From: Gammaproteobacteria bacterium
Lineage (GTDB): Bacteria; Pseudomonadota; Gammaproteobacteria; JAKEHO01
Length of the DNA stretch: 64,000 nucleotides
Assembly: GCA_022614965.1 (NCBI GenBank)
Contig: JAKEHO010000071.1
Location: forward strand, 19,804 to 83,803
Direction of reading: 5' to 3'
The notes under the pieces were generated by a model, which was not told where the DNA came from, ran no database searches, and saw nothing but the letters and a program-made list of their open reading frames with translations. Position numbers and translations under genes: made by a program. Of the stretch, positions 1 through 64,000 are shown one piece after another (positions within the stretch are counted from its first letter, which is position 1; every line of letters begins with the position of its first letter).

Positions 1-360
1 GGGCGCATTTCGCTTGAGCCACCAGAAGCGGAACTTATCCGCGAGATTGTCGAAGCGAAAGCGGATATCCTTCTGGCTTCTTGGCCTGACACTCAGGCGC
101 CGCCGACGATACTTTGCGGAATTCGCATCTTCGAAATCGAGACACCAGCGACAGTTGTATATTGGGATATAAATACTAATATTGAACTTGTCCTCCGTGT
201 CGATGGCGAAGACCGGATCATTTCGGGAGCTGCGACCGAGCGGACGTGGGTGTGGCCAACGCAGACAATCATCGAACGTGTGACGAACGAGGCACTGAAG
301 CAACTCGCAGGCGAGCTGGAAATCGCGTTGGAAGAATTACTTCGGTTACCAAGTGAGTAA
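1..360 (+). CDS. hypothetical protein, C-terminal fragment entering from left edge
   Basis: Frame 1 is open from base 1 to TAA 358-360 (ends ...EALKQLAGELEIALEELLRLPSE). It is absent from the ORF track because no start codon lies in the window. No family recognised. Confidence 0.4.
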   Translation, partial: GRISLEPPEAELIREIVEAKADILLASWPDTQAPPTILCGIRIFEIETPATVVYWDINTNIELVLRVDGEDRIISGAATERTWVWPTQTIIERVTNEALKQLAGELEIALEELLRLPSE

Positions 361-371
361 CCGAGGGGGTA

Positions 372-1058
372 TTATTCGGTCTTCGGTTGCTCCGTGTTCC
401 CGCGGATAGCTTCAACAATGCGTAAACCGAGATCTCGACATGCGGGGCCCAGCGTATCCGCAGGAAGTGGTACAGGCAAAATAAACGCCGGAACAATCGA
501 AGTACCATGGGCAGTAGCGTCCTCATGCAACGGCTTGGCACCGTTCTCTAGATCCCACAGCGCGGCGTTGAGCGCAGTAGTTTTGTTCCACCAGATAAAA
601 CCCAAGCAGCCTGCTCCGCCATATCCAGCTCCGCACAACATACCACCCTTTGCTTGGTCGTCGGTCGTTGTGGTACTACCGGAGAAAGCAATTAGATATC
701 TTAAGCCCCGACGTACCAAGCGAGAACGCACATCTTCACGTACCAAGAGTTCGGCAAACGCTTGCTCATTCTTTGGCTGAGTGGCAGGCTCCATCAGTGG
801 GTACAGCGCGTCGTGTATCGGCTCATGCGGCATAATCCTGATCTCGGGCGCGGCTTTCTTGATAGTGCGCATCAGACATTGGTCCACATCGCTTACGAAG
901 GAATGCAAATTCATGGAGGGATCGGCTGGCCACCAGAGCATACCGACTGAGATAGACTCTGGCGCCCGTGCTGCTGATTCTTTCGGTAACTCACCAGCCC
1001 ATGCTCCCAGCAGCATGTTCAATATGACAATAATCGTGCCTGTAAAGTGGGGTATCAT
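372..1058 (-). CDS. hypothetical exported or membrane-anchored protein
   Basis: Track ORF 372..1247 trimmed to the ATG at 1058 (hydrophobic N-terminus MIPHFTGTIIVILNMLLGAWAG). A 4-nt ATGA overlap with the upstream stop suggests translational coupling. Confidence 0.5.
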   Translation of the reverse strand: MIPHFTGTIIVILNMLLGAWAGELPKESAARAPESISVGMLWWPADPSMNLHSFVSDVDQCLMRTIKKAAPEIRIMPHEPIHDALYPLMEPATQPKNEQAFAELLVREDVRSRLVRRGLRYLIAFSGSTTTTDDQAKGGMLCGAGYGGAGCLGFIWWNKTTALNAALWDLENGAKPLHEDATAHGTSIVPAFILPVPLPADTLGPACRDLGLRIVEAIRGNTEQPKTE

Positions 1059-1684
1059 TTCAATTTGTGCTCCTTCGACACGCGCTCGGCCCAGGCCTTT
1101 ATCGCCGGATCGCCGTCCACCTCTACCATAAACTTTGCGATTGCCTCGCGAATTACGACTTCGAACTGCGGCAACAAACAACTTTCGATATCTAAGCATT
1201 CGAACGCATGACGCTGGTGAGACCGAAATGCAGACGTCGTCCAGCAACGTACCTCAGCGCCATTCGTTTCATAGAGACAGGCGTGGTACGTCAGACTGAT
1301 GACGTCTGGAGTGCCGTAATCATTACCGATCGTAAAGTCCGTATTTACTTGCTCAAGCTCCATCACCCCGTCTATCCCTGTTAACCGTTCATGCCGCCAC
1401 GGCGGCCAATCCGGAAGTTCTTTCGTCTGAGTGAACATAGCGGCAAACACTTGTTGAAACCGTGCCACGCTGACCTCACCAACCTTTATGCGGCCGAGGG
1501 TATGTACGGCAACAGCGGTGCGGGCCTCTGCAGTAAAGTATATGCCCACATTCGCATCAATTTGGCGAAAGAGTGGGGTATCTTCAAGCTGCGACTCAAC
1601 AGGAAGTGTCCCAAAGCAGCCTGCAACAACCACAATGCCTAGACTGGCAATAATTATTCGGTATGGTAAAGGGGCGCAAATCAT
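1055..1684 (-). CDS. putative lipoprotein, unknown function
   Basis: 209-aa ORF with a signal-like N-terminus and lipobox-like VVAGC. Confidence 0.55.
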   Translation of the reverse strand: MICAPLPYRIIIASLGIVVVAGCFGTLPVESQLEDTPLFRQIDANVGIYFTAEARTAVAVHTLGRIKVGEVSVARFQQVFAAMFTQTKELPDWPPWRHERLTGIDGVMELEQVNTDFTIGNDYGTPDVISLTYHACLYETNGAEVRCWTTSAFRSHQRHAFECLDIESCLLPQFEVVIREAIAKFMVEVDGDPAIKAWAERVSKEHKLK

Positions 1685-2020
1685 TGTACGCCTTCATATG
1701 ATTGAAGCCCGAACGAGCTTGAAACGAAGAAAGATGCAACAATAATAATGCCTGCTAAGCCACCGAGCATGCAAGGCAAGTGTTGATATCCCACACTCAG
1801 CTATGCAGGACTGTAAGTAACTCCAAGCGAGCTGGCAACATACCGGCAGGAGAAGCCTCACAACGCCCGCCTCTAGAAAGCAGTTATGATGATAATCCAG
1901 ATGTGCACGACCAAACTCCTTACTATATATATTTGCTAGAACCCATGCTGTCATAAAAGAATCTACAGGGGTCTCACAGAACCCTTACAAATGACTTACA
2001 GATTTCAGGAGATAGGGAAG

Positions 2021-2140
2021 GGGAGAGATTTAATTTTGGGGGCGGGCGGTGCCCGTTGCATCTCTACCTATCCCGCTTGATGTGATTGATTAACGCGATT
2101 GACGGACTTTCCTTTCAATGGGCAAGGCCTTCAATCGCCA
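2021..2140 (+). repeat. structured intergenic repeat R1 (modules A+B+C)
   Basis: gggagagatttaattttgggggcgggcggtgcccg..tctctacctatcccgcttgatgtgattg..aacgcgattgacgg...ggccttcaatcgcc. Confidence 0.9.
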
Positions 2141-2175
2141 CATTTCTAGAGCGTCATCGCAGGCGCACGCAGTAT

Positions 2176-2463
2176 TTAGCGCAGCAAGGCCTCGGGATGG
2201 CGTTCGGCGATGCGCAGGAGGGAGTGCGCAGGCCCTCTAGGCTTACGTCGGCCCTGCTCCCACTCTTGGAGGGTACGGGCGCTCACATTCATAAGGGCGG
2301 CGAATGCCTCCTGGGTTAGGCCAAGGCGTTCCCGAATCCGAACAATATCCTTTGCCGAGAGGGTCTTGTACTTACGGGTCTTCAACTTGATCTCGCCTTT
2401 CCGCCAGGCGGCGATCTCTTCCAATCCCGTGAGAATTTCCTTGCCAATATTGCGCTTACTCAT
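2176..2463 (-). CDS. XRE-family HTH antitoxin (partner of the RelE-like toxin)
   Basis: 95 aa starting at MSKRNIGKEIL. HTH segment LGLTQEAFAALMNVSARTLQEWEQGRR. ATGA overlap with the toxin stop. Confidence 0.8.
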   Translation of the reverse strand: MSKRNIGKEILTGLEEIAAWRKGEIKLKTRKYKTLSAKDIVRIRERLGLTQEAFAALMNVSARTLQEWEQGRRKPRGPAHSLLRIAERHPEALLR

Positions 2464-2774
2464 TTCAAAGTCTCCACAAGTCTTCGAATCCGCTTCAAGG
2501 TATCGGCGTCGATGTCTTCGCGCTCGCCCTTGGTATAGGCCGTCAGCAAATAAATGTGATCTTTCCTGGGTACCCAATAGTAGATCACCCGTGCGCCTCC
2601 AGATTTTCCTTTGCCGCGGATGGCCCACCTCAGCTTGCGAATTCCGCCGCTACCGCGAATGACCTTGCCCACGTCGGGCCGAGCCATGAGGAGGGTCTGC
2701 AGGGCAGTGTACTCGTCGTCACTCATGATCTTCGTGATGATGCTGGTAAAGAGCGTCGTTTCGACGAATATCAT
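2460..2774 (-). CDS. type II toxin, RelE/HigB-like
   Basis: 104 aa. Motif GGIRKLRW...GKGKSGGARVIYYW...IYLLTAYTKGEREDI is typical of RelE-family toxins. Lies upstream of, and is coupled to, the HTH antitoxin. Confidence 0.8.
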   Translation of the reverse strand: MIFVETTLFTSIITKIMSDDEYTALQTLLMARPDVGKVIRGSGGIRKLRWAIRGKGKSGGARVIYYWVPRKDHIYLLTAYTKGEREDIDADTLKRIRRLVETLK

Positions 2775-2881
2775 TTCCGCATACTACGTCATTGACGTAG
2801 TTAAGTCAAGATCCCAAACAGATCGCTGCCAATCTTGGTATTCCTCGATAAGGCTCTGGGCGCGCCAGCCGATCTATGAGG

Positions 2882-2999
2882 AGGACACAGAGGGTAGAAA
2901 AGTCGTTGGGAGTCTTTTCTTGCGTATATTTTCGGTGGCGGGCGGTGCCCGGCGTGTCGTTATATATATCCCGCTTGATGTGATCGGGCCACATCGCGG
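2882..2999 (+). repeat. repeat R2 (A with extra hairpin insertion + B + partial C)
   Basis: aggacacagagggtAGAAAAGtcgttgggagtCTTTTCTtgcgtatattttcggtggcgggcggtgcccg..tatcccgcttgatgtgatcgggccacatcgcgg. Abuts the hemolysin III stop codon. Confidence 0.85.
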
Positions 3000-3617
3000 T
3001 CAGGCGACGTACAAAACTACGGCAAGGTAGTGGGTGACGCTGCCAGTCAGTACGAATAGATGCCAGATGGCGTGGGCATGGCGAAGGCTATCAGCCACGG
3101 CGTAGAAACCGATGCCCGCGGTGTAAAACAGGCCGCCCGCTACCAACCAGACTATGCCTTGAAGGGGCAAGGCCTGCAATAACGGATTCAGGGCGATCAA
3201 GGCGAGCCAGCCCATCGCGAGATATATCACCACCGGCAGGATCCTGCGCCCTTTCCGCGGGAGAGAATCCAACACGATACCAAGGATGGCAAGACCCCAG
3301 ATCACTCCGAACAACGACCAGCCCCAGCCACCACGAAGCGTAACCAGAGTGAAGGGCGTATAGGTTCCCGCTATGAGCAAATAGATGGCATGGTGATCGA
3401 GCTTGAGGAAGACGTTTTTGGCCTTACCCTGAAGGCTGTGATAGAGCGTGGAAAAAATGTAAAGCAACAACAGGGTCGTACCATAAAGGCTAAAGCTCAC
3501 AACTTTCCAGGGGTCACCCTGGCGCGCAGCTAGAACCACGAGTACCGCTAGGCCCGCGGTTGCCGCTGCCGCGCCGATAAGGTGACTAATGCTGTTGAAT
3601 CTCTCTCCTTTATACAT
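3000..3617 (-). CDS. hemolysin III family (PAQR/YqfA-like) membrane protein
   Basis: 205 aa and 7-TM-like. N-terminal ERFNSISHLIG, plus YHS and HAxxH-type motifs typical of the hemolysin III family. Confidence 0.85.
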   Translation of the reverse strand: MYKGERFNSISHLIGAAAATAGLAVLVVLAARQGDPWKVVSFSLYGTTLLLLYIFSTLYHSLQGKAKNVFLKLDHHAIYLLIAGTYTPFTLVTLRGGWGWSLFGVIWGLAILGIVLDSLPRKGRRILPVVIYLAMGWLALIALNPLLQALPLQGIVWLVAGGLFYTAGIGFYAVADSLRHAHAIWHLFVLTGSVTHYLAVVLYVA

Positions 3618-3750
3618 CTATACATCATACATCTATACATCGCGTCGAAAGTGGAAAGGGAGAATGGAGCCAAGCTTGCATTATTGTATCATCCTTGATA
3701 AGTGTGCAGAGTTGCTATCCATGGACGCGATTTGCGATGGTTTAAAAAGG

Positions 3751-3812
3751 GGGACAGATTTATTTTCGGTTGCGAGCAGTGTCCGCCTTATCTCTAATTG
3801 TCCCGCTTGAAT
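3751..3812 (+). repeat. repeat R3 (A+B)
   Basis: gggacagatttattttcggttgcgagcagtgtccgccttatctctaattgtcccgcttgaatt. Ends about 12-15 nt before the GIY-YIG start codon. Confidence 0.9.
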
Positions 3813-3826
3813 TGCATAATATTGCA

Positions 3827-4123
3827 ATGAACTGGCACGTATACATGATTCTATGTACTGATAATTCGCTCTATACGGGGATTACCAATAATGTCGAAAA
3901 GCGTTTGTTTCGGCATACTGGACAGTATGGCGCCAAATATTTTCGCGGCCGTCGACCAGGGCAAGTGGTGTACCTCGAGAGTGGGCATACCCGCAGTTCG
4001 GCGACTCAAAGAGAGACAGCGATCAAGAAGATGCGGCGTATCGCTAAAGTCCATCTGATTGCCTCAGCAATGAACGAAGCCCCGCCTTTCACAGACGAAA
4101 TCAAAAGGATCAGCCTTGAATGA
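3827..4123 (+). CDS. GIY-YIG nuclease superfamily protein (UPF0213-like)
   Basis: Track ORF trimmed to ATG 3827. MNWHVYMILCTDNSLYTGITNNVEKRLFRH is a classic GIY..YIG N-terminus. Confidence 0.85.
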   Translation: MNWHVYMILCTDNSLYTGITNNVEKRLFRHTGQYGAKYFRGRRPGQVVYLESGHTRSSATQRETAIKKMRRIAKVHLIASAMNEAPPFTDEIKRISLE

Positions 4124-4197
4124 CATGGCGATTTACTAGTGGATCAAATGATTCAGACCGCAGGGTGGAGACAAGAAGAAGTGTAAACGAGAAGAAA

Positions 4198-4328
4198 GGG
4201 ACAGATTTATTTTCGGTTGCGGGCGGTGCCCGCTTTATCTCTATAATATATATCCCGCTTGATGTGATTTCTTGAAGCGATTTATGGGCCTTGTGCTCAA
4301 TGGGAGCTACACCCAGCCTTCAACGCCA
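4198..4328 (+). repeat. repeat R4 (A+B+C), near-consensus copy
   Basis: gggacagatttattttcggttgcgggcggtgcccgctttatctctataatatatatcccgcttgatgtgatttcttgaagcgatttatgggcc...agccttcaacgcc. Confidence 0.95.
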
Positions 4329-4381
4329 CCACCGGCTAGGACACCTCCGTTCCCTTTCGGACCAAGCCACCGGTATAACGC

Positions 4382-4411
4382 TTGACGTTATATAACGGCA
4401 GGCGTTATACT
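4382..4411 (+). promoter_or_regulatory. candidate higBA promoter with palindromic operator
   Basis: TTGACG (4382-4387), an 18-nt spacer, then TATACT (4406-4411). A perfect 12-bp palindrome CGTTATATAACG lies at 4386-4397, and CGTTATA is repeated at 4403-4409. Caveat: the -10 ends only about 7 nt before the proposed GTG start. Confidence 0.3.
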
Positions 4412-4417
4412 CTTTTG

Positions 4418-4702
4418 GTGATAAAGACCTTTCGCTCATCTGAAACAGAGTGCATCTGGAGGGGCGAAGTATCACGGCGGTTGCCACCCGCCATGCAACA
4501 CGTTGCGCGGCGTAAGCTGCGCATGCTGAACAACGCCGCTAGCTTGGGTGATCTACGGGTGCCGCCTGCCAACCGGCTGGAGGCGCTACGTGGCGCTAGA
4601 AAGGGACAGCATAGCATTCGTATCAACGATCGTTGGCGCATCTGTTTCGTGTGGAAAGGCAGTGACGCCTACGACGTGGAGATCGTGGATTATCATAGGT
4701 AG
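4418..4702 (+). CDS. higB: HigB-family toxin (plasmid maintenance system killer)
   Basis: Track ORF 4382..4702. The likely start is GTG 4418 (VIKTFRSS..). The C-terminus RINDRWRICFVWKGSDAYDVEIVDYH is typical of HigB. Confidence 0.8.
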   Translation: MIKTFRSSETECIWRGEVSRRLPPAMQHVARRKLRMLNNAASLGDLRVPPANRLEALRGARKGQHSIRINDRWRICFVWKGSDAYDVEIVDYHR

Positions 4703-4720
4703 AAGACGGAGCAGTACGTT

Positions 4721-5011
4721 ATGGCGAGACTACCCAACATACATCCCGGCGAAGTACTCCTCGAGGAGTTGTTGAAGCCGATGGGCATCAGCCAGAACAA
4801 GATCGCCCGCGAGATCGGTGTATCCCCTCGGCGGATCAACGAGATCGTACACGGCAAGCGGGCGATCACCGCGGACACCGCGCTGCGGCTGGCGAAGTAC
4901 CTTGGAGTGTCCGAGTCCTTTTGGATGGGGCTGCAGGCGGACTACGACCTGGAGGAAGCCAGGAAAGGGCTCGGTAGGAAGCTTGACCGCGTGCGGCCGC
5001 ACGCGGCCTAG
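4721..5011 (+). CDS. higA: HigA-family antitoxin (XRE HTH)
   Basis: 96 aa. HPGEVLLEELLKPMGISQNKIAREIGVSPRRINEIVHGKRAITADTALRLAKYLG is the canonical HigA sequence. Confidence 0.9.
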   Translation: MARLPNIHPGEVLLEELLKPMGISQNKIAREIGVSPRRINEIVHGKRAITADTALRLAKYLGVSESFWMGLQADYDLEEARKGLGRKLDRVRPHAA

Positions 5012-5080
5012 TCCATTGGCGTTTGATTACTGTATTTCGCCGAGCCCAAGCCGCCGGTGCAACTCACATACCGTGAGTAA

Positions 5081-5181
5081 GGGAACAGGTCGGAAAACGG
5101 ATCGGGCGTCTTTTCCGGCGTATATTTTTAGTTACGAGTGGTGCCCATCGTATATCAAACTATCCCGCTTGATGTGATTGG
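5081..5181 (+). repeat. repeat R5 (A with extra hairpin insertion + B)
   Basis: gggaacaggtcGGAAAAcggatcgggcgtcTTTTCCggcgtatatttttagttacgagtggtgcccatcgtatatcaaactatcccgcttgatgtgattg. Confidence 0.85.
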
Positions 5182-5300
5182 GTATAAAGTGTCATGTTAT
5201 ATCGCACCGTTAAGTCATCTCGTCATAGTTAGATAGTCTGCGCTCGTCACTATCATGGTTCGGTCAGAACACTCGTTACGCAAGAAAAAGGAGGTGCCTG

Positions 5301-5600
5301 ATGGATCCGAAGTCGCTAGGCGTGGTGGCGAGATTAAAGGCACGACCGGATAAGGTGAACGAACTTCGTTCCCTCTTGTTCGGACTGCTTGCCCCGACGC
5401 GACGTGAACCGGGCTGTATCCGCTACGAAATGCTCGTGAACAGGAAAGACCCGACGGAGTTTACGTTTATCGAGGAGTGGCAAGACGAACCAGCGCTCGA
5501 AGTTCATTTTGGCACAGATCATATCCGGTATGCGCTGGAGAGGTTTCCGGACCTGCTTGCAGAAGAGCTGGACGTTCGACGCTATAACCTGGTGGGCTAG
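5301..5600 (+). CDS. antibiotic biosynthesis monooxygenase (ABM) domain protein
   Basis: 99 aa. Has the pattern ARLKARPDKVNELRSLL...GCIRYEMLVNRKDPTEFTFIEEWQDEPALEVH. An RBS aaggagg lies upstream. Confidence 0.8.
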   Translation: MDPKSLGVVARLKARPDKVNELRSLLFGLLAPTRREPGCIRYEMLVNRKDPTEFTFIEEWQDEPALEVHFGTDHIRYALERFPDLLAEELDVRRYNLVG

Positions 5601-5617
5601 CTATGGACGATAATAGA

Positions 5618-5737
5618 GGAAGAGCGTCATTTTTGCGTGCGGGCGGTGCCCGGATTGTCTTTATATATTCCGCTTGATGTGATTCGTTGACGCGATCGAA
5701 GCGCTTGCCCGAGGAGGCAAGCTCCACCAATCGCGGC
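5618..5737 (+). repeat. repeat R6 (A+B+C)
   Basis: ggaagagcgtcatttttgcgtgcgggcggtgcccggattgtctttatatattccgcttgatgtgattcgttgacgcgatcgaagcgc...ccaccaatcgcggc. Confidence 0.9.
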
Positions 5738-5857
5738 TTTTAACATATCTTTGAACGAGACCAAACGCTATACTGGTTATTCGTGCCGGCTTTCGCTTTT
5801 GTTGATATCTAGACAAATTTGGCCGTTCTCTTATTTATTAGGGGTGTAAGGAAAAAA

Positions 5858-6304
5858 ATGGTAGAGCACTCCATCCAACTTTCGATACCAATTGCGTGGC
5901 TTCGCCTGAACGGCGTGTACCGCCTGTGGCGCTGGGGAGACAAGAAGAATGTGGGACTCGACTCGAATTGGGCGAAGCGAAACGTGATCTACCGATGGGT
6001 CAAAAACTCCACCGGCGAAGTCGCGACGATTGGCGAAACTGAGCGTATGTTGACTGAGCGGGCTGACACCTACTTGCAGGCGAAACGTGGGGGAGGTGCG
6101 GATCCAACCAAAAATAAGCTTTACCAAGAGCAGTCTCGACTAGAAAGGGACGGGGATTTCTTGTACCTGGAGTTCACTGAGGATGTCCTCGGATATGATC
6201 TTACCGATCAAAGCGATAGGCGGATGGCCGAGAGTCTCCTTGTGCGCGCCATCAAACCGTATTTTCAATCTACTTCAACCGAATCAAGACAATCCGACAC
6301 CTAA
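5858..6304 (+). CDS. hypothetical protein with GIY-YIG-like motifs
   Basis: Trimmed to ATG 5858 (RBS aaggaaaaaaATG). VIYRWVKNSTGEVATIGETERMLTER resembles GIY-x11-YIG-x-R, and ESLLVRAIKPYFQ resembles the C-terminal E..L...KP.N motif. Confidence 0.5.
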   Translation: MVEHSIQLSIPIAWLRLNGVYRLWRWGDKKNVGLDSNWAKRNVIYRWVKNSTGEVATIGETERMLTERADTYLQAKRGGGADPTKNKLYQEQSRLERDGDFLYLEFTEDVLGYDLTDQSDRRMAESLLVRAIKPYFQSTSTESRQSDT

Positions 6305-6552
6305 CGATTCAGGGTCACTTAGAGGACACCCATTCTGAATTCATGGCGTAGATTTAACCGTATCTTATCCTTGACCTGCGACCGAAAATAATTGTGGCTT
6401 TCGGGTGCGGCTCGCGTATAGTGTGCGCGTTGCAGTACACTTCTTGTAGTTAGTTCGGAAGTCCCTCCAGGTTTTTCGGCAGCTACTCCCGCATTCTCAC
6501 TTTCAGGAACGAACTGCAGAACATCGCAATTAAACCAAACAGAGGTATTTCC

Positions 6553-6756
6553 GTGAATACAGGCACAGTAAAGTGGTTCAACGATAGTAAGGGCTACGGC
6601 TTTATTACCCTTGAGGACGGGAGCAAGGATGTATTCGTGCATCACTCCGCCATCGAGGGTGATGGCTTCAAATCCCTGACCGAGGGCCAAAAGGTGACGT
6701 TCGAAATCGAGCAAGGCCCGAAGGGTCCGTCGGCAGTGAAAGTTCAGGCGGCCTAA
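6553..6756 (+). CDS. CspA-family cold-shock protein
   Basis: 67 aa. [15 protein letters not shown] (RNP1) and VFVHHSAI (RNP2). GTG start, preceded by more than 200 nt without ORFs, as is usual for csp leaders. Confidence 0.95.
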
Positions 6757-6792
6757 GCGTCAAGTACTGCGCAAGCAGGTTTTAGACGAAGA

Positions 6793-6817
6793 CCCCGCCA
6801 CCCGGCGGGGTTTTTTT
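6793..6817 (+). terminator. rho-independent terminator after csp
   Basis: CCCCGCC-accc-GGCGGGG followed by TTTTTTT. Confidence 0.85.
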
Positions 6818-6847
6818 CTTGGAGGGATAAGGTATCAGGAACCTTTT

Positions 6848-6909
6848 GACAACCTATTTTTAGTTGCGGGCGGTGCCCGTCAGGGATTGGAGGGTCAGGT
6901 CTTCAATTG
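6848..6909 (+). repeat. repeat R7 (A + C-like hairpin, B missing)
   Basis: gacaacctatttttagttgcgggcggtgcccgtcagggattggagggtcaggtcttcaattg. Confidence 0.75.
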
Positions 6910-6981
6910 TGAATCTCATTTGCCCATCCATGCGAGCACGTTGATGCCTGTGATCGCATGTGACTAAGTGATGGTAGAAAG

Positions 6982-7302
6982 ATGAGTAATAAACTGGGCG
7001 GTAGGGTAGTTTATATCGTTCCGCGGACTTGGCTCGGGCGTCTAGTTGCCTTCGTGGCCATTGTCGCGGTGTTTTTTTTGGGTATATTGTTCTTTGCTGT
7101 TTTTCTCGCAGCAATTGCCGCTGTCGCTGCTGTCGTAATCGCGCGGATATTATGGCTTCAGAGGCAAATCCGTCGACAGGGGTCGAAAGATTTCATTGAA
7201 GTGGAGTACACAGTGGAAGACACTGAAACGCGCCGGCCGGGCGAGATAGCACAATCGGATTCACAACGCGCAAAGGACCACGAAAATGAAGCGAATCACT
7301 GA
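6982..7302 (+). CDS. hypothetical membrane protein
   Basis: 106 aa with two hydrophobic helices (LVAFVAIVAVFFLGILFFAVFLAAIAAVAAVVIA) and a charged tail. Confidence 0.55.
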   Translation: MSNKLGGRVVYIVPRTWLGRLVAFVAIVAVFFLGILFFAVFLAAIAAVAAVVIARILWLQRQIRRQGSKDFIEVEYTVEDTETRRPGEIAQSDSQRAKDHENEANH

Positions 7303-7337
7303 CTCTCGAAAGCTACGCAATAAAAACAAAATAAAGT

Positions 7338-7400
7338 GGGGACAGATTTATTTTCGGTCGCGGGCGGTGCCCGAATTATCTCTTATCCCGCTTGATGTGA
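7338..7400 (+). repeat. repeat R8 (A+B)
   Basis: ggggacagatttattttcggtcgcgggcggtgcccgaattatctcttatcccgcttgatgtga. Confidence 0.95.
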
Positions 7401-7482
7401 AATCGTACAACACGGAAGTCCGGCAAAGGAAGCTCATCGGAACTCTGTTGATTGCGCAAACAGTCGCGTAACTCTGGTGCGC

Positions 7483-8727
7483 CTAGTCGCTCGCAGGGGC
7501 ACTAAAACCGGGCGGATATTTCTGCCACGGGTAGCCTTCCCGCGCCAGTTGATAGGCGTAGTCAAACAACTTCCGCATATAGTCGGTATCAAAATCCATT
7601 TTATGTTCGGCATTGAAATTCGCGCCGATATACGCGAGGTTATAGTCAATTCCATCCCGTTGAGCAATCGTGTATATCTGATAAAGGTCGCCAACGCCCT
7701 GGGTTTGAATGAGTGACGATATAGTGCGACTCAGAATGTCCAAGGTGCGTCGGTCTACGGAGGCCCAATCCGGGTCAAGGCGGGCATTGCGGATAATGTA
7801 AAGTGTTCTGTCGCGTTCGAAATGGCGGACTTTGGATTCCTCGCCTATGTTCAGAGAGGGCGGATAGGTAAAGACCTGCGCCATCGCCCCGCCGTCGACA
7901 TGCATTTCGTGATAGGGCGTTCCATCGACCTCGACATCGATCATGGTGGGAGGAAACGCCCCTGGAATAGCGGCCGATGCCACCATGATGTTACGGAACA
8001 GATCCACCGCCTTGGGATCCTTACTCGCCGCGATCGCGCCCATGTTCCAGATGACTGGCCGGCGCGCGTCCAGGTCAGTTGTCGCAATCATGAGAAAGCG
8101 GCCCTTGTTATATTCGTTTGCTATCTCGACCAACATTGCTTCGTCGATATACTGCGAGACCAGCTGCCATAAAGGTCGATTGTCAGCCATCGCGTCATCG
8201 AATACTGCGGCGAAGATGGTTCTTTTCTCGAGAACATCGTCTTGGGAAATTGTCGTATAGAGTTTCTTCAACGTGTCGTCATAGGCAGGGCCGAGGAAGG
8301 CAAAGGGGGCAATCAAGGCGCCCGTGCTGATCCCGGTTACCAGCTTGAATTCCGGGCGATTCCCGGCGTCAGTCCATCCAACCAGCAGTCCGGCACCGAA
8401 AGCCCCATTGTCACCGCCGCCGGAAATTGCAAGAAAATTAACTGGCGGCAGGGGACCGCGGTGTCCGGATCGAGCCAGGAACTGCTTCTCTCGCTCCATA
8501 CCCGCTAAAGCGAACGGGAGTATCGATTCAACACCGGAATCAGCAAAGAAACGCGCGTCGGGAATGCCGGGGACGGTGGCTTGTGTGGTGAACTCTGCCG
8601 GCACTGCGTCCCGGCGAGTCGGAAGGGCGCAGCCTTGAAGCAGAAGCAAAAATACGGTTACTGACAAGAAGCAGTTCCGGGGCAAACTGCTAGGGGTAAA
8701 TGGTTGGTAAGTTTCTTGTTTTTTCAC
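7483..8727 (-). CDS. patatin-like phospholipase, lipoprotein
   Basis: 414 aa. Lipobox LLLQGC, oxyanion GGGDNGAFGAG, nucleophile GISTGA (GxSxG), and DGG. Confidence 0.9.
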   Translation of the reverse strand: MKKQETYQPFTPSSLPRNCFLSVTVFLLLLQGCALPTRRDAVPAEFTTQATVPGIPDARFFADSGVESILPFALAGMEREKQFLARSGHRGPLPPVNFLAISGGGDNGAFGAGLLVGWTDAGNRPEFKLVTGISTGALIAPFAFLGPAYDDTLKKLYTTISQDDVLEKRTIFAAVFDDAMADNRPLWQLVSQYIDEAMLVEIANEYNKGRFLMIATTDLDARRPVIWNMGAIAASKDPKAVDLFRNIMVASAAIPGAFPPTMIDVEVDGTPYHEMHVDGGAMAQVFTYPPSLNIGEESKVRHFERDRTLYIIRNARLDPDWASVDRRTLDILSRTISSLIQTQGVGDLYQIYTIAQRDGIDYNLAYIGANFNAEHKMDFDTDYMRKLFDYAYQLAREGYPWQKYPPGFSAPASD

Positions 8728-8877
8728 AGTCAGACCATACTCACTGTCGCCTGGCGGTTCTTCGCACTCGGTTTTTGTTGAGGAACAGCAGTACCCGGGT
8801 CGTCATTATGCCACCGTTTCCCGGGTGCGCGCCAGAGGCGCTGGGCAAGAAGTGGCCGTCGGTACTCAACAGGACTA

Positions 8878-8930
8878 GGGGACAGAATCATTTTTGGTTG
8901 CGGGCGGTGTCCGGCTTATTTCTAACTATG
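8878..8930 (+). repeat. repeat R9 (A + partial B)
   Basis: ggggacagaatcatttttggttgcgggcggtgtccggcttatttctaactatg. Confidence 0.85.
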
Positions 8931-9054
8931 CCTCTTTTTGCGACTTCCGTCACAGTTTCGCGAGCGGGATTGTGACTCATTTCACACTGCAGGTGACCAT
9001 CTATAACTAGCATTATGGGGTGCATCCATTTGTAGAGGGCGCGAGGGTTTAACA

Positions 9055-9456
9055 ATGAAAATGCTTAAGCTTGCTTTCTTTGTCACAGTTTTTGCCTTGA
9101 CCAGTATCACGGTAAGCTCCTGTGCGAGTGTCACAGCTCGGCCGAGCGCGAGCGGGAATCGTGGTCACGGCCCACCTCCACATGCGCCTGCCCATGGTTA
9201 TCGTTACAAACATCAGGATGGTGTGGAGCTTGTATTTGACTCAGGCCGCGGTGTATATGTCGCCGTCGGCATTCCCAATTGTTATTACTTTGATGGCCGC
9301 TATTACCGCGCGCGTGCCGATCAATGGGAAACGAGCGTAAAGATCGATGGTCCGTGGGAAGTGGTTGCCGAAGCGTCCCTTCCTGTAGGGCTTAAGACGA
9401 GCCCATCGGGTAAGGACAAAACAAAGAATCATCCTGGGCGTGGGCACGGCGCTTAA
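9055..9456 (+). CDS. putative lipoprotein, unknown function
   Basis: 133 aa. Signal peptide with SSC lipobox-like cysteine. His/Pro/Tyr-rich mature part. Confidence 0.6.
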   Translation: MKMLKLAFFVTVFALTSITVSSCASVTARPSASGNRGHGPPPHAPAHGYRYKHQDGVELVFDSGRGVYVAVGIPNCYYFDGRYYRARADQWETSVKIDGPWEVVAEASLPVGLKTSPSGKDKTKNHPGRGHGA

Positions 9457-9478
9457 GAGACATAAAAACTAAATAAAA

Positions 9479-9598
9479 CGTACCGATTTATTTGCGTTTT
9501 CGGGCGCGACCCACGCCCCAACTCTAACTATCCCGCATGATGTGATGGGTTGAAGCGATTGGAGGGCCCTGTCTTCACCAGGCAAGGGCTCCAATCGC
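9479..9598 (+). repeat. repeat R10 (diverged A + B + C)
   Basis: cgtaccgatttatttgcgttttcGGGCGcgacccaCGCCCcaactctaactatcccgcatgatgtgatgggttgaagcgattggagggcc...gggctccaatcgc. Confidence 0.85.
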
Positions 9599-9621
9599 TT
9601 CCATTTGGTGCGCGGTCGTCT

Positions 9622-10113
9622 CTAATCAAGATAGATGCCGCTACCCACGATAAGTGTTTTGCCACCTGATTCGACTTTTTTGACATAGGTCAGCTTTTTC
9701 GCATCCTTACCTTCGCTTGGCTTTGGCCATGTGTATTCAACCCATCCTGATGGATTTGTCTGTACGGCCGCGACAATCTCTTGAAACACGAATGTGCCCT
9801 TGGGATCCTGAAGGTTTGTTAAATTTTGCCCTTGCAAATTGGGATCGGCCGGGTGACAGATAACTGTGCCACTCATATCATCGATAAAAATATAGGTATC
9901 GTCATGAAACCATTGACTGTCCGGCTGCTTGAACGCTTCACAAGCACGTTCCGCTCCTTCGCTCGAAACCAGTGCCGCCGCACTATCAACCAGCGATACG
10001 AGTTGCTGTTTGCTCTCGTCGCTGGCCCTTTGACACGCATACAGGGCTCCTGTTAATAGAAGGACAGCCCAAATAAGAAATAAAGGACGGGCATTTAAAG
10101 CGGCTGTTTTCAT
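9622..10113 (-). CDS. periplasmic Cache-like (sCache_2-type) domain protein
   Basis: Start moved to ATG 10113, because the RBS aaggaggg sits inside the longer ORF. Signal peptide present. WFHDDTYIFIDDMSGTVICHP...GWVEYTWPKP...GSGIYLD. Paralog of 37021..37512. Confidence 0.75.
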   Translation of the reverse strand: MKTAALNARPLFLIWAVLLLTGALYACQRASDESKQQLVSLVDSAAALVSSEGAERACEAFKQPDSQWFHDDTYIFIDDMSGTVICHPADPNLQGQNLTNLQDPKGTFVFQEIVAAVQTNPSGWVEYTWPKPSEGKDAKKLTYVKKVESGGKTLIVGSGIYLD

Positions 10114-10634
10114 AATCTGACCCTCCTTCATAGGGTTTAGGCAATGATTTGGGATAGGAGTTCTCCACGTCCCTCCCTGTTACTGTCAACGCGATCGCGC
10201 CGCGCTCGCAGCAAATGATAATTGTCAAAGCTTGACCCCTTGCAGACCCCAAAGAGGTGGCCGACCGGTTGCGTCGCGACCCGTCAGCTGTGAGCCATGC
10301 ACTGCGGCACGTCTCCGCGAAGGCCAGGCAATCCGGGCCTTGCAGGCAAGATGGAGACAATCGGTATTGGAATATTTCAGTTATTCAGGCCTGAATCCAC
10401 TGCCACATAGGCCCGTTTAACCCTGATCCCAATGTCTACATACGTAAAATTTTGACATAATTGCAGGCTAGTGGCTAGGGTCGACCGACGCTCACTGTAG
10501 CCCCGCGCCGGAGCTTGACTTGCTTACGGGTTTTCGACACTCTGCCTTCGAGTCTCTCAGCTGGTGCGAGGCGGGAATGGGGCCGCATGCGAGCGTCTAG
10601 GCCACGCATAAGGACCGCTCGCAAAGGACGGGAC

Positions 10635-11027
10635 CTAGTTGCTGAGCGCCTGCAAGAGGTCGATCAGGAACGAGGCCAGGATCACGACTGGAACGATCAG
10701 GGGGATCTGAATCGCTTGGATCAGGACGCCGTTGCCGACCCCGAGGGGGGTGCCATTGCTCGAGGAGATCCATCTCCCTATGCAGGTGGCCCCCACCAAC
10801 ACGTAAGTGAAGCTGCACAAGGCGATCGCAACGGCCTGGCCTCCGAGCTTCGCGAATCCCAAGATCGCGGCGACAGCCGCGATGGCCAGATACTCGAGGG
10901 ACACGATCTTGTACGCCTGGCCGTACTTGACCGGCACCTCGAGCATGAGCTTTGTCGCGATCTTCAGCGCCAACGCATGAAACAGGGATGCGATCAGGAT
11001 GGCTGGAACTATCTGGACAAGGGTCAT
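10635..11027 (-). CDS. hypothetical integral membrane protein
   Basis: 130 aa with about 4 hydrophobic helices, in a GC-rich block. No family recognised. Confidence 0.55.
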   Translation of the reverse strand: MTLVQIVPAILIASLFHALALKIATKLMLEVPVKYGQAYKIVSLEYLAIAAVAAILGFAKLGGQAVAIALCSFTYVLVGATCIGRWISSSNGTPLGVGNGVLIQAIQIPLIVPVVILASFLIDLLQALSN

Positions 11028-11248
11028 CGTGTTATCGCCGCAGTTGCTCTGTCGGTCAGGGTGGGCTCGAACGGCGAGCGGAACACTAGCATGAAGCGGG
11101 GCAGCTGTAAAAGCGGCTCGCGCCCTGATCCGAGGTGGCGGTAGGCCGACCTTGGACCACGAGACGCTCTGGTTGTCGAACGGGGTGAGTGCGGCACAAG
11201 CCGCTCCGCATTGTGTCTGCTCGTGTGCCCGCAGCGCGGGGGGATGGC

Positions 11249-12742
11249 ATGGTTGACCTGCTGGCCAAAGAACGAACGATCGCGAAGCCGAGCTACAATC
11301 GTTGGCTCGTGCCGCCAGCGGCCCTCGCCATCCACCTCTCTATCGGCATGGCCTATGGCTTCAGCGTGTTCTGGCTTCCCCTGAGTAAGGCGATAGGCAT
11401 CACCGAGGTTGTCCCCTGTCCCGAAGATCTGAACTGGTTCGCGAAGATCATTGCCGACGAATGCGACTGGAAGATCAGCACGCTCGGCTGGATGTATACC
11501 CTGTTCTTTGTGTACCTCGGCTCCTCGGCGGCGGTGTTTGGTCACTGGTTGGAGCGCGTCGGCCCGCGCAGGGCGGGGGTAGTGGCGGCCTGCTGCTGGG
11601 GTGGGGGGCTGCTCATCTCGGCGCTCGGGGTCTACATCCACGAGATCCGGCTGCTTTGGCTGGGCTCCGGGATCATCGGCGGCTGCGGGCTGGGGCTGGG
11701 CTATATCTCACCGGTCTCCACCCTGATCAAATGGTTCCCCGACAAGCGTGGCATGGCCACCGGCATGGCGATCGCGGGATTCGGTGGCGGAGCCATGATC
11801 GGGGCGCCGCTCGCCGAGCTGCTGATGCAGCACTACGCTAGCCCGACCTCGGTGGGGGTGTGGGAGACCTTCGTCACGCTTGGGCTGATCTACTTCATTG
11901 CCATGCTGTGCGGGGCCTTCGGCTACCGGCTACCGCCCCTGGGCTGGAAGCCGGCGGGCTGGGAGCCGCCGCCGCAGCGGAAGACAATGATCACCGCCCA
12001 CCACGTGCACCTCTACCGGGCGCCGAGCACCGTGCAGTTCTGGTTGCTGTGGGGAGTCCTGTGCATGAACGTGAGCGCCGGGATCGGGGTGATCGGGATG
12101 GCCTCCCCGATGTTGCAAGAGGTCTTTGGGGGCAAGCTCATCGAGGTGGACCTCTCACTCGCCCAGTTGTCGGGCCAGCAGATCAAAGACGTTGCGCTCA
12201 TCGCGGCGGCTTTTACCGGATTGCTCAGCCTGTTCAATATCCTGGGCCGGATCTTCTGGTCCTCGCTATCGGACTACATTGGGCGCAAGATCACCTACTT
12301 CATCTTCTTTACTCTCGGGATGCTGCTCTATGCCTCGGCGCCAGAAGCGGGCCAACTGGGCTTCGTGGCACTCTTCGTCGCGCTCTTCTGCTTCATTCTG
12401 ACCATGTACGGGGGCGGGTTTGCGACCATCCCGGCTTACCTGGCCGACATGTTTGGTACCCAGTTCGTGGGTGCAATTCACGGCCGCTTGCTCACCGCAT
12501 GGTCCACCGCGGGTGTCCTCGGGCCAGTCTTGGTCAACTACATCCGCGAATTCCAGATCGAGCGCGGCTTGCCTAATCAGGATGCCTACAACGTTACGAT
12601 GTACGTGTTGGCTTCGCTGCTGCTGCTCGGCTTCACTTGCAACCTGCTTATGCGGCCGGTGGCGCAGAGGTACTACATGACTGAGGCGGAGCTGGAGTCC
12701 GAGCGCCGACTCGCACACGAGGCGGTCGCGGGGAAGAGTTAA
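11249..12742 (+). CDS. MFS transporter, oxalate/formate antiporter (OFA)-like
   Basis: Trimmed to the in-frame ATG 11249 (MVDLLAKERT..). 12-TM pattern. NRWLVPPAALAIHLSIGMAYGFSVF is an OFA-type N-terminus. Confidence 0.85.
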   Translation: MVDLLAKERTIAKPSYNRWLVPPAALAIHLSIGMAYGFSVFWLPLSKAIGITEVVPCPEDLNWFAKIIADECDWKISTLGWMYTLFFVYLGSSAAVFGHWLERVGPRRAGVVAACCWGGGLLISALGVYIHEIRLLWLGSGIIGGCGLGLGYISPVSTLIKWFPDKRGMATGMAIAGFGGGAMIGAPLAELLMQHYASPTSVGVWETFVTLGLIYFIAMLCGAFGYRLPPLGWKPAGWEPPPQRKTMITAHHVHLYRAPSTVQFWLLWGVLCMNVSAGIGVIGMASPMLQEVFGGKLIEVDLSLAQLSGQQIKDVALIAAAFTGLLSLFNILGRIFWSSLSDYIGRKITYFIFFTLGMLLYASAPEAGQLGFVALFVALFCFILTMYGGGFATIPAYLADMFGTQFVGAIHGRLLTAWSTAGVLGPVLVNYIREFQIERGLPNQDAYNVTMYVLASLLLLGFTCNLLMRPVAQRYYMTEAELESERRLAHEAVAGKS

Positions 12743-12745
12743 CGA

Positions 12746-12901
12746 ATGAGGAACCGAAAGATACCACCGCGCGCCGAGCAGGAGCAGCACCCGAGCCACG
12801 CAAGCTGGTTTCTGGTTGCGATCGCCTGGATGTTGGTCGGGATACCCCTGGGGTGGGGCATCTACATCACCCTGCTGAAGTCGCTCGTCCTGTTCCGGTG
12901 A
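12746..12901 (+). CDS. small membrane protein (51 aa), possible MFS small subunit
   Basis: Not in the track (under 60 aa). ATG lies 4 nt after the MFS stop. MRNRKIPPRAEQEQHPSHASWFLVAIAWMLVGIPLGWGIYITLLKSLVLFR has a single TM helix. Confidence 0.5.
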   Translation: MRNRKIPPRAEQEQHPSHASWFLVAIAWMLVGIPLGWGIYITLLKSLVLFR

Positions 12902-13044
12902 GCGGGAACGTGGCTATCAGTCCTTGTAAGACTGCTTAAGCAACGGGACGGGGAGCGGGAAGGTGGTCAGGCCTGAATAATCGAATTGTCCTCATTGGCG
13001 GTTTTAGTTGCTTGATGGCGCGTAAGTCGAAGATCGAATAAAAA

Positions 13045-13163
13045 AAGACAGAGTTATTGTCGATAATGTGCGGTTCCTGCCGCACCTCTAATGTCCCGCG
13101 TGATGTGATCGGTGAAGCGATTGATAGCGTCTTGCCTTACCGGACAAGGACTTCAATCGCGGC
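13045..13163 (+). repeat. repeat R11 (A+B+C, covarying stems)
   Basis: aagacagagttattgtcgataatGTGCGGttcctgCCGCACctctaatgtcccgcgtgatgtgatcggtgaagcgattgatagcg...ggacttcaatcgcggc. Confidence 0.9.
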
Positions 13164-13237
13164 CTTTAAAGATGTATGCGGGAGTAATGGAGACGAGACG
13201 AGGCGGTTTGTTGCGTGCCCAATATCCCGATCCTCCT

Positions 13238-13474
13238 TTACGCCTTCTGTTCGAGGATATAGCTCAATACCATAAGGGTAACTGGCCAGAGACCTACAAA
13301 GAGACCCCAGCGTTCTCCATGAGCCTCCATTAGGGCCGTTCTCAAGGCAGGATCGGCAACATCGTTCATGACTTGCCTTCCAATTTCGATTTCTGGCCCG
13401 ATGTACCACATCAACCACGAAAGCGGGATGCAAAGAATTCCAAGCCAGAAAATTATTTGAGCTGCTGTTTTCAT
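13238..13474 (-). CDS. small membrane protein
   Basis: 78 aa with two hydrophobic helices. A strong RBS gggaggag lies upstream. Confidence 0.6.
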   Translation of the reverse strand: MKTAAQIIFWLGILCIPLSWLMWYIGPEIEIGRQVMNDVADPALRTALMEAHGERWGLFVGLWPVTLMVLSYILEQKA

Positions 13475-13853
13475 CTTCTCCTCCCATCTTTTGTTTCTGA
13501 TCGCTCCGATGAGACAAAGCAGTGATTCACGTAATTCTCACCTGCGTCGTAGGCTAACAATTCTCCACTTGTTGAAACAACGTTCAGTATCTGCCTGTCT
13601 AGAAGGGCTGTCAAAGGCATGCGATGGTACGAGGTTATCTTTGACTATCCCCATGAAGTAATCGGTGAAACGCCTCGAGGTTGGAGTCTACGGTGCGCTC
13701 GCGTGGTCGTTCGAGATAGTGGGCGCCATAATATGGTTCGTGAGACCTTACTGCTCCAGCAACGTTGAGATGCATTCGGAGGCAAACATGAAAAGGAATG
13801 CAACGGTCAAGTGTAACGGCGGAGGCTACATCGCAATGTAGGTCCCGCCTCAT

Positions 13854-14078
13854 TTGTGGGAGGAAACGGTCCGGTTCTACTGGCGCGTCAATGGCCTTAG
13901 CTATGGCGAAGTGTGGCTCAAGCTAACCGCAAATGACATTGAGGCAGCCGCAAACCACCTCAGGTCGGCTGGGGTCGTGCGCCGTGATGAGATTGAACCT
14001 CTGCCAGAAAGTTTCCAGGGCTTTTGGATAGCGAGTCCTGCATCCATCATTCGTTTGATTTCAAAACCGGGCGAGTAA
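13854..14078 (+). CDS. possible VOC/glyoxalase-like fragment
   Basis: 74 aa with a TTG start. ETVRFY...HLRSAGV...FWIASPASIIRLI loosely resembles a VOC fold. Weak call. Confidence 0.3.
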   Translation: MWEETVRFYWRVNGLSYGEVWLKLTANDIEAAANHLRSAGVVRRDEIEPLPESFQGFWIASPASIIRLISKPGE

Positions 14079-14532
14079 AAGCCCATGTATGAGCATTTAG
14101 CACCTGTTAATCGGGGGTTTGAGGGGGGCGAATAGGTAAAGGTTAGTCTTGTGAAGTGAGCGTTGCGGAGGATTAGGCTTAGGGCTTGAGTGGCGAATTT
14201 CACCACGACGATATGCCGCTGTGAAGTTATTGCTATTTTGTCTAATAATTCTGCCTCTTAGTACCAAACTATCTTTATATATTTGATTAACTATATCCTA
14301 TAATACATTGTATAAACTATAATTATATTATGAAATATCATTACGCTTGTGGGGGTTCGCGGCCTGTCCCCGCCTTAGTCGCGCATCTCGCGGGGACCGC
14401 GCCATAGATGTTCTTATCTCCGCTGCCGACGGTGCGCTGTCGCTTAGCGAATGTAATGACGGCGTGCTTTCGCAGTGTGCGGGTGCTTAGCGTTAGCGAG
14501 TCATCATTTGGGCTAACCGGGGGAGATTGATC

Positions 14533-15156
14533 ATGCTTAGCAACTTTTCGCGCATTCTCGGGGCTGGTGTGCTGTTATTCCTCACGCAGGGTGTAGGGGC
14601 TGAGCATAAGCTCTGGTATGCGGCCGTTGGCGGTGGAGTGGCATTTGCTAATGATGTCGATGTCCCATCGCTCCCTACAACCGCTACGATGGACCTTGAC
14701 ACCGGTTTCCTGGTGACCGGTGCCGTTGGGCGGGCTTTCGGCAACTTTCGAGCCGAAGGAGAGGTTTTCTACATCCAGAATGATATCTCTTCTCTATCGG
14801 CACCAGGTGTCTTCGTCGCCCCAAGCGGGGACGTCTCCAATCTGGCGTTCATGGTGAACGGCTACATCGACGTCAATACAAATTCGAAGTGGTTGCCATT
14901 CATTGGGGGTGGAATTGGAGGGGCTAACGTCTCTATCAACGACTCGGCTGCTGTTCAGGCTCTTCAGCCCCTAGGGGTTGACGACAGTGACACGGTCTTC
15001 GCTTACCAGTTTAAGGCTGGAGTGGCCTACCAATTCACTGAGACGGTAGTGGGAACTGTCGGCTACCGATTTTTCGGTACTGCAGACGTGGATATATTCG
15101 GCACGACCAATGTTCAGATTAACAATCTGGAGGCTGGCCTGCGCTTCCGTTTCTAA
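14533..15156 (+). CDS. outer-membrane beta-barrel protein (OmpA-like N-terminal/OmpW-type small barrel)
   Basis: ATG 14533 follows the RBS gggggag. Signal peptide ..GVGAEH. Alternating beta pattern. C-terminal GLRFRF. Confidence 0.8.
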   Translation: MLSNFSRILGAGVLLFLTQGVGAEHKLWYAAVGGGVAFANDVDVPSLPTTATMDLDTGFLVTGAVGRAFGNFRAEGEVFYIQNDISSLSAPGVFVAPSGDVSNLAFMVNGYIDVNTNSKWLPFIGGGIGGANVSINDSAAVQALQPLGVDDSDTVFAYQFKAGVAYQFTETVVGTVGYRFFGTADVDIFGTTNVQINNLEAGLRFRF

Positions 15157-15231
15157 GCATTGATACGCTCGCACGGATGGGCGTACCAGTCGAAGTTTAA
15201 CGCTAGGGTTTATCTTGGTGCGCTGGAAGTA

Positions 15232-15383
15232 GGGGACAGCCTAATCTTTTGACAGCTTTAATCCGTCGCTGCGTTTTTATAAATGGAAAATCCAGCAAAC
15301 GGACGGTGCCTGTCTCATCTCTAACTATCCCGCTTAACGTGATTGCTTGAAGTGATCTCAGCGGCTAGCTGAGTTCAACCATC
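15232..15383 (+). repeat. repeat R12 (A interrupted by a ~45-bp insertion + B + C)
   Basis: ggggacagcctaatcttttgacag[..insert..]ggacggtgcctgtctcatctctaactatcccgcttaacgtgattgcttgaagtgatctcagcggctagctgagttcaaccatc. Confidence 0.8.
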
Positions 15384-15425
15384 AGAACCTTAAACTAGGT
15401 CCTAAGGCTTTTGTACTCTTGCCGC

Positions 15426-17216
15426 CTAGCTCCGTCGTAGCTCGGCGAGCATCCCCGCCAGCTCCGTGTCGGTGAACAGTGGCAGCGAGCAGCGTTTCTC
15501 GGTGCAAACGAATACGGCGGCACGTTGCAGGCGCGGGTACTGTACGTCCGGGTTGGGCAATGGCCCCTCGGCATCATCCCACCACTCGACTCGCTTGTAC
15601 CATCCGGGGGTCTGCAGCGCGGCGGCAAAGAGGCGCGCCGCGGCAGGGTCCGTCTTGGAGCCACGTACCGTCAGGTGCAGAGGGTCCTCCCTTAACTCGT
15701 CATCGAGCAGCAAGATCCCGGATCGGGTGAAGCGCCACCGGGTGACCTCCTCGCTCATCACGTAGCGTGCGCTGTGTATGGCGAGTTCGCGATATGCACG
15801 TTCGCCGGTGTAGTGATATAGGAGATTGGCGAAGCGGGCGAAGGCCAGATTCTCCTGAATGTCCGGCGTCGCTGGAACCGGCGAGGCATCGGAAACGGCA
15901 GTTAACATGCCTGCGTCCGGAGCCTGGAAGTTCTCAGCCATGAAGTCAGCGGCCTCCTGGCTCCTGGCTAGCCAGTCACGCTCGCCCGTGACCCGGTACA
16001 GGTGCAGATAGGCGCGTCCCATCGCCAAGGTGTCGCCGAGGTAGGGCCCGGCTGCATCGGCCATGTCATGGCGAAAGCCGCCACCCGGCAGGGCGCGCTC
16101 GCTTTGCACCCAGGCAGCGGCGCGGCGTGCGCGCTCGAGGTAACCTGCATCTTGTGTTACCTCGTATAGCGTTGCGAGGGCCTCGATCGTCCATCCGTTC
16201 TCGCGCGCATAGCGGTTGCGGTCGACTCGAGGGAGCCCCTGGGCGCGCCGGGCCGCATCGTCGAGCGCGAAATACGCCTCGCTGTGTTCCCCGGGCACGA
16301 GGTCGGCGTCCTGGCTGGTGAAGTAGGCTCCCTCCGGGCTCGTAAGGAAGGTGTCGAGGTAGCGGATCGTTTCCTCTACTGCGTCGAGATAGCGCCGCTC
16401 ATGCCACAGGCCGTATGCCAGCGCGTAGCTACGCAGATAGCCTGTCTGCACCGCCATAACCTTCTCGTAGTGGGGATGGGCCCAGTCGCCGTGCGTGGAG
16501 TACTGGTAAAATCCGCCCCAAACCGGATCGCGTAATGCGAGCGCCGCATCAAGCGTCTGGCGAGCGCGCCGAGCCTCCTCCGCGTCGCCGCGGGATGCCC
16601 GCCACATGGCATACTCTACGCTGTTGCGATTCAGAAACTTCAACAGCGTGGGCAATCCACCGCGCTCGGCGTCGTAATGCAAGCGATGATGTTCCTCAAG
16701 CTCGGCGCGCAAGTGGGGCGAGAGCACGCCGGGTGGCGCGGCCAGATCACTCTCTGCCTGGCGGGTCACCCGCTCTGGTGAGGGGTTGGCGACGATTGTC
16801 TTGAGCAGGCGCGCCATCGGCTCCGGTGGTATGTATCCAGCGCGCTTCACGATCTCGGTCCCGTCGGGTGCGAACACAACCGTGGCTGGCCAACCGTACT
16901 CTTGATAGCGATTGGCGAGGTCGGGGCGGGCGTCTTGATCGACCTTCACTGCAATATAGTGGCGCAAAACAAGCGCCGCTACCTGTGGATCAGCATAGGT
17001 CTCGTGGTCCATCACGTGGCACCAGTGGCACCATACCGCCTCGAGGTCGAGCAGCACGAAGCGATGCTCGCGCGACGCCTGCGCGAATACTGCCTCTGAC
17101 CAGGAGTGCCAAGCGATCGCCCCCGTGGGCGAATCAGCATCCAATGCATTCCCCGTACCGGGGGCTGCCATAAGGGCGAGCACAAGGGTGGGTAGTTGTA
17201 TTACCGAACTTCGCAT
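15426..17216 (-). CDS. thioredoxin-domain protein (DUF255/YyaL-like, alpha-toroid C-terminal domain)
   Basis: Trimmed to ATG 17216 (MRSSVIQLPTLVLALMAAPG signal). LLDLEAVWCHWCHVMD is a thioredoxin-like CxxC. Lies in a GC-rich block. Confidence 0.85.
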   Translation of the reverse strand: MRSSVIQLPTLVLALMAAPGTGNALDADSPTGAIAWHSWSEAVFAQASREHRFVLLDLEAVWCHWCHVMDHETYADPQVAALVLRHYIAVKVDQDARPDLANRYQEYGWPATVVFAPDGTEIVKRAGYIPPEPMARLLKTIVANPSPERVTRQAESDLAAPPGVLSPHLRAELEEHHRLHYDAERGGLPTLLKFLNRNSVEYAMWRASRGDAEEARRARQTLDAALALRDPVWGGFYQYSTHGDWAHPHYEKVMAVQTGYLRSYALAYGLWHERRYLDAVEETIRYLDTFLTSPEGAYFTSQDADLVPGEHSEAYFALDDAARRAQGLPRVDRNRYARENGWTIEALATLYEVTQDAGYLERARRAAAWVQSERALPGGGFRHDMADAAGPYLGDTLAMGRAYLHLYRVTGERDWLARSQEAADFMAENFQAPDAGMLTAVSDASPVPATPDIQENLAFARFANLLYHYTGERAYRELAIHSARYVMSEEVTRWRFTRSGILLLDDELREDPLHLTVRGSKTDPAAARLFAAALQTPGWYKRVEWWDDAEGPLPNPDVQYPRLQRAAVFVCTEKRCSLPLFTDTELAGMLAELRRS

Positions 17217-17515
17217 CGTCGCATGACAGGGTACAGGTGCCTTCGTCACGCTGGCACTGATGAGCGTCACCTTCGTGACCCCTCGCCAGCACGCCAGAGT
17301 ATACACCTTGATTAACAGAACACCCGCATAAACAGTCTTAACATTTTTTATAAAGATATTTCGTTTTATCAATGAGATAAGGCTCATTATGTATGTATTT
17401 TCTTAGTGCAGAGTTTAACAAAGTTTACGGACAAGCCTGTTAAAGCCTGGCGAGTGGTGCTAAATTTGTGCGCGAGTGGGATTGTGTTTTTTAACCTGAC
17501 TTGGAGGGTGCCTCA

Positions 17516-17893
17516 ATGGCAAACAAAAAAATTCTTACACCGATGGTAGCGGCGATTGGTACGACGTTTGTTATTTCGTTGGCAGCCAGCCCGCTTGTAA
17601 ATGCTGCTGAAAACCCGTTTTCAATGAATAATCTTTCGAGGGGTTTTATGGTAGCTGCAGCCGAAGATGAAGGCCGCAGGTGTGGTACCTTTTGTGGCGG
17701 TGTTACTGAAAGTGGGAACCCACGGGGCGGTGAAGCAAAGTGCGCTAACATGTGTGCTGAGGTAAAAAAGTGCGGTACCTTTTGTGCTGGTTTTAATGAA
17801 ACTGGGGAACCGCGGGTAACAGCAGAGGGCTTGGGCGGTGAAGTAGCCAAGTGCGGTAACATTTGTGCTGCTGATCCGAGACTCAAGGAGTAA
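17516..17893 (+). CDS. bufferin/HvfA-type RiPP precursor (Sec signal, 8 Cys)
   Basis: ATG 17516 follows the RBS ggaggg. Signal peptide ..SPLVNAAE, then the NPFSMNNLSRGFMVAAAE motif. Four C-x3-C motifs (CGTFC, CANMC, CGTFC, CGNIC). Immediately upstream of the DUF692 and DUF2063 genes. Confidence 0.75.
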   Translation: MANKKILTPMVAAIGTTFVISLAASPLVNAAENPFSMNNLSRGFMVAAAEDEGRRCGTFCGGVTESGNPRGGEAKCANMCAEVKKCGTFCAGFNETGEPRVTAEGLGGEVAKCGNICAADPRLKE

Positions 17894-17958
17894 GCGCCTC
17901 TTAAGTCACCAAAAATAACTAAGTGAAGCGAAGGAACGTTCCATCCTTTAACCGCTGA

Positions 17959-18831
17959 ATGTCACAAGTGGAAGAAGGCGATTATCCTGTGCAAGGTGCA
18001 GGGTTGGGTCTGCGGCGAGTCCATTTCGACTCGCTCGCAGATCAATTTCCTGCCCAAATTGATTTTATGGAAGTCGCCCCGGAAAACTGGATCGACGTGG
18101 GCGGTCTTGTGGGTCACCAATTCCAGGCAATCGCTGAACAAATCCCTATCGTTGGCCACGGGCTTTCACTCAATCTTGGCGGTCCGGCACCGCTAGATGA
18201 GGCCTTTTTATGTCGTATCAAAAAGTTTCTCGATAGGTATAACATCCGTTGCTACAGCGAGCATTTAAGCTACTGTGCTGATGATGCACATCTGTATGAT
18301 CTGATGCCGATACCGTTCACAGAGGACGCCGTACATCACGTTGCCCGGAGAATTAAACAGACCCAGGAAATAATTGGTCGGCGCATGGCAATTGAAAATG
18401 TTTCCTATTATGCCGCGCCGGGCAAAGAGATGGAGGAAATTGATTTTATTAATGCGGTGCTAGATGAAGCGGATTGCTATCTCCATCTTGATGTCAACAA
18501 TATCTATGTCAATAGTATTAATCATCGTTATGATCCGGAAGCCTTTCTCAAGGCATTACCTGGTGAGCGAATCGCTTATGCACATATCGCAGGGCACTAC
18601 TTTCAGGCCGAGGATCTGCGGATTGATACGCATGGTGCAGGTGTAATTGATCCCGTCTGGCATTTGTTAGATGTTGCCTATGAGTGCTTTGGCGTTTTCC
18701 CGACGCTACTTGAGCGTGATTTAGATATCCCTCCACTGGAAGACCTCTTGAAAGAGGTGGATATCATTCATAATTATCAACGGAAATATCGATTGCTAGA
18801 TGATGGAAGCATCTCAAGACAACAAGCCTAA
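17959..18831 (+). CDS. DUF692 family MNIO-type RiPP maturase (BufB/HvfB/MbnB-like)
   Basis: 290 aa. GAGLGLRRVHF...FMEVAPENW...HGLSLNLGG...SEHLSY...LMPIPFT...IENVSYY is the typical DUF692 pattern. Confidence 0.9.
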   Translation: MSQVEEGDYPVQGAGLGLRRVHFDSLADQFPAQIDFMEVAPENWIDVGGLVGHQFQAIAEQIPIVGHGLSLNLGGPAPLDEAFLCRIKKFLDRYNIRCYSEHLSYCADDAHLYDLMPIPFTEDAVHHVARRIKQTQEIIGRRMAIENVSYYAAPGKEMEEIDFINAVLDEADCYLHLDVNNIYVNSINHRYDPEAFLKALPGERIAYAHIAGHYFQAEDLRIDTHGAGVIDPVWHLLDVAYECFGVFPTLLERDLDIPPLEDLLKEVDIIHNYQRKYRLLDDGSISRQQA

Positions 18832-19585
18832 GAGCTTTATTGATATCCAGTACGCATTCACACGTTATATGCGTGATCCTGAGAATCAACCAGCGCCTGC
18901 TGGTGTTGATGGTCGGGGTGTGGAGATCTATCGTGATCTAATATATAGAAATACTGAACATATGATCGGTAACTTATTTCCGGTGTTACGAAAGATTACA
19001 TCGGACGATCGCTGGAAGTCGATGATTCGGGGGTTTTTTAGGCAGCACCAATCACACAATCCATTGTTTACTAAGCTTCCACAGGAGTTTTTGCGATACC
19101 TTGAGCAAGAGCATGATGCCATTGACGATCCAGCGTTTCTTCTCGAGCTAGCTCATTATGAGTGGATAGACTATGCGCTTTCCATTGATGTTAGAGAGAT
19201 AGAGTACGAAGGAATTGATCCAGAAGGCGACATGTTAGGAGGCATCCCGGTGCTGAGTCCACTCGCGTGGCCTCTGAGTTATCAATATCCTGTGCACACC
19301 ATTAGTCCTAAAAACATGCCTTTAGAAGCTCCTACACAACCCACCTATATAATCGTATATCGTGATCGCAATTATAAGGTGGGATTTATTGAGCTTAATG
19401 CGGTTTCTGCCCGTTTAGTAGAACTGATCAAGGACGATAATAATGTCACCGGCGGTAGACTTCTCGAAACCATCGCTGCTGAATTGAAACATCCCGATCC
19501 CGAGGTCGTTTTTAAAGGAGGTCTGGAGATTATGGAGACCATGAGGGAGAAAGATGTTTTGCTCGGCGTAAAGAAAACGCAATGA
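18800..19585 (+). CDS. DUF2063 family RiPP maturation partner (BufC/HvfC-like)
   Basis: 261 aa overlapping the DUF692 3' end. FTRYMRDPENQP...VEIYRDLIYRNTEHMIGNLFPVLRKI is a typical DUF2063 N-terminal domain. Confidence 0.85.
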   Translation: MMEASQDNKPKSFIDIQYAFTRYMRDPENQPAPAGVDGRGVEIYRDLIYRNTEHMIGNLFPVLRKITSDDRWKSMIRGFFRQHQSHNPLFTKLPQEFLRYLEQEHDAIDDPAFLLELAHYEWIDYALSIDVREIEYEGIDPEGDMLGGIPVLSPLAWPLSYQYPVHTISPKNMPLEAPTQPTYIIVYRDRNYKVGFIELNAVSARLVELIKDDNNVTGGRLLETIAAELKHPDPEVVFKGGLEIMETMREKDVLLGVKKTQ

Positions 19586-19630
19586 TAAAAAATAAAGGGG
19601 CAGGATTCTTTTTTTGTTGATATCTGCGAC

Positions 19631-20215
19631 CTATGCAGCTGTTAGCGTTTCAGTTTCAAAGGCATTTTGCATTAAAATCTTCACCATGTCCTTAGCTTCC
19701 TCAGCAGCCTTAACCCGGGTGCTGACGCAGGCAATTATCAGCGCGCCTTCCATCAACGTACGGATCTGCCGAGCTAACTCAGCCGGATTTTTAGCGCCTG
19801 CTAATTCTGCGAGGCCTCGCACGTATTCGTAGACTAGTCGATTGTGTTCAGCCGCTGCGGCGTGAATCGGATGGCCTGGCTTCGAGAATTCTGCAGAAGC
19901 CTTGACGAAGAGACATCCGGAGAAGTTTTTTTGCCTAAACCACTCACCTAGTACGTCAAATATGGCCAGAAGTCGGTCATATGGGGTGTCTGCTTGGTGC
20001 TCAACGCTTCGCATGAACCAGTTCCGCCACTGCTCATCCATGCGGTGAAGGGCAGCAAGGATAAGTTCATCTTTTGATCTGAAGTGGTTGTACAGGGTCA
20101 TCCTTGAGACCCCGGAGTTCGACAGGATCTTGTCGATTCCCGTGGCGTGGAACCCGTCGCGGTAAAATAACTCGACAGCGGTATCAATAAGCTGCTCGCG
20201 TTTCGATGAAGCCAT
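19631..20215 (-). CDS. TetR/AcrR family transcriptional regulator
   Basis: 194 aa. N-terminal HTH KREQLIDTAVELFYRDGFHATGIDKILSNSGVSRMTLYNHFRSKDELI. Confidence 0.9.
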   Translation of the reverse strand: MASSKREQLIDTAVELFYRDGFHATGIDKILSNSGVSRMTLYNHFRSKDELILAALHRMDEQWRNWFMRSVEHQADTPYDRLLAIFDVLGEWFRQKNFSGCLFVKASAEFSKPGHPIHAAAAEHNRLVYEYVRGLAELAGAKNPAELARQIRTLMEGALIIACVSTRVKAAEEAKDMVKILMQNAFETETLTAA

Positions 20216-20533
20216 CTTTGTCCAGTTTCACAATCTATACTGACTAATCGGTATTGACATTTTAGCATATGTTCCATATGAATGGCGAAGCTTTCGCAGC
20301 TTGTCGGCACCGGATTGGCGCGATTAGATCGCGAAAGCCTCTCTTTAAGTAGCTGTCTTATATATAGTTGTTCTTTTTGTACATCGGCTTATGCGAATTT
20401 ATTATAAAAAACATTGAACCAAGCCGTGGTTAGATTGACCAATCAGTATATCGTGCGGGTCACGATACGGGGACTCAGTAATGAGAACCAGTTATTGACC
20501 GTATTTCATTTTACTCTGATTGGGAGAACTATC

Positions 20534-20785
20534 ATGACTAAGAAAATTGCTGTTGTCGCAGCCATTGTTGCTGGACTTTTGAGTGGATCAGCCACGGCAA
20601 TGCCATTCCATCTTGGAAATTCGGATCGTGAAGACCTTAAGCGCAGCGAAGTTATTCAGGCGCCAGCGCACACCGATGTCAAGGCTTATTACCTTGAACA
20701 CGTGACCGTACGTAACGATCAGAACATTGCGTCCGAGCGTCAAATGGTCGATTTAGCCCCCTGGTACCTTTCCACACAGGGTTAA
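20534..20785 (+). CDS. small secreted protein, unknown function
   Basis: Trimmed to ATG 20534 (MTKKIAVVAAIVAGLLSGSATA signal). 83 aa. Divergent from the TetR gene. Confidence 0.55.
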   Translation: MTKKIAVVAAIVAGLLSGSATAMPFHLGNSDREDLKRSEVIQAPAHTDVKAYYLEHVTVRNDQNIASERQMVDLAPWYLSTQG

Positions 20786-20804
20786 TATCGACGGGTAGTG
20801 GCGG

Positions 20805-20840
20805 AAGGCCGGTACTGGTTATTTCTCGTACCGGCCTTTA
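20805..20840 (+). terminator. hairpin terminator candidate
   Basis: AAGGCCGGTAC-12 nt loop-GTACCGGCCTT followed by only a short T stretch (TTTA). Confidence 0.45.
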
Positions 20841-20892
20841 CGCACCTGATAAGCCGTTAGTTAACTGGGTCGAATCTTCAGCTCTAGTTGCG

Positions 20893-21132
20893 GTGATTGC
20901 GATGGTTGTGTCCAACTTCATCGATGAAACAGAGCGTCATGCAGAACTTTATAATGCTTACACGCCCCGCCAACGTCTCATCCTCGAGATTATTGAGAAA
21001 TCTCGCCAGAAATTCACTGACGATGATGTTGTGTATGAAAGGCTTGATGCTATTGGCGCCAGCGAGTCCGAAATTCACTGGCTAAAACGTACCGGCCATT
21101 TTTTTCCCATATTTGAATCTGAAGTAATTTAG
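20893..21132 (+). CDS. hypothetical protein
   Basis: 79-aa ORF (GTG start, or ATG at 20902). Acidic, helical. No family recognised. Confidence 0.4.
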   Translation: MIAMVVSNFIDETERHAELYNAYTPRQRLILEIIEKSRQKFTDDDVVYERLDAIGASESEIHWLKRTGHFFPIFESEVI

Positions 21133-21140
21133 AAAGATAA

Positions 21141-21258
21141 ATGGGATAGGTGCTTCTTTATGGGCAGAGCCCGTCCCATTTCCGATTATCCCGCGTAACG
21201 TGATTGCTTGAAGCGATTGATAGGGCCTTGCTTTGACTGCGGAGGCTTCAATCGCGGC
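21141..21258 (+). repeat. repeat R13 (diverged A + B + C)
   Basis: ATGGGAtaggtgcttctttatGGGCagaGCCCgTCCCATttccgattatcccgcgtaacgtgattgcttgaagcgattgatagggccttgc...ggaggcttcaatcgcggc. Confidence 0.9.
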
Positions 21259-21360
21259 GTTTTATTACGTCGTTGAGGGGATGCGGCAGGTAATGCTAGG
21301 ATGCACGAGGTACGCATAGTTGAACTCAATCGTCGTACCTATAACAATGAGAGGCATAAA

Positions 21361-21711
21361 GTGGTCTATTACGTAATAAAGTTAGTCATTACTGCCGTTT
21401 TGATCGTATTGATTTCGGAAATCTCCAAACGAAGTTCCTTCGTTGGAGCGATATTGGCCTCTGTGCCCTTAGTTTCAGTACTAGCGATGCTGTGGCTCTA
21501 CATTGAAACCAAGGATGCCGAAAAAATATCAGTTTTAGCAACTAGCATCTTTTGGCTTGTAATCCCTTCGCTGGCCCTCTTTATTACATTACCTTTGTTA
21601 TTAAAGCAGAGTGTAAATTTTTATTTAAGTTTGGGTATGTCGATTGCGATTACGGCAGGCTGTTATTTCATAATGGTCGCTGTGTTGAACCGTTATGGGG
21701 TCAAGTTATAA
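21361..21711 (+). CDS. DUF3147 family membrane protein
   Basis: GTG 21361 follows the RBS gagagg. 116 aa, 4 TM. VIKLVITAVLIVLISEISKRSSFVGAILASVPLVSVLAMLW. Confidence 0.7.
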   Translation: MVYYVIKLVITAVLIVLISEISKRSSFVGAILASVPLVSVLAMLWLYIETKDAEKISVLATSIFWLVIPSLALFITLPLLLKQSVNFYLSLGMSIAITAGCYFIMVAVLNRYGVKL

Positions 21712-21790
21712 GCTATATGTAGAACTTCGCTGAATCAGCGATTTGGAAAAAACGGATAGACTTATTTCTAGTTGTTGCGGGAGGTGGGCC

Positions 21791-22438
21791 ATGAGTACAA
21801 ATGAAGCGCGCCCAATGCCGACGATTGAGCTGGCAAAAAACGGTCCCTACCTAGTAAAGAATTTAACGGGGCTGCGTAACTCGAAGGGCGATAAACTGCG
21901 GATCAAAGCGGTGATTGCGCTCTGCCGTTGCGGCGGCTCGGCGAATAAGCCGTTTTGCGACGGGACTCATTCCAAAACTGGGTTTTCCGGCGAAAATCTG
22001 TCCGATGGCAGCATGGATAAGCGCGACAACTATGTGGGCAAAAAAATCACTATCCATGATAATCGGGGCATTTGCGCCCACGCTGGCAAGTGCGCCAATG
22101 GCTTGCCCTCGGTGTGGCGTGTGGGAGTCGAACCCTGGATTGATCCCGGCGGCGCTGACGTCGAAGCAATTATTGAAACCGTTAGGCAGTGTCCATCCGG
22201 CGCGCTGAGCTATTCCATTGGTGGGGATGAGCACCGCGACCAAGATCGAGTTCCAGCGGTATATGTATCAAAAGATGGTCCGTATCACGTTACAGGTGGA
22301 GTCGAACTGAAAGATGTGCCTCGAGGTGACGGCGCTTCTGAAGAACACTACACACTGTGCCGATGTGGTGGCTCTAATAACAAACCGTTTTGTGATGGCA
22401 CGCATGGGTACATCAAGTTTCAGGACGACAAGAACTAA
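21791..22438 (+). CDS. CDGSH iron-sulfur domain protein
   Basis: ATG 21791 follows the RBS gggagg. Two CDGSH motifs (CRCGGSANKPFCDGTH, CRCGGSNNKPFCDGTH) flank a Cys-rich central segment. Confidence 0.9.
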   Translation: MSTNEARPMPTIELAKNGPYLVKNLTGLRNSKGDKLRIKAVIALCRCGGSANKPFCDGTHSKTGFSGENLSDGSMDKRDNYVGKKITIHDNRGICAHAGKCANGLPSVWRVGVEPWIDPGGADVEAIIETVRQCPSGALSYSIGGDEHRDQDRVPAVYVSKDGPYHVTGGVELKDVPRGDGASEEHYTLCRCGGSNNKPFCDGTHGYIKFQDDKN

Positions 22439-22450
22439 CAAGGAATAAGT

Positions 22451-22566
22451 ACGGATTGATTTCGGGTTACGGGCAGTGTCTGTCGTGTCTCTAACTGCCC
22501 CCCTTGATGTGACGGGTTGACGCGATTGATGGGTCTAGTCTCAGGCAGGCAAGGATCAAATCACGG
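22451..22566 (+). repeat. repeat R14 (diverged A+B+C)
   Basis: acggattgatttcgggttacGGGCAGtgtctgtcgtgtctctaaCTGCCCcccttgatgtgacgggttgacgcgattgatgggtc...aaggatcaaatcacgg. Confidence 0.8.
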
Positions 22567-22580
22567 TGTGTTAATGCTCG

Positions 22581-23201
22581 TCACTTGATAAGCATCACAT
22601 CAGGCGACGTATTTGTAGGCTTCGGTGAAATTGGAACCCTTGTTGAACGTATCGCTTCTGCGGTCCACGTATTACACGTATTGAATGCATGGTATTTACC
22701 CTTGGCGAGATAAAAACGACTGTCTGTATATAGCCCGTCACCGATAAATGCAGACTTACCATGCTGGTCCCTTTCGAAACTGTCATCGATATATCGGACC
22801 AAACTGTCGAACTGGGCTTGCGACAACCGAAGCGTCGCGATCTCGCTGCTCCGGTAGTACTGCTGCGGAGGTGATGGGATCCCATGGACATGTAGAACAC
22901 TTAGTGAAGGGGTCAACAGAGCCTGTAATGCTAATGCCAGGGTGGGTTTTTTTGCTTGATAAAATACCTTGTCACCCCAACCAAATTCCAAGTAGCGTGC
23001 TTTTGGGAAATCATCCTTTTCGGGCAACAAAGTGTATGGCACGTCGCTCTTTTTTATGATGATTCCGCTATGCAGGCCATAATCGATGACATAGACGTAT
23101 TTTGAAGGCTCCGCTTCGGGCGATGGGGAGGGACGGTCAGTGGTGACGGAACAAGCAGCGCATGGAAGCAGTATAATGAATATGAGAAATAAAGGTCGCA
23201 T
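22581..23201 (-). CDS. TIGR02117-family lipoprotein (conserved hypothetical)
   Basis: Trimmed to ATG 23201 (RBS gaggtggg). Lipobox-like ACS. YLEFGWGDKVFY...VLHV...GDGLYTDSRFYLAKGKYHAFNTCNTWTAEAI. Confidence 0.75.
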   Translation of the reverse strand: MRPLFLIFIILLPCAACSVTTDRPSPSPEAEPSKYVYVIDYGLHSGIIIKKSDVPYTLLPEKDDFPKARYLEFGWGDKVFYQAKKPTLALALQALLTPSLSVLHVHGIPSPPQQYYRSSEIATLRLSQAQFDSLVRYIDDSFERDQHGKSAFIGDGLYTDSRFYLAKGKYHAFNTCNTWTAEAIRSTRVPISPKPTNTSPDVMLIK

Positions 23202-23303
23202 AATGCCCACCTCAACTGCAGAAAAAAGTGGACAGATTAGTTTGCGATTACGGGCTGCTTCTGGACAAAAATACATGAAACCACTCTATGGAGGAGAAAA
23301 ACC

Positions 23304-23597
23304 ATGGCTACATTTATCAGCCTTCTTAATTTTACCGATCAGGGGATCCGCAACGTCAAGCAATCGCCAGACCGCGCTAAGAAGTTTAAGGAAATGGCGC
23401 AAAAGGCCGGCGTTATGCTGAAGAACATTTACTGGACAGTGGGTTCTTATGACCTCGTGGCTATTGTAGAAGGACCAGATGATGAGACGACGTCGTCCCT
23501 ACTTTTGAGTCTTGGAGCCCTTGGCAACGTCCGTACTCAGACCTTACGCGCTTTTTCTGCTGAAGAGATGAGTCGAATCATCGCCAAGATGCCATAG
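23304..23597 (+). CDS. GYD domain protein
   Basis: 97 aa. MATFISLLNFTDQGIRNVKQSPDRAKKFKEMAQKAG...WTVGSYDLVAIVEGPDDE is the typical GYD-family sequence. Confidence 0.9.
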   Translation: MATFISLLNFTDQGIRNVKQSPDRAKKFKEMAQKAGVMLKNIYWTVGSYDLVAIVEGPDDETTSSLLLSLGALGNVRTQTLRAFSAEEMSRIIAKMP

Positions 23598-23604
23598 AGA
23601 AAAT

Positions 23605-23625
23605 GGGACAGATTTATTTCGCTTA
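23605..23625 (+). repeat. repeat R15 (5' fragment of module A only)
   Basis: gggacagatttatttcgctta. Same truncation style as R21, and likewise placed at the 3' side of a DUF899 gene. Confidence 0.7.
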
Positions 23626-23660
23626 AACTCTTTGCGACACCTTCTTCGATCTTCGGCGAT

Positions 23661-24328
23661 TCAAACCGCCAGTGGAGAGTACCAGTTGCCACGGCGCCCC
23701 GGTGTGGTGTCTAAGACGTTCCACAGCGGCCACATCGGATCCCTATGGCGCACATCGCCTTCCACCTCGGTATACCAGAGCTCCGATCCGAAAAAGCGAT
23801 GGATTGGGTCATTTCGCAGCACAAATACATTAGCCATTGGCGTGTGTGCGCCTTTCGCATCCTCGGCGAAGTAGTCGCTGTGGTAGCTGTTGTTTGCGGA
23901 TGAGAGCAAACACAAATTGTTCCAACCGCGCACCTATGCGAACTCGACGATCCGTTCGGTGGGCGAGCGCGCGGCTACCGCGAAATTGATCCGCTGCATG
24001 ATGTGGCGTGCATTGCCATCGAGCCCATCGAGGAGCGAGTTGCACGTCGGGCACGGTTTATCCATCTTCGGCCCATACAGGAACCGTAATGGAACAACGC
24101 GTCCTTATCGCCTTCGAACAGCTCCGACAGCCTGATCTTGCATACCTTTCCGCTGTGGTTCAGCTTCTCGAACACGTAGTCCGCTCTGACCACGCGGCCT
24201 AGTTGCACCGTTTTCGGCAGTGGCGCTATGCGTTCGATCTGCTGTCTGAGCCCGAGCCGTGCTTTCAGGAGATCATTTCGGGCTTGGCGGTATTCAGTTG
24301 TTTCGTTCGGAAACTTGGGGGTTGTCGT
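23661..24328 (-). pseudogene. DUF899 (thioredoxin-like) pseudogene, decayed paralog of 30883..31551
   Basis: Aligns along its whole length with the intact copy. The start codon ATG is ACG here (24326-24328). A 1-nt deletion lies in ..LFHYG|.. near 24070. AAG is changed to an in-frame TAG (EFA*VRGW) near 23935. The track splits it into ORFs 23661..23933 and 23975..24208. Confidence 0.85.
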
Positions 24329-24537
24329 TGGTATCTCCGCCTCTGTTACAAGTCAGTAGGAGTGTCCTATACGGGCAAACGGGGAGGAGTAACGGACATT
24401 CTACGGCTTCAAGAGAAGCTTGCCCAGCGGCTGCGGTGACGATTGCAGCTTCTATCCGTTTTCTGTAGCCGGTGATCAAAGCTGTGACCGCCGTTGGAGG
24501 GATCAGGTCTCGTAGTGCTAGGTCTGAATATCCTTAC

Positions 24538-24653
24538 AAAGACAGGTTTATTTTCGGTTGCGGGCGGCGCCCGTGTAATCTCTTCTGGCGTCGTATGATT
24601 GGCTGACGCGATTGAAGGCCTTACTGAGTTAAGAAAGACCCATCAATCGTGGC
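24538..24653 (+). repeat. repeat R16 (A + diverged B + C)
   Basis: aaagacaggtttattttcggttgcgggcggcgcccgtgtaatctcttctggcgtcgtatgattggctgacgcgattgaaggcc...gacccatcaatcgtggc. Confidence 0.9.
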
Positions 24654-24823
24654 GGTTTAATTGCGAGGTTGGCTATCGGACCTGGTGAACTATTTCGCCT
24701 TCTAACTTGCAAAATAGGCTTGCTACAGACCAGGAAGTGCCCAAAAATACACTTATAAAAACGGGATGAGTTTAAAGCGACCTCTTCCTGTTCGACACAC
24801 AATGAAGTACGCGAAAGGGTTAA

Positions 24824-26056
24824 TTGCCCATGGCGTTCAGTCTTGATGAGTTCTATCGCCTTAACCGGCGTGCACTGATTTGGATAATTCTTGCTGTCCT
24901 ATTGTGGTTATTACGTGATTTCGTTGATCTTATTTTTCTCACGTTTATGCTCGCCTTTATCGCCACGCCGTTGTTCCGCCTTGGACAAAAATGGCTAAGA
25001 CTACCGTATCGCATTTCGCTGGTTGTGGTTTATCTTGTATTTCTTTTGATCCTGTCTGCTTTCATAAGATACGTCACGCCAACTGTAATATTTGAAGCAA
25101 ACCAGTTTCTTGCGAACCTGAGGGAGTCTGAGCAAAGAATCGTTCAGTTGGAGAGCGATTTAGTTGACAAGTATCCGAGCATTGATCGTGCGGTGCGCGG
25201 ATATGTGCGCGGTTTTCTTGATGAAGGGACACTTGAAATTATACGCAATCAGTTACTTGAGGAACGCAAGCGTCTCGAGATCTCTGATGAGGATCTCGCC
25301 GATTATTTTTACGGGCAGCCGCTGAATAGTGAGACCGCGGCAAGCATCGATATATACTTCGCGTATGAAGATCGGTTGCTTATCGAATCCTTTCTTGCAC
25401 AAAAAGCATCTGTCTTCCGCGAACACGTTCCCAGGCTAACTAATGCTCTTTATCAGGCCCTGGCGACCGTACTGCTTGCGTTATTATTCAGCTTTCTGAT
25501 CCTCGTTGATATTGTGAGGCTCAGCAGGCTGATGGAAAGTCTTAGAGATTCGCGTTTACGTGATTTCTACAGTGAGACGGCCGAACCTGTGGCCCGTTTC
25601 GGGTATATGGTTGGAAGAGGTATTCAGGCGCAAGCCATGATCGCGTTGGTTAATACGTTTTTGACAATTTGTGGACTATTTATTTTATCGATTCCGGCGA
25701 TGGCCGTGCTTTCGGTGATTGTGTTTGTTTGCAGCTTCATACCTGTCCTGGGCGTTTTGATATCGACCGTCCCAATCCTACTGGTAGCGCTCAATTCCGG
25801 TGGTCTCCAGCTTGGGGTCGCGGTGTTGGTTCTCATAATAGTGATCCACGCAATCGAGGCATATCTACTTAATCCGCTGATTTATGGCAGGCATTTCAGA
25901 CTGAACCCCGTCATCGTGTTGACTATTTTGTTAGTCGGCTATCATCTTTTTGGAATTTGGGGGCTATTGCTCGGCGTACCTGTCGCGCAGTATTTCATTC
26001 ATCACGTCTTCGGAGTACCCGTATTCCGCGAGGCCCGGATTGAATCTGCAAACTAG
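24824..26056 (+). CDS. AI-2E family transporter (PerM/UPF0118)
   Basis: 410 aa, multi-TM, with a long central soluble loop. The C-terminal LNPLIYGRHFRLNPVIVLTILLVGYHLFGIWGLLLGVP is typical. The start is either TTG 24824 or ATG 24830. Confidence 0.85.
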   Translation: MPMAFSLDEFYRLNRRALIWIILAVLLWLLRDFVDLIFLTFMLAFIATPLFRLGQKWLRLPYRISLVVVYLVFLLILSAFIRYVTPTVIFEANQFLANLRESEQRIVQLESDLVDKYPSIDRAVRGYVRGFLDEGTLEIIRNQLLEERKRLEISDEDLADYFYGQPLNSETAASIDIYFAYEDRLLIESFLAQKASVFREHVPRLTNALYQALATVLLALLFSFLILVDIVRLSRLMESLRDSRLRDFYSETAEPVARFGYMVGRGIQAQAMIALVNTFLTICGLFILSIPAMAVLSVIVFVCSFIPVLGVLISTVPILLVALNSGGLQLGVAVLVLIIVIHAIEAYLLNPLIYGRHFRLNPVIVLTILLVGYHLFGIWGLLLGVPVAQYFIHHVFGVPVFREARIESAN

Positions 26057-26166
26057 ACTCATTGATTACGTATAAATGGGGGCTAACGGAAAAAGGACGG
26101 TTCCCGCTGAAGGAGCGTCGGCCCGGTCAGATTTTAAATTGTGAAGTTCATGCCTGACACAAAGTA

Positions 26167-26212
26167 GGGGGACAGGCTTGTTTTGGTTACGGGTGGTGCC
26201 CCGCTGATCTCG
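26167..26212 (+). repeat. repeat R17 (module A only)
   Basis: gggggacaggcttgttttggttacgggtggtgccccgctgatctcg. Ends 12 nt before the DUF429 start codon. Confidence 0.8.
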
Positions 26213-26224
26213 AGTTATGCCGCA

Positions 26225-26947
26225 ATGATGAGGTATATTGGGGTTGATGGGTGCTGTAGCGGCTGGTTTTGGGTCGGGCTCTCTGACAGATCAGATTGGC
26301 GCACTGGGATTTGTAAAAGTGCCAAGGCCCTCGGTGCCGTAGCGGCGGCGTCGAGGGTGACCCTTATTGACGTGCCCATTGGCCTTCGTGATGCGGGGTG
26401 CGAAGAACGCCTATGTGACAAAGTCGCACGGCGGGCACTTGGGCCACGGGCCTCTAGTGTTTTTCCGGCACCCGCGAGAGCGACGCTCGCAGCGGAAGAT
26501 TACACGCAAGCCAAGGGGATTAATCGCGAAGTGCTCGGTCGTGGCCTCAGCCTCCAATCGTGGGCTATCACCCCAAAGATAAGAGAGATTGATGATCTCC
26601 TGCGGAGCCCGGGTGGTCTGCGAAACTTAGTGAGAGAAGTTCATCCGGAGGTATGTTTCTGGGGCCTTAACGGCAAGCGCCCTATGGCCCACAACAAGAA
26701 AAAGCGAGCGGGTCGTGAAGAACGTGTTGAACGGATGACGAAGATACTCCCCGAGACCTCGTCGATCATCGCCTGTGTTGCTCGTATCTATCACCGGCGC
26801 GATGTCGCATGGGATGACATCCTCGATGCACTCGTTGCGGCCATTACAGCCAAACTTGGTGCCGGCAGGCTACAGACTCTCCCCGCCAAGCCGGCGACTG
26901 ACGCTTTCGGCTTGCCAATGGAGATGGTCTTTACAGAGCTATCGTAA
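26225..26947 (+). CDS. DUF429 domain protein
   Basis: Trimmed to ATG 26225. MMRYIGVDGCCSGWFWVGL is the typical DUF429 N-terminus. Confidence 0.8.
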   Translation: MMRYIGVDGCCSGWFWVGLSDRSDWRTGICKSAKALGAVAAASRVTLIDVPIGLRDAGCEERLCDKVARRALGPRASSVFPAPARATLAAEDYTQAKGINREVLGRGLSLQSWAITPKIREIDDLLRSPGGLRNLVREVHPEVCFWGLNGKRPMAHNKKKRAGREERVERMTKILPETSSIIACVARIYHRRDVAWDDILDALVAAITAKLGAGRLQTLPAKPATDAFGLPMEMVFTELS

Positions 26948-26952
26948 GATAA

Positions 26953-27011
26953 GGCGACAGGTCTAGTTTCGCTAATGGCCGATGCCTGGGTTATCTCTCG
27001 CTATCCGCTTG
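26953..27011 (+). repeat. repeat R18 (diverged A+B)
   Basis: ggcgacaggtctagtttcgctaatggccgatgcctgggttatctctcgctatccgcttg. Overlaps the last codons of the minus-strand ORF 27001..27318. Confidence 0.65.
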
Positions 27012-27318
27012 CCCCGCGCAATGCCTTGAGTTTGGCAATCTCATCCCGCCTGTCTGTCACTTGGGCCAGCATAATGCCTAACTCAAGTATCCCGCTTGCT
27101 AAAACGGCACCCGTTGCGTCATCCACCGACTCAATCGTGAGCATCTTTTCGTAGCATTTTTTAGGCAATTGTCCGAATTGTTGTTTGTATAGCGCTAGGT
27201 TAAAAGCAAGGAGTCTGGCACATTCTGCCAGATCCTCCTTACTGGAATCTGCCATGAGCTCATTAATTTGCATGTAGAAGTTCTTAAATTTTTCGAGGTC
27301 GTCAGATAGATCAGCCAT
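27001..27318 (-). CDS. hypothetical protein (helical)
   Basis: 105-aa ORF. RBS gaggagag upstream. No family recognised. Confidence 0.5.
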   Translation of the reverse strand: MADLSDDLEKFKNFYMQINELMADSSKEDLAECARLLAFNLALYKQQFGQLPKKCYEKMLTIESVDDATGAVLASGILELGIMLAQVTDRRDEIAKLKALRGASG

Positions 27319-27441
27319 GCGGATGCTCTCCTCAGTCCATCGATAGCTATAGTACGTCCCTCTACGAACAATAAAAAGACTAGAGCAAGCAGGGGCGCAG
27401 ACTAACTGACGCTCGTAAGGTCAACCAAGGAACGGGATAAA

Positions 27442-27508
27442 GGGACAGAGTTATTCTTGGGGACGGGCACCTCCGTCCCATCTTTCACGCCCGCTTGATG
27501 TAATTGAT
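27442..27508 (+). repeat. repeat R19 (A+B, covarying inner stem)
   Basis: gggacagagttattcttgggGACGGgcacctCCGTCccatctttcacgcccgcttgatgtaattg. Confidence 0.9.
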
Positions 27509-27759
27509 TAAAATCCTTCAGAGCTTTTTTGCGGTTACTACGCCACGGCTTCCACATCCTGCTATTATTCGTTCTGTGCAACCTGACTGTGTAGGTATCC
27601 TCTATGGTCAGTTTGCTAACCTGGCTTATGAATTTGTGGTTAGCTCAAATTATTGGTACAGGAATAGCCTTTACGAGACGGCCGGTGTGTAGGGTACTTT
27701 GCCGGTTTGTTTAACATATTCAGCCTCAATTAGCAGCAAGGCATATCTGGACTGGATCA

Positions 27760-28221
27760 ATGGGATTATTTGGGAAGAGTAAAAAAGAGATTCAGCGGGT
27801 CTCCGAGATGATCCGAAAAAGGATCGCAGAGATCGATGCCATCTTAAAAGAACGTGACGTGGATGGATTACGCACGTTTCTAAAAGAGCGAGGCGTAAAA
27901 TATCAAGACGATGATCGATGGATTAACTGGAGTTATCCTGAGCTTCCTGAGTTTATGTTTCAATTCAGGAGAAGGGAATTTCTTGTCGATGGGAAAATGG
28001 GCTATTCTGGCTTTCAGCTGCTCGGGGGGAGTACCCAGCGGTACTCAGTGCAGGCGCGCGATAGAAAATCCGCAACCGGTCCTGCTGCAACACGCTCTGC
28101 AAAAAAGCTAAAAGAGTTATTGTCGGGATATGCTGAATTCTATGACCTAGATAAAGCGCGGGAAGAGCTAGATAAATCCCTAAAAAAACCCAAGATTATA
28201 AAAGATAGGAATATTTGGTAA
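27760..28221 (+). CDS. hypothetical protein
   Basis: 153-aa ORF, Lys/Glu-rich. No family recognised. Confidence 0.5.
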   Translation: MGLFGKSKKEIQRVSEMIRKRIAEIDAILKERDVDGLRTFLKERGVKYQDDDRWINWSYPELPEFMFQFRRREFLVDGKMGYSGFQLLGGSTQRYSVQARDRKSATGPAATRSAKKLKELLSGYAEFYDLDKAREELDKSLKKPKIIKDRNIW

Positions 28222-28224
28222 TCA

Positions 28225-28355
28225 GGGGCAGCAGGGCGGGGTCGAACGGGGAAAGCGTTGATCATCCGTTAGGGGGCGATGCCCGTGTCATGTCGGCCGA
28301 TCTCGCTTGGTGCGATTGGTTCACTGAGGCAGCTCTAAGGCCATACCAGCGTTGG
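28225..28355 (+). repeat. repeat R20 (degenerate copy)
   Basis: ggggcagcag..[insert]..gttagggggcgatgcccgtgtcatgtcggccgatctcgcttggtgcgattggttcactgagg... Recognisable, but with many substitutions. Confidence 0.45.
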
Positions 28356-28558
28356 CACGTTACCGGTCGTGATTGGGGGTTGCGCGGCTTTGCTTGGGTC
28401 CGGAGCCCTAGCAGGTCCGACGGCTATGCTGAGGTATGTGTCTCAACTATCAGAATCATATGGGTTATTTTCTTGCCAAAACTTCGCGTTTTTAGACATG
28501 TTATCGGCTATAATGTTGCGCTGCACCACAACCACCTTTTGATGGAGGTTGATCCGAC

Positions 28559-29524
28559 ATGCGTAACAAGACGCGAAAAGTAAACCTGGCCCTGCAGGGC
28601 GGTGGCTCTCACGGGGCGTTCACGTGGGGCGTGCTCGATCGCCTGTTGAAGGACGAGAGACTGGAGATCGAGGGCATCAGCGGCACGAGCTCCGGCGCAA
28701 TGAACGCGATCGTTCTGGCTGACGGCCTTGCGAAAGGCGGGCGCAGAGGCGCGCGCCTTGCCTTGAGGCAATTTTGGGAGCAGGTGTCTAAGGTGCTGCC
28801 CCGGAACCTCAGCCCGCTCGCGCTCTCCAGGTTGATGTCACCGTATGATCTCAATCCCTTAGGACTCAACCCGTTGCGCGACATCCTGGCTGAGCGGATC
28901 GACTTCGATCGCAGTCCGTCCGATTGGCCGGTTAAGCTGTTCATCAGTGCCACCGAGGTGCAAACGGGTAAGATCAAGATCTTCACCAATCATCACCTCT
29001 CGCTGGATGCGTTGCTTGCATCGGCCTGCCTCCCCTCACTCCACCATGCGGTTGAAATCGACGGCAAGGTCTACTGGGATGGCGGATATTCGGGAAATCC
29101 CCCGATCTTTCCGCTGATTTTCGAATGCCGGAGTCCCGATGTGGTTGTCGTGATGCTTCAGCCGCTTTACCGTCCGGATACCCCTTACACAGCGGCGCAA
29201 ATCCGCACGCGGGCCGTCGAGCTTGGCTTTAGTGCGGCATTTCTCCGGGAGATGCGCGCCATCGCCTATTGCAAGCAGCAGATTAAGAAGGGTTGGCTTC
29301 CGCCTCTCGGTATCGAGAGAAAGCTCTCGCGGCTGAATATCCATCTCATTGAGGCGCAGGAAGTCATGGAGCAGTTCGACCAGGAGAGCAAACTAGATAT
29401 CCGACCAGCATTTATCCAACAGCTCCACGGTGAAGGTATAAGGGCGGCTTCGCGATGGCTACGGGCCAATTTCGATCACCTAAGATTGAAATCCTCGGTA
29501 GATCTTGTGGACGTCTTTTGTTGA
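28559..29524 (+). CDS. patatin-like phospholipase (cytoplasmic type)
   Basis: 321 aa. LALQGGGSHGAFTWGVL, GTSSGA (GxSxG), YWDGGYSGNPP (DGG). Confidence 0.9.
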   Translation: MRNKTRKVNLALQGGGSHGAFTWGVLDRLLKDERLEIEGISGTSSGAMNAIVLADGLAKGGRRGARLALRQFWEQVSKVLPRNLSPLALSRLMSPYDLNPLGLNPLRDILAERIDFDRSPSDWPVKLFISATEVQTGKIKIFTNHHLSLDALLASACLPSLHHAVEIDGKVYWDGGYSGNPPIFPLIFECRSPDVVVVMLQPLYRPDTPYTAAQIRTRAVELGFSAAFLREMRAIAYCKQQIKKGWLPPLGIERKLSRLNIHLIEAQEVMEQFDQESKLDIRPAFIQQLHGEGIRAASRWLRANFDHLRLKSSVDLVDVFC

Positions 29525-29663
29525 ACTTCAAAAACGCCCTCAGCTCGATTTTCGCTAAGCATTATTCCCTTTCAGCTACGCTATTTATTCATGGAAACGG
29601 TTACCGGGGAGCCTTGTTCTACGGGCACCTTAAGTTGCCTAACAAATAACAGGTGATAATCGT

Positions 29664-29947
29664 ATGGATGTAAAAGTATTAGCTCCTGTATTTACAGCAA
29701 TCTTTATCGCTGAGTTGGGCGATAAGACACAATTGGCGACAATGCTATTTGTCGCGGATAAGCAAGTGAGTAAGGCAACGGTTTTTTTGGTGTGTCATTG
29801 GCCCTTGTGGTTGCTTCGGCTGATTCTTCACTGGCGATTTTTGCCAGTCTACTCACGGGCCGCGCACGGGGAGGGTGCATATTTCACCTTGCATTAGGAT
29901 TGGTCGGGCTAGCGGGGGGCTTGCTTTTGGCACTTACCACTCGTTAA
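29664..29947 (+). pseudogene. UPF0016 (GDT1/TMEM165-like) family membrane protein, frameshifted
   Basis: The N-terminus FIAELGDKTQLATMLF carries the family ELGDKTQ motif. The reading frame breaks in the T7 run at 29782-29788. The -1 frame continues GVSLALVVASADSSLAIFASLL...GLLLALTTR to TAA 29945-29947. Confidence 0.65.
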
Positions 29948-30137
29948 GCCCAGTACCAAATGAAACCAAAGGGAGTCCGCCACACCGTCGTGAAGCACCA
30001 AGCCAGCACTGATCGCAAACGGAGAAGGACGCAGATCTCTCGAGCGGGATCACTCTATTAACAGCGAGTGACGGGGAATTTCTACAGGCGTTCACGGTCT
30101 GAATTAGTAATTATGGGAGAGTGCAATTGGAGGTTTG

Positions 30138-30704
30138 ATGAAACGCCGAAACTTGCTTAAAGGCATGGTGGCGGCGCCCTTGCTGATGGTGATGGCACGC
30201 TATGGGTTTGCTGCAGAGAATTCGGGAGGATCAGTGAACGTGGAAGAGCTACAGGCGAACTGGATGGATCTACTTGCGGAGGGTTCCGACGTGGTGTTAA
30301 CCCGCGAACCGCTCAACCTCACCAAGGAGGAGTGGAAGAAGATCCTCACATCGGCGCAATTTCACGTACTGCGCGAGGAAGGCACCGAACGCCCCCACAC
30401 GAGCCCGCTGAACGAAGAAAAAAGGCTCGGCGTCTACATATGTGTTGGCTGCAGCCTGCCACTGTTCACGTCAGCGATGAAATATGATAGCGGTACCGGC
30501 TGGCCAAGTTTCTTTACCACGATTCCCGGTGCATTCGCCACGAAGAAAGACTACGTATGGCTATTGCCGAGGACCGAGTACCACTGCGTGCGCTGCGCCG
30601 GCCATCAGGGTCACGTGTTTGATGACGGACCGGCGCCCACTGGTCAGCGCTGGTGTAATAATGGGGTGGCGCTGCGTTTTGTCCCTAAAACCGGCGAATC
30701 TTGA
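30138..30704 (+). CDS. msrB: peptide-methionine (R)-S-oxide reductase MsrB with Tat-type signal
   Basis: KRRNLLKG twin-arginine motif followed by a hydrophobic region. Zn CxxC pairs (CVGC, CVRC). Catalytic RWCNNG. GHVFDDGP. Confidence 0.9.
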   Translation: MKRRNLLKGMVAAPLLMVMARYGFAAENSGGSVNVEELQANWMDLLAEGSDVVLTREPLNLTKEEWKKILTSAQFHVLREEGTERPHTSPLNEEKRLGVYICVGCSLPLFTSAMKYDSGTGWPSFFTTIPGAFATKKDYVWLLPRTEYHCVRCAGHQGHVFDDGPAPTGQRWCNNGVALRFVPKTGES

Positions 30705-30827
30705 GCAATCAGGTTTGTTGAGGCCCTTGCTACCCTATGCTCGGGTCAACTGACGTCGAATACGGCCTCAGTAACCTGGCCGCACCCGCCGCGCACGGTG
30801 TCCATGACAAGGGCGCAGGTGAGATGA

Positions 30828-30850
30828 GCGGGCAGATTTTTAATTGTTAG
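30828..30850 (+). repeat. repeat R21 (5' fragment of module A)
   Basis: gcgggcagatttttaattgttag. The counterpart of R15, next to the intact DUF899 copy. Confidence 0.55.
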
Positions 30851-30882
30851 ATTCTTCGAGTGCTTTCTCAGACCATGGGAAG

Positions 30883-31551
30883 TCAAACGGGGAGTGGAGG
30901 GTACCAGTCGCCCCGTCCACCCGGTGTGGTGTCTAAGACGTTCCACAGCGGCCACATGAGGTCCATATGACGCGCATCGCCTTCTGCGTCGGCATACAGC
31001 AACTCGGTTCCCCAGAAGTGATGGATCGCGCCATTTCGACGAACGAACACGTTGGCCATCGGCATCTGCTGGCCTTCCTCATCTTCAGCGAAGTAGTCGA
31101 GGTGATAACTGTTGTTTGCGGACGAGAGTAGATGCAAGGCATCCCAGCCACGTGCCTTTGCGAACTTGATCATCCGTTGGATAGGCGAGCGCGCGACCAC
31201 AGCGAAATTGATCCTTTGCATGATATGGTGAGCATTACCGTTTAGCCCATCGAGGAGCGAGCTACACATCGGGCACGGCTTTTCCATCTTCGGTCCGTAC
31301 ATGAATCCGTAAAGGAACAGCGTGTCCTTGTCGCCTTGGAAAAGCTTTGACAGCCTGACCTTAATTGCCTTTCCGTGGCGATCAAGCGCCTCGAACACAT
31401 AGTCCTCTCTGACCGTACCCCCAAGCGGTAGCTTTCTGCGCATGGCCGCAACCCGCTCAATTTGTAGTTTCAGCTCGACCTCGGCTTTTAGGAGGCCGAT
31501 TCGCGCATGGCGGTATTCAGTTGTTTCATTCGGAAACTTAATCTCTGTCAT
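30883..31551 (-). CDS. DUF899 domain (thioredoxin-like) protein
   Basis: Trimmed to ATG 31551 (RBS ggaggt; MTEIKFPNETTEYR). CPMCSSLLDG motif. 222 aa. Confidence 0.9.
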   Translation of the reverse strand: MTEIKFPNETTEYRHARIGLLKAEVELKLQIERVAAMRRKLPLGGTVREDYVFEALDRHGKAIKVRLSKLFQGDKDTLFLYGFMYGPKMEKPCPMCSSLLDGLNGNAHHIMQRINFAVVARSPIQRMIKFAKARGWDALHLLSSANNSYHLDYFAEDEEGQQMPMANVFVRRNGAIHHFWGTELLYADAEGDARHMDLMWPLWNVLDTTPGGRGDWYPPLPV

Positions 31552-31755
31552 TGGTACCTCCGGATCTATGACCAATCAGCAGGAAATTCAACACAGGTAA
31601 ACGGGACGCATAGCGGCCATTCTGGGGTTGCAAGAGGACCTTACCCAGTATGGCAGCGAAGACGATCGCAAGTTCATTCCGTTTCCTGCACCCAGTGATT
31701 AAAACGACGAGCGGCGGTGGGGCGGTTGGGTCTTGCAATGCCACATCAGGGGAAA

Positions 31756-31817
31756 TGGGAACAATTGTATCTTCACTTACGGGCGGTGGCTGCATCACTC
31801 TAACGATCCGCTTGATG
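31756..31817 (+). repeat. repeat R22 (diverged A+B), last copy in the window
   Basis: gggaacaattgtatcttcacttacgggcggtggctgcatcactctaacgatccgcttgatg. Confidence 0.75.
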
Positions 31818-31960
31818 GGGGCTTTGTTCCAACGTGATGACGAACGGCTGAGGCGATTGTAGTACAAACGTTTTCGAGCGAGATTAAGGTGAAAAAATCA
31901 GCTGTTGCAGTGCTCCACTTGGAATATTAAATACCGAGAATACGGGGAAAGAGTATAGAT

Positions 31961-32530
31961 CTATTTTCTGACATTTTGCTGACCATTTCCTGGAACCTTA
32001 CAAAACCCTTGGGAAGGCACATCAAGAGCGCTATTGAACTTACTCGATAAATTTTGAAAAGAGATGAGTCCAGTCAACTCCACAATAGCATCTTCATCAA
32101 GGAAGCTCCTTAATCGTTGCATCAGCTCATCACTTACTTGCTGGTCTGAATAGGTAATAGCCTCGGCATACTCTAGTGCGATCTTTTCTATTTCATCAAA
32201 GTGATCGCTTTCTCTCCAATGCTCGATAGCTTCCACCTTTTCCATTGAACCAGCCCTCTCTGCTAAGGTGGCGGAATTGATGTCAACGCAAAAACGACAC
32301 CAATTAATCTGCGATACGCGCACGATGACTAAAGAACGTAACACAGGGCTCAATGGAGAGCTCTTTCTATCCAATATACCGTAGAGCGTTGCTACAGCAG
32401 CAAACAACTTGGGCATCCTTGCCCAAAGTAGGGCGGGCTTCAGAATCTGTCCATATTTTCTTTTTTGGTACCAAAACAATAGGCGCAGGTACCACGGATA
32501 TCCCTGCAGTGGTTTTTCCGGGATTCTCAT
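31961..32530 (-). CDS. carboxymuconolactone decarboxylase/AhpD-like family protein
   Basis: 189 aa. The segment VRVSQINWCRFCVDIN carries the AhpD-like CxxC motif. Confidence 0.8.
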   Translation of the reverse strand: MRIPEKPLQGYPWYLRLLFWYQKRKYGQILKPALLWARMPKLFAAVATLYGILDRKSSPLSPVLRSLVIVRVSQINWCRFCVDINSATLAERAGSMEKVEAIEHWRESDHFDEIEKIALEYAEAITYSDQQVSDELMQRLRSFLDEDAIVELTGLISFQNLSSKFNSALDVPSQGFCKVPGNGQQNVRK

Positions 32531-32843
32531 ATCTGGGGTATTGGCGCGATTATTTATGAGTACTCGTAGAAAAGATTGTCCTATCTATATCTTATCGGCT
32601 AGGCACCATCGCGCTGGTTGGGGCGCTGCTTTCAGCAAACGAAGGTTGTGCCTTGAGCGACTACTACCGGTCATGCTCGCGTGCTGCACAGCAGGGCCGT
32701 GAGCTCACCGAGGGTCAATGCCTTGAGCAACCTGAAATGATGCGCGACCTCTTTTGGAAACCGGCATCTTGGAGGTGCTCAGCCAATGAACAGGCTACCA
32801 GCAACGAGCTTGAATAATTGGGCCAGATCTACCTTCCGAAAAA

Positions 32844-33713
32844 CTACCTAACCTTGTGCATCCATTGCACAGAATCTTCAACAATCTTAGGAAATTGCCC
32901 TTTTTCCACTTGCTTCCATTTCCCATGCCCTGGCAAAACCCATTCCACGTCTTTAAATGCTTGCATCTTTTTAACGGATTCTATTTGCCTCTCCCACGAA
33001 TACCAGCAAGCATCTCTGAAGGATCCAAATCGGTTTGAGCTCGAAATCCAAGCGTAATGATCTCCTGAAAATAAAAATTTTGACCTCCATAGCAGAACCA
33101 TATGCCCACGTGTATGCCCAGGCGTGAAATGGATCTCTCCTTCAGAAATATGATGGACTGACTTTCCTTCAAGTATCATCTCTGCATCTTTTTGAGCATC
33201 TGAGTCAAATTTGTGGATGATCCTGACAGCATTAAAATGTCGTGCATATCGATGTGCATCGGCTACATCATCCTGATGCGTCAAGAAAATGTATTTTATC
33301 CCTCCCATAATCTCGAATTTACGGACTAGATCGGATACAAAGCGGGGCGAATCGATTAACCAATTCCCTGTTTTGGAGTTAATAAAATAAGAATGAGCCC
33401 CGTATGAATTCCGGTGATTAAATCCATTGAGGTATATATGTTTTGCGAGCTCTATGGGGAATGACTCTCTGGCCGCGGTTAAATCCCGTCTTTCTCTCAT
33501 TCCAATAGAGCCGACAGGACAAGCAAGCAGCGCCTGCATTGCAGCTAATTCTTGTTGTTCGTCTTGAGGCTGATTCTTTACAAAGGCGTGGCTACCAGTG
33601 TCCCCGAAAATATCAGGCGCATAATGACGACTGACCCCACAATTAATACATGTTGAATCAACAAAAAAATTTCCTTCCAGATTTTCTGGAAGCGCGCGCG
33701 CTGGGTTAGCCAT
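32844..33713 (-). CDS. MBL-fold metallo-hydrolase with N-terminal ferredoxin-like Cys cluster
   Basis: 289 aa. N-terminal FVDSTCINCGVSRHYAPDIF. FLTHQDDVADAH and GHTRGH are metallo-beta-lactamase motifs. Confidence 0.8.
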   Translation of the reverse strand: MANPARALPENLEGNFFVDSTCINCGVSRHYAPDIFGDTGSHAFVKNQPQDEQQELAAMQALLACPVGSIGMRERRDLTAARESFPIELAKHIYLNGFNHRNSYGAHSYFINSKTGNWLIDSPRFVSDLVRKFEIMGGIKYIFLTHQDDVADAHRYARHFNAVRIIHKFDSDAQKDAEMILEGKSVHHISEGEIHFTPGHTRGHMVLLWRSKFLFSGDHYAWISSSNRFGSFRDACWYSWERQIESVKKMQAFKDVEWVLPGHGKWKQVEKGQFPKIVEDSVQWMHKVR

Positions 33714-34279
33714 GAGTTACTGTGAAGGATTTCATATTGCATTCCTTGTTTATGGACGTTGCTAGCATCAACAATCTGTTGCTGATTGTACCCTTGCGAT
33801 ATGAGGTTAATGGATGAACCTGATGTGAGTAGCGGTATAGCGATTTTGCCGGAATTCTCGCACTTAAAAATATTGAGCTAAAGCCTGCCTGTATAAATAG
33901 GTTAGGGCACGCTCATTGCATCTTTGTTGGATATATGTAACCGCAGTAGAAAAAGGAGGCCGAACGAGCTCTGGTCTGAAACGGAAATTTACGGATCATG
34001 TGAGTTTACCCCCATTGGCTATGACATGTTTGACTAAGTGCGCTGTTCCTTGGTTGTCGGGCATGCGGGCTTGTAGGGTGCTCTTCTTCAGGATGGGGGT
34101 TTGCTTAACCCTGATCCCATTGATGGGGAATGCTGCATTGCAGCAACGATAGGCGCCGCGTTCTATCATGTAGCCGCCATCCACCTATCTCAGGACATCT
34201 CCGCAATTTTAAACGGGTATCAGTGAACATCCTGAGCGGTTGGTGCGTTCATTGATCAGGGTTTATTGCGGACTCGCCT

Positions 34280-34579
34280 ATGATGAAACTTGGCCGGCTT
34301 TCACTTTTTGCACCAGAGTCGTGTTGGCAGCGATGGTTGCTGTTGCTTCTCGTGCCAGTCCTGCAAGGCTGTGCCCTGAGCTACTATTACCCGGCGTATA
34401 CCCACAGCGAGCGGCAGGGGCTGGAGTGGGCCGAGGGCAAGTGCTATGAGCAAACTGGGATGGCGCAAGGCATACTTCTGGATACCTGTGTCCTGGAGGT
34501 ACTCAGCGAGCAAACAAACGAGCCAGAGCCAACCGCTGCGGATCACAGGTCACTGCCTCTCCATAGTCCTTATCTCTAG
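34280..34579 (+). CDS. putative small lipoprotein
   Basis: 99 aa. Signal peptide with lipobox LQGC. Confidence 0.45.
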   Translation: MMKLGRLSLFAPESCWQRWLLLLLVPVLQGCALSYYYPAYTHSERQGLEWAEGKCYEQTGMAQGILLDTCVLEVLSEQTNEPEPTAADHRSLPLHSPYL

Positions 34580-34588
34580 AGTATTTTG

Positions 34589-35104
34589 CTACTGGGGTTG
34601 AGGCGAATGACCAATTCGTTGGCGACGCCGGTATTCTCGCCAAGTGCATTGAACTAAGCCAGGACGCTCCGATCCTTTAACCGACTTAAACTGAGTGACT
34701 CGTGCCACGCGGTCAAATTGCGAGGCCCGGTCCCATTGGTTGCGCTTCCACGCGATCCCTCCGAACATACGGACAGCCCAGTAAATCGGGTACCTCTGCC
34801 AGGCCGGGACCGCAAGTACACCCATTGCTTCAAACATAACGGCATCTGCCCTTTGCCGCGGGCGATCTTGGCGCCAGTAGATCCAATCATGGATGACCGC
34901 CGCGTTCCCATATTTTCCCCACGTCGGCAGGGCCCACCAGAAGACACGTGGTATCGACGCGAAATCCGTCATGAATCCAATTTCGACGTCTACAGTGTCA
35001 CCGCTCCCTTCTTCGCCCACGTCGTAGCCGAATGGCCGCAGGACTACCCATGTTTTTCCATCGGCGAGAGGCGAGACAACGAGAGCATCTGTGAAACGAC
35101 TCAT
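34589..35104 (-). CDS. DUF1353 domain protein
   Basis: 171 aa. GFMTDFASIPRVFWWALPTWGKYGNAAVIHDWIYW is the DUF1353 signature. Confidence 0.85.
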   Translation of the reverse strand: MSRFTDALVVSPLADGKTWVVLRPFGYDVGEEGSGDTVDVEIGFMTDFASIPRVFWWALPTWGKYGNAAVIHDWIYWRQDRPRQRADAVMFEAMGVLAVPAWQRYPIYWAVRMFGGIAWKRNQWDRASQFDRVARVTQFKSVKGSERPGLVQCTWREYRRRQRIGHSPQPQ

Positions 35105-35374
35105 GTCATTTCCATGATTAACTCACTGAGGATAGCTTAGCATCCGATGGAGAAGAGAGCCGTTGGAAGGCCCTTGGACCCCCAAAAGCCAATGCCGACT
35201 CTGAGGATAGGGGATGGATCGCGCGCACTAGTCATTTCATAGTCCATGGATGCCAGTTCACGAACCCTAGAATTCAAGCTCATTTCCATCATGTAGGGCC
35301 GATATCTCAGTTGCGTTTGTAGGAAATTACCCGATAGTACGCAGGTTTTGTCCTGTCGTAAGGCTTCCGGGCTT

Positions 35375-35390
35375 TGTGATGTGCGTCACA
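35375..35390. promoter_or_regulatory. CRP/FNR-type palindrome TGTGA-N6-TCACA
   Basis: The exact sequence TGTGAtgtgcgTCACA lies in the divergent intergenic region between the DUF1353 gene and 35580..35837. Confidence 0.35.
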
Positions 35391-35414
35391 CTTGGCGTAC
35401 TGAGCGACTGGACT

Positions 35415-35433
35415 GTTCTAGGAATCCTAGAAC
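35415..35433. promoter_or_regulatory. perfect 9-1-9 inverted repeat (operator or hairpin candidate)
   Basis: GTTCTAGGA-A-TCCTAGAAC, 25 nt downstream of the CRP-like site. Confidence 0.3.
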
Positions 35434-35579
35434 GACCTTCTATCATTACAACTCGGTAGAACATTGGTTTAAACCGCTAAGGGGCCTAAGCCAAACACCC
35501 GAGTTGCCACGGAGCCGCCTTGATTATTGGCTCTTACGGTGGCTTGGGATGTGATTTTGTTCACGACAAAAAAATAGCC

Positions 35580-35837
35580 ATGAAAGGACTGATATCACTC
35601 TTAAAAGTATTTGGCTACGTGTGGGGCACACTGGCAATTTTTTTGGTTCTTTTCGCCGTAGTCGGGATTTGGGCTACGGAAGGATACGCTGAAGTGCAGG
35701 CGGCATTCAGCCCGTCTAACGTCCTTACCTGGGTCGTTGTATTACTGATCGTATTGCCCACGTTTGCGGCCTTCCGAGTGCTGGAACGACTGGAAAAGAA
35801 ATCGAAACGGCAGATACGGCGAACTTGGCGGCGATAA
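35580..35837 (+). CDS. small membrane protein
   Basis: Trimmed to ATG 35580. 85 aa with two TM helices and a basic tail. Confidence 0.55.
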   Translation: MKGLISLLKVFGYVWGTLAIFLVLFAVVGIWATEGYAEVQAAFSPSNVLTWVVVLLIVLPTFAAFRVLERLEKKSKRQIRRTWRR

Positions 35838-36135
35838 GAGACCTATGTCACGTCTGCTGCTGGGATCGCATTCACATTAATCTCTCGCCAGGACAGGCAG
35901 GCTCCCAACTGCACCATCTCGCTGTTTACAGCGCGCATCGCAGCGACGCGTGCTGGCATGTAATTCAGCTTACTGTGACGCTGCTGAACTGAAAGGCCGT
36001 TGCCTGACCACCTGTTGGGAAAACATCCGCGTCGCAGCGAGCCTCGCTCCTCCATCGTTTCGGTGTATCATGGCAGGCAATGGCCGTGCGTGGATATGCA
36101 CAATGTTTTTTCATAACTTTTTGGGTAGAACAAAC

Positions 36136-36954
36136 ATGATGGACGAAAAAGCACAGGACCTGACCAAGGCGTATAGTAACGAGAACTTCCTCAACAGCCG
36201 ATCAGCGCGGCCACTCAGGATACTGGCTGAGTACCTGGAACCAAGTAACCGTCTGGCGCGCTACAAGGTCGAGGACACAATCGTGTTTATGGGGTCGGCG
36301 AGGATTGTATCCCGTGAAATAGCGGAGAATGAAGTCAAGGCGGCGGAGGGCGGAGATGGGGATCTCACAAAGGCCCGGTTTCGCCTCGACATGTCCAGAT
36401 ATTATGAGGCAGCTCGTGAACTTGCCTATCGGCTGACCAACTGGTCAAAGCAGCTGCCAGATGAGCATCGGCGCTTTGTTGTCTGCACTGGCGGTGGCCC
36501 CGGCCTCATGGAGGCAGCCAGCCGTGGGGCATCGGAAGCCAAGGGTATGAATGTCGGGCTCACCATTTCGATTCCCGTAAATGAGTTTGCCAATCAGTAT
36601 GTCACCCGGGAGCTAGGATTTAACTTTCATTATTTTTTTATGCGAAAGTTCTGGTTTCTTTATCTTGCCAAAGCTGTTCTCATTTTCCCCGGTGGATTTG
36701 GGACCCTCGATGAGCTTTTCGAGATCTTGACATTGCTACAGACACGCAAGATCTGCAAGCACCTGCCACTGGTATTGTTCGGTACAGAGTACTGGGATGA
36801 GGTGATCAATTTCGAGACGCTCGTGCGCTATGGGGCCATCAACGCAGATGACCTGAAATTCATCTTTCGCACCGACTCTGTAGATGAAGCTTATGGCTTC
36901 ATCGTCCGCGAACTCAGCAAATATGGGCTTGAGGAGCGCGGTGCGATCCTGTAA
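36136..36954 (+). CDS. LOG family protein (TIGR00730; nucleotide 5'-monophosphate nucleosidase/PpnN-like)
   Basis: Trimmed to ATG 36136. CTGGGPGLMEAASRGA and PGGFGTLDELFE motifs. Confidence 0.9.
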   Translation: MMDEKAQDLTKAYSNENFLNSRSARPLRILAEYLEPSNRLARYKVEDTIVFMGSARIVSREIAENEVKAAEGGDGDLTKARFRLDMSRYYEAARELAYRLTNWSKQLPDEHRRFVVCTGGGPGLMEAASRGASEAKGMNVGLTISIPVNEFANQYVTRELGFNFHYFFMRKFWFLYLAKAVLIFPGGFGTLDELFEILTLLQTRKICKHLPLVLFGTEYWDEVINFETLVRYGAINADDLKFIFRTDSVDEAYGFIVRELSKYGLEERGAIL

Positions 36955-37020
36955 ACAATGCGGAGGAGTTGATCCGGGGTTTTTCTATGGAGGTATGCTG
37001 CGATCGAAGAGGTTAGCTTG

Positions 37021-37512
37021 ATGAGGAAAACCGCTTTAGACAGCTTGCCTTTGTTGTCTATTGGAGTGTTCATTTTGTCTACAGGAGTGCTTTTGGCATC
37101 ACCAACAGCCAGTGATGCGAGCAAGAACCGGCTCGTATCTTTCGTTGATAGTGCGGCGGCGCTCGTTGAAAGCAAAGGCGAGCAGGAGGCCTGTGTGGAA
37201 TTCAAGCAGCCAGGCAGTCAATGGTTTCACGGAGACACCTACGTCTTTATCAATGACATGGATGGCACTATCGTCTGTCACCCGGGTCATCCCGATTGGG
37301 AAGGCCAGAATTTACTGAGCCTTCAGGACTCCAATGGCACGTTTGTGATAGAAGAGATCATCGATGCAGTAAAGACGAGCCCATCAGGTTGGGCCGAATA
37401 TATGTGGCCAAAACCCAGTGAGGGAAGAGATGCGATGAAGTTGACCTATGTAAACAAGGTAGAATCGGGAGGCAAGACACTGCTGGTCTGCAGTGGTATT
37501 TATCTGGACTAG
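37021..37512 (+). CDS. periplasmic Cache-like domain protein (paralog of 9622..10113)
   Basis: Signal peptide present. WFHGDTYVFINDMDGTIVCHP...GWAEYMWPKP...CSGIYLD. Confidence 0.75.
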   Translation: MRKTALDSLPLLSIGVFILSTGVLLASPTASDASKNRLVSFVDSAAALVESKGEQEACVEFKQPGSQWFHGDTYVFINDMDGTIVCHPGHPDWEGQNLLSLQDSNGTFVIEEIIDAVKTSPSGWAEYMWPKPSEGRDAMKLTYVNKVESGGKTLLVCSGIYLD

Positions 37513-37627
37513 AAAAAACAGTTGAAGGCCCGTCCATAGGGGATTTTGTTACCCGCCTTTGGTTTGCTAGGTAGTGCATGTAGATACCCGCTTTCTCGTG
37601 AGACGAAATAGAAAACAGCGAGACCAT

Positions 37628-38686
37628 ATGTTAACCATGAAAAGAGCCCTGCATGGATGCATGGTCTTTTTCATTTCACTCAGCAGTGCATGGGCGGATG
37701 CAGAGTCGGCCGCAGCCGCCTATCGAAGCGGGCACTACGGTATTGCGTTTCGACAATACAAGGCGCTCGCACAGCAAGATGTGCCAGAAGCTCAATTTAA
37801 TCTTGCCCTGATGTACCGGCATGGCCGAGGGATCCCACAGGACGATGCCGAGGCAGCAATCTGGTACACCAGGGCCGCTGAACAAGGGGTGCCCCAGGCT
37901 CAGTTTAATCTCGCCCTCATGTACGAGCGTGGCGAGGGCGTACCGCAGGACTTTTCCCAGGCGGTCATGTGGTACGAAAAGGCGGCGGCGCAGGGGTTCG
38001 CGTTGGCACAGTATCATCTCGCGAAGATGTATTCTTCCGGTCAAGGTGTTACACAAAATGAGGCGCAGGCACTCATGTGGACCCACATGGCAGCAAGGCA
38101 TGGCCATGCGAAGGCGCAAAGTGAACTGGCCTATCGATATGCGACAGGAGAGGGTGTCCCGCAGAATGACACTGAGGCAGCCAAATGGTTGCGAAAAGCT
38201 GCTGAGCAGGGAGTTGCGGTGGCGCAAAATGATCTCGGTTATATGTATGCGGCAGGACAGGGCGTTCCGCAGGATTACACTCAGGCCGCGATTTGGATTC
38301 AAAAGGCTGCCGAACAGGGTGTAGCGGATGCCCAACATAATCTGGGCTATATGTATGAGATCGGTCAGGGTGTGCCTCAGGATTATGGGGAAGCGGTCAA
38401 GTGGTACCGCATGGCGGCCGAGCAGGGCTATGCGGAAGCCCAGAATAATCTCGCGGTAATGTATGTGACCGGACGTGGCGTGCCGATCGACGATTTACAG
38501 GCGTATGCGTGGTGGAATGTTGCCGCAGGGGCCGGATATGCAACCGCCCAAACGAATCGTGACCGTATTGCAGAATATTTGACCGCTGAGCAACTCGAAG
38601 CAGCGAAAAAGCTGTCGGGAGAACTGTCCAGGCAGTACGGGAAACAAATCGATATGCCACATGCCGATGATAAATTACCCGACTAA
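37628..38686 (+). CDS. Sel1 (SLR) repeat protein, secreted
   Basis: Signal peptide ..SSAWADAE. About 9 tandem units of AQFNLALMYxxGxGVPQDxxEAxxWYxKAAEQG. The start is 37628 or 37637. Confidence 0.9.
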   Translation: MLTMKRALHGCMVFFISLSSAWADAESAAAAYRSGHYGIAFRQYKALAQQDVPEAQFNLALMYRHGRGIPQDDAEAAIWYTRAAEQGVPQAQFNLALMYERGEGVPQDFSQAVMWYEKAAAQGFALAQYHLAKMYSSGQGVTQNEAQALMWTHMAARHGHAKAQSELAYRYATGEGVPQNDTEAAKWLRKAAEQGVAVAQNDLGYMYAAGQGVPQDYTQAAIWIQKAAEQGVADAQHNLGYMYEIGQGVPQDYGEAVKWYRMAAEQGYAEAQNNLAVMYVTGRGVPIDDLQAYAWWNVAAGAGYATAQTNRDRIAEYLTAEQLEAAKKLSGELSRQYGKQIDMPHADDKLPD

Positions 38687-38716
38687 TCTGCGTAGTGGTG
38701 ACTTAGCGACTGCGCC

Positions 38717-39115
38717 ATGTCGCAGGCACTTATTAGGCTCGTCACACTTCTTTCGCTTATGGCAACGCTTGTGCTCATGATCTATTCCGCACAACCGTGG
38801 GGCGCCAATTACGCCTATTAGACAATATTAGGCTACAGTTAGTTGGCAGTTTTTCTCGCTTGCGCGGCCTCACCTTACATGTTGCTGTTACTTCTAAGCA
38901 AACAGGCTGGTAATGATCGGTTGTCTGGGCTGATCATTTTTGGCGGGACGATCCTAATTTGCAGTCTTAGTGTCGCTGCCGTCGTCGACACCGTCTTTAT
39001 TCACATTGGTGCTCAGGGCGGGCTCGTTTTTCTATTCTTGCCCATTTATCAGTGGACCGTGGTTGGGATCCTGGGATTGCTTTACTATGCGGTGAGTCGA
39101 TCCTGGACTACCTAA
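38717..39115 (+). pseudogene. 4-TM membrane protein interrupted by two in-frame TAG codons (or a 34-aa plus a 90-aa ORF)
   Basis: ATG 38717 and track ORF 38843..39115 share one frame. TAG codons lie at 38819-38821 and 38840-38842. The hydrophobic pattern continues across the stops. Confidence 0.4.
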
Positions 39116-39196
39116 TGCAAACATCGCGTATGCCGGTTGCCAGAGTGACAGGAGCGAGACGCTGGAACTTGCCCTCTTTTTAATGACGTACTTTTT

Positions 39197-39976
39197 CTAT
39201 TGAGTCGAAGGCTTAATATCGATGGTCAAGTGATTGGCTGATTGATACGCCAACCGTTCTGTGGCGCCCGTCGTTTCGATGACCATTCGCACATTACTAC
39301 CATTGGCAAAGGTATCGATTGTAAGGACAGGGGTCGCAAAATCTCCAACGTCAAGCCGACGTTCAAGACACTTTTCGAGTTCAGTACCGAGGAAGTCGAC
39401 AATGAACTGGCTGCCCTGCTCGTGTGTATTGATGACCAGGGACGAATTTGCAAGTATTACGGTAATTTGGCCCTCGCCGCTTTGTACTCGGTGGAAGTCC
39501 ACACTTTCGATCTTGTCCAGCTTCCTCGCGCTGAGTGCTTCGTCTTGAATGCCGTGAGATGCGGTACCACCGAACACGCCCGTCACTCCAAGCGTTATAT
39601 AGATAGACCCATCGATGACGCGCGTGTCAAATGGCACCAGCCGAACAAGTTTGATAACCACGCGGGTGCGCCCACCCGATTCAATGGCCGTTATACTTCG
39701 CGCAGGTCCGATATCGATAATCTGGCTCTTTTGTTGGACGTTCACGGCGATGCCAGGCAAGTCGAGCACGATCCTGGCGGGCCGATAGATGGCGAATGTA
39801 CGCGGCTCGCCTGGGGGCGACGAGAGTCTGAGCTCCACGCGCACTCGCTCGCCGGGCAGCACTGAATAACTGATCTCATCGAGTGTTATGATTTCCCGGT
39901 CGGGCATTGCGCCAGACCCAATACCGGTTAGAAGCATGGTGCTTCCAAGGAGAATTCGGTGCATCATTGGCCACAT
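39197..39976 (-). CDS. AMIN domain protein (two AMIN-like domains, PilQ N-terminal-like)
   Basis: Signal peptide present. The RPARIVLDLPG and RVVIKLVRLVPF patterns occur twice. Confidence 0.7.
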   Translation of the reverse strand: MWPMMHRILLGSTMLLTGIGSGAMPDREIITLDEISYSVLPGERVRVELRLSSPPGEPRTFAIYRPARIVLDLPGIAVNVQQKSQIIDIGPARSITAIESGGRTRVVIKLVRLVPFDTRVIDGSIYITLGVTGVFGGTASHGIQDEALSARKLDKIESVDFHRVQSGEGQITVILANSSLVINTHEQGSQFIVDFLGTELEKCLERRLDVGDFATPVLTIDTFANGSNVRMVIETTGATERLAYQSANHLTIDIKPSTQ

Positions 39977-39986
39977 TGCGCAATGC

Positions 39987-40469
39987 CTACCTGCGCTTTA
40001 CGAATTCTAATTTGACTGATTTATTTTCACTCTCCATTGTAAGGGTGTGATTCGCCAAATACATGCGTCGTATCGTTCTCAACGATTTGAGGAACTCGTT
40101 CTCTTGATTCATCAACTCGGGTGGACCCCCCATCCTGGTAGTACCGAAACCTGGCTCACCCCAAGAAATTTCGCCGTCTCCATTCATTAGCATATTGCCG
40201 AAGTAACGGTTAATTGACGCTAGGCCCGCCACTTTCCCGTCGCCAACATATGAGAACGTAACGGTAGATTCTGGGAGCAGTGTGACCTCATGGTTGTCCA
40301 CGATCATATTGGCCAGTTGCCACTCGATGCCTTCCAGTGCGTCAATTTGGCCAACAGTTAGCCGTACTCTGTCTTCGAGCGATTGACTCGTATCGTGATC
40401 GCTTCCGTTACAACCTTGGAATACCACCGCAATGATCAATAGCGTTGATCGAAAGATCCTCATTTTCAT
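39987..40469 (-). CDS. META domain (HslJ-like) lipoprotein
   Basis: Lipobox FQGC. GKVAGLASINRYFGNM...GTTRMGGPPELMNQENEFLKSL. Confidence 0.85.
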   Translation of the reverse strand: MKMRIFRSTLLIIAVVFQGCNGSDHDTSQSLEDRVRLTVGQIDALEGIEWQLANMIVDNHEVTLLPESTVTFSYVGDGKVAGLASINRYFGNMLMNGDGEISWGEPGFGTTRMGGPPELMNQENEFLKSLRTIRRMYLANHTLTMESENKSVKLEFVKRR

Positions 40470-40535
40470 TAACGCTCTATCAAGAGAGACAGTTGATCTC
40501 GACGAAAAAGACCTCGTCTCGTTAGGCTATTGCTG

Positions 40536-41492
40536 CTAACAGTCGTGCGAACACCAATCCGGTGGTGTTGGGCGGGCGATCATGACGCCACGGCGCATGG
40601 GATGGCGACGGACATAATCAGCGACATCCTGCGCGGTGAGAACGACCTGCTGGTGGAAACTTGAGGCATGGAGGATTCGTGCCACATTATCGTGTCCGCG
40701 GTCAATAAAGCCTGCGTGGGTGACGAGGAGCCCGGGCTTGCTACCGATGATGGCAACGATATCGCCATCCTGTAGCGAGTCTGTCGCTGTCGCGAGCTCG
40801 GAACTGGCGATAATGAGTTGCTGGCGCTCGCTGAGGCGGGATTCCGTGTCAGCGATGGCACGAAACACTGAAGGATCTGCGAGCGCCGGAAACTGCATGG
40901 GGTGGGCGGTCATGTAGAAAAACTTTTGTTGTACCTGTTCAGTGGCGAGGGAACCAGTGAGTGGCACAAGGCGCCCGCGCTTGACATTATCGTCGATCCA
41001 GTCGCTAAAGTAATGCAGTCTTGAGCCATAACCGGCCATTGTTCCGTTACGATAACGGAACGCTTCGATCTCACGTAAAAAACAGGCCTCGCCCGGACGG
41101 TTCTCCCAGGTACAGCGTGCAAGGGCCAGGGTGCTCTCGATGAAGGAGACGCACTGGAATGTCTCGAGATTGACATTCAGTGTCTCGGGCGCAGCGGGCT
41201 GTGGCGCATCCCGATACGGCTTACCAAGCTGGACCTTCGCGCTTCTCGTGATGAGTTCGCCGAAGGACTCATGCGTTCGCCTCCGGCCGACTGCGTCATA
41301 CCAGCGTCTTAGCAAAGCCGCCTGAAGGGGGTCGAGCCCGTTTAGCTGCGGTGATCGTTGCGTCGACGGCATGTTCTGGGCCGCTGCCTCGTGCGCCGGC
41401 ATAGCTGCACTGGCGGCATACACGAGGATCCCGTCATAGAAAGACAGCCCAAGTAGTGCAGAAAACGCGACGATTACCCGCAGGGATTGCAT
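40536..41492 (-). CDS. DUF1460 (N-acetylmuramoyl-L-alanine amidase-like) protein
   Basis: LGKPYRDAP..LNVNLETFQCVSFIESTLALA..FRYRNGTMAGYGSRLHYFSDWIDDN..GDIVAI..VTHAGF..ILHASS. Confidence 0.8.
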   Translation of the reverse strand: MQSLRVIVAFSALLGLSFYDGILVYAASAAMPAHEAAAQNMPSTQRSPQLNGLDPLQAALLRRWYDAVGRRRTHESFGELITRSAKVQLGKPYRDAPQPAAPETLNVNLETFQCVSFIESTLALARCTWENRPGEACFLREIEAFRYRNGTMAGYGSRLHYFSDWIDDNVKRGRLVPLTGSLATEQVQQKFFYMTAHPMQFPALADPSVFRAIADTESRLSERQQLIIASSELATATDSLQDGDIVAIIGSKPGLLVTHAGFIDRGHDNVARILHASSFHQQVVLTAQDVADYVRRHPMRRGVMIARPTPPDWCSHDC

Positions 41493-41591
41493 AGTATTGA
41501 TTCTAGGATCTGTCCGCTTTAAATGCACGTGGCGCTTTAAAGCCGCGATATTATAATCAGAAGGTTTTTTGGATAGGTTCAGGCAAGGATC

Positions 41592-42653
41592 ATGATCTTT
41601 CGTCAGTTATTTGATAACGCTTCTTACACGTATACCTATCTCATCGCAAGCCGGCGGGGCGCGGAGGCGCTGATTATCGACCCGGTGCTTGAGAAAGTCG
41701 ATCGATATGTTCAGTTGTTGAAGGAACTCGAACTCAAACTGGTGAAGGCGATTGATACCCACATCCATGCGGATCACATTACAGGATTGGGCGCGCTGCG
41801 CGACCGCACCCGGTGCATTACGGTAATGGGCAAGGAGAGCAAAGTCGACGTCGTCTCGATGCGTATCTCGGAGGGGGATCGTATCGATATCGAAGATATT
41901 GGGCTCGATGTAATCTATACGCCAGGGCACACTGACGATTCGTATAGCTTTCTTATGAATGATCGCGTGTTTACTGGCGATACACTCTTGATCCGTGGAA
42001 GCGGCAGAACGGATTTTCAGAATGGAGATCCGCGTGCTGCCTATGATTCACTGTTCAACAAGCTGCTCCGACTACCTGATGAAACGCTAGTGTATCCGGC
42101 GCATGACTATAAGGGAGATACGCTCAGTACCATCGGAGAGGAAAAGGCGTATAACCCGCGCCTGCAAGTGAAATCCGTTGATGAGTATGTAGATATCATG
42201 AATAGCCTGAATTTGCCAGATCCAAGATTAATGGATGTGGCGATACCCGTGAATATAAAGATCGGCCTATCTCAATCTGAAATTGCGTCGCGTGGCTGGT
42301 CATTGCCGGTGGAAGCGACACTCGAAGTGGTTGGCCGCCGAGATGCGGTGCTGATCGATCTTCGCGATAAAAGCGAGCGCGCTCGATATGGCGTGATTCC
42401 AGGATCTGTACATGTGCCGTACGCCGATATTGAGAAGAAGGTTAATCCAGGTGGGCTGCTGCACGAATTGGCCTTGGCTACGGGCAAGCGTCTCATTTTC
42501 TACTGTGCCTTTGGCGAACGCTCGGCGATGGCGGTGGAGATCGCGCGGAACGCAGGTTTGAACAACACCTATCACATTACGGGAGGGCTCGATGCATGGA
42601 AGAAAATGGGAGGTCCGCTCGTTGCGCCCTCGTCAAGCCAACCGGCTCCCTAG
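41592..42653 (+). CDS. persulfide dioxygenase (ETHE1/MBL-fold) fused to a rhodanese domain
   Basis: MIFRQLFDNASYTYTYLIA...DTHIHADHITG...TPGHTDDS. C-terminal rhodanese with a CAFGERS active-site loop. Confidence 0.9.
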   Translation: MIFRQLFDNASYTYTYLIASRRGAEALIIDPVLEKVDRYVQLLKELELKLVKAIDTHIHADHITGLGALRDRTRCITVMGKESKVDVVSMRISEGDRIDIEDIGLDVIYTPGHTDDSYSFLMNDRVFTGDTLLIRGSGRTDFQNGDPRAAYDSLFNKLLRLPDETLVYPAHDYKGDTLSTIGEEKAYNPRLQVKSVDEYVDIMNSLNLPDPRLMDVAIPVNIKIGLSQSEIASRGWSLPVEATLEVVGRRDAVLIDLRDKSERARYGVIPGSVHVPYADIEKKVNPGGLLHELALATGKRLIFYCAFGERSAMAVEIARNAGLNNTYHITGGLDAWKKMGGPLVAPSSSQPAP

Positions 42654-42690
42654 GTACGTGAATCCACTAGAGTGAGTTGACATTTGCTAA

Positions 42691-43296
42691 ATGGGTGTAT
42701 TGTGGCTAAGCCTCGCCTTTCTCGTCATTCTCGGGATCACATGGGTAGTCATTTGGCTACGAGAGAACAAAAAGGCGCGACAGTTACAGAAGCTCATGAC
42801 GCGCAATGCGTTGTCGATGTTGAATATCGTGCTTGTTTCGGCGAGGGAACCTGACACGGGTGCCTTAGCAAAGGAAAAGCAAAATGATGAGTATCTCGTT
42901 GGCTACATGGCGGGCATTGCAAGTGCTTGCGCCACTTTCACGTCCAGATTGACCCGTTCTCGGGTGCGCTCAGATGATCAATTGCACTATCTGCACAGGA
43001 TATTGAGAACCTATTTCCCCGGAGCGGCTGAGGCGATCATGCACGCTTTTGTGCAGAAGGCATGCGATCCCGATAGCACCTTTTCCCACGCTCGAAACAG
43101 GGCGGAGGCTGATATGACGGATTATTGGGAGGCCCTGAACAAGGGGATAAAAACCGAGGAGGAACCCAATGCGGCTTTACTCTGTCCAGGACTTATTGCG
43201 CATCTAGGGCGGAGTGCAATGGCTGTTATTCCAACCGTCGATGGCAAAATCGTATTCAAGGGGATATTCGAGCAGTATGTGGAGACCGATGCATAG
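42691..43296 (+). CDS. hypothetical protein with N-terminal TM anchor
   Basis: 201-aa ORF. No family recognised. Confidence 0.5.
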   Translation: MGVLWLSLAFLVILGITWVVIWLRENKKARQLQKLMTRNALSMLNIVLVSAREPDTGALAKEKQNDEYLVGYMAGIASACATFTSRLTRSRVRSDDQLHYLHRILRTYFPGAAEAIMHAFVQKACDPDSTFSHARNRAEADMTDYWEALNKGIKTEEEPNAALLCPGLIAHLGRSAMAVIPTVDGKIVFKGIFEQYVETDA

Positions 43297-43440
43297 ATGC
43301 AATGTCCATCACGTACCCCTCTTTATCGGGCATCTCAATTTGGAGGTGGGCAGCGTCAGCATTGAATCTATTTCTTCAAATCATGCTGATTACAACGTGA
43401 TTCATGAATTTGTTGCAAGACAGATCAGGAGGCAACCGAA

Positions 43441-43848
43441 ATGCTCACTATAAATCCAGGTGAAGTCAATGAAATCCGAGACTTGGTTGATTTCATGCGC
43501 CAGCAATTCTTCGATGCGGTTCTTAAGGCGAGCATTCAGATTAAAGGGCAAAAATTAAAGCCAAAAACACTTGATATGACGTTTGCAGATTTACAGAAGA
43601 AGTGCGATCGTTGTGAGGTCGCTGAGAAGGCCTTAGCGGTCGGTGAGGCACAAACTCGCGACTGGCATGACCGCCTTCTAGAACAAAGGAATGAGATAGA
43701 GCACAAAATAACAACTCATGAGAAATGGCTTAGGGACAAGGCGGGCCGCATTCAGGCTGATGTGGAGTTGCTCCGCGAGATCCTCGTCGAATTGGGGGCA
43801 ATGCGCTATGAGGCTGGCGTCGATCCGACTGGTATGCGCGGAGGTTGA
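43441..43848 (+). CDS. hypothetical coiled-coil protein
   Basis: 135-aa ORF, Glu/Lys/Arg-rich and helical. No family recognised. Confidence 0.45.
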   Translation: MLTINPGEVNEIRDLVDFMRQQFFDAVLKASIQIKGQKLKPKTLDMTFADLQKKCDRCEVAEKALAVGEAQTRDWHDRLLEQRNEIEHKITTHEKWLRDKAGRIQADVELLREILVELGAMRYEAGVDPTGMRGG

Positions 43849-43950
43849 GTCTCAATTGATGGACATTACGAAATTCAAACGGCGCTGTGGCTTGGGGCCG
43901 CATTGGTTGCGCATAAGGTAAATTCGGTTTTTTGGGCCTTATCTCCCGTT

Positions 43951-44226
43951 ATGGATCTGCTAGAGATTAAAACAGATTGGGAAAAGCGAGGATTTACCTG
44001 CGATGTCTGGGTCGATCCACCCGGGCAAGTGTGGCAAGATTTTGTTCATGGGACGGACGAATTGGTAATGCTGATCGAAGGTGAGATCGAGTTGTCATTT
44101 CAGGGCAAGACGCTGCGTCCCAGCATTGCTGAAGAGATCGTGATCCCGGCGGGTGCAAGGCATACCGTAATCAATATTGGTAAAACAACGAATCGCTGGT
44201 ATTACGGCAATAAGAAGCCACGCTAG
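43951..44226 (+). CDS. small cupin domain protein
   Basis: Trimmed to ATG 43951. FVHGTDELVMLIEGEIELSFQGKT...IPAGARHTVIN. Confidence 0.7.
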   Translation: MDLLEIKTDWEKRGFTCDVWVDPPGQVWQDFVHGTDELVMLIEGEIELSFQGKTLRPSIAEEIVIPAGARHTVINIGKTTNRWYYGNKKPR

Positions 44227-44289
44227 GATGCTTCAGAGTCCGAGCTGGCGCCTGCCTAGTGGATTCTAGACGTTAGGCCAGCGCACGGG

Positions 44290-44463
44290 TTACCTGACGA
44301 TGGCATAGTAGATGACATACAGCCAGGAAAGGATCCCGTGGAATATCGCCCAAACGATTGATTTGTTGACGGACCACGAGATCGCAATCGCCAACGCCGA
44401 TCCCAAGCCGATTCCGAATCTCGCTCCCTCAGCCCTGTAAATAAATATCCTGCCTCCGTTCAT
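44290..44463 (-). CDS. small membrane protein (57 aa)
   Basis: Not in the track. RBS ggggga upstream. MNGGRIFIYRAEGARFGIGLGSALAIAISWSVNKSIVWAIFHGILSWLYVIYYAIVR. Confidence 0.5.
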   Translation of the reverse strand: MNGGRIFIYRAEGARFGIGLGSALAIAISWSVNKSIVWAIFHGILSWLYVIYYAIVR

Positions 44464-44546
44464 CGAAATCCCCCTGTCAGATTAACGCGTCACTCGCGCT
44501 TATCGCATTATTGAATAACTGTCATTGTTCAAGTCCAGTGGTTGTC

Positions 44547-45044
44547 TTACCAGGAACCCCAATAGGCCTCAATACAGGGTTTCTCAGCAAGCACTTTATC
44601 AGAGCGCGCATCTTCGATACGTAGTGCCTGGGTCGACGCCAACATGGATCGAGTTACCCGGTAATTATGACCAGCTTCAGCATTAAACTCCAAGGTGCTC
44701 TGGCAGTAGTTCATCCAGTCAAATAAAACTGCGGTAACCGCGTGCGGGCCAGCGGGGAGCTCAACTTGGTAGGGCAGCTGATAGAAGTTCGATAGATTGC
44801 TGCTACCAAATGCCTTACCGTCAATCATCGAAATACGCGTATCGCTTCCGAAAAGAAAGGAATGGCTTCCATTAATAACTGCAGACTCATGCTTTTCCAG
44901 TTGCAGCTCGTCAGCCACTGACACTTTCGGTCTTGTCCATGGCTTAGAACATCCGGACATTACCAGCACAGCAAGTACTACAACTATACTTAAGCAGATA
45001 CCTGCTTTGGTTGGCGTCATCTGAGAAGTCATTGCGATCAGCAC
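44547..45044 (-). CDS. putative lipoprotein
   Basis: 165 aa. Signal peptide with lipobox MSGC. Confidence 0.6.
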   Translation of the reverse strand: MLIAMTSQMTPTKAGICLSIVVVLAVLVMSGCSKPWTRPKVSVADELQLEKHESAVINGSHSFLFGSDTRISMIDGKAFGSSNLSNFYQLPYQVELPAGPHAVTAVLFDWMNYCQSTLEFNAEAGHNYRVTRSMLASTQALRIEDARSDKVLAEKPCIEAYWGSW

Positions 45045-45165
45045 CTTTCAATGTACAATGAATGATGATCATCTTTAGTGATGCCCTAAGAGCAGCAAAG
45101 AAAAAACCGCGATGCCATATTTGGCACTATGGGATGCTCTGGACAGATGCAATAATTTTATTATA

Positions 45166-45366
45166 TCAGTGGGGCGCACGGCGGCGAAGCGGAAACGCGA
45201 TCAGATGATAAAGGGCGTGATCCGTGCGACAATACGCGATTCCGCCTTGTGCAAACTTGTCAAACTGATTGACCCGAGCGGTGCCAACCGTACAGGCGCT
45301 GAGGGAAATCGAAACACCAATAGCCAGAAGCAGACGCACCAACCCGCCCGCAAATCTATCTGACAT
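45166..45366 (-). CDS. possible small lipoprotein
   Basis: 66 aa with an LSAC lipobox. Weak call. Confidence 0.3.
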   Translation of the reverse strand: MSDRFAGGLVRLLLAIGVSISLSACTVGTARVNQFDKFAQGGIAYCRTDHALYHLIAFPLRRRAPH

Positions 45367-45490
45367 CCCGATTCTCTAAACTTTTACGCCTGTAGTGTAG
45401 CGTAATTCCTCTGTGGTTCCTGCGCGATGGCCGTACGTAAATTGCCGAAGCACTAGGCTTGTGGTTGCGCCACGCGCGGGGTGAACGCCG

Positions 45491-46024
45491 TCAATGTGCT
45501 TGGATATCTTGTTTCGCCTTGCTGGTCTGCACCAGTTGATTAAACAGGCTCGATTCACGTTTATAGAAGCCTTCAGTATGAAATGTGTCAGCAAGGCCGA
45601 ACAGCTCATAGTCTAGGTGATGGCAGAGTTCGTGTAGTAAGGTTCGAAGGAATGTATTGAATGCAACGATACGCTTGTACCGAGCCGTACGCATCCAGAG
45701 CTGGACTCTTGCTGAGGTTCCTTCTTCTGGCAAATATTGTCCATGGAGTTCTCCTCGGTCGTCATGGGGACGCACGGCGAGAATTTCAACCCTGACCGGC
45801 GGTACGTTAAGCTCGCTCGTTATCCCATTGGCCAGCTTCTGACACAACGACTTTATAAGGCGATTGCTGCCCCCCTTCAGCGCTGCGGCCAGTTCCTCCA
45901 CAAGCGGTTGTAAATCGCTCGGGCGAGATAGCCGGATTACGCTAATTTCATCGCTCTGGCGGTAGATCCGTTTTTGGGCTGGTGAAAGACGCTTGTAATA
46001 GGCGAAGATCATAACCGTGACCAT
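45491..46024 (-). CDS. putative zinc metallopeptidase-like protein (HExxH)
   Basis: 177 aa. LLHELCHHLDYELF contains HExxH. No firm family assignment. Confidence 0.5.
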   Translation of the reverse strand: MVTVMIFAYYKRLSPAQKRIYRQSDEISVIRLSRPSDLQPLVEELAAALKGGSNRLIKSLCQKLANGITSELNVPPVRVEILAVRPHDDRGELHGQYLPEEGTSARVQLWMRTARYKRIVAFNTFLRTLLHELCHHLDYELFGLADTFHTEGFYKRESSLFNQLVQTSKAKQDIQAH

Positions 46025-46237
46025 CTATCGATTAGTCAGCTCGGCAGCTAGACGATAGGTCCACTTTTTTCATTGCCAATAAGGGGCTTGGCCACCTAAC
46101 GAACTGTGGGACGCCTCGTCTTCGAGTGATCGCAGGTGGCCCGGCGCTGGCGAGGCGATCTTTAGGAATTCTGCATTAAGCGATGCCGAACCCGATGGAT
46201 GCCGTGACTGCCCACAAACGGGTTAGTGGCTAATGGT

Positions 46238-46618
46238 CTACTCGATTCGTTGCAGAAACCGGCCGCCCCATCCGTTTGGAAATGAGTTTACCCAACCGTT
46301 GAGCTGCTCATCAAATTGCACTTCCGTTTCATTGGGGCCATGCGCCATTATGAAAATGCCTACATTTGCCGGTGCAATTGCTCCGAAATCGGGACCGGAC
46401 GCCTCAAGATAACTTGGCTCTTCCTTAACCATAGACAGCCCAGAATTGAAGAAAGCGCGTTTTGCAGCTTCATAGACTTGCCCGTAGCTCGCGTTCTATA
46501 GGCGAGGATGGGGCGTCTCCTCGGCGTGTGAGGCTGGTAAGATGGGGAGCAACACTGTCCAAATCGTGATAAACGCCGTCAGCCACTGAACACGGAATTT
46601 GAAATGATCACTTTGCAT
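46238..46618 (-). pseudogene. secreted protein gene interrupted by one in-frame TAG
   Basis: ATG 46618 opens the signal-like MQSDHFKFRVQWLTAFITIWTVLLPILPASHA. A TAG lies at 46496-46498 (minus strand). The same frame continues as NASYGQVYEAAKRAFF... into track ORF 46238..46432. Confidence 0.4.
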
Positions 46619-46810
46619 CAACTTCGCTAGGCGCAGAAAACACAATTGAGAGGTACAGTCTTGCGTAGGCGTGCAGCAGGCGGCCCGTTCGTTCTAAATT
46701 GCTACTTAAGCGGCTGCCGGTGCAACCAGCTCATTGTTAGCTTGAACACCGTAAGTAGAGGTAATGGTACTCAGCGAGTTGTCGCCGTCAAGGGCCATGT
46801 GCCGGCATGT

Positions 46811-46839
46811 AAAAGAAGACCCCGCCGATTGGCGGGGTC
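46811..46839 (-). terminator. rho-independent terminator of the DUF1097 gene
   Basis: GACCCCGCC-aatc-GGCGGGGTC followed by TTCTTTT when read on the minus strand. Confidence 0.75.
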
Positions 46840-46958
46840 TGATGTGCCAAGCCTCTCCTTAGAGTACAAGGGTCCTGGTGCTGTCGCCGTTTATTTTTGT
46901 TTGGCCATATTTGGCTTCACGCAAGGCGCCTGCGAACCTCGTTGAGGTCATTCACACA

Positions 46959-47480
46959 TTATTTTTGGGTCAGGACGCCGCCAAGCTTGCCGGAGATCCA
47001 GCCAAAGATTCCGCCGGCGACCAGTGAGAGCGCGATTTGCAGCGTGACATTGCCAAAATGACCGCCGGTCAACAGGTCAAGGGTCATCACGTCGGGTGTC
47101 TGCAGGTAAAAGGCGAACGTACTGGCATAGCCGAACACGCTGGCCGGGATGGACGACAGGAGCCCGATATGCGCGCCAAGGCATAGGCCCAACACCGTTA
47201 GGCCGACCATGATCGCGGCCCACACGGGAAGCGAAAGTTGCTCGGCCAGAGGGATCGAAAGGATTAGGACCGCTGCGACCCACGCGCAGAAGACGCCAAA
47301 CAGATTACAGAGGATTCCTTTCTGCAGTGCCGCATTGTCCCCCCCTAACGCGAAAAACGTGGCCCAGCCAACAAACATGCCCCAGACTACAATAAATCCT
47401 CCCAGTGGGCCCAACGCCAACCACGTCGCGACTCCCCCAAGGACGCCAATACTAATCGAAAGTGCGACAAGACTCGTCAT
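46959..47480 (-). CDS. DUF1097 family inner-membrane protein
   Basis: Trimmed to ATG 47480 (RBS gggggga). 173 aa, multi-TM, Gly/Ala-rich. Confidence 0.75.
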   Translation of the reverse strand: MTSLVALSISIGVLGGVATWLALGPLGGFIVVWGMFVGWATFFALGGDNAALQKGILCNLFGVFCAWVAAVLILSIPLAEQLSLPVWAAIMVGLTVLGLCLGAHIGLLSSIPASVFGYASTFAFYLQTPDVMTLDLLTGGHFGNVTLQIALSLVAGGIFGWISGKLGGVLTQK

Positions 47481-48461
47481 GGTAAAAATCCCCCCTACGA
47501 AAGCAAATGAACGGAGACACCTACTAGCTAGCTTCACGTATCTCCAATACCGATCATCTGCCATATTTTGAACGATATCAACTGGCAATACGGTCTAAAA
47601 ACGTGTGGCCAGCCCTCCCGCGCAAGGCCATGCATCAAAACTCGGGTTACAAGCGGGCGTCTGAGCGTTGATTTGGTTGATAACAGCGGCGAAGCCACGC
47701 AGAAACCATTGCGGCTAGCCGAAAATCTCCGCGCGGCGCGCAGAGCGATTCGAATATTTGACCCTTTGAGGCCCATAGGCGTGCAATGGTAAGCGCGGGG
47801 GACTGGCAATCGCTGAGCGAACGCGAAGGGAACAGGCGTTCGGCTCACCTATACGCCGAAGCAAAGGGGCCTTCGAAAAGGTCATATGACGAGATGGGCT
47901 GTGTCGCTCTTATGATAACGGTGAGTACGTTGTGGGCGATCGCAACAAGGCATTGAGGCTCTTATCTGGCGGATCGTCATCTGGGGCCTGGGGGCGCGTA
48001 AAAGAATGAAGATTTGAGGGTAATGGGCATCTCTAAATCACAAACCCTCGCCAACCTTTATCTATCTCAGAGCAAGATCATTCAAGGTGGTGACGCGCGA
48101 TGATTCGCACATTAGGTTCATGAGGTAAGGCGCTGTTTCATACACCATGTTAGTTTTTCATTCTCTTCTGGTAAGCCATGATAGCCAACCTGTGTCAAGG
48201 TGAGTCTGATCGCGAAGAAGCAGAAGCAGCATAAGAGTAACGCTTGGCCTGTGTATTCTTACGTTTGGAAGCGGCCGGACAAACGTATTGCATGGCGCTG
48301 TCCATTTTCTGATCTTCGTTGCATTTCTTGGTCATATCTTTGACTAGCGTGGTCCATCAACTTGTGGAGCTTGATTCCACTCGCGGTATAGTCAGGTGAT
48401 TTGATTATCTAATGAGTGAGAGGGCGTTGGCTTGCTACAGAGTCTACGGTAGCCAAGGTCA

Positions 48462-49052
48462 CTAGAATTTCTCAAACGACTTTTGTACTTTCTGAAGGAA
48501 CATGTTGCGATGCTTCTCGGACGTACGGTCAAGGTCATGGTGTGCCAAGTAGATGACTTGGGCGCCCTTACCAAGAAGGGGTTTTAGGCCGCGCAACAGC
48601 ATTGTTTTGATGGGGTGGCGCATAATCAATTGTACGAACCACCAAGGCGCCCCGTATGTAGTGACAAGTGCGAGCTTCTGGATGTGCTGCAGCCCCGGCT
48701 GCAGCGGCCCGCCGTTGCCCGTCAGATGGAAAGCGACGCCCGGGAGCCAAACTCGATCCAGATAGCCCTTCAGAATTGCCGGCATGCCGTGCCACCATGT
48801 CGGGAAACAAAATACCAGTGCCTCGGCCCAGCGGAGATTATCGACGTATTCCTGAACTGTGTCTGTATTTTCCCCCGACATGAAGTATCTATTTCGTTCA
48901 TCACGGGTTAATACAGGTTGGAAATTCTCCCGGTACAGATCAGTATCGATGACATCATGACCGCGGCGAGTAAGTATATCCAGAATTCGCCGGTGGATCG
49001 CGCTGTTGAAACTTTCTTCTACCGGGTGTGCATATATGACCAGAATCCGCAT
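48462..49052 (-). CDS. NAD(P)H dehydrogenase (quinone)/flavodoxin-like fold protein
   Basis: Trimmed to ATG 49052. MRILVIYAHPVEESFNSAI...FCFPTWWHGMPAILKGYLDRV. Confidence 0.85.
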   Translation of the reverse strand: MRILVIYAHPVEESFNSAIHRRILDILTRRGHDVIDTDLYRENFQPVLTRDERNRYFMSGENTDTVQEYVDNLRWAEALVFCFPTWWHGMPAILKGYLDRVWLPGVAFHLTGNGGPLQPGLQHIQKLALVTTYGAPWWFVQLIMRHPIKTMLLRGLKPLLGKGAQVIYLAHHDLDRTSEKHRNMFLQKVQKSFEKF

Positions 49053-49195
49053 GAATACGCAGGGTCGTAAGAGCAAAGAGATCGGTAATTCCTGTTTAGG
49101 AACGTAGTTACTGGATTGCTCGCTGCGAGATGACGCGCACGGTGATCCAAACTGTGATTCAAAGCATATACGTGACGCGTAAAATGGGTGTGGTC

Positions 49196-49591
49196 TTATT
49201 CCACTGTAAAATAAATGCGGTCAATGACAGTCCCATCTTCCGTCTGCACATCGACCCGCCACTGACCGATCCAATCCGGCGAGATATTCTTAGCGCTCCA
49301 CGTCCTCCAGTTTGAACTGCGGACAGGAAGTGCCACTTCCCCTACCAAATAGTCCCCGTAATGCCACGCGTGTGTGATGAACGTTGCATCTGTGGCACCT
49401 ATAATTCGTGTAAATGCGTACAGCTTCCCCACGAAAGCAGGGAATGTCGTGTTTATTCCTTGGGGCACGTGATCTCGAATTGACGTGGCGATAAGTGGGT
49501 CATGAACTTCCAACTCTTCAGCCTGTAGGCGCGCAGGAATCACGAGGACTACGATAAACGCTGCCGTCAATAGTGGCACGTTCAAGCGCAT
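49196..49591 (-). CDS. DUF2914-like secreted protein
   Basis: Trimmed to ATG 49591 (signal peptide). ITHAWHYGDYLVGEVALPVRSSNWRTWSAKNI...GQWRVDVQTEDGTVI. Confidence 0.55.
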   Translation of the reverse strand: MRLNVPLLTAAFIVVLVIPARLQAEELEVHDPLIATSIRDHVPQGINTTFPAFVGKLYAFTRIIGATDATFITHAWHYGDYLVGEVALPVRSSNWRTWSAKNISPDWIGQWRVDVQTEDGTVIDRIYFTVE

Positions 49592-49697
49592 TGCGTTTGG
49601 CTCCTTATCTGACCTGACCTGCTTAAGTTTATCAGAAAAATCCAAATACGCTCGTGTCAGCGTAGTGATCCTCCGAGCTCAATCCACTGAAGACCTA

Positions 49698-49979
49698 TCA
49701 AAGATACTTGGGGAACTCTCGCTCGAAGCGCGGAAAGTAGGTTGAGATCACCGAAATATCAAATCGGGACAGTATGGACTCCTTTGGTTCATGCTCTAAC
49801 AGGAATTTAAAAGCCGCCTCCACGCACTGTTCCGGTCTTACCCTGGCACCGGTGAGTGCCCGATATGTTGATTGTGTGATGGTTACATGGTGTTGTGTTT
49901 GACCATTGGCTTCTTTAACAGTCACGTTAAATTCCATGGGTTCACCGTTCCAAGTTTGGTGGACACGAATCATATTCAA
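49698..49979 (-). CDS. hypothetical protein
   Basis: 93-aa ORF. No family recognised. Confidence 0.45.
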   Translation of the reverse strand: MNMIRVHQTWNGEPMEFNVTVKEANGQTQHHVTITQSTYRALTGARVRPEQCVEAAFKFLLEHEPKESILSRFDISVISTYFPRFEREFPKYL

Positions 49980-50038
49980 TCACCTCAGTCAATTCTGACA
50001 CACGGTGAGCGGCATGCAAGCATCAACATATTGCTGCT

Positions 50039-51169
50039 TCATTGTCGATCGATACGCACCACGAGTCGGTCGCCTTGTTGGTCAATCGTTGTTCCAAAGC
50101 GTTGAGACAACTTGATTATGCGACGTTGAATCGCCGTAAAATCGTCATCTTTTGCCAGATTGACCTGAAGGTTATGAATTTTGAGAGGCACTAGTTCAAT
50201 TCGCTCGATGACATCTGAGGAGATGGTCACAATGAATAATAGCTGCTGGTCATTCCTTAACAACGGATGTACGTAATAGTCGTCGATAAGATCTCCAGTA
50301 TCGTAAAGGATGACTTTTCCTTTATATAGCTCGATTCCTTGGAAAATATGAGCACTATGGCCGTGAAAGACATCAGTGCCGGCATCGATAACCCGATGCG
50401 CAAACTCAATGAATTCCTCTGTAGGTGCCTCGCGCATATTGGGGCCCCAGTGAATAGAGAATACAATGAAATCCGCGCCCAAGTGTTTTACAGATTTGAT
50501 CCTCTCCTCGATTAGCCGAAAGTTTTCCTCTGTGGAATCAACGCGGATGATGTTCGTTCCCGGTGAGTTCGAACCTGCTCCATACTCGCGAAAGTGATCT
50601 GCAAAGGCAATGACGCCGAGTTTTTTCCCCTTCACTTTGAGAATCGCAGGCTGCGAGGCGGCTGTGATATCTTGCCCCGCGCCCGCATGCGCGATCCCTT
50701 GCTCATCCAAGTGCCTGATTGTTTCAAGCAAGGCAGATCCCTGGAAATCCATCGCATGATTATTTGACAAACTAACGTAATCGATGCCTGCGACCGTCAG
50801 CGCTTTTGCTGCTATAGGGGCTGCTCGAAAGTAAAAAGCCCGTTCCGGGCGAAACGGTTTGCCACTTTGTGCAATCACGCATTCTAGATTAACAAGCGTT
50901 GCGTCAGTGGCCGTTAGGAGCGGTAGGGTATCTCCCCAGATGTAAGCGGGGCCTCTTTCATGAATCACACCGTTTACAAGCCTTCCCAGCATCACATCTC
51001 CGGCGAATGCGAGGCGAATGCTTGACTCGGCCGTTTCCGAATAAATAGTTGGCTTTGGTATTTCGGCTTGGTTACTGACATTTACCGATGCGTTGGCATG
51101 GATCGACCCTGCGCAGAAAAACAATGCAATTAGGTAGGTAATTCTCACTAGGCGGTTGTCAGTGGCCAA
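50039..51169 (-). CDS. CapA family (poly-gamma-glutamate synthesis/metallophosphatase-like) protein
   Basis: 376 aa with a signal peptide. FAGDVMLGR, LSNNHAMDF, HWGPN, HGHSAH motifs. Confidence 0.85.
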   Translation of the reverse strand: MATDNRLVRITYLIALFFCAGSIHANASVNVSNQAEIPKPTIYSETAESSIRLAFAGDVMLGRLVNGVIHERGPAYIWGDTLPLLTATDATLVNLECVIAQSGKPFRPERAFYFRAAPIAAKALTVAGIDYVSLSNNHAMDFQGSALLETIRHLDEQGIAHAGAGQDITAASQPAILKVKGKKLGVIAFADHFREYGAGSNSPGTNIIRVDSTEENFRLIEERIKSVKHLGADFIVFSIHWGPNMREAPTEEFIEFAHRVIDAGTDVFHGHSAHIFQGIELYKGKVILYDTGDLIDDYYVHPLLRNDQQLLFIVTISSDVIERIELVPLKIHNLQVNLAKDDDFTAIQRRIIKLSQRFGTTIDQQGDRLVVRIDRQ

Positions 51170-51231
51170 TCGGCAGGACGTCCTGGTGACTGCCCCACTG
51201 TCCCGGCACAGAAATCGTGGCGAGCTAATTG

Positions 51232-51909
51232 TTATTGTACAGTGATCAGCTCTACATCGAAGATCAGCGTTTCATTTGGTCCTATTGCCCCGCCTGCGCC
51301 GCGTTCTCCGTAGGCAAGCTCTGTTGGAACGTACAGCTGCCACTTGGCACCCTCGCTCATCAGAGGTAGTGCTTCTTGCCATCCTTTAATGACATTAGTT
51401 AGCTGCAAGGTAACCGGCTCGCCGCGCTGGTAGGAACTATCAAATTCGTTGCCGTTGATCGTCGTGCCACGGTAATTGACAACAACGGTATCGTTCAGGC
51501 TTGGATGCTTTCCCGTGCCTTCTTGCACCACTTTGTACTGGAGCCCACTTGGCAGCACGACAACGCCTTCTTTACTCTTGTTTGCCTCCAGGAATGCACG
51601 TCCTGCGTCACCATTCTTTTTCGCGAGTGCATTCCGCGCTTCCTGCTGTTTCGCCTGATACGATTTTGTTACTGCCTCCGTTTCCTCGTCGGAGAGGTCT
51701 GATGGTGTGCCGCTTAACATGTCTTCTATACCTTGGGCGAACGCTTGGGGATCCACATCGACGCCCTGACGTAAAAGGCTCTGACCAATCTGACGTCCAA
51801 CGATGTAGCTAAACTTCTGTTTCTCGGTGGTCACCTCGGCTGGACTGGCAATGAGGGGGCAAAGGCACAATGTGACTAAGGTCAGTATGAACAAAGTGTT
51901 CGTCTTCAT
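51232..51909 (-). CDS. FKBP-type peptidyl-prolyl cis-trans isomerase (Mip/FklB-like), secreted
   Basis: Trimmed to ATG 51909 (RBS gaggaa). C-terminal VNYRGTTINGNEFDSSY...VIKGWQEAL...IGPNETLIFDVELI. Confidence 0.9.
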   Translation of the reverse strand: MKTNTLFILTLVTLCLCPLIASPAEVTTEKQKFSYIVGRQIGQSLLRQGVDVDPQAFAQGIEDMLSGTPSDLSDEETEAVTKSYQAKQQEARNALAKKNGDAGRAFLEANKSKEGVVVLPSGLQYKVVQEGTGKHPSLNDTVVVNYRGTTINGNEFDSSYQRGEPVTLQLTNVIKGWQEALPLMSEGAKWQLYVPTELAYGERGAGGAIGPNETLIFDVELITVQ

Positions 51910-52288
51910 GGTTATTCCTCTGATGCAGTGAACGATGGGTGCGTGGCGTGGGCAGCGCGAATGTGTCGAGGGGAGTAGCAACCACCGATTATGGCAGGCG
52001 CAATTTTTGGTTAACACTCGGATCCGCTATAGAGACGCATTGAAATAATATTTTCCCACACTCAGAACGGCAATCCAAGCCGTATAACGCCTCATGGCAC
52101 AAAAGACGTAACACTAATAGCGCACTAGGAAAGATCATCGCCTTAGACCTGCAAATCCAGTCTGCACCGCATCATCCAAATGGCACCTAAACACTTGGGA
52201 AGTTTCTGCGGACAGGATTAGGATCGTGGGTGGGGGTAGAAAAGACTTAGGCGTTTATCGGTTACACCCTACCAGTTGGATCGGAATC

Positions 52289-53449
52289 ATGCCTTTACCT
52301 GATTATCAAAAGGGTAGCATTGTTAACCTTATGAGTTCCATCGTCACGGCGCTCGGAGGAAACCCACTCTTGTATCCGCCATTGCCTGAGGTGCGAGAGG
52401 ATTGGCTCGGCCATCGTGACAGTGTGGTCCTGATGGTGGTTGATGGTCTGGGATACGAGTATCTAACCAAGCAGGGGCGGGGTAGCGTGCTCGAACAACA
52501 CCTTTCATCACGAATTACTTCTGTATTCCCAACGACGACAGCAAGCGCCATTACTACGTTCTTCACAGCCTGTGCGCCTCAGCAACACGCGCTCACAGGC
52601 TGGTTTACCTATTTGAAGGCGATTGACCATGTTGCTGCCGTGCTGCCCTATAGGGCACGGGCAAATTGGGTCTCTTTGCGGGTTCTAGGGCTTGAGCCGA
52701 AGGCAGTGTTTGATCAGTCACCGGTCTTCGATCAGCTTAGCGTACCTTCCTATCTGGTACTGCCCGCTCGGATAGTCGATTCCGAGTACACCTTTGCCCA
52801 CGGCGGATCTGCGGAAAGGCGGGCGTACGTGTCGCTCAAACACTGTTTTCAATGTATCGAGGACATATTGGCCCAAGAGTCGGGGAGAAAGTACATTTAC
52901 GCGTATTGGCCTGAGCTGGATACCTTGGCACACGCGTATGGTATGAACAGCGCCGAGGTATCTCGGCATTTTGCGGAACTCGACGCGGCATTTAGCGAGT
53001 TTTTGTCGAGTACTCGAGCTCGTCACACGAAATTCGTTGTTACGGCTGACCACGGCTTTGTGGATTCACGCCCGGAAGAGATCATCCTTCTAGCCGATCA
53101 TCCCGAACTTGCGGAGACGCTCATTAAGCCGCTCTGCGGTGAGCCCCGGGTTGCCTATTGTTATGTCCATCCTGACAGATGCGAGCGGTTTGAGGCGTAC
53201 GTTAATACAAGACTTTCAAAGCAAGTGCTTCTTGTCCCAAGCCGAAACCTCGTAAATGCCGGCTATTTCGGTTATGGCGAACCACATCCTGAGCTATTCG
53301 ATCGTATTGGAGACTATGCCCTGATTATGAAGGAGCGTTACGTGATTAAAGATCGACTGCCAGGCGAGCATGCGTATCGGCATATTGGTGCTCACGGCGG
53401 CGTCAGCGACGAAGAAATGTACGTTCCTCTGATCCTCATTGATCTTTGA
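52289..53449 (+). CDS. alkaline phosphatase superfamily protein (type I phosphodiesterase/nucleotide pyrophosphatase-like)
   Basis: Trimmed to ATG 52289. VVDGLGYEYL, SVFPTTTASAITT, TADHGF motifs. Confidence 0.8.
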   Translation: MPLPDYQKGSIVNLMSSIVTALGGNPLLYPPLPEVREDWLGHRDSVVLMVVDGLGYEYLTKQGRGSVLEQHLSSRITSVFPTTTASAITTFFTACAPQQHALTGWFTYLKAIDHVAAVLPYRARANWVSLRVLGLEPKAVFDQSPVFDQLSVPSYLVLPARIVDSEYTFAHGGSAERRAYVSLKHCFQCIEDILAQESGRKYIYAYWPELDTLAHAYGMNSAEVSRHFAELDAAFSEFLSSTRARHTKFVVTADHGFVDSRPEEIILLADHPELAETLIKPLCGEPRVAYCYVHPDRCERFEAYVNTRLSKQVLLVPSRNLVNAGYFGYGEPHPELFDRIGDYALIMKERYVIKDRLPGEHAYRHIGAHGGVSDEEMYVPLILIDL

Positions 53450-53516
53450 GGGTAGATGGAAATGCTGCGTCGTATTGAGGCCAACAGCGTCTATAGGACA
53501 GCTGAACCGGTTAACC

Positions 53517-54173
53517 TTACAGCGCGCCGTGCTCCTTTAGCAATTCATATATTCTTTCTGCCATCTGCAGATAGCCTCTGTTATTGGCATGGACCGGATC
53601 GGATTTCAGTGAAGGATCAGACAGAACGTCGGGCAAGATGTCACCGTCGTAGACTAGGTTAAACTCTTCGGCCAGTTCTGTATAGAAACTGGCAGGTGTC
53701 AGAAACAGACCAGGCCTCGGTACACCCAGAAGCACAACGGGGACACTCTGCTGCTGTGCTAATTGAATCATCTCACGGAGATTCGCTTTGATTTCATTTG
53801 GATCTTTTTTTCGCAGCATGTCGTTTCCTGCGTGACAGATGATCAGGAGATCCGGCTGGTATCTGTCCAGTAACTGGGGTAAGCGCTTTACGCCTATTCC
53901 TGAAAGTTCACCTGAGACGCCTGCATTGATCACGTCGCGCTTCGTCAACTGCGCGAGCACGGTTGGATAACTTTCTTCTTTTTTTGCACCTTGCCCTGCC
54001 GTAAGGCTGTCACCAAATGCCAGGATCGTTCCATGTTCAGGAAGTTTTGGTAGCGGTGGTGTATCGGATGAGCAGCCATATAGCAAGAGCAAAGCGCAAA
54101 ATACTGCGAACAGTTCCGATAATATCAGCGTATGGTTGGTCCGGCTTGAGTGCCTATTCAGCGCGGCTGGCAT
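53517..54173 (-). CDS. SGNH/GDSL arylesterase (TesA-like) lipoprotein
   Basis: Trimmed to ATG 54173. Lipobox LYGC. ILAFGDSLTAG (block I), plus GNDMLR and DPVHANNRG blocks. Confidence 0.85.
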   Translation of the reverse strand: MPAALNRHSSRTNHTLILSELFAVFCALLLLYGCSSDTPPLPKLPEHGTILAFGDSLTAGQGAKKEESYPTVLAQLTKRDVINAGVSGELSGIGVKRLPQLLDRYQPDLLIICHAGNDMLRKKDPNEIKANLREMIQLAQQQSVPVVLLGVPRPGLFLTPASFYTELAEEFNLVYDGDILPDVLSDPSLKSDPVHANNRGYLQMAERIYELLKEHGAL

Positions 54174-54332
54174 TGAAACTTGTATTCGATTTGTCGAACG
54201 GGAAATCTTACCGATTTGACCCATAGCATTTTGTTCATAGAACGGATGGCCCGAATCGCGGTCTATTGTGATTGATGCAAGTACGTAATTATGGATAAGG
54301 CGAGTTAACACAGGGTCTGTCGCCGGCGAAGC

Positions 54333-56150
54333 CTATCTGGCTTCCCTGAGCTGGATGGTCGGAAAATACATTCCTTCGAGTTCGCGCACCCACGATTGCC
54401 CATTTTGCCGTTTCGTTGCTGGATCCGTGAATTTGTAGTCATAGAGGAGCGCCCTAATGTAGGTTGGCGGTTTTTCCGGAAAGGGATTTGCGTGTAGGAG
54501 GTTGAGGACATCAGGGGAGTTTTGTAAAAGACGAAAGAGGAAGTTTCCAAACCACGGATTTTGGCTTTCATCGCCGAGCGCGGCGAACCACATTTGCCAG
54601 TCAAGCCGCGGCTGGTGCGGAATATTCCAGCGCGGACGTCTCTTCACATTCCCGGGCTTATATTCGAATTCGTACTCGATCCAGTTTGTTCGGTCATATG
54701 ATCCTTCCACGATGATCTCGGGGCGCATAGTGGTCATCACCGCAAACAGGCCATAGGGATTGACGATCCTAAACGGTGCAAAAAGCTCCGTAACCACAGC
54801 AGCAAACCGGGGCGGCGGCGTTCTGGTGAGTACACTTAAGAGCTGGAAACTACTGATGAAGATAACGACCCCTGCGACCGTGCCCACGATAACAGAACGA
54901 AGCTGTGTTACCCCCTTCAAATTGACGGATAGGGCAAGTTTTTTATCGAGACCGTGAGGAATGATTTTTCTGACATGGGCATCATCGAAAAGAAAGATAC
55001 ACAATCCAATTACCAATAGATTGAAAAAGTTATAGTTACCCGTCACAAGAATTGTGATCTGGAAAAAGACAAAGGTGTAACCCGCGATAAACCGAACTCT
55101 CCGGGGGGCAAAGATCAAGAATGGAATGACCAATTCAATAACAAAGGTGCAGGCAACAGAAAATGTATGAAACCAGGCCGGCCAGTGATGGATATACCAT
55201 GCAATCGGTGTCGGAAGGGGTTGTGTCTCGTAGTGATAGGACAGTGCGCTGAGATTTGCCCAGGACGCATCGTTGCTGAGTAGTTTCACGGCCCCTGAGA
55301 GAAACATAAGGCGAAATAGAAGCCAGCGATACAGCCAGACGACGACGTGCGAGGCTGGGCAGAGGAAGATAGCGAGAAAGCCTGTTTCCAAAAGCAGGAG
55401 ATCCCACTGGAATGCCATAAATAGATGCCCCGCGTAGAACAGTGACAAATAAAGCACGAAGACTGCGATAAGGGAAAGCTGTAGGAGAAAATTGAAGACG
55501 ACGAAGAGGGAAACGAGTGCACCTAGAATGCAAATAGACTGGAGAAAGAAATCATTGGTATTGAACCATAATATCGTGGGTACAAGCCAATATTTTTCTA
55601 GTCCGTACGCACTATCAAGCTGAACAAGGTAGTCATGCAAAGGGATGATGCCGTTGCTGCCGGCAAGTCCCAAAATCTGTGTGCCTAATGATACGAATGC
55701 ACAGAAATAGATGAGACCGAGGTAGCGCAGGAAAACCCAGCTGATGATCGCGAAACGAGCAGGTTCTAACTCGCGACCCCACAGCAGAATGGAGATCCGG
55801 TGAAATAAGGGGCGATGGCGAGAGAGAAACAAATAGACGAGTTCCGAGACCCAGCTAAAGCCTGGCAGATACTTGTAGAGCCACAGCCAGAAGCCTTGTC
55901 CCTTGGCAAAGCTGAGCGTTCTGTACGATGCTTCAGCACCACTGCAGATTTTTCCATCCGGAGACACAAACTGTATAGCGCGCTTGAAATCGTGCGGTGG
56001 TATATCAGGAAATTCGTCACCTACGGCCTGATACGGTTCGTACTGGATCGCATCACCCGTCAGTTTTGCCCAGTAGCGTATCCAGTATCGACAGGATCCG
56101 CAGTCACCGTCATAAATCAGAAGTGGCCGCCTGCGAGGAGAATGTACCAT
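54333..56150 (-). CDS. fusion protein: DCC1-like thiol-disulfide oxidoreductase (DUF393) + lipase maturation factor/HTTM-like polytopic membrane domain
   Basis: N-terminal LIYDGDCGSCRYWIRYW (DCC motif), then about 10 TM helices. The C-terminal WFGNFLFRLLQNSPDVLNLLHANPFPEKPPTYIRALLYDYKF is typical of the LMF family. Confidence 0.8.
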   Translation of the reverse strand: MVHSPRRRPLLIYDGDCGSCRYWIRYWAKLTGDAIQYEPYQAVGDEFPDIPPHDFKRAIQFVSPDGKICSGAEASYRTLSFAKGQGFWLWLYKYLPGFSWVSELVYLFLSRHRPLFHRISILLWGRELEPARFAIISWVFLRYLGLIYFCAFVSLGTQILGLAGSNGIIPLHDYLVQLDSAYGLEKYWLVPTILWFNTNDFFLQSICILGALVSLFVVFNFLLQLSLIAVFVLYLSLFYAGHLFMAFQWDLLLLETGFLAIFLCPASHVVVWLYRWLLFRLMFLSGAVKLLSNDASWANLSALSYHYETQPLPTPIAWYIHHWPAWFHTFSVACTFVIELVIPFLIFAPRRVRFIAGYTFVFFQITILVTGNYNFFNLLVIGLCIFLFDDAHVRKIIPHGLDKKLALSVNLKGVTQLRSVIVGTVAGVVIFISSFQLLSVLTRTPPPRFAAVVTELFAPFRIVNPYGLFAVMTTMRPEIIVEGSYDRTNWIEYEFEYKPGNVKRRPRWNIPHQPRLDWQMWFAALGDESQNPWFGNFLFRLLQNSPDVLNLLHANPFPEKPPTYIRALLYDYKFTDPATKRQNGQSWVRELEGMYFPTIQLREAR

Positions 56151-56218
56151 GGTTATGTCAATACTTGCCGCGCTGAACTAGCGCTTGCGTATGCAATTGT
56201 CGCATACTTGATGCCTGA

Positions 56219-57724
56219 CTAGGGGCGCGTATATCGATGCTTGACACCAGACGGGAACCATTCAGGATCACCATGGGGTAGAAGTGTGATCCGGGGCTTC
56301 TGGTATTTTTCGGGTACATAATGGGCAAATTCGCTATTTAGCCGCCGAATGTGGTATGTGACTGACTCCACAACAAGCTTGCGGTGCTCATCGTCTGCTA
56401 CTGCATTGGGCGCGAGTTCTACTGCAATAAAAAGAAACTTATTTTGATCTTCGTCATCCTGGACCTGCATCACAAATTTTCCAGTTACCCATTCTTTGAT
56501 GCCGGCCTGTTGCAGGCCAACAGTGATATTTTCCGGATAGATCTTTGCGCCGAAGTACGAAATCGTGAAATGCGATCGGCCGAATACGTAGACAAAAGGT
56601 TGACTGCGAGCGCCGCGTTGGCTATATCGCCGCAATTCCTTTATTGGATCAAAGTTAAATTGCGCGAGAAATTGTAGCAATGCGTCGTATGTGATCAGCC
56701 CGCCTTCGTCCGATATATGGTAGCGCACGAGCGGAATGCCATTATCGCCTGTGAAAAGCAATGTGCCATCGAAGGTCTCAAAGAACCAGCATAAAGGATC
56801 ATATTGCACCAGCGTCGGTAGGCGTGATTCACCGAAGAGCTTCCGCATCGCGGTAGGTTCATCTGCGAGAAAACGACGGATGCAGATGGAAAGTGGTGTC
56901 TCGTTACCCAATACCCCGGCATCGGCGGTGCCATAAAATGCGGCCGAGTCAAAATAAGGGTTGTCGGATCCCACCCGCTCGCAGATCAAGCTTCGCCATT
57001 CTTCGCTAAATACCTCACCGGCGAATACCAACTTGGTTCTGTACCGACTCCAGTTCATCCCAAGGGCAATGCCCTCATCGATCACGTCCTTAATAAATGG
57101 CGGGTAACCAAGGAACACGACCTGATCGAAGGCAGGCCCAAGCGCCTTGATCACGCGGAGGATCTCATTTTTGTCGTTGCCCGGGGTTATTACAGTGACA
57201 GGATACCCTTTCGATGCCAGATGACGGCAACAGGCAGCCGTATACATGCCGCCGACCCAGCTCCCCAGACTGAAGCCAACGACAGCAAGCGTACCCCGGC
57301 TGTCGGCCTGAAAGCTGTCGTGGAATACCTGCTCGAAGCGTGCGGCCGTGGCGAACTCGTGACTGATAAACCGCGGCCAAAAGACAGGCTTACCGGTGGA
57401 ACCTGAGGATACGGCCACCATATCGCAGGTTTCGAGTCGCCCGTTTCGGCACAAATGCGCGATGGGGTGGCAGTTGACATAGTTGTCCTTGGTTATGAAG
57501 GGGAGCTTCTGAAATGCCTCGAAAGTCTGTATGTTACCGGCATCGACGCCTTGTGCCTTCAGAAATGCCCCATAGGCGGGGACTGTGGCAGCGACCTCCT
57601 GAAACAAGGAGAGCACATGCTGCTCCGCTGACGAGGCCAAGTGCCGCCCAACAAGAGTCTCAAGCTTAGTATTAAGAAAGTCTCTTAAGCTATTGATTGC
57701 GAGCTTCCGCTTTTCTTGCCACAC
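56219..57724 (-). CDS. adenylate-forming enzyme, phenylacetate-CoA ligase/F390 synthetase-like family
   Basis: 501 aa. AVSSGSTGKPVFWP is an AMP-binding core motif. GH3/PaaK-like layout. Confidence 0.8.
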   Translation of the reverse strand: MWQEKRKLAINSLRDFLNTKLETLVGRHLASSAEQHVLSLFQEVAATVPAYGAFLKAQGVDAGNIQTFEAFQKLPFITKDNYVNCHPIAHLCRNGRLETCDMVAVSSGSTGKPVFWPRFISHEFATAARFEQVFHDSFQADSRGTLAVVGFSLGSWVGGMYTAACCRHLASKGYPVTVITPGNDKNEILRVIKALGPAFDQVVFLGYPPFIKDVIDEGIALGMNWSRYRTKLVFAGEVFSEEWRSLICERVGSDNPYFDSAAFYGTADAGVLGNETPLSICIRRFLADEPTAMRKLFGESRLPTLVQYDPLCWFFETFDGTLLFTGDNGIPLVRYHISDEGGLITYDALLQFLAQFNFDPIKELRRYSQRGARSQPFVYVFGRSHFTISYFGAKIYPENITVGLQQAGIKEWVTGKFVMQVQDDEDQNKFLFIAVELAPNAVADDEHRKLVVESVTYHIRRLNSEFAHYVPEKYQKPRITLLPHGDPEWFPSGVKHRYTRP

Positions 57725-58184
57725 GGTGGGGGATCAACAGGGCGCTAGGTTGAGTGCGAGGCGGCAGGGCATGATGCGAGCCTAAGGCGGCTGAGCCAAA
57801 GGGCTTGCGGCGGGCAAGCTCTATGGGGAGGATAACACTTGACTCCAAGCATGGTGATACGTCATGCCCTCGTGATACGGTCTTCAGCCAAAAGTAGAGT
57901 TCGCTGCCGGTTGGGAGGCGGTTTCAGTGATGATGATGCGGTTCGCCCCAGACGCATATCAAGGGCCCTTTAGCCTTTGTGGTGTGTTCAATCTGGCACA
58001 TCCGCAGTGCAAAGGCATATCTTTGGGCTTCTGCTCTTTGAATTCAACACGCTGGACTGCCTATGGCTTTGTGAAACTTTTGTGATGATCGCTCAGTATG
58101 CTTGGCGCTACTCTCTTTGTGTTTGAGGTGGGAAAATAAAAACAGGGTGCCATGAGTTCAAAGGCAAGAAGGACCCCACAACCT

Positions 58185-58901
58185 ATGCAGCGTTGCATTC
58201 TCGTTGTGGAGGATGACCGCGACATCGCCGACCTCGTGAAGATCCACCTAGAGGATCTTAACTGCAACGTGACTGTAGCTCATAGTGGCGCTGCGGGGTT
58301 CTCACTTGCTCAGTCCAAACATTTTGATCTTATCATTCTTGACTTGATGCTTCCGGAGTTGGACGGTCTTGAGATTTGCCGACGACTACGGGGACAAGAA
58401 CATTACACCCCTATTCTGATGTTAACAGCAAAGACCACAGAATTGGATCGAGTTCTGGGTCTGGAACTCGGTGCGGATGACTATTTAACCAAGCCGTTTA
58501 GTGTTTTGGAATTAGTGGCACGAGTGAAGGCAATATTTCGTCGAATGCATGCGCTAAGCAGCCGCGATGCCGCAGAGCCTGAAACGATTAAAGTCCGGGA
58601 TCTCATCATCGATACAGGCAGTCGATCGGTCACTTTAAATGGTAAATCTCTCACGCTAACAGCAAAAGAGTTCGATCTGTTGGCTTATTTTGCTGGGCAT
58701 CCGGAACGGGTCTTTAGTCGATCTCAGCTGCTCGATGCCGTTTGGGGACATGGGCATGGCGGCTATGAACACACGGTAAACTCGCATATCAACCGGCTAC
58801 GGGCCAAGATCGAAGTGGATACGGCGGATCCCCAATACATTGTTACGGTATGGGGTGTTGGTTATAAATTTTCGAGTTCTGATCGACACGCGGGGGGCTA
58901 A
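58185..58901 (+). CDS. OmpR/PhoB-family response regulator
   Basis: ILVVEDDRDIADL..DLIILDLMLPELDG receiver domain, plus a C-terminal winged-helix domain (VWGVGYKF). The start is ATG 58185, or 58152 as in the track. Confidence 0.9.
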   Translation: MQRCILVVEDDRDIADLVKIHLEDLNCNVTVAHSGAAGFSLAQSKHFDLIILDLMLPELDGLEICRRLRGQEHYTPILMLTAKTTELDRVLGLELGADDYLTKPFSVLELVARVKAIFRRMHALSSRDAAEPETIKVRDLIIDTGSRSVTLNGKSLTLTAKEFDLLAYFAGHPERVFSRSQLLDAVWGHGHGGYEHTVNSHINRLRAKIEVDTADPQYIVTVWGVGYKFSSSDRHAGG

Positions 58902-60404
58902 GTGGTTCCAAATACACTTTATGGGAAACTCGCAGCCGTACTGTTGGCGCTATTTTTCCTTTTGGGCGTGTTGTTTGTCCTGGCAATGCAGTTTTCCACT
59001 AGCATATACCAGCATGAAGTTGCCCAAGAACTCCATCGAGATCTCGCAAGATCCATTGTGTCACAGAACATGGGTTTTCGGGGATGGAAATTGACATCGG
59101 AAGTACTGAGGACCGTGTTTGGTAAGGTAATGGAGATCAACCCGAGCATCGAGATCTATTTGCTGGATTCACATGGTAATATCCTCACTTACAATGCCCC
59201 ACCAGGAAAGGTACAGCGTAGCCGCGTGGACATTGCGCCCCTGCGTGCGGCTTTGGATAACACGGGCAAGTATCCTATCTTCGGCGATGATCCCCGTGAC
59301 CTCGGGCGCCGAAAGATCTTCTCTGTCGCTCCTATCCCCGAGCAGGGCACGCCGAAGGGTTATCTCTATGTCATCTTGGGTGGGGAAACCTATGACAACG
59401 TCTTACAGAGATTCCGAATTCGGCACTTATTTCAGTTAACAATGGAGCTTTTTCTCGTTGCCCTGGTGTTTGGCTTGGTAGTGGCCTTGATCAGTTTCGC
59501 GCTGCTTACGCGACGCCTAAAGTATCTGACTTCGGCTATGGAAAGCTTTGAAAAAAATGACTTCGGCGCGAGAACAGGCGACTTTCCTCCGGACATCGGA
59601 GATCGGTCAGGCGACGAGATCGACCGCCTAGCAGCCAGTTTCAATGAGATGGCGAGCAAGATCACGGAGCAGATGAAGAAACTGAAAGACGCGGACACGC
59701 TGCTGCGTGAATTGGTGGCCGATATCTCTCATGATTTACGTACACCACTTGCAGCGCTCAGCGGCTATCTGGACACTGTTTTGTTGAAAGATAAGGATCT
59801 TGCGCGAGAAGAACGGCGGAACTATCTAGAAATTGCATCACGACACAGTCAACGGCTCGGTAAACTCGTCGATGAGCTATTTGAGCTCGGCAAGCTCGAT
59901 TCCAGATGGGTTGAAATTCATTGTGAACAGTTTTCGCCTTCCGAACTAGTCCTGGATATCGCGCAGAAATTCCAGCTCCGGGCGAAGCAGGCGAAGGTTA
60001 CTATTCAAACCGAAATTCCCGCCGAAATCCCCCAGGTCGTCGCCGATATTGGATTGATCGAACGAGCGTTCGAGAACCTGATCGATAATGCCTTGCAGAA
60101 TACGCCAGAGGGCGGAACTATCATGCTGGCGCTGTGCCCAAATAGCGACCACATCACGGTGACTATCTCGGATACTGGATCGGGCATTTCGGAGGACGAG
60201 CTACCCTATATCTTTGACCGTTATTACCAGGTGAAACAGAGCCACAAGGAGCGTTCTGGGCGGGCCGGCCTTGGCCTTGCGATCACGAAACGCATCATTG
60301 ACCTGCATGGCGGCACCATCGGCGTTGAAAGCGTCCGCAACGGCGGCACGCGGTTCAAGTTTCAATTGCGCACCACGCCCTCACCGAGGGGTCCTGTTAG
60401 CTAA
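58902..60404 (+). CDS. sensor histidine kinase (2 TM, HAMP, HisKA, HATPase_c)
   Basis: GTG directly after the response regulator stop. H-box ISHDLRTPL, N-box NLIDNALQNTPEGG, and G-boxes DTGSGI and GLGLAI. Confidence 0.9.
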   Translation: MVPNTLYGKLAAVLLALFFLLGVLFVLAMQFSTSIYQHEVAQELHRDLARSIVSQNMGFRGWKLTSEVLRTVFGKVMEINPSIEIYLLDSHGNILTYNAPPGKVQRSRVDIAPLRAALDNTGKYPIFGDDPRDLGRRKIFSVAPIPEQGTPKGYLYVILGGETYDNVLQRFRIRHLFQLTMELFLVALVFGLVVALISFALLTRRLKYLTSAMESFEKNDFGARTGDFPPDIGDRSGDEIDRLAASFNEMASKITEQMKKLKDADTLLRELVADISHDLRTPLAALSGYLDTVLLKDKDLAREERRNYLEIASRHSQRLGKLVDELFELGKLDSRWVEIHCEQFSPSELVLDIAQKFQLRAKQAKVTIQTEIPAEIPQVVADIGLIERAFENLIDNALQNTPEGGTIMLALCPNSDHITVTISDTGSGISEDELPYIFDRYYQVKQSHKERSGRAGLGLAITKRIIDLHGGTIGVESVRNGGTRFKFQLRTTPSPRGPVS

Positions 60405-60490
60405 GCCCCGTCATCCCGGTTCCTCAACGCGCGCCTCTGGGACACAGCCGCCTCGCCAAATCCTTGGCTGGAGGTGATGTTTCTATGATA

Positions 60491-60522
60491 AAAATGTTAA
60501 ACGTTGGTGATACTCTTGTTAC
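60491..60522 (+). promoter_or_regulatory. conserved upstream box of EF-hand gene copy 1
   Basis: AAATGTTAAAcgTTgGTGAtaCTCtTG lies about 139 nt upstream of ATG 60630. The same box sits at the same distance before copy 2. Confidence 0.35.
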
Positions 60523-60629
60523 ATTCCCGCCGTACAGTACGGTCCTGTGGGCGCACTCACGTTCACCATGGGAGTTTGCTGCTGAGCAGCGAATACTCAT
60601 GACAATGAAATCTACCGAGGATTCTCGCG

Positions 60630-60974
60630 ATGAAGAAAAGCATATTAGTGGCTGTTTTTACCCTACTTTTTGTAACCGCATTCTCTGTTCAGGCGCAGGG
60701 GTTCATGCCGTGGACCGAAGTTTTTGTGATGGCTGACACAAGCGGTGATGGCATGATTACCATGGTCGAAATACAGGAGTTTCAAACGGCTCATACCGAA
60801 GTTTCGGGATTTTCCCCGTGGGCGAGCCAAAACTTTGACGCTATGGATACCAACGACGATGGCATGGTGACCATGCATGAGATGAAGGTGTATACGATGT
60901 CAATGAAGATGACGGATAGTCAGGTCACCGAAGGGTTTTATAAGGGGTTTGGTTTTATGCCCAGAAATCAATAG
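60630..60974 (+). CDS. secreted EF-hand calcium-binding protein (copy 1)
   Basis: Signal peptide ..SVQAQG. Two canonical loops, DTSGDGMITMVE and DTNDDGMVTMHE. Confidence 0.85.
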   Translation: MKKSILVAVFTLLFVTAFSVQAQGFMPWTEVFVMADTSGDGMITMVEIQEFQTAHTEVSGFSPWASQNFDAMDTNDDGMVTMHEMKVYTMSMKMTDSQVTEGFYKGFGFMPRNQ

Positions 60975-61031
60975 CTGAACAAGAATGACACGTGTTGGAC
61001 GCGGTAGCGCCCGTCATTTTTTTATCTCGCG

Positions 61032-61058
61032 AAGCCCATCCACTGGATGGGCTTTTTT
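61032..61058 (+). terminator. rho-independent terminator after EF-hand copy 1
   Basis: AAGCCCATCCactGGATGGGCTT followed by a T-run. It is preceded by a weaker hairpin plus T8 at about 61000-61023. Confidence 0.8.
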
Positions 61059-61315
61059 ATGCGCAGCCGGTGCGTGATCCCGAAGTCGGGTTGAGCTAAC
61101 ATTTGAGGATGAGGGCCTGCAGGGGTAGAATTCGTCAAAAGCATCGAGTTCATCGTCAGGTGTTCTGCCCCGATGTTATGCAGATCTGTGGGGCAAGGAC
61201 CGGTCTTTCCAGCGCTTTAGAACTGTCAATGTCTCCACAACACCGCGGCGAGGCCACAGAGCCGGCGAGCCTGTTCTGGTAGGTCAATGCCCAGGACAAT
61301 CACTTCGTGTGATGG

Positions 61316-61347
61316 AAATGTTAAATCTTCGTGACCCTCATGCGACA
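61316..61347 (+). promoter_or_regulatory. conserved upstream box of EF-hand gene copy 2
   Basis: AAATGTTAAAtcTTcGTGAccCTCaTG lies about 138 nt upstream of ATG 61454. Confidence 0.35.
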
Positions 61348-61453
61348 ACCGTTTTGTACCGTAACACGTGGGTGAACGTACTCACGCGTGTACGGTCAAT
61401 TTACCGTCTCGTCGCGAGTACCGATGAGGATCTATGCAACGAGGACCTTTGGG

Positions 61454-61798
61454 ATGAATAAAAACATACTATCAGCTATCTTCGCATTTCTGTTCGGAAC
61501 CGTTTCCCATGTGCAGGCCCAGGGTTTCATGCCATGGACCGATGTGTTTGCAATGGCTGATAGAAATGGCGATGGCATGCTTGTTATGACGGAAATCGAG
61601 GAGTTTCAGAAAACCCAGCGAGGCATCACGGGATTCGCCCCGTGGGCGACCGAAAACTTCGATATCATGGATACCAGCGGTGACGGCGCAGTCTCTATGG
61701 AAGAGATGAAGGCGCATATTGCAACAATGGAGATGACGGACGATGAGGTATCCGAAGGGTTTTATAAAGGCTTTGGATTCATGCCAAGAAATCAGTAG
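61454..61798 (+). CDS. secreted EF-hand calcium-binding protein (copy 2)
   Basis: Trimmed to ATG 61454. Signal peptide ..HVQAQG. Loops DRNGDGMLVMTE and DTSGDGAVSMEE. Same C-terminus GFYKGFGFMPRNQ as copy 1. Confidence 0.85.
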   Translation: MNKNILSAIFAFLFGTVSHVQAQGFMPWTDVFAMADRNGDGMLVMTEIEEFQKTQRGITGFAPWATENFDIMDTSGDGAVSMEEMKAHIATMEMTDDEVSEGFYKGFGFMPRNQ

Positions 61799-61853
61799 CG
61801 GGTGAGAGGTGTGGTATCGGACGCGGTGGCGTCCAGTCTTTCACACAGCTTGT

Positions 61854-61885
61854 AAAGCCCATCCAGTGGATGGGCTTTCTTATCT
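61854..61885 (+). terminator. terminator hairpin after EF-hand copy 2
   Basis: AAAGCCCATCCAgTGGATGGGCTTT followed by cttatct. It is preceded by the perfect hairpin GGACGCggtgGCGTCC at 61819-61834. Confidence 0.65.
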
Positions 61886-61926
61886 CTGGAACTTACTGGC
61901 GACGTGGACTCCCCTCTCAGGCTAAG

Positions 61927-62517
61927 ATGAAGTTTGACGATGCGAGGAGCACAAGGGGTCAACAGTTTGACACTATGAGGTGGTCACGGATGCCAACTGC
62001 CCCGCCGAATGTAAGCCATTATTTCGGGCCCATAATCGGAGGGTGGTTTCTGGTTAGGGTTCTCCTGGTCTTTGTGGCGTTGCTCGTATGGCTTGCAGGT
62101 ACAACGGGTCCAATGATGCGGGTCGTAGCCGATGAGCGCCCGCATGCGCCGGACTTTGATAGGTCCCTGTCGTGGTTGAATGTATCACGTCCGGTCAGCT
62201 TAGCTGACCTTCACGGCAAGGGGGTTGTCCTGGATTTCTGGACCTACGGTTGCATCAACTGTATGCATGTCATTCCGAACCTTCGCAAGTTGGAAATGAA
62301 ATATGGCAGCAAGATTGCGGTGATCGGAGTGCATTCACCCAAATTCGACAATGAAAAAAACATCGATACTCTGCGCAATATCATCGTTCGCTACGATCGC
62401 CAACATCCCATTGTAAGTGACGTGAACTTCTCATTATGGAAGCGATACAGTGTCCATGCCTGGCCTACGCGGGTAGTTATTGACCCGGCCGGGGGTGTCG
62501 TCGGCGCTTGGCCATAG
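61927..62517 (+). CDS. thioredoxin-like (redoxin) domain protein, possibly C-terminally truncated
   Basis: TM anchor, then FWTYGCINCMHVIPNLRKLE..VIGVHSPKFDNEK..AWPTRVVIDP. It ends right after the Trx fold. Start uncertain, because the track start overlaps the upstream terminator. Confidence 0.6.
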   Translation: MKFDDARSTRGQQFDTMRWSRMPTAPPNVSHYFGPIIGGWFLVRVLLVFVALLVWLAGTTGPMMRVVADERPHAPDFDRSLSWLNVSRPVSLADLHGKGVVLDFWTYGCINCMHVIPNLRKLEMKYGSKIAVIGVHSPKFDNEKNIDTLRNIIVRYDRQHPIVSDVNFSLWKRYSVHAWPTRVVIDPAGGVVGAWP

Positions 62518-62619
62518 CTTAGATAAGATCAAAAGTGTTATTTTACTCACTCGTCCCAAGCCATGGATAATTAATTATAGGAATGCTAATGGGCCTGTTC
62601 GTCTTCAGGAATTCGATTG

Positions 62620-63189
62620 ATGAATCAACAGACGATTTCTCACGTCGTTGGTTTTGATGATGCCCCCTTCCCACCGAATCACCGCGGGGATGTGCGGGTG
62701 GTTGGAGCTGTCTATTCGGGGGTACGGCTTGAGGGAGTATTGAGCGGCAAGGTGCGCCGTGATGGGGTGAATGCAACGCGCATGTTGATTGAACTCGTGG
62801 CTCAGTCGCGGTTCTTCCCCCAACTTCAGGCAATCATGATCCAAGGAATCGCCTTTGCCGGCTTTAATGTGGTTGACATCAAGCGGCTGAATAAAGAATT
62901 GCAAATTCCTGTCATGGCCATTGTTCGTAAGGCGCCAAATATGGAAATCATCGAGAAGGTATTGCTCAATAACGTTCCGGGAGGGCGAGCCAAGTGGGCA
63001 CGTATCAAGCGGGGAGGCCCCGTGGAACGAGCCGCAGGCGTCTATGTACAGCGGGCTGGTATTTCACATGACGAGGCCCGTGAACTGATCTGGCACTTAG
63101 CTGTCAACGGCACGATACCTGAACCATTGCGTACAGCTCATCTGATTGCAGGTGGCATCGAGATGGGTGAAAGTCGGCATAGAGTTTAA
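62620..63189 (+). CDS. DUF99 family protein (UPF0215, endonuclease V-like fold)
   Basis: VVGFDDAPF...VVGAVYSG...MIQGIAFAGFNVVD is the typical DUF99 pattern. Confidence 0.8.
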   Translation: MNQQTISHVVGFDDAPFPPNHRGDVRVVGAVYSGVRLEGVLSGKVRRDGVNATRMLIELVAQSRFFPQLQAIMIQGIAFAGFNVVDIKRLNKELQIPVMAIVRKAPNMEIIEKVLLNNVPGGRAKWARIKRGGPVERAAGVYVQRAGISHDEARELIWHLAVNGTIPEPLRTAHLIAGGIEMGESRHRV

Positions 63190-63227
63190 AAGCAAGCGTC
63201 TTGTATGCCCTCGGGTTAGGGGGATAC

Positions 63228-63572
63228 CTAGCAGGTCAAGTGCAGGGCTGCCACAATGGCCGCCGCATCTTGTTGTAATCTGTTAAACAGGGTTACCGCA
63301 TCGCTGGTGCGAACGGCGTGAACCGTGATCCCAAGTGATTCTAAATATGTCCTTGTCTCACGAGGAACGTCCATCCGCCCGAAGTAACCTGTCCCGATCA
63401 CGACAACTTCCGGTTTTGCCTTGACAATGTCGCAGAGATCTTTGATTTGAAGCCGATGTCCTTCCTTCCGCCACCAGGAGGAATCGATTTTTGCAGGATA
63501 GATGATCACATCTGTTGTATAGACCGTCCCATCGATGTCAATCTTTCCGAAGGTGTAGTCCGTAATTTTCAT
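63228..63572 (-). CDS. Mth938-like (DUF498/NDUFAF3-type) domain protein
   Basis: 114 aa. FGKIDIDGTVYTTDVIIYP...VVVIGTGYFGRM. Confidence 0.8.
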   Translation of the reverse strand: MKITDYTFGKIDIDGTVYTTDVIIYPAKIDSSWWRKEGHRLQIKDLCDIVKAKPEVVVIGTGYFGRMDVPRETRTYLESLGITVHAVRTSDAVTLFNRLQQDAAAIVAALHLTC

Positions 63573-63589
63573 GCCGAAGTGTCTACGCG

Positions 63590-63982
63590 CTAGCGTACTT
63601 TAACAGCGTCAAGGCTTACAACGGGCACGTTCCCTATCACTTCGGCACTGTGCACCGTCGCTTTCGGAACAAAAAGATAATCGCCGGATTCCAAAATGAC
63701 GGTCTCTCCCTCAACGGTCATCTTGAAACGGCCTGAAAGAACCGCGTCGATTTTGTCAAGCTCGTGGGTATGATCAGGAAAATACGTGCCGGGTGGATAA
63801 ACGTAGCGAGAAACCTCATAGCCCAACGCCTGCATTTTTTCGCAAAAAGCTGCTTCTGTTAACATTCCATCGGTTTCTGTATTCCAGTGCTTAAGTCTCA
63901 TGAGATGCGCCGGGATTTCATAGCAAATATGATTTAGGCCGCGGTCTGCGAGTGACTTCGTCTGGTGGGGAACTCTGTGCAT
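63590..63982 (-). CDS. cupin domain protein
   Basis: PPGTYFPDHTHELDKIDAVLSGRFKMTVEGETVILESGDYLFVPKATVHSAEV. The start is uncertain, with several in-frame ATGs. Confidence 0.75.
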   Translation of the reverse strand: MHRVPHQTKSLADRGLNHICYEIPAHLMRLKHWNTETDGMLTEAAFCEKMQALGYEVSRYVYPPGTYFPDHTHELDKIDAVLSGRFKMTVEGETVILESGDYLFVPKATVHSAEVIGNVPVVSLDAVKVR

Positions 63983-64000
63983 AGACGGAGTCTAGGGCGG

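What the first reader, a model, noticed from the sequence alone, without database searches (positions are those of the whole stretch)
17516..19585. Bufferin/HvfA-type MNIO RiPP operon: Sec-signal Cys-rich precursor + DUF692 + DUF2063
Three co-directional, tightly spaced genes make up the operon:
- a 125-aa precursor with a cleavable-looking signal peptide (..SPLVNAAE), the family-typical NPF..M..L..G(F/Y)M..A segment, and a Cys-rich C-terminal half
- a DUF692 enzyme, from the multinuclear non-heme iron oxidase (MNIO) family that includes MbnB, TglH, BufB and HvfB
- a DUF2063 partner (BufC/HvfC type)

In the recently characterised bufferin systems, this enzyme pair converts precursor cysteines to thiooxazole-type heterocycles, giving periplasmic copper-binding peptides.

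This locus differs from the textbook layout in two ways. I see no DoxX-like fourth gene. Instead, the next gene is a convergent TetR regulator, which is itself divergent from an 83-aa secreted protein gene.
Basis: partly seen in the sequence, partly recalled or inferred. Interest (0 to 1): 0.7.

Follow-up and report, generated by a model that had tools for sequence, protein, structure and literature searches.

The report
Copper-peptide operon with unusual paired-cysteine precursor
This is a real three-gene operon of a known, very widespread kind that makes a secreted cysteine-derived (thiooxazole) copper-binding peptide, but its precursor peptide belongs to a rare, undescribed variant in which the cysteines come in four conserved CxxxC pairs instead of the usual EGKCG repeats.

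Summary
There are three co-directional genes: a 125-aa precursor (17516-17893), an MNIO/DUF692 enzyme (17959-18831) and a DUF2063 partner (18800-19585).

- **Enzyme pair.** Both proteins pass the curated NCBIfam equivalog cut-offs for HvfB (424 vs 360 bits) and HvfC (279 vs 142). The enzyme fails the BufB cut-off (268 vs 310). This is therefore an HvfABC-type "captophorin" operon, a class known from more than 24,000 loci, and not a bufferin in the strict sense.
- **Precursor.** It shares the Sec signal peptide and the NPF..GYMVA segment of many EGKCG-type (FonA-like) precursors, but it matches no precursor model (HvfA, KCGExKCG or DUF2282). Its core is an internal duplication carrying four invariant (K/R)C(G/A)xxC(G/A) pairs.
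- **Rarity.** This core type is found in about 5 clusters among 1.84 billion representative proteins and in 4 of 185,579 species genomes. It always lies directly upstream of the MNIO gene, sometimes behind tandem EGKCG-type precursors.
- **Enzyme co-variation.** The associated MNIOs form their own clade. The window's subclade carries Phe→Leu at a site shown experimentally, in the homologue FonB, to gate the residue before the substrate Cys.
- **Context.** Lack of a DoxX gene is common (27 of 54 related operons have one). The TetR gene and the 83-aa ORF are not conserved neighbours.

Verdict: a known system with a modestly novel precursor variant.

The parts
17516..17893 (+). Precursor peptide gene (hvfA-like, CxxxC-type), 125 aa. 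Layout: signal peptide about residues 1-30 (VNA|AE); leader about 31-50 (ENPFSMNNLSRGFMVAAA); core 51-125 with 8 Cys as four CxxxC pairs (RRCGTFCG, AKCANMCA, KKCGTFCA, AKCGNICA).
   Evidence: - ORF and SD.
- Homologues: 15.
- All 8 Cys are invariant in 8 CxxxC-type sequences of 53-80% identity.
- Internal duplication scores 89 vs 27.6+/-5.8 for shuffles.
- dN/dS 0.25-0.39.
- No Pfam or NCBIfam hit.
17459..17468 (+). Candidate extended -10 promoter element (TGCTAAATT) in the 128-nt divergent intergenic region. Inference only.
   Evidence: This block is conserved among the window, L087 and L088 in the upstream alignment. The consensus promoter scan found no sigma-70-like site on the + strand here, so confidence is low.
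17894..17958 (+). 65-nt spacer between the precursor and MNIO genes. It is unusually conserved and contains the palindrome GGAACGTTCC (17933-17942). Function unknown.
   Evidence: The spacer is about 90% identical in L087, L088 and L089, while dS of the adjacent coding sequence is 0.39-0.51. There is no significant RNA fold (z=-0.16) and no covariation.
17959..18831 (+). HvfB-family multinuclear non-haem iron oxidase (MNIO, DUF692), 290 aa.
   Evidence: - NF003818 scores 424 bits against a 360 cut-off; BufB scores 268 against 310.
- PF05114 E=7e-102.
- PDB 3BWW E=1e-78.
- 60% identical to FonB.
- All 24 near-invariant H/D/E/N columns of 73 homologues are retained, including D223-x-H225, E252 and D254.
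- R19/R20 align to FonB R15/R16. L255 sits at the FonB Phe250-equivalent site.
18800..19585 (+). HvfC-family partner (PME1: an N-terminal DUF2063 domain plus a C-terminal NGO1945_C domain, with a RiPP-recognition element), 261 aa.
   Evidence: NF050145 scores 279 bits against a 142 cut-off. PF09836 and PF22106 both hit. PDB 3DEE E=4e-5.

Best explanation
This is a minimal hvfABC-type ('captophorin') RiPP operon.

**Proposed mechanism**
1. The 125-aa precursor is made in the cytoplasm.
2. Its post-signal leader (ENPF..L..GFMVA) is engaged by the RRE-containing partner HvfC.
3. HvfC activates the iron enzyme HvfB, which uses O2 to oxidise core cysteines by four electrons each into 5-thiooxazoles.
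4. The modified peptide is exported through Sec and the signal peptide is removed after VNA30. The roughly 95-aa product sequesters Cu(I) in the periplasm through thiooxazole N/S donors.

**What is unusual**
The substrate core carries four invariant (K/R)-C-(G/A)-x-x-C-(G/A) units arranged as a duplicated two-unit module, not tandem EGKCG 5-mers. I read each unit as the counterpart of one 'KCGExKCG' Cu(I)-binding pair.

**Which cysteines are modified**
- The first Cys of each pair fits the experimentally defined FonBC substrate rules and is very likely modified.
- The second Cys is always followed by a small residue but preceded by F/M/I. It is either also converted, giving 8 thiooxazoles and about 4 Cu(I), or kept as a thiolate or disulfide partner.

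**Basis of each step**
- Shown here: gene identities, family membership of B and C, leader homology, invariance of the Cys pairs, obligate adjacency to the MNIO gene, and enzyme/substrate co-variation.
- Inferred from characterised homologues (HvfABC, FonABC, NgoABC, MmrABC): the chemistry, Sec export and Cu binding.
For: **Enzyme and partner**
- HvfB and HvfC pass their equivalog cut-offs.
- The enzyme is 60% identical to FonB and 48% to H. influenzae HvfB, with the Arg pair and catalytic Asp aligned.
- All conserved metal-ligand-type columns are retained.

**Precursor**
- The signal peptide and leader are homologous to those of EGKCG-type precursors.
- Within operons that carry both types, leaders are 75-87% identical, against a mean of 56% between loci. 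This argues for one shared HvfC.
- A CxxxC-type precursor lies immediately upstream of the MNIO gene in all 12 loci examined.
- In the window it is the only KCG-rich ORF in 64 kb.
- All 8 Cys are invariant. The residue after every Cys is G, A or S in 112 of 112 contexts.

**Match to published substrate rules**
- FonBC accepts only G or A after Cys. It tolerates K/R/A/T before Cys, and Phe there is blocked unless FonB Phe250 is mutated (PMC13097082, sections 12 and 14).
- The window, L087 and L089 have GTFC motifs, and their MNIOs carry Leu at that site. Of 72 related MNIOs, 70 have Phe.

**Enzyme clade**
- MNIOs next to CxxxC precursors form an exclusive NJ clade (7 of 8 distinct sequences), with the signature RR-VHF directly after the substrate-contacting Arg pair.

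**Chemistry of homologues**
- 5-thiooxazole formation and Cu(I) binding are established for characterised homologues: PMC13097082, bioRxiv 10.64898/2026.06.05.730506, PMC12538549 and PMC11252979.
Against: - No experiment exists for any CxxxC-type precursor.
- The precursor fails every curated precursor model.
- The structure prediction was uninformative, with pLDDT 40.7.
- The F->L co-variation is a single evolutionary event. It is not universal: L010 has GTFC with Phe, and the other CxxxC-associated MNIOs keep Phe.
- No copper-homeostasis genes or copper-responsive regulators lie nearby.
- No convincing promoter was found.
- Metal specificity is assumed by analogy.
Confidence: 0.78

Rival explanations
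1. Only the four canonical (K/R)-C-(G/A) cysteines are converted to thiooxazoles. The second cysteine of each pair stays a thiol and acts as a third ligand (a mixed thiooxazole/thiolate site), or forms disulfides. This would echo HvfA C38/C43 and Buf1, where some Cys are left unmodified and form a disulfide.
For: - In 40 of 56 contexts the second Cys is preceded by a bulky hydrophobic residue (I/F/V/M/L; the rest T/S/N). Wild-type FonB processes Phe at this position poorly (PMC13097082, section 12).
- Most CxxxC-associated MNIOs keep Phe at the gating site.
- HvfA has two unmodified, disulfide-forming Cys (PMC11252979).
Against: - The residue after the second Cys is strictly G, A or S (56 of 56), which matches the enzyme's position-5 requirement.
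- The window's subclade has F->L at the gating site.
- FonBC modified an LVHCY motif once (PMC13097082, section 13), so a hydrophobic -1 residue is not an absolute block.
Confidence: 0.4
2. The CxxxC-type protein is not an MNIO substrate at all. It would be an unmodified periplasmic Cys-rich metal-binding or redox peptide that merely shares the signal and leader, with HvfBC serving an EGKCG-type precursor encoded elsewhere in the genome.
For: - Four related loci carry EGKCG-type precursors in the same operon.
- The precursor fails the HvfA models.
- Only 64 kb of the genome is visible.
Against: - The gene is immediately adjacent to the MNIO gene in 12 of 12 loci. In the tandem operons it, and not the EGKCG gene, is the one next to the enzyme.
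- No EGKCG-type ORF lies next to the enzyme in the window or in L002, L006, L010, L087 and L089. L006 has one about 1.5 kb downstream, beyond a transposase gene.
- The post-signal leader is retained. It has no role in secretion but matches the region expected to contact the RRE.
- The MNIO clade co-diverges with the core type.
Confidence: 0.07
3. The enzyme performs different chemistry on the CxxxC pairs, for example an intramolecular cross-link or macrocycle between the paired Cys, or methanobactin-like oxazolone/thioamide, instead of 5-thiooxazoles.
For: - MNIOs are chemically diverse (PMC12452194).
- The CxxxC-associated clade has its own signature next to the substrate-binding Arg pair.
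Against: - The enzyme is 70-75% identical to MNIOs that sit beside ordinary EGKCG precursors. It also passes the HvfB equivalog cut-off.
- In tandem operons one enzyme must serve both precursor types.
- Every characterised MNIO-PME1 pair installs 5-thiooxazoles (PMC13097082).
Confidence: 0.07
4. The precursor ORF is a spurious translation of a DNA repeat. NCBI keeps a model for 'KCGN motif-containing spurious repeat'.
For: - The relative P0008 gave a sub-threshold hit to NF038097 (E=0.36, 11 bits against a 26 cut-off).
- The gene contains an internal DNA duplication.
Against: - dN/dS is 0.25-0.39, with many synonymous changes.
- A strong SD lies at the correct spacing.
- The signal peptide, the invariant Cys and the fixed position upstream of MNIO genes hold across divergent genomes.
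- The window's own protein has no hit to that model.
Confidence: 0.01

Closest known systems
Fontiphorin system FonABC (Fontimonas thermophila), the type captophorin of the Lys-Cys group (PMC13097082)
   Same: - Gene order A-B-C.
- The MNIO is 60% identical, with R15/R16 and the catalytic Asp aligned.
- The partner is a PME1/HvfC-type protein.
- The precursor has a Sec signal followed by a ..L..GYMVA.. leader, and Lys-Cys-Gly sites preceded by an acidic residue.
   Different: - The FonA core is tandem EGKCG 5-mers (7 Cys). Here there are four KCGxxC(G/A) pairs in a duplicated module of about 35 aa.
- The enzyme has Leu instead of Phe250, and RR-VHF instead of RR-ALL.
- The window's leader has an NPF motif that FonA lacks.
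Oxazolin system HvfABC(X) of non-typeable Haemophilus influenzae (PMC11252979; structure revised to 5-thiooxazoles in bioRxiv 10.64898/2026.06.05.730506)
   Same: - NCBIfam assigns the window's B and C proteins to the HvfB and HvfC equivalogs.
- The precursor is secreted and Cys-rich.
- In HvfA, pairs of modified Cys each bind one Cu(I).
   Different: - HvfB is only 48% identical.
- HvfA has three AEGKCGEGKCG repeats and no NPF/GYMVA leader.
- The hvf operon includes the DoxX-like gene hvfX, which is absent here.
- The window's precursor fails both HvfA models.
Bufferins Buf1 (DUF2282) and Buf2 (BUF_6/12Cys) with BufB/BufC (PMC11626156, PMC12452194)
   Same: - Same enzyme superfamily and partner type.
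- Sec-exported product.
- Thiooxazole chemistry and a role in protection from copper stress.
- In Buf1, some Cys are left unmodified and form a disulfide.
   Different: - The MNIO scores below the BufB cut-off (268 vs 310 bits).
- The precursor has no DUF2282 hit. It is of the Lys-Cys type, not the Cys-Lys type.
- No sigma or anti-sigma (NrsF) genes lie nearby.
'CxxxxC' precursor family of Antoine et al. 2025 (76 proteins; 54% of BGCs with a Lactamase_B_2 gene)
   Same: A small family of signal-peptide precursors upstream of MNIO-DUF2063 genes, defined by paired cysteines.
   Different: - The spacing differs: four intervening residues there, three here. The window's precursor has 0 CxxxxC and 4 CxxxC motifs.
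- No Lactamase_B_2 gene lies nearby.
- That family's HMM is not available here, so identity cannot be formally excluded.

Membership tests
Captophorin / MNIO-PME1 RiPP gene cluster (PMC13097082) | An MNIO (PF05114) enzyme is encoded in the locus. | tested here: met
   PF05114 E=7e-102; NF003818 scores 424 bits against a 360 cut-off; PDB 3BWW E=1e-78.
Captophorin / MNIO-PME1 RiPP gene cluster (PMC13097082) | A PME1 partner with a DUF2063 domain and an RRE lies adjacent to the MNIO gene. | tested here: met
   PF09836 and PF22106 both hit. NF050145 'RiPP_RRE_HvfC' scores 279 bits against a 142 cut-off. The gene overlaps the MNIO gene by 32 nt.
Captophorin / MNIO-PME1 RiPP gene cluster (PMC13097082) | A Cys-rich precursor peptide is encoded directly upstream of the MNIO gene. 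| tested here: met
   The 125-aa ORF has 8 Cys and ends 65 nt upstream of the MNIO gene. The same arrangement holds in 12 of 12 loci with this core type.
Captophorin / MNIO-PME1 RiPP gene cluster (PMC13097082) | Cys residues are converted to 5-thiooxazoles and the product binds Cu. | not testable with these tools
   This requires LC-MS, NMR and metal-binding assays. It is inferred from 60% identity to FonB and from retention of the catalytic and ligand residues.
HvfB family MNIO (NCBIfam NF003818 equivalog) | The score exceeds the curated cut-off, and the catalytic Asp, the Arg pair and the conserved metal-ligand columns are retained. | tested here: met
   424.2 bits against a 360 cut-off. R19, R20 and D254 align to FonB R15, R16 and the ERD Asp. 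All 24 near-invariant H/D/E/N columns are retained. One exception: the Phe250-equivalent residue is Leu.
HvfA family precursor / Buf_EGKCG-oxazolin (NF050137 KCGExKCG_twice; NF050188 HvfA) | Repeated EGKCG (KCGExKCG) motifs are recognised by the family models. | tested here: not met
   No hit at E<=10. As a positive control, the EGKCG-type relatives P0009, P0010 and P0013 pass NF050137. The core has no tandem 5-mer repeat, and Cys spacing within pairs is CxxxC, not CxxxxC.
HvfA family precursor / Buf_EGKCG-oxazolin (NF050137 KCGExKCG_twice; NF050188 HvfA) | An N-terminal Sec signal peptide, and a leader homologous to those of family members. | tested here: met
   The signal and NPF..GYMVA leader align with EGKCG-type precursors. 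Of 149 new hits listed from the profile search, 103 are KCG-repeat type and share only this region. SignalP was not available.
Bufferin (BufA1/DUF2282 or BufA2 with BufB/BufC) | The precursor matches DUF2282 or BUF_6/12Cys, and the MNIO passes the BufB equivalog cut-off. | tested here: not met
   The precursor has no Pfam or NCBIfam hit. BufB NF050167 scores 268 bits against a 310 cut-off.
'CxxxxC' MNIO precursor family (PMC12452194) | Conserved CxxxxC motifs, with a frequent Lactamase_B_2 neighbour. | tested here: not met
   The precursor has 0 CxxxxC motifs. No such neighbour appeared among the annotated ORFs. The family HMM itself was not available.

The most novel reading that the evidence does not exclude
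CxxxC-type precursors may define a distinct captophorin subclass that arose by duplication of an EGKCG-type precursor inside the operon.
- Each compact KCGxxC(G/A) unit would form a bis-thiooxazole, or a mixed thiooxazole/thiolate, chelate. Its geometry would be tighter and more ordered than in EGKCG peptides, so its metal affinity or selectivity would differ.
- The MNIO would have co-evolved to accept a hydrophobic residue before the second Cys. The changes are the RR-VHF signature and the Phe->Leu (or Asn) switch at the FonB Phe250-equivalent gate.
- The window's operon, with this precursor as its only adjacent substrate, would be the cleanest natural system for testing the idea.
Probability: 0.3. 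Interest if true: 0.55.

Novelty: new variant of a known kind. Interest (0 to 1): 0.4.

Why it matters
MNIO-PME1 operons occur in about half of Pseudomonadota reference genomes (PMC13097082). They are emerging as a major copper and oxidative-stress defence, including in pathogens. All characterised members of the HvfB clade act on EGKCG repeats.

A natural, conserved substrate in which every canonical Lys-Cys-Gly site is partnered by a second Cys three residues later poses a concrete question about enzyme selectivity and metal-site design: two thiooxazoles per unit, or a thiooxazole plus a thiolate? It comes with a natural Phe→Leu variant at a residue already shown by mutagenesis to gate that selectivity.

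The matter is testable with three genes and a mass spectrometer. It would refine the rules for predicting captophorin products, but it would not overturn the current picture of the class.

Tried and rejected
- **Structure of the precursor.** AlphaFold2 with the 8-sequence alignment gave mean pLDDT 40.7 and pTM 0.15. This is unusable, so no fold search was run.
- **RNA structure in the spacer.** I looked for an attenuator or structured RNA in the conserved 65-nt spacer. The fold has z=-0.16 and there are no compensatory pairs, so this was rejected. The spacer's conservation remains unexplained.
- **Promoter and terminator scan.** Counts did not exceed the shuffled expectation (8 vs 5.8 promoter-like sites, 4 vs 3.3 terminator-like sites).
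- **DoxX, Glu_synthase-domain and Na/H-exchanger genes.** tblastn with proteins from L001 and L002 found none in the window.
- **A second, EGKCG-type precursor in the window.** A six-frame scan found none.
- **TetR, 83-aa ORF, DUF255 thioredoxin-like gene and OMP as conserved partners.** None recurs beside any related operon, so all are excluded from the system.
- **Copper genes in the neighbourhood.** None were found among 20 further ORFs scanned against Pfam.
- **Published descriptions.** Strings such as KCGNIC, KCGTFC and 'CxxxC' do not occur in the supplements held as text for PMC13097082 and PMC12452194, and no MNIO or thiooxazole paper uses 'CxxxC'. Some of those files were cut when stored, and the large datasets are not held, so this is weak evidence of absence.
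- **Spurious-repeat explanation (NF038097).** Rejected on dN/dS and context.
Full report
**1. Observation**

- The precursor runs from 17516 to 17893 on the + strand and encodes 125 aa.
- The MNIO gene runs from 17959 to 18831 (290 aa).
- The partner gene runs from 18800 to 19585 (261 aa) and overlaps the MNIO gene by 32 nt.

The precursor's ATG sits 8 nt after a GGAGG at 17503-17507. This favours the 125-aa reading over the upstream TTG start.

The N-terminus has a basic n-region, a hydrophobic core and a VNA|AE cleavage motif. No signal-peptide predictor was available, so this rests on sequence features and family conservation. Eight Cys lie in the C-terminal 70 residues.

The convergent TetR gene (19631-20215, -) and the 83-aa ORF (20534-20785, +) are as described.

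**2. Identity of the enzyme pair**

The MNIO matches PF05114 (E=7e-102). It matches the NCBIfam HvfB equivalog NF003818 at 424 bits against a cut-off of 360. It falls below the BufB cut-off, at 268 bits against 310.

The partner matches PF09836 (DUF2063) and PF22106. It matches the HvfC equivalog NF050145 at 279 bits against a cut-off of 142.

Other comparisons of the enzyme:
- Against solved structures, it matches the Histophilus somni MNIO 3BWW at E=1e-78. The partner weakly matches N. gonorrhoeae 3DEE.
- Sequences in the supplement of PMC13097082 let me align directly. The enzyme is 60% identical to FonB and 48% identical to H. influenzae HvfB.
- FonB R15/R16 align to window R19/R20. The FonB ERD-F dipeptide aligns to window D254/L255. 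The paper numbers that dipeptide D249/F250. The machine-read text is offset by two, but it is the only D-F dipeptide in that part of the protein.
- All 24 near-invariant His/Asp/Glu/Asn columns in an alignment of 73 homologues are retained. These include the DVNN and D-T-H motifs that hold the site-3 ligands studied in bioRxiv 10.64898/2026.07.17.739211.

The enzyme therefore looks catalytically competent.

**3. The precursor is the unusual part**

It hits nothing in NCBIfam at E<=10 and only noise in Pfam (E above 1). As a positive control, EGKCG-type relatives recovered in the same homology search score on NF050137 (KCGExKCG_twice) and NF050188 (HvfA). P0009, P0010 and P0013 pass the NF050137 cut-off. 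CxxxC-type relatives hit neither model.

A word-indexed search of 5.8 billion proteins found only 15 relatives. The identical protein is an unnamed hypothetical from a Gammaproteobacteria MAG (locus tag L0Z68_06930).

Aligning these relatives splits them into two groups with a common signal and leader, SLAASPLVNAAENPF..L..GYMVA.
- One group has the usual EG(K/N)CG repeats.
- The other group, which includes the window, has four (K/R)C(G/A)xxC(G/A) units.

All eight Cys are invariant across eight such sequences of 53-80% identity. The core is an internal duplication of a unit of about 32-38 aa, each unit holding two CxxxC pairs. The alignment scores 89 against 27.6+/-5.8 for shuffles.

The gene evolves under purifying selection. 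Overall dN/dS is 0.25-0.39, and for the core it is 0.16-0.34 against the three closest relatives.

**4. Rarity and context**

An exhaustive HMMER profile search of 1.84 billion 50%-identity representatives gave 504 hits at E<=1e-3. Only two scored at E<=1e-30.

Motif classification of the listed hits found few with the CxxxC-type core:
- P0016 and P0017, which are full-length;
- P0032 and P0068, which are fragments;
- P0021, a 12-Cys 'CxxxC ladder' variant.

One further hit, P0035, is an intermediate with a single KCGxxC unit.

A scan of one genome for each of 185,579 species found 145 leader-sharing loci. Among the best 80, only four (L007-L010) are CxxxC-type. All come from uncultured bacteria.

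In all 12 loci with this core type, the precursor sits immediately upstream of the MNIO gene. These loci are the window, L001, L002, L006-L010 and L087-L090.

In L001, L007, L008 and L009, one or two EGKCG-type precursors sit in tandem before it. Within such an operon the two precursor types share 75-87% leader identity. The mean against EGKCG-type leaders from other loci is 56% and the maximum is 77%. This indicates origin by local duplication and recognition by a single HvfC.

In the window the CxxxC-type ORF is the only KCG-rich ORF in 64 kb.

**5. Enzyme and substrate co-variation**

In a neighbour-joining tree of 70 MNIOs from the fetched loci, seven of the eight distinct enzymes adjacent to CxxxC-type precursors form an exclusive clade. 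L010 is the outlier.

The only discriminating positions are residues 21-23 (V-H-F, against A/E-L/F-I/L/M elsewhere). They lie directly after the Arg pair. PMC13097082 (section 14) places that pair against the substrate's position-1 Glu.

At the FonB Phe250-equivalent site, 70 of 72 MNIOs have Phe and the window has Leu. Its two closest relatives with full-length enzymes, L087 and L089, also have Leu. The ladder variant's enzyme (L090) has Asn.

PMC13097082 (sections 12-14) gives the relevant substrate rules:
- FonBC requires Gly or Ala after the Cys.
- It tolerates K, R, A or T before the Cys.
- Phe before the Cys blocks the wild-type enzyme, and the F250D variant rescues it.

Across 14 distinct CxxxC-type precursors (56 pairs):
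- The first Cys of each pair is preceded by K, R or Q and followed by G or A.
- The second Cys is preceded by I, F, V, M, L, T, S or N and followed by G, A or S in 56 of 56 cases.

The window's subclade has GTFC in pairs 1 and 3, which matches its Leu enzyme. This co-variation is suggestive, but it reflects one evolutionary event. It is also imperfect, because L010 has GTFC with Phe.

**6. Mechanism**

By homology with HvfABC, FonABC, NgoABC and MmrABC, I infer the following steps. The supporting papers are PMC11252979, PMC13097082, PMC12538549 and bioRxiv 10.64898/2026.06.05.730506.
- HvfC engages the leader.
- HvfB oxidises core Cys to 5-thiooxazoles, with a loss of 4 Da for each.
- The peptide is exported by Sec and its signal peptide is cleaved.
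- The product sequesters Cu(I) in the periplasm.

I read each KCGxxC(G/A) unit as the counterpart of one KCGExKCG pair, which binds one Cu(I) per two heterocycles in oxazolin. This predicts up to four Cu per peptide. The first Cys of each pair is very likely modified. Whether the second is modified as well, or stays a thiolate or disulfide partner, is open at roughly even odds.

**7. What is not part of the system**

- No DoxX, Glu_synthase-domain or Na/H-exchanger homologue exists in the window. DoxX is detectable downstream in only 27 of 54 related operons with enough flank. PMC12452194 also describes DoxX as variably present. The missing fourth gene is therefore ordinary.
- The TetR gene, the 83-aa ORF, the divergent DUF255 thioredoxin-like gene and the OMP gene recur beside no related operon.
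- No copper-homeostasis genes were found among 20 further neighbouring ORFs.

**8. Comparison with known families and novelty**

The operon is a bona fide member of the captophorin (MNIO-PME1) class. Its B and C proteins belong to the HvfB and HvfC families.

The precursor is not a member of the HvfA/EGKCG family as currently modelled, nor of Buf1 or Buf2. Its CxxxC spacing differs from the 'CxxxxC' family of PMC12452194.

I found no description of this core type in the searchable text or supplements of the survey papers. The large datasets are not fully held, however, so the protein may well sit unremarked in the published 'Lys-Cys' bin.

I rate the finding a new variant of a known kind, with interest 0.4. 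The operon is ordinary. The precursor variant is rare and gives a tidy, testable question about enzyme selectivity and metal-site design.

**9. Dead ends**

- The AlphaFold2 model of the precursor was unusable, with pLDDT 40.7.
- The conserved spacer shows no RNA-structure signal.
- Promoter and terminator scans did not exceed chance.

Noticed in passing
window 17894-17958 (palindrome GGAACGTTCC at 17933-17942): The 65-nt spacer between the precursor and MNIO genes is about 90% identical in the three closest relatives (L087, L088, L089), although synonymous divergence of the flanking coding sequence is 0.39-0.51. It shows no significant RNA fold and no covariation. It could be a protein-binding site or a translational-coupling element, but it remains unexplained.
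   Followed up: partly
L001 140-454 and 708-1055; L007 4430-5233; L008 1714-2628; L009 5981-7395: Related operons carry one or two classic EGKCG-type precursors in tandem, directly upstream of the CxxxC-type precursor. Leaders within one operon are 75-87% identical. One MNIO/HvfC pair apparently serves two chemically different core types.
   Followed up: yes
L001 2832-6348; L002 5257-8675; L009 9185-12718; L090 8203-11703: A module lies downstream of hvfC in many related gammaproteobacterial operons. It comprises a roughly 500-aa membrane protein with a Glu_synthase (PF01645, FMN-type) domain, DoxX and a Na/H exchanger. These are present in 22, 27 and 13 of 54 operons respectively. The Glu_synthase association is not mentioned in the text of PMC12452194 or in the held supplement of PMC13097082. 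The window lacks the whole module.
   Followed up: partly
L090 6001-6339 (protein P0021): A more extreme relative has 12 Cys in an almost continuous CxxxC 'ladder' (KCSNTCSEKCSTSCGEKCSNTCSEKCGSIC) behind the same signal and leader, followed by MNIO-HvfC-Glu_synthase-DoxX-Na/H genes. Its MNIO has Asn at the FonB Phe250-equivalent site. A weak Pfam hit to PF27846 (tSAM_targ_Cxxx_rpt) is on record.
   Followed up: partly
window 15426-17387 (-) versus 17516-19585 (+): There is a sharp composition step at the divergent intergenic region. The DUF255/thioredoxin-like plus six-hairpin gene is 62.4% GC, while the hvf genes are 44-50% GC against a window mean of 51.7%. One side may have been acquired horizontally. 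The DUF255 gene is not a conserved neighbour of related operons.
   Followed up: partly
window 21743-22438 (+), 30135-30704 (+), 30883-31575 (-), 31961-32530 (-): There is a loose concentration of redox and stress genes downstream. They are a fused divergent-4Fe-4S (Fer4_19) plus double-CDGSH iron-sulfur protein, an MsrB (SelR) protein with an N-terminal extension, a DUF899 thioredoxin-like protein and an AhpD-like CMD protein. No link to the hvf operon was established.
   Followed up: no
L002 2-1055 and 3198-5221: One contig carries two MNIO-HvfC pairs separated by a 591-aa TPR protein. Only the second pair is preceded by the CxxxC-type precursor.
   Followed up: no
window 17491-17886 (-): A 131-aa antisense ORF spans almost the whole precursor gene. 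It is most likely a by-product of the Gly/Ala/Cys-rich, repeat-containing sense frame and not a gene.
   Followed up: no
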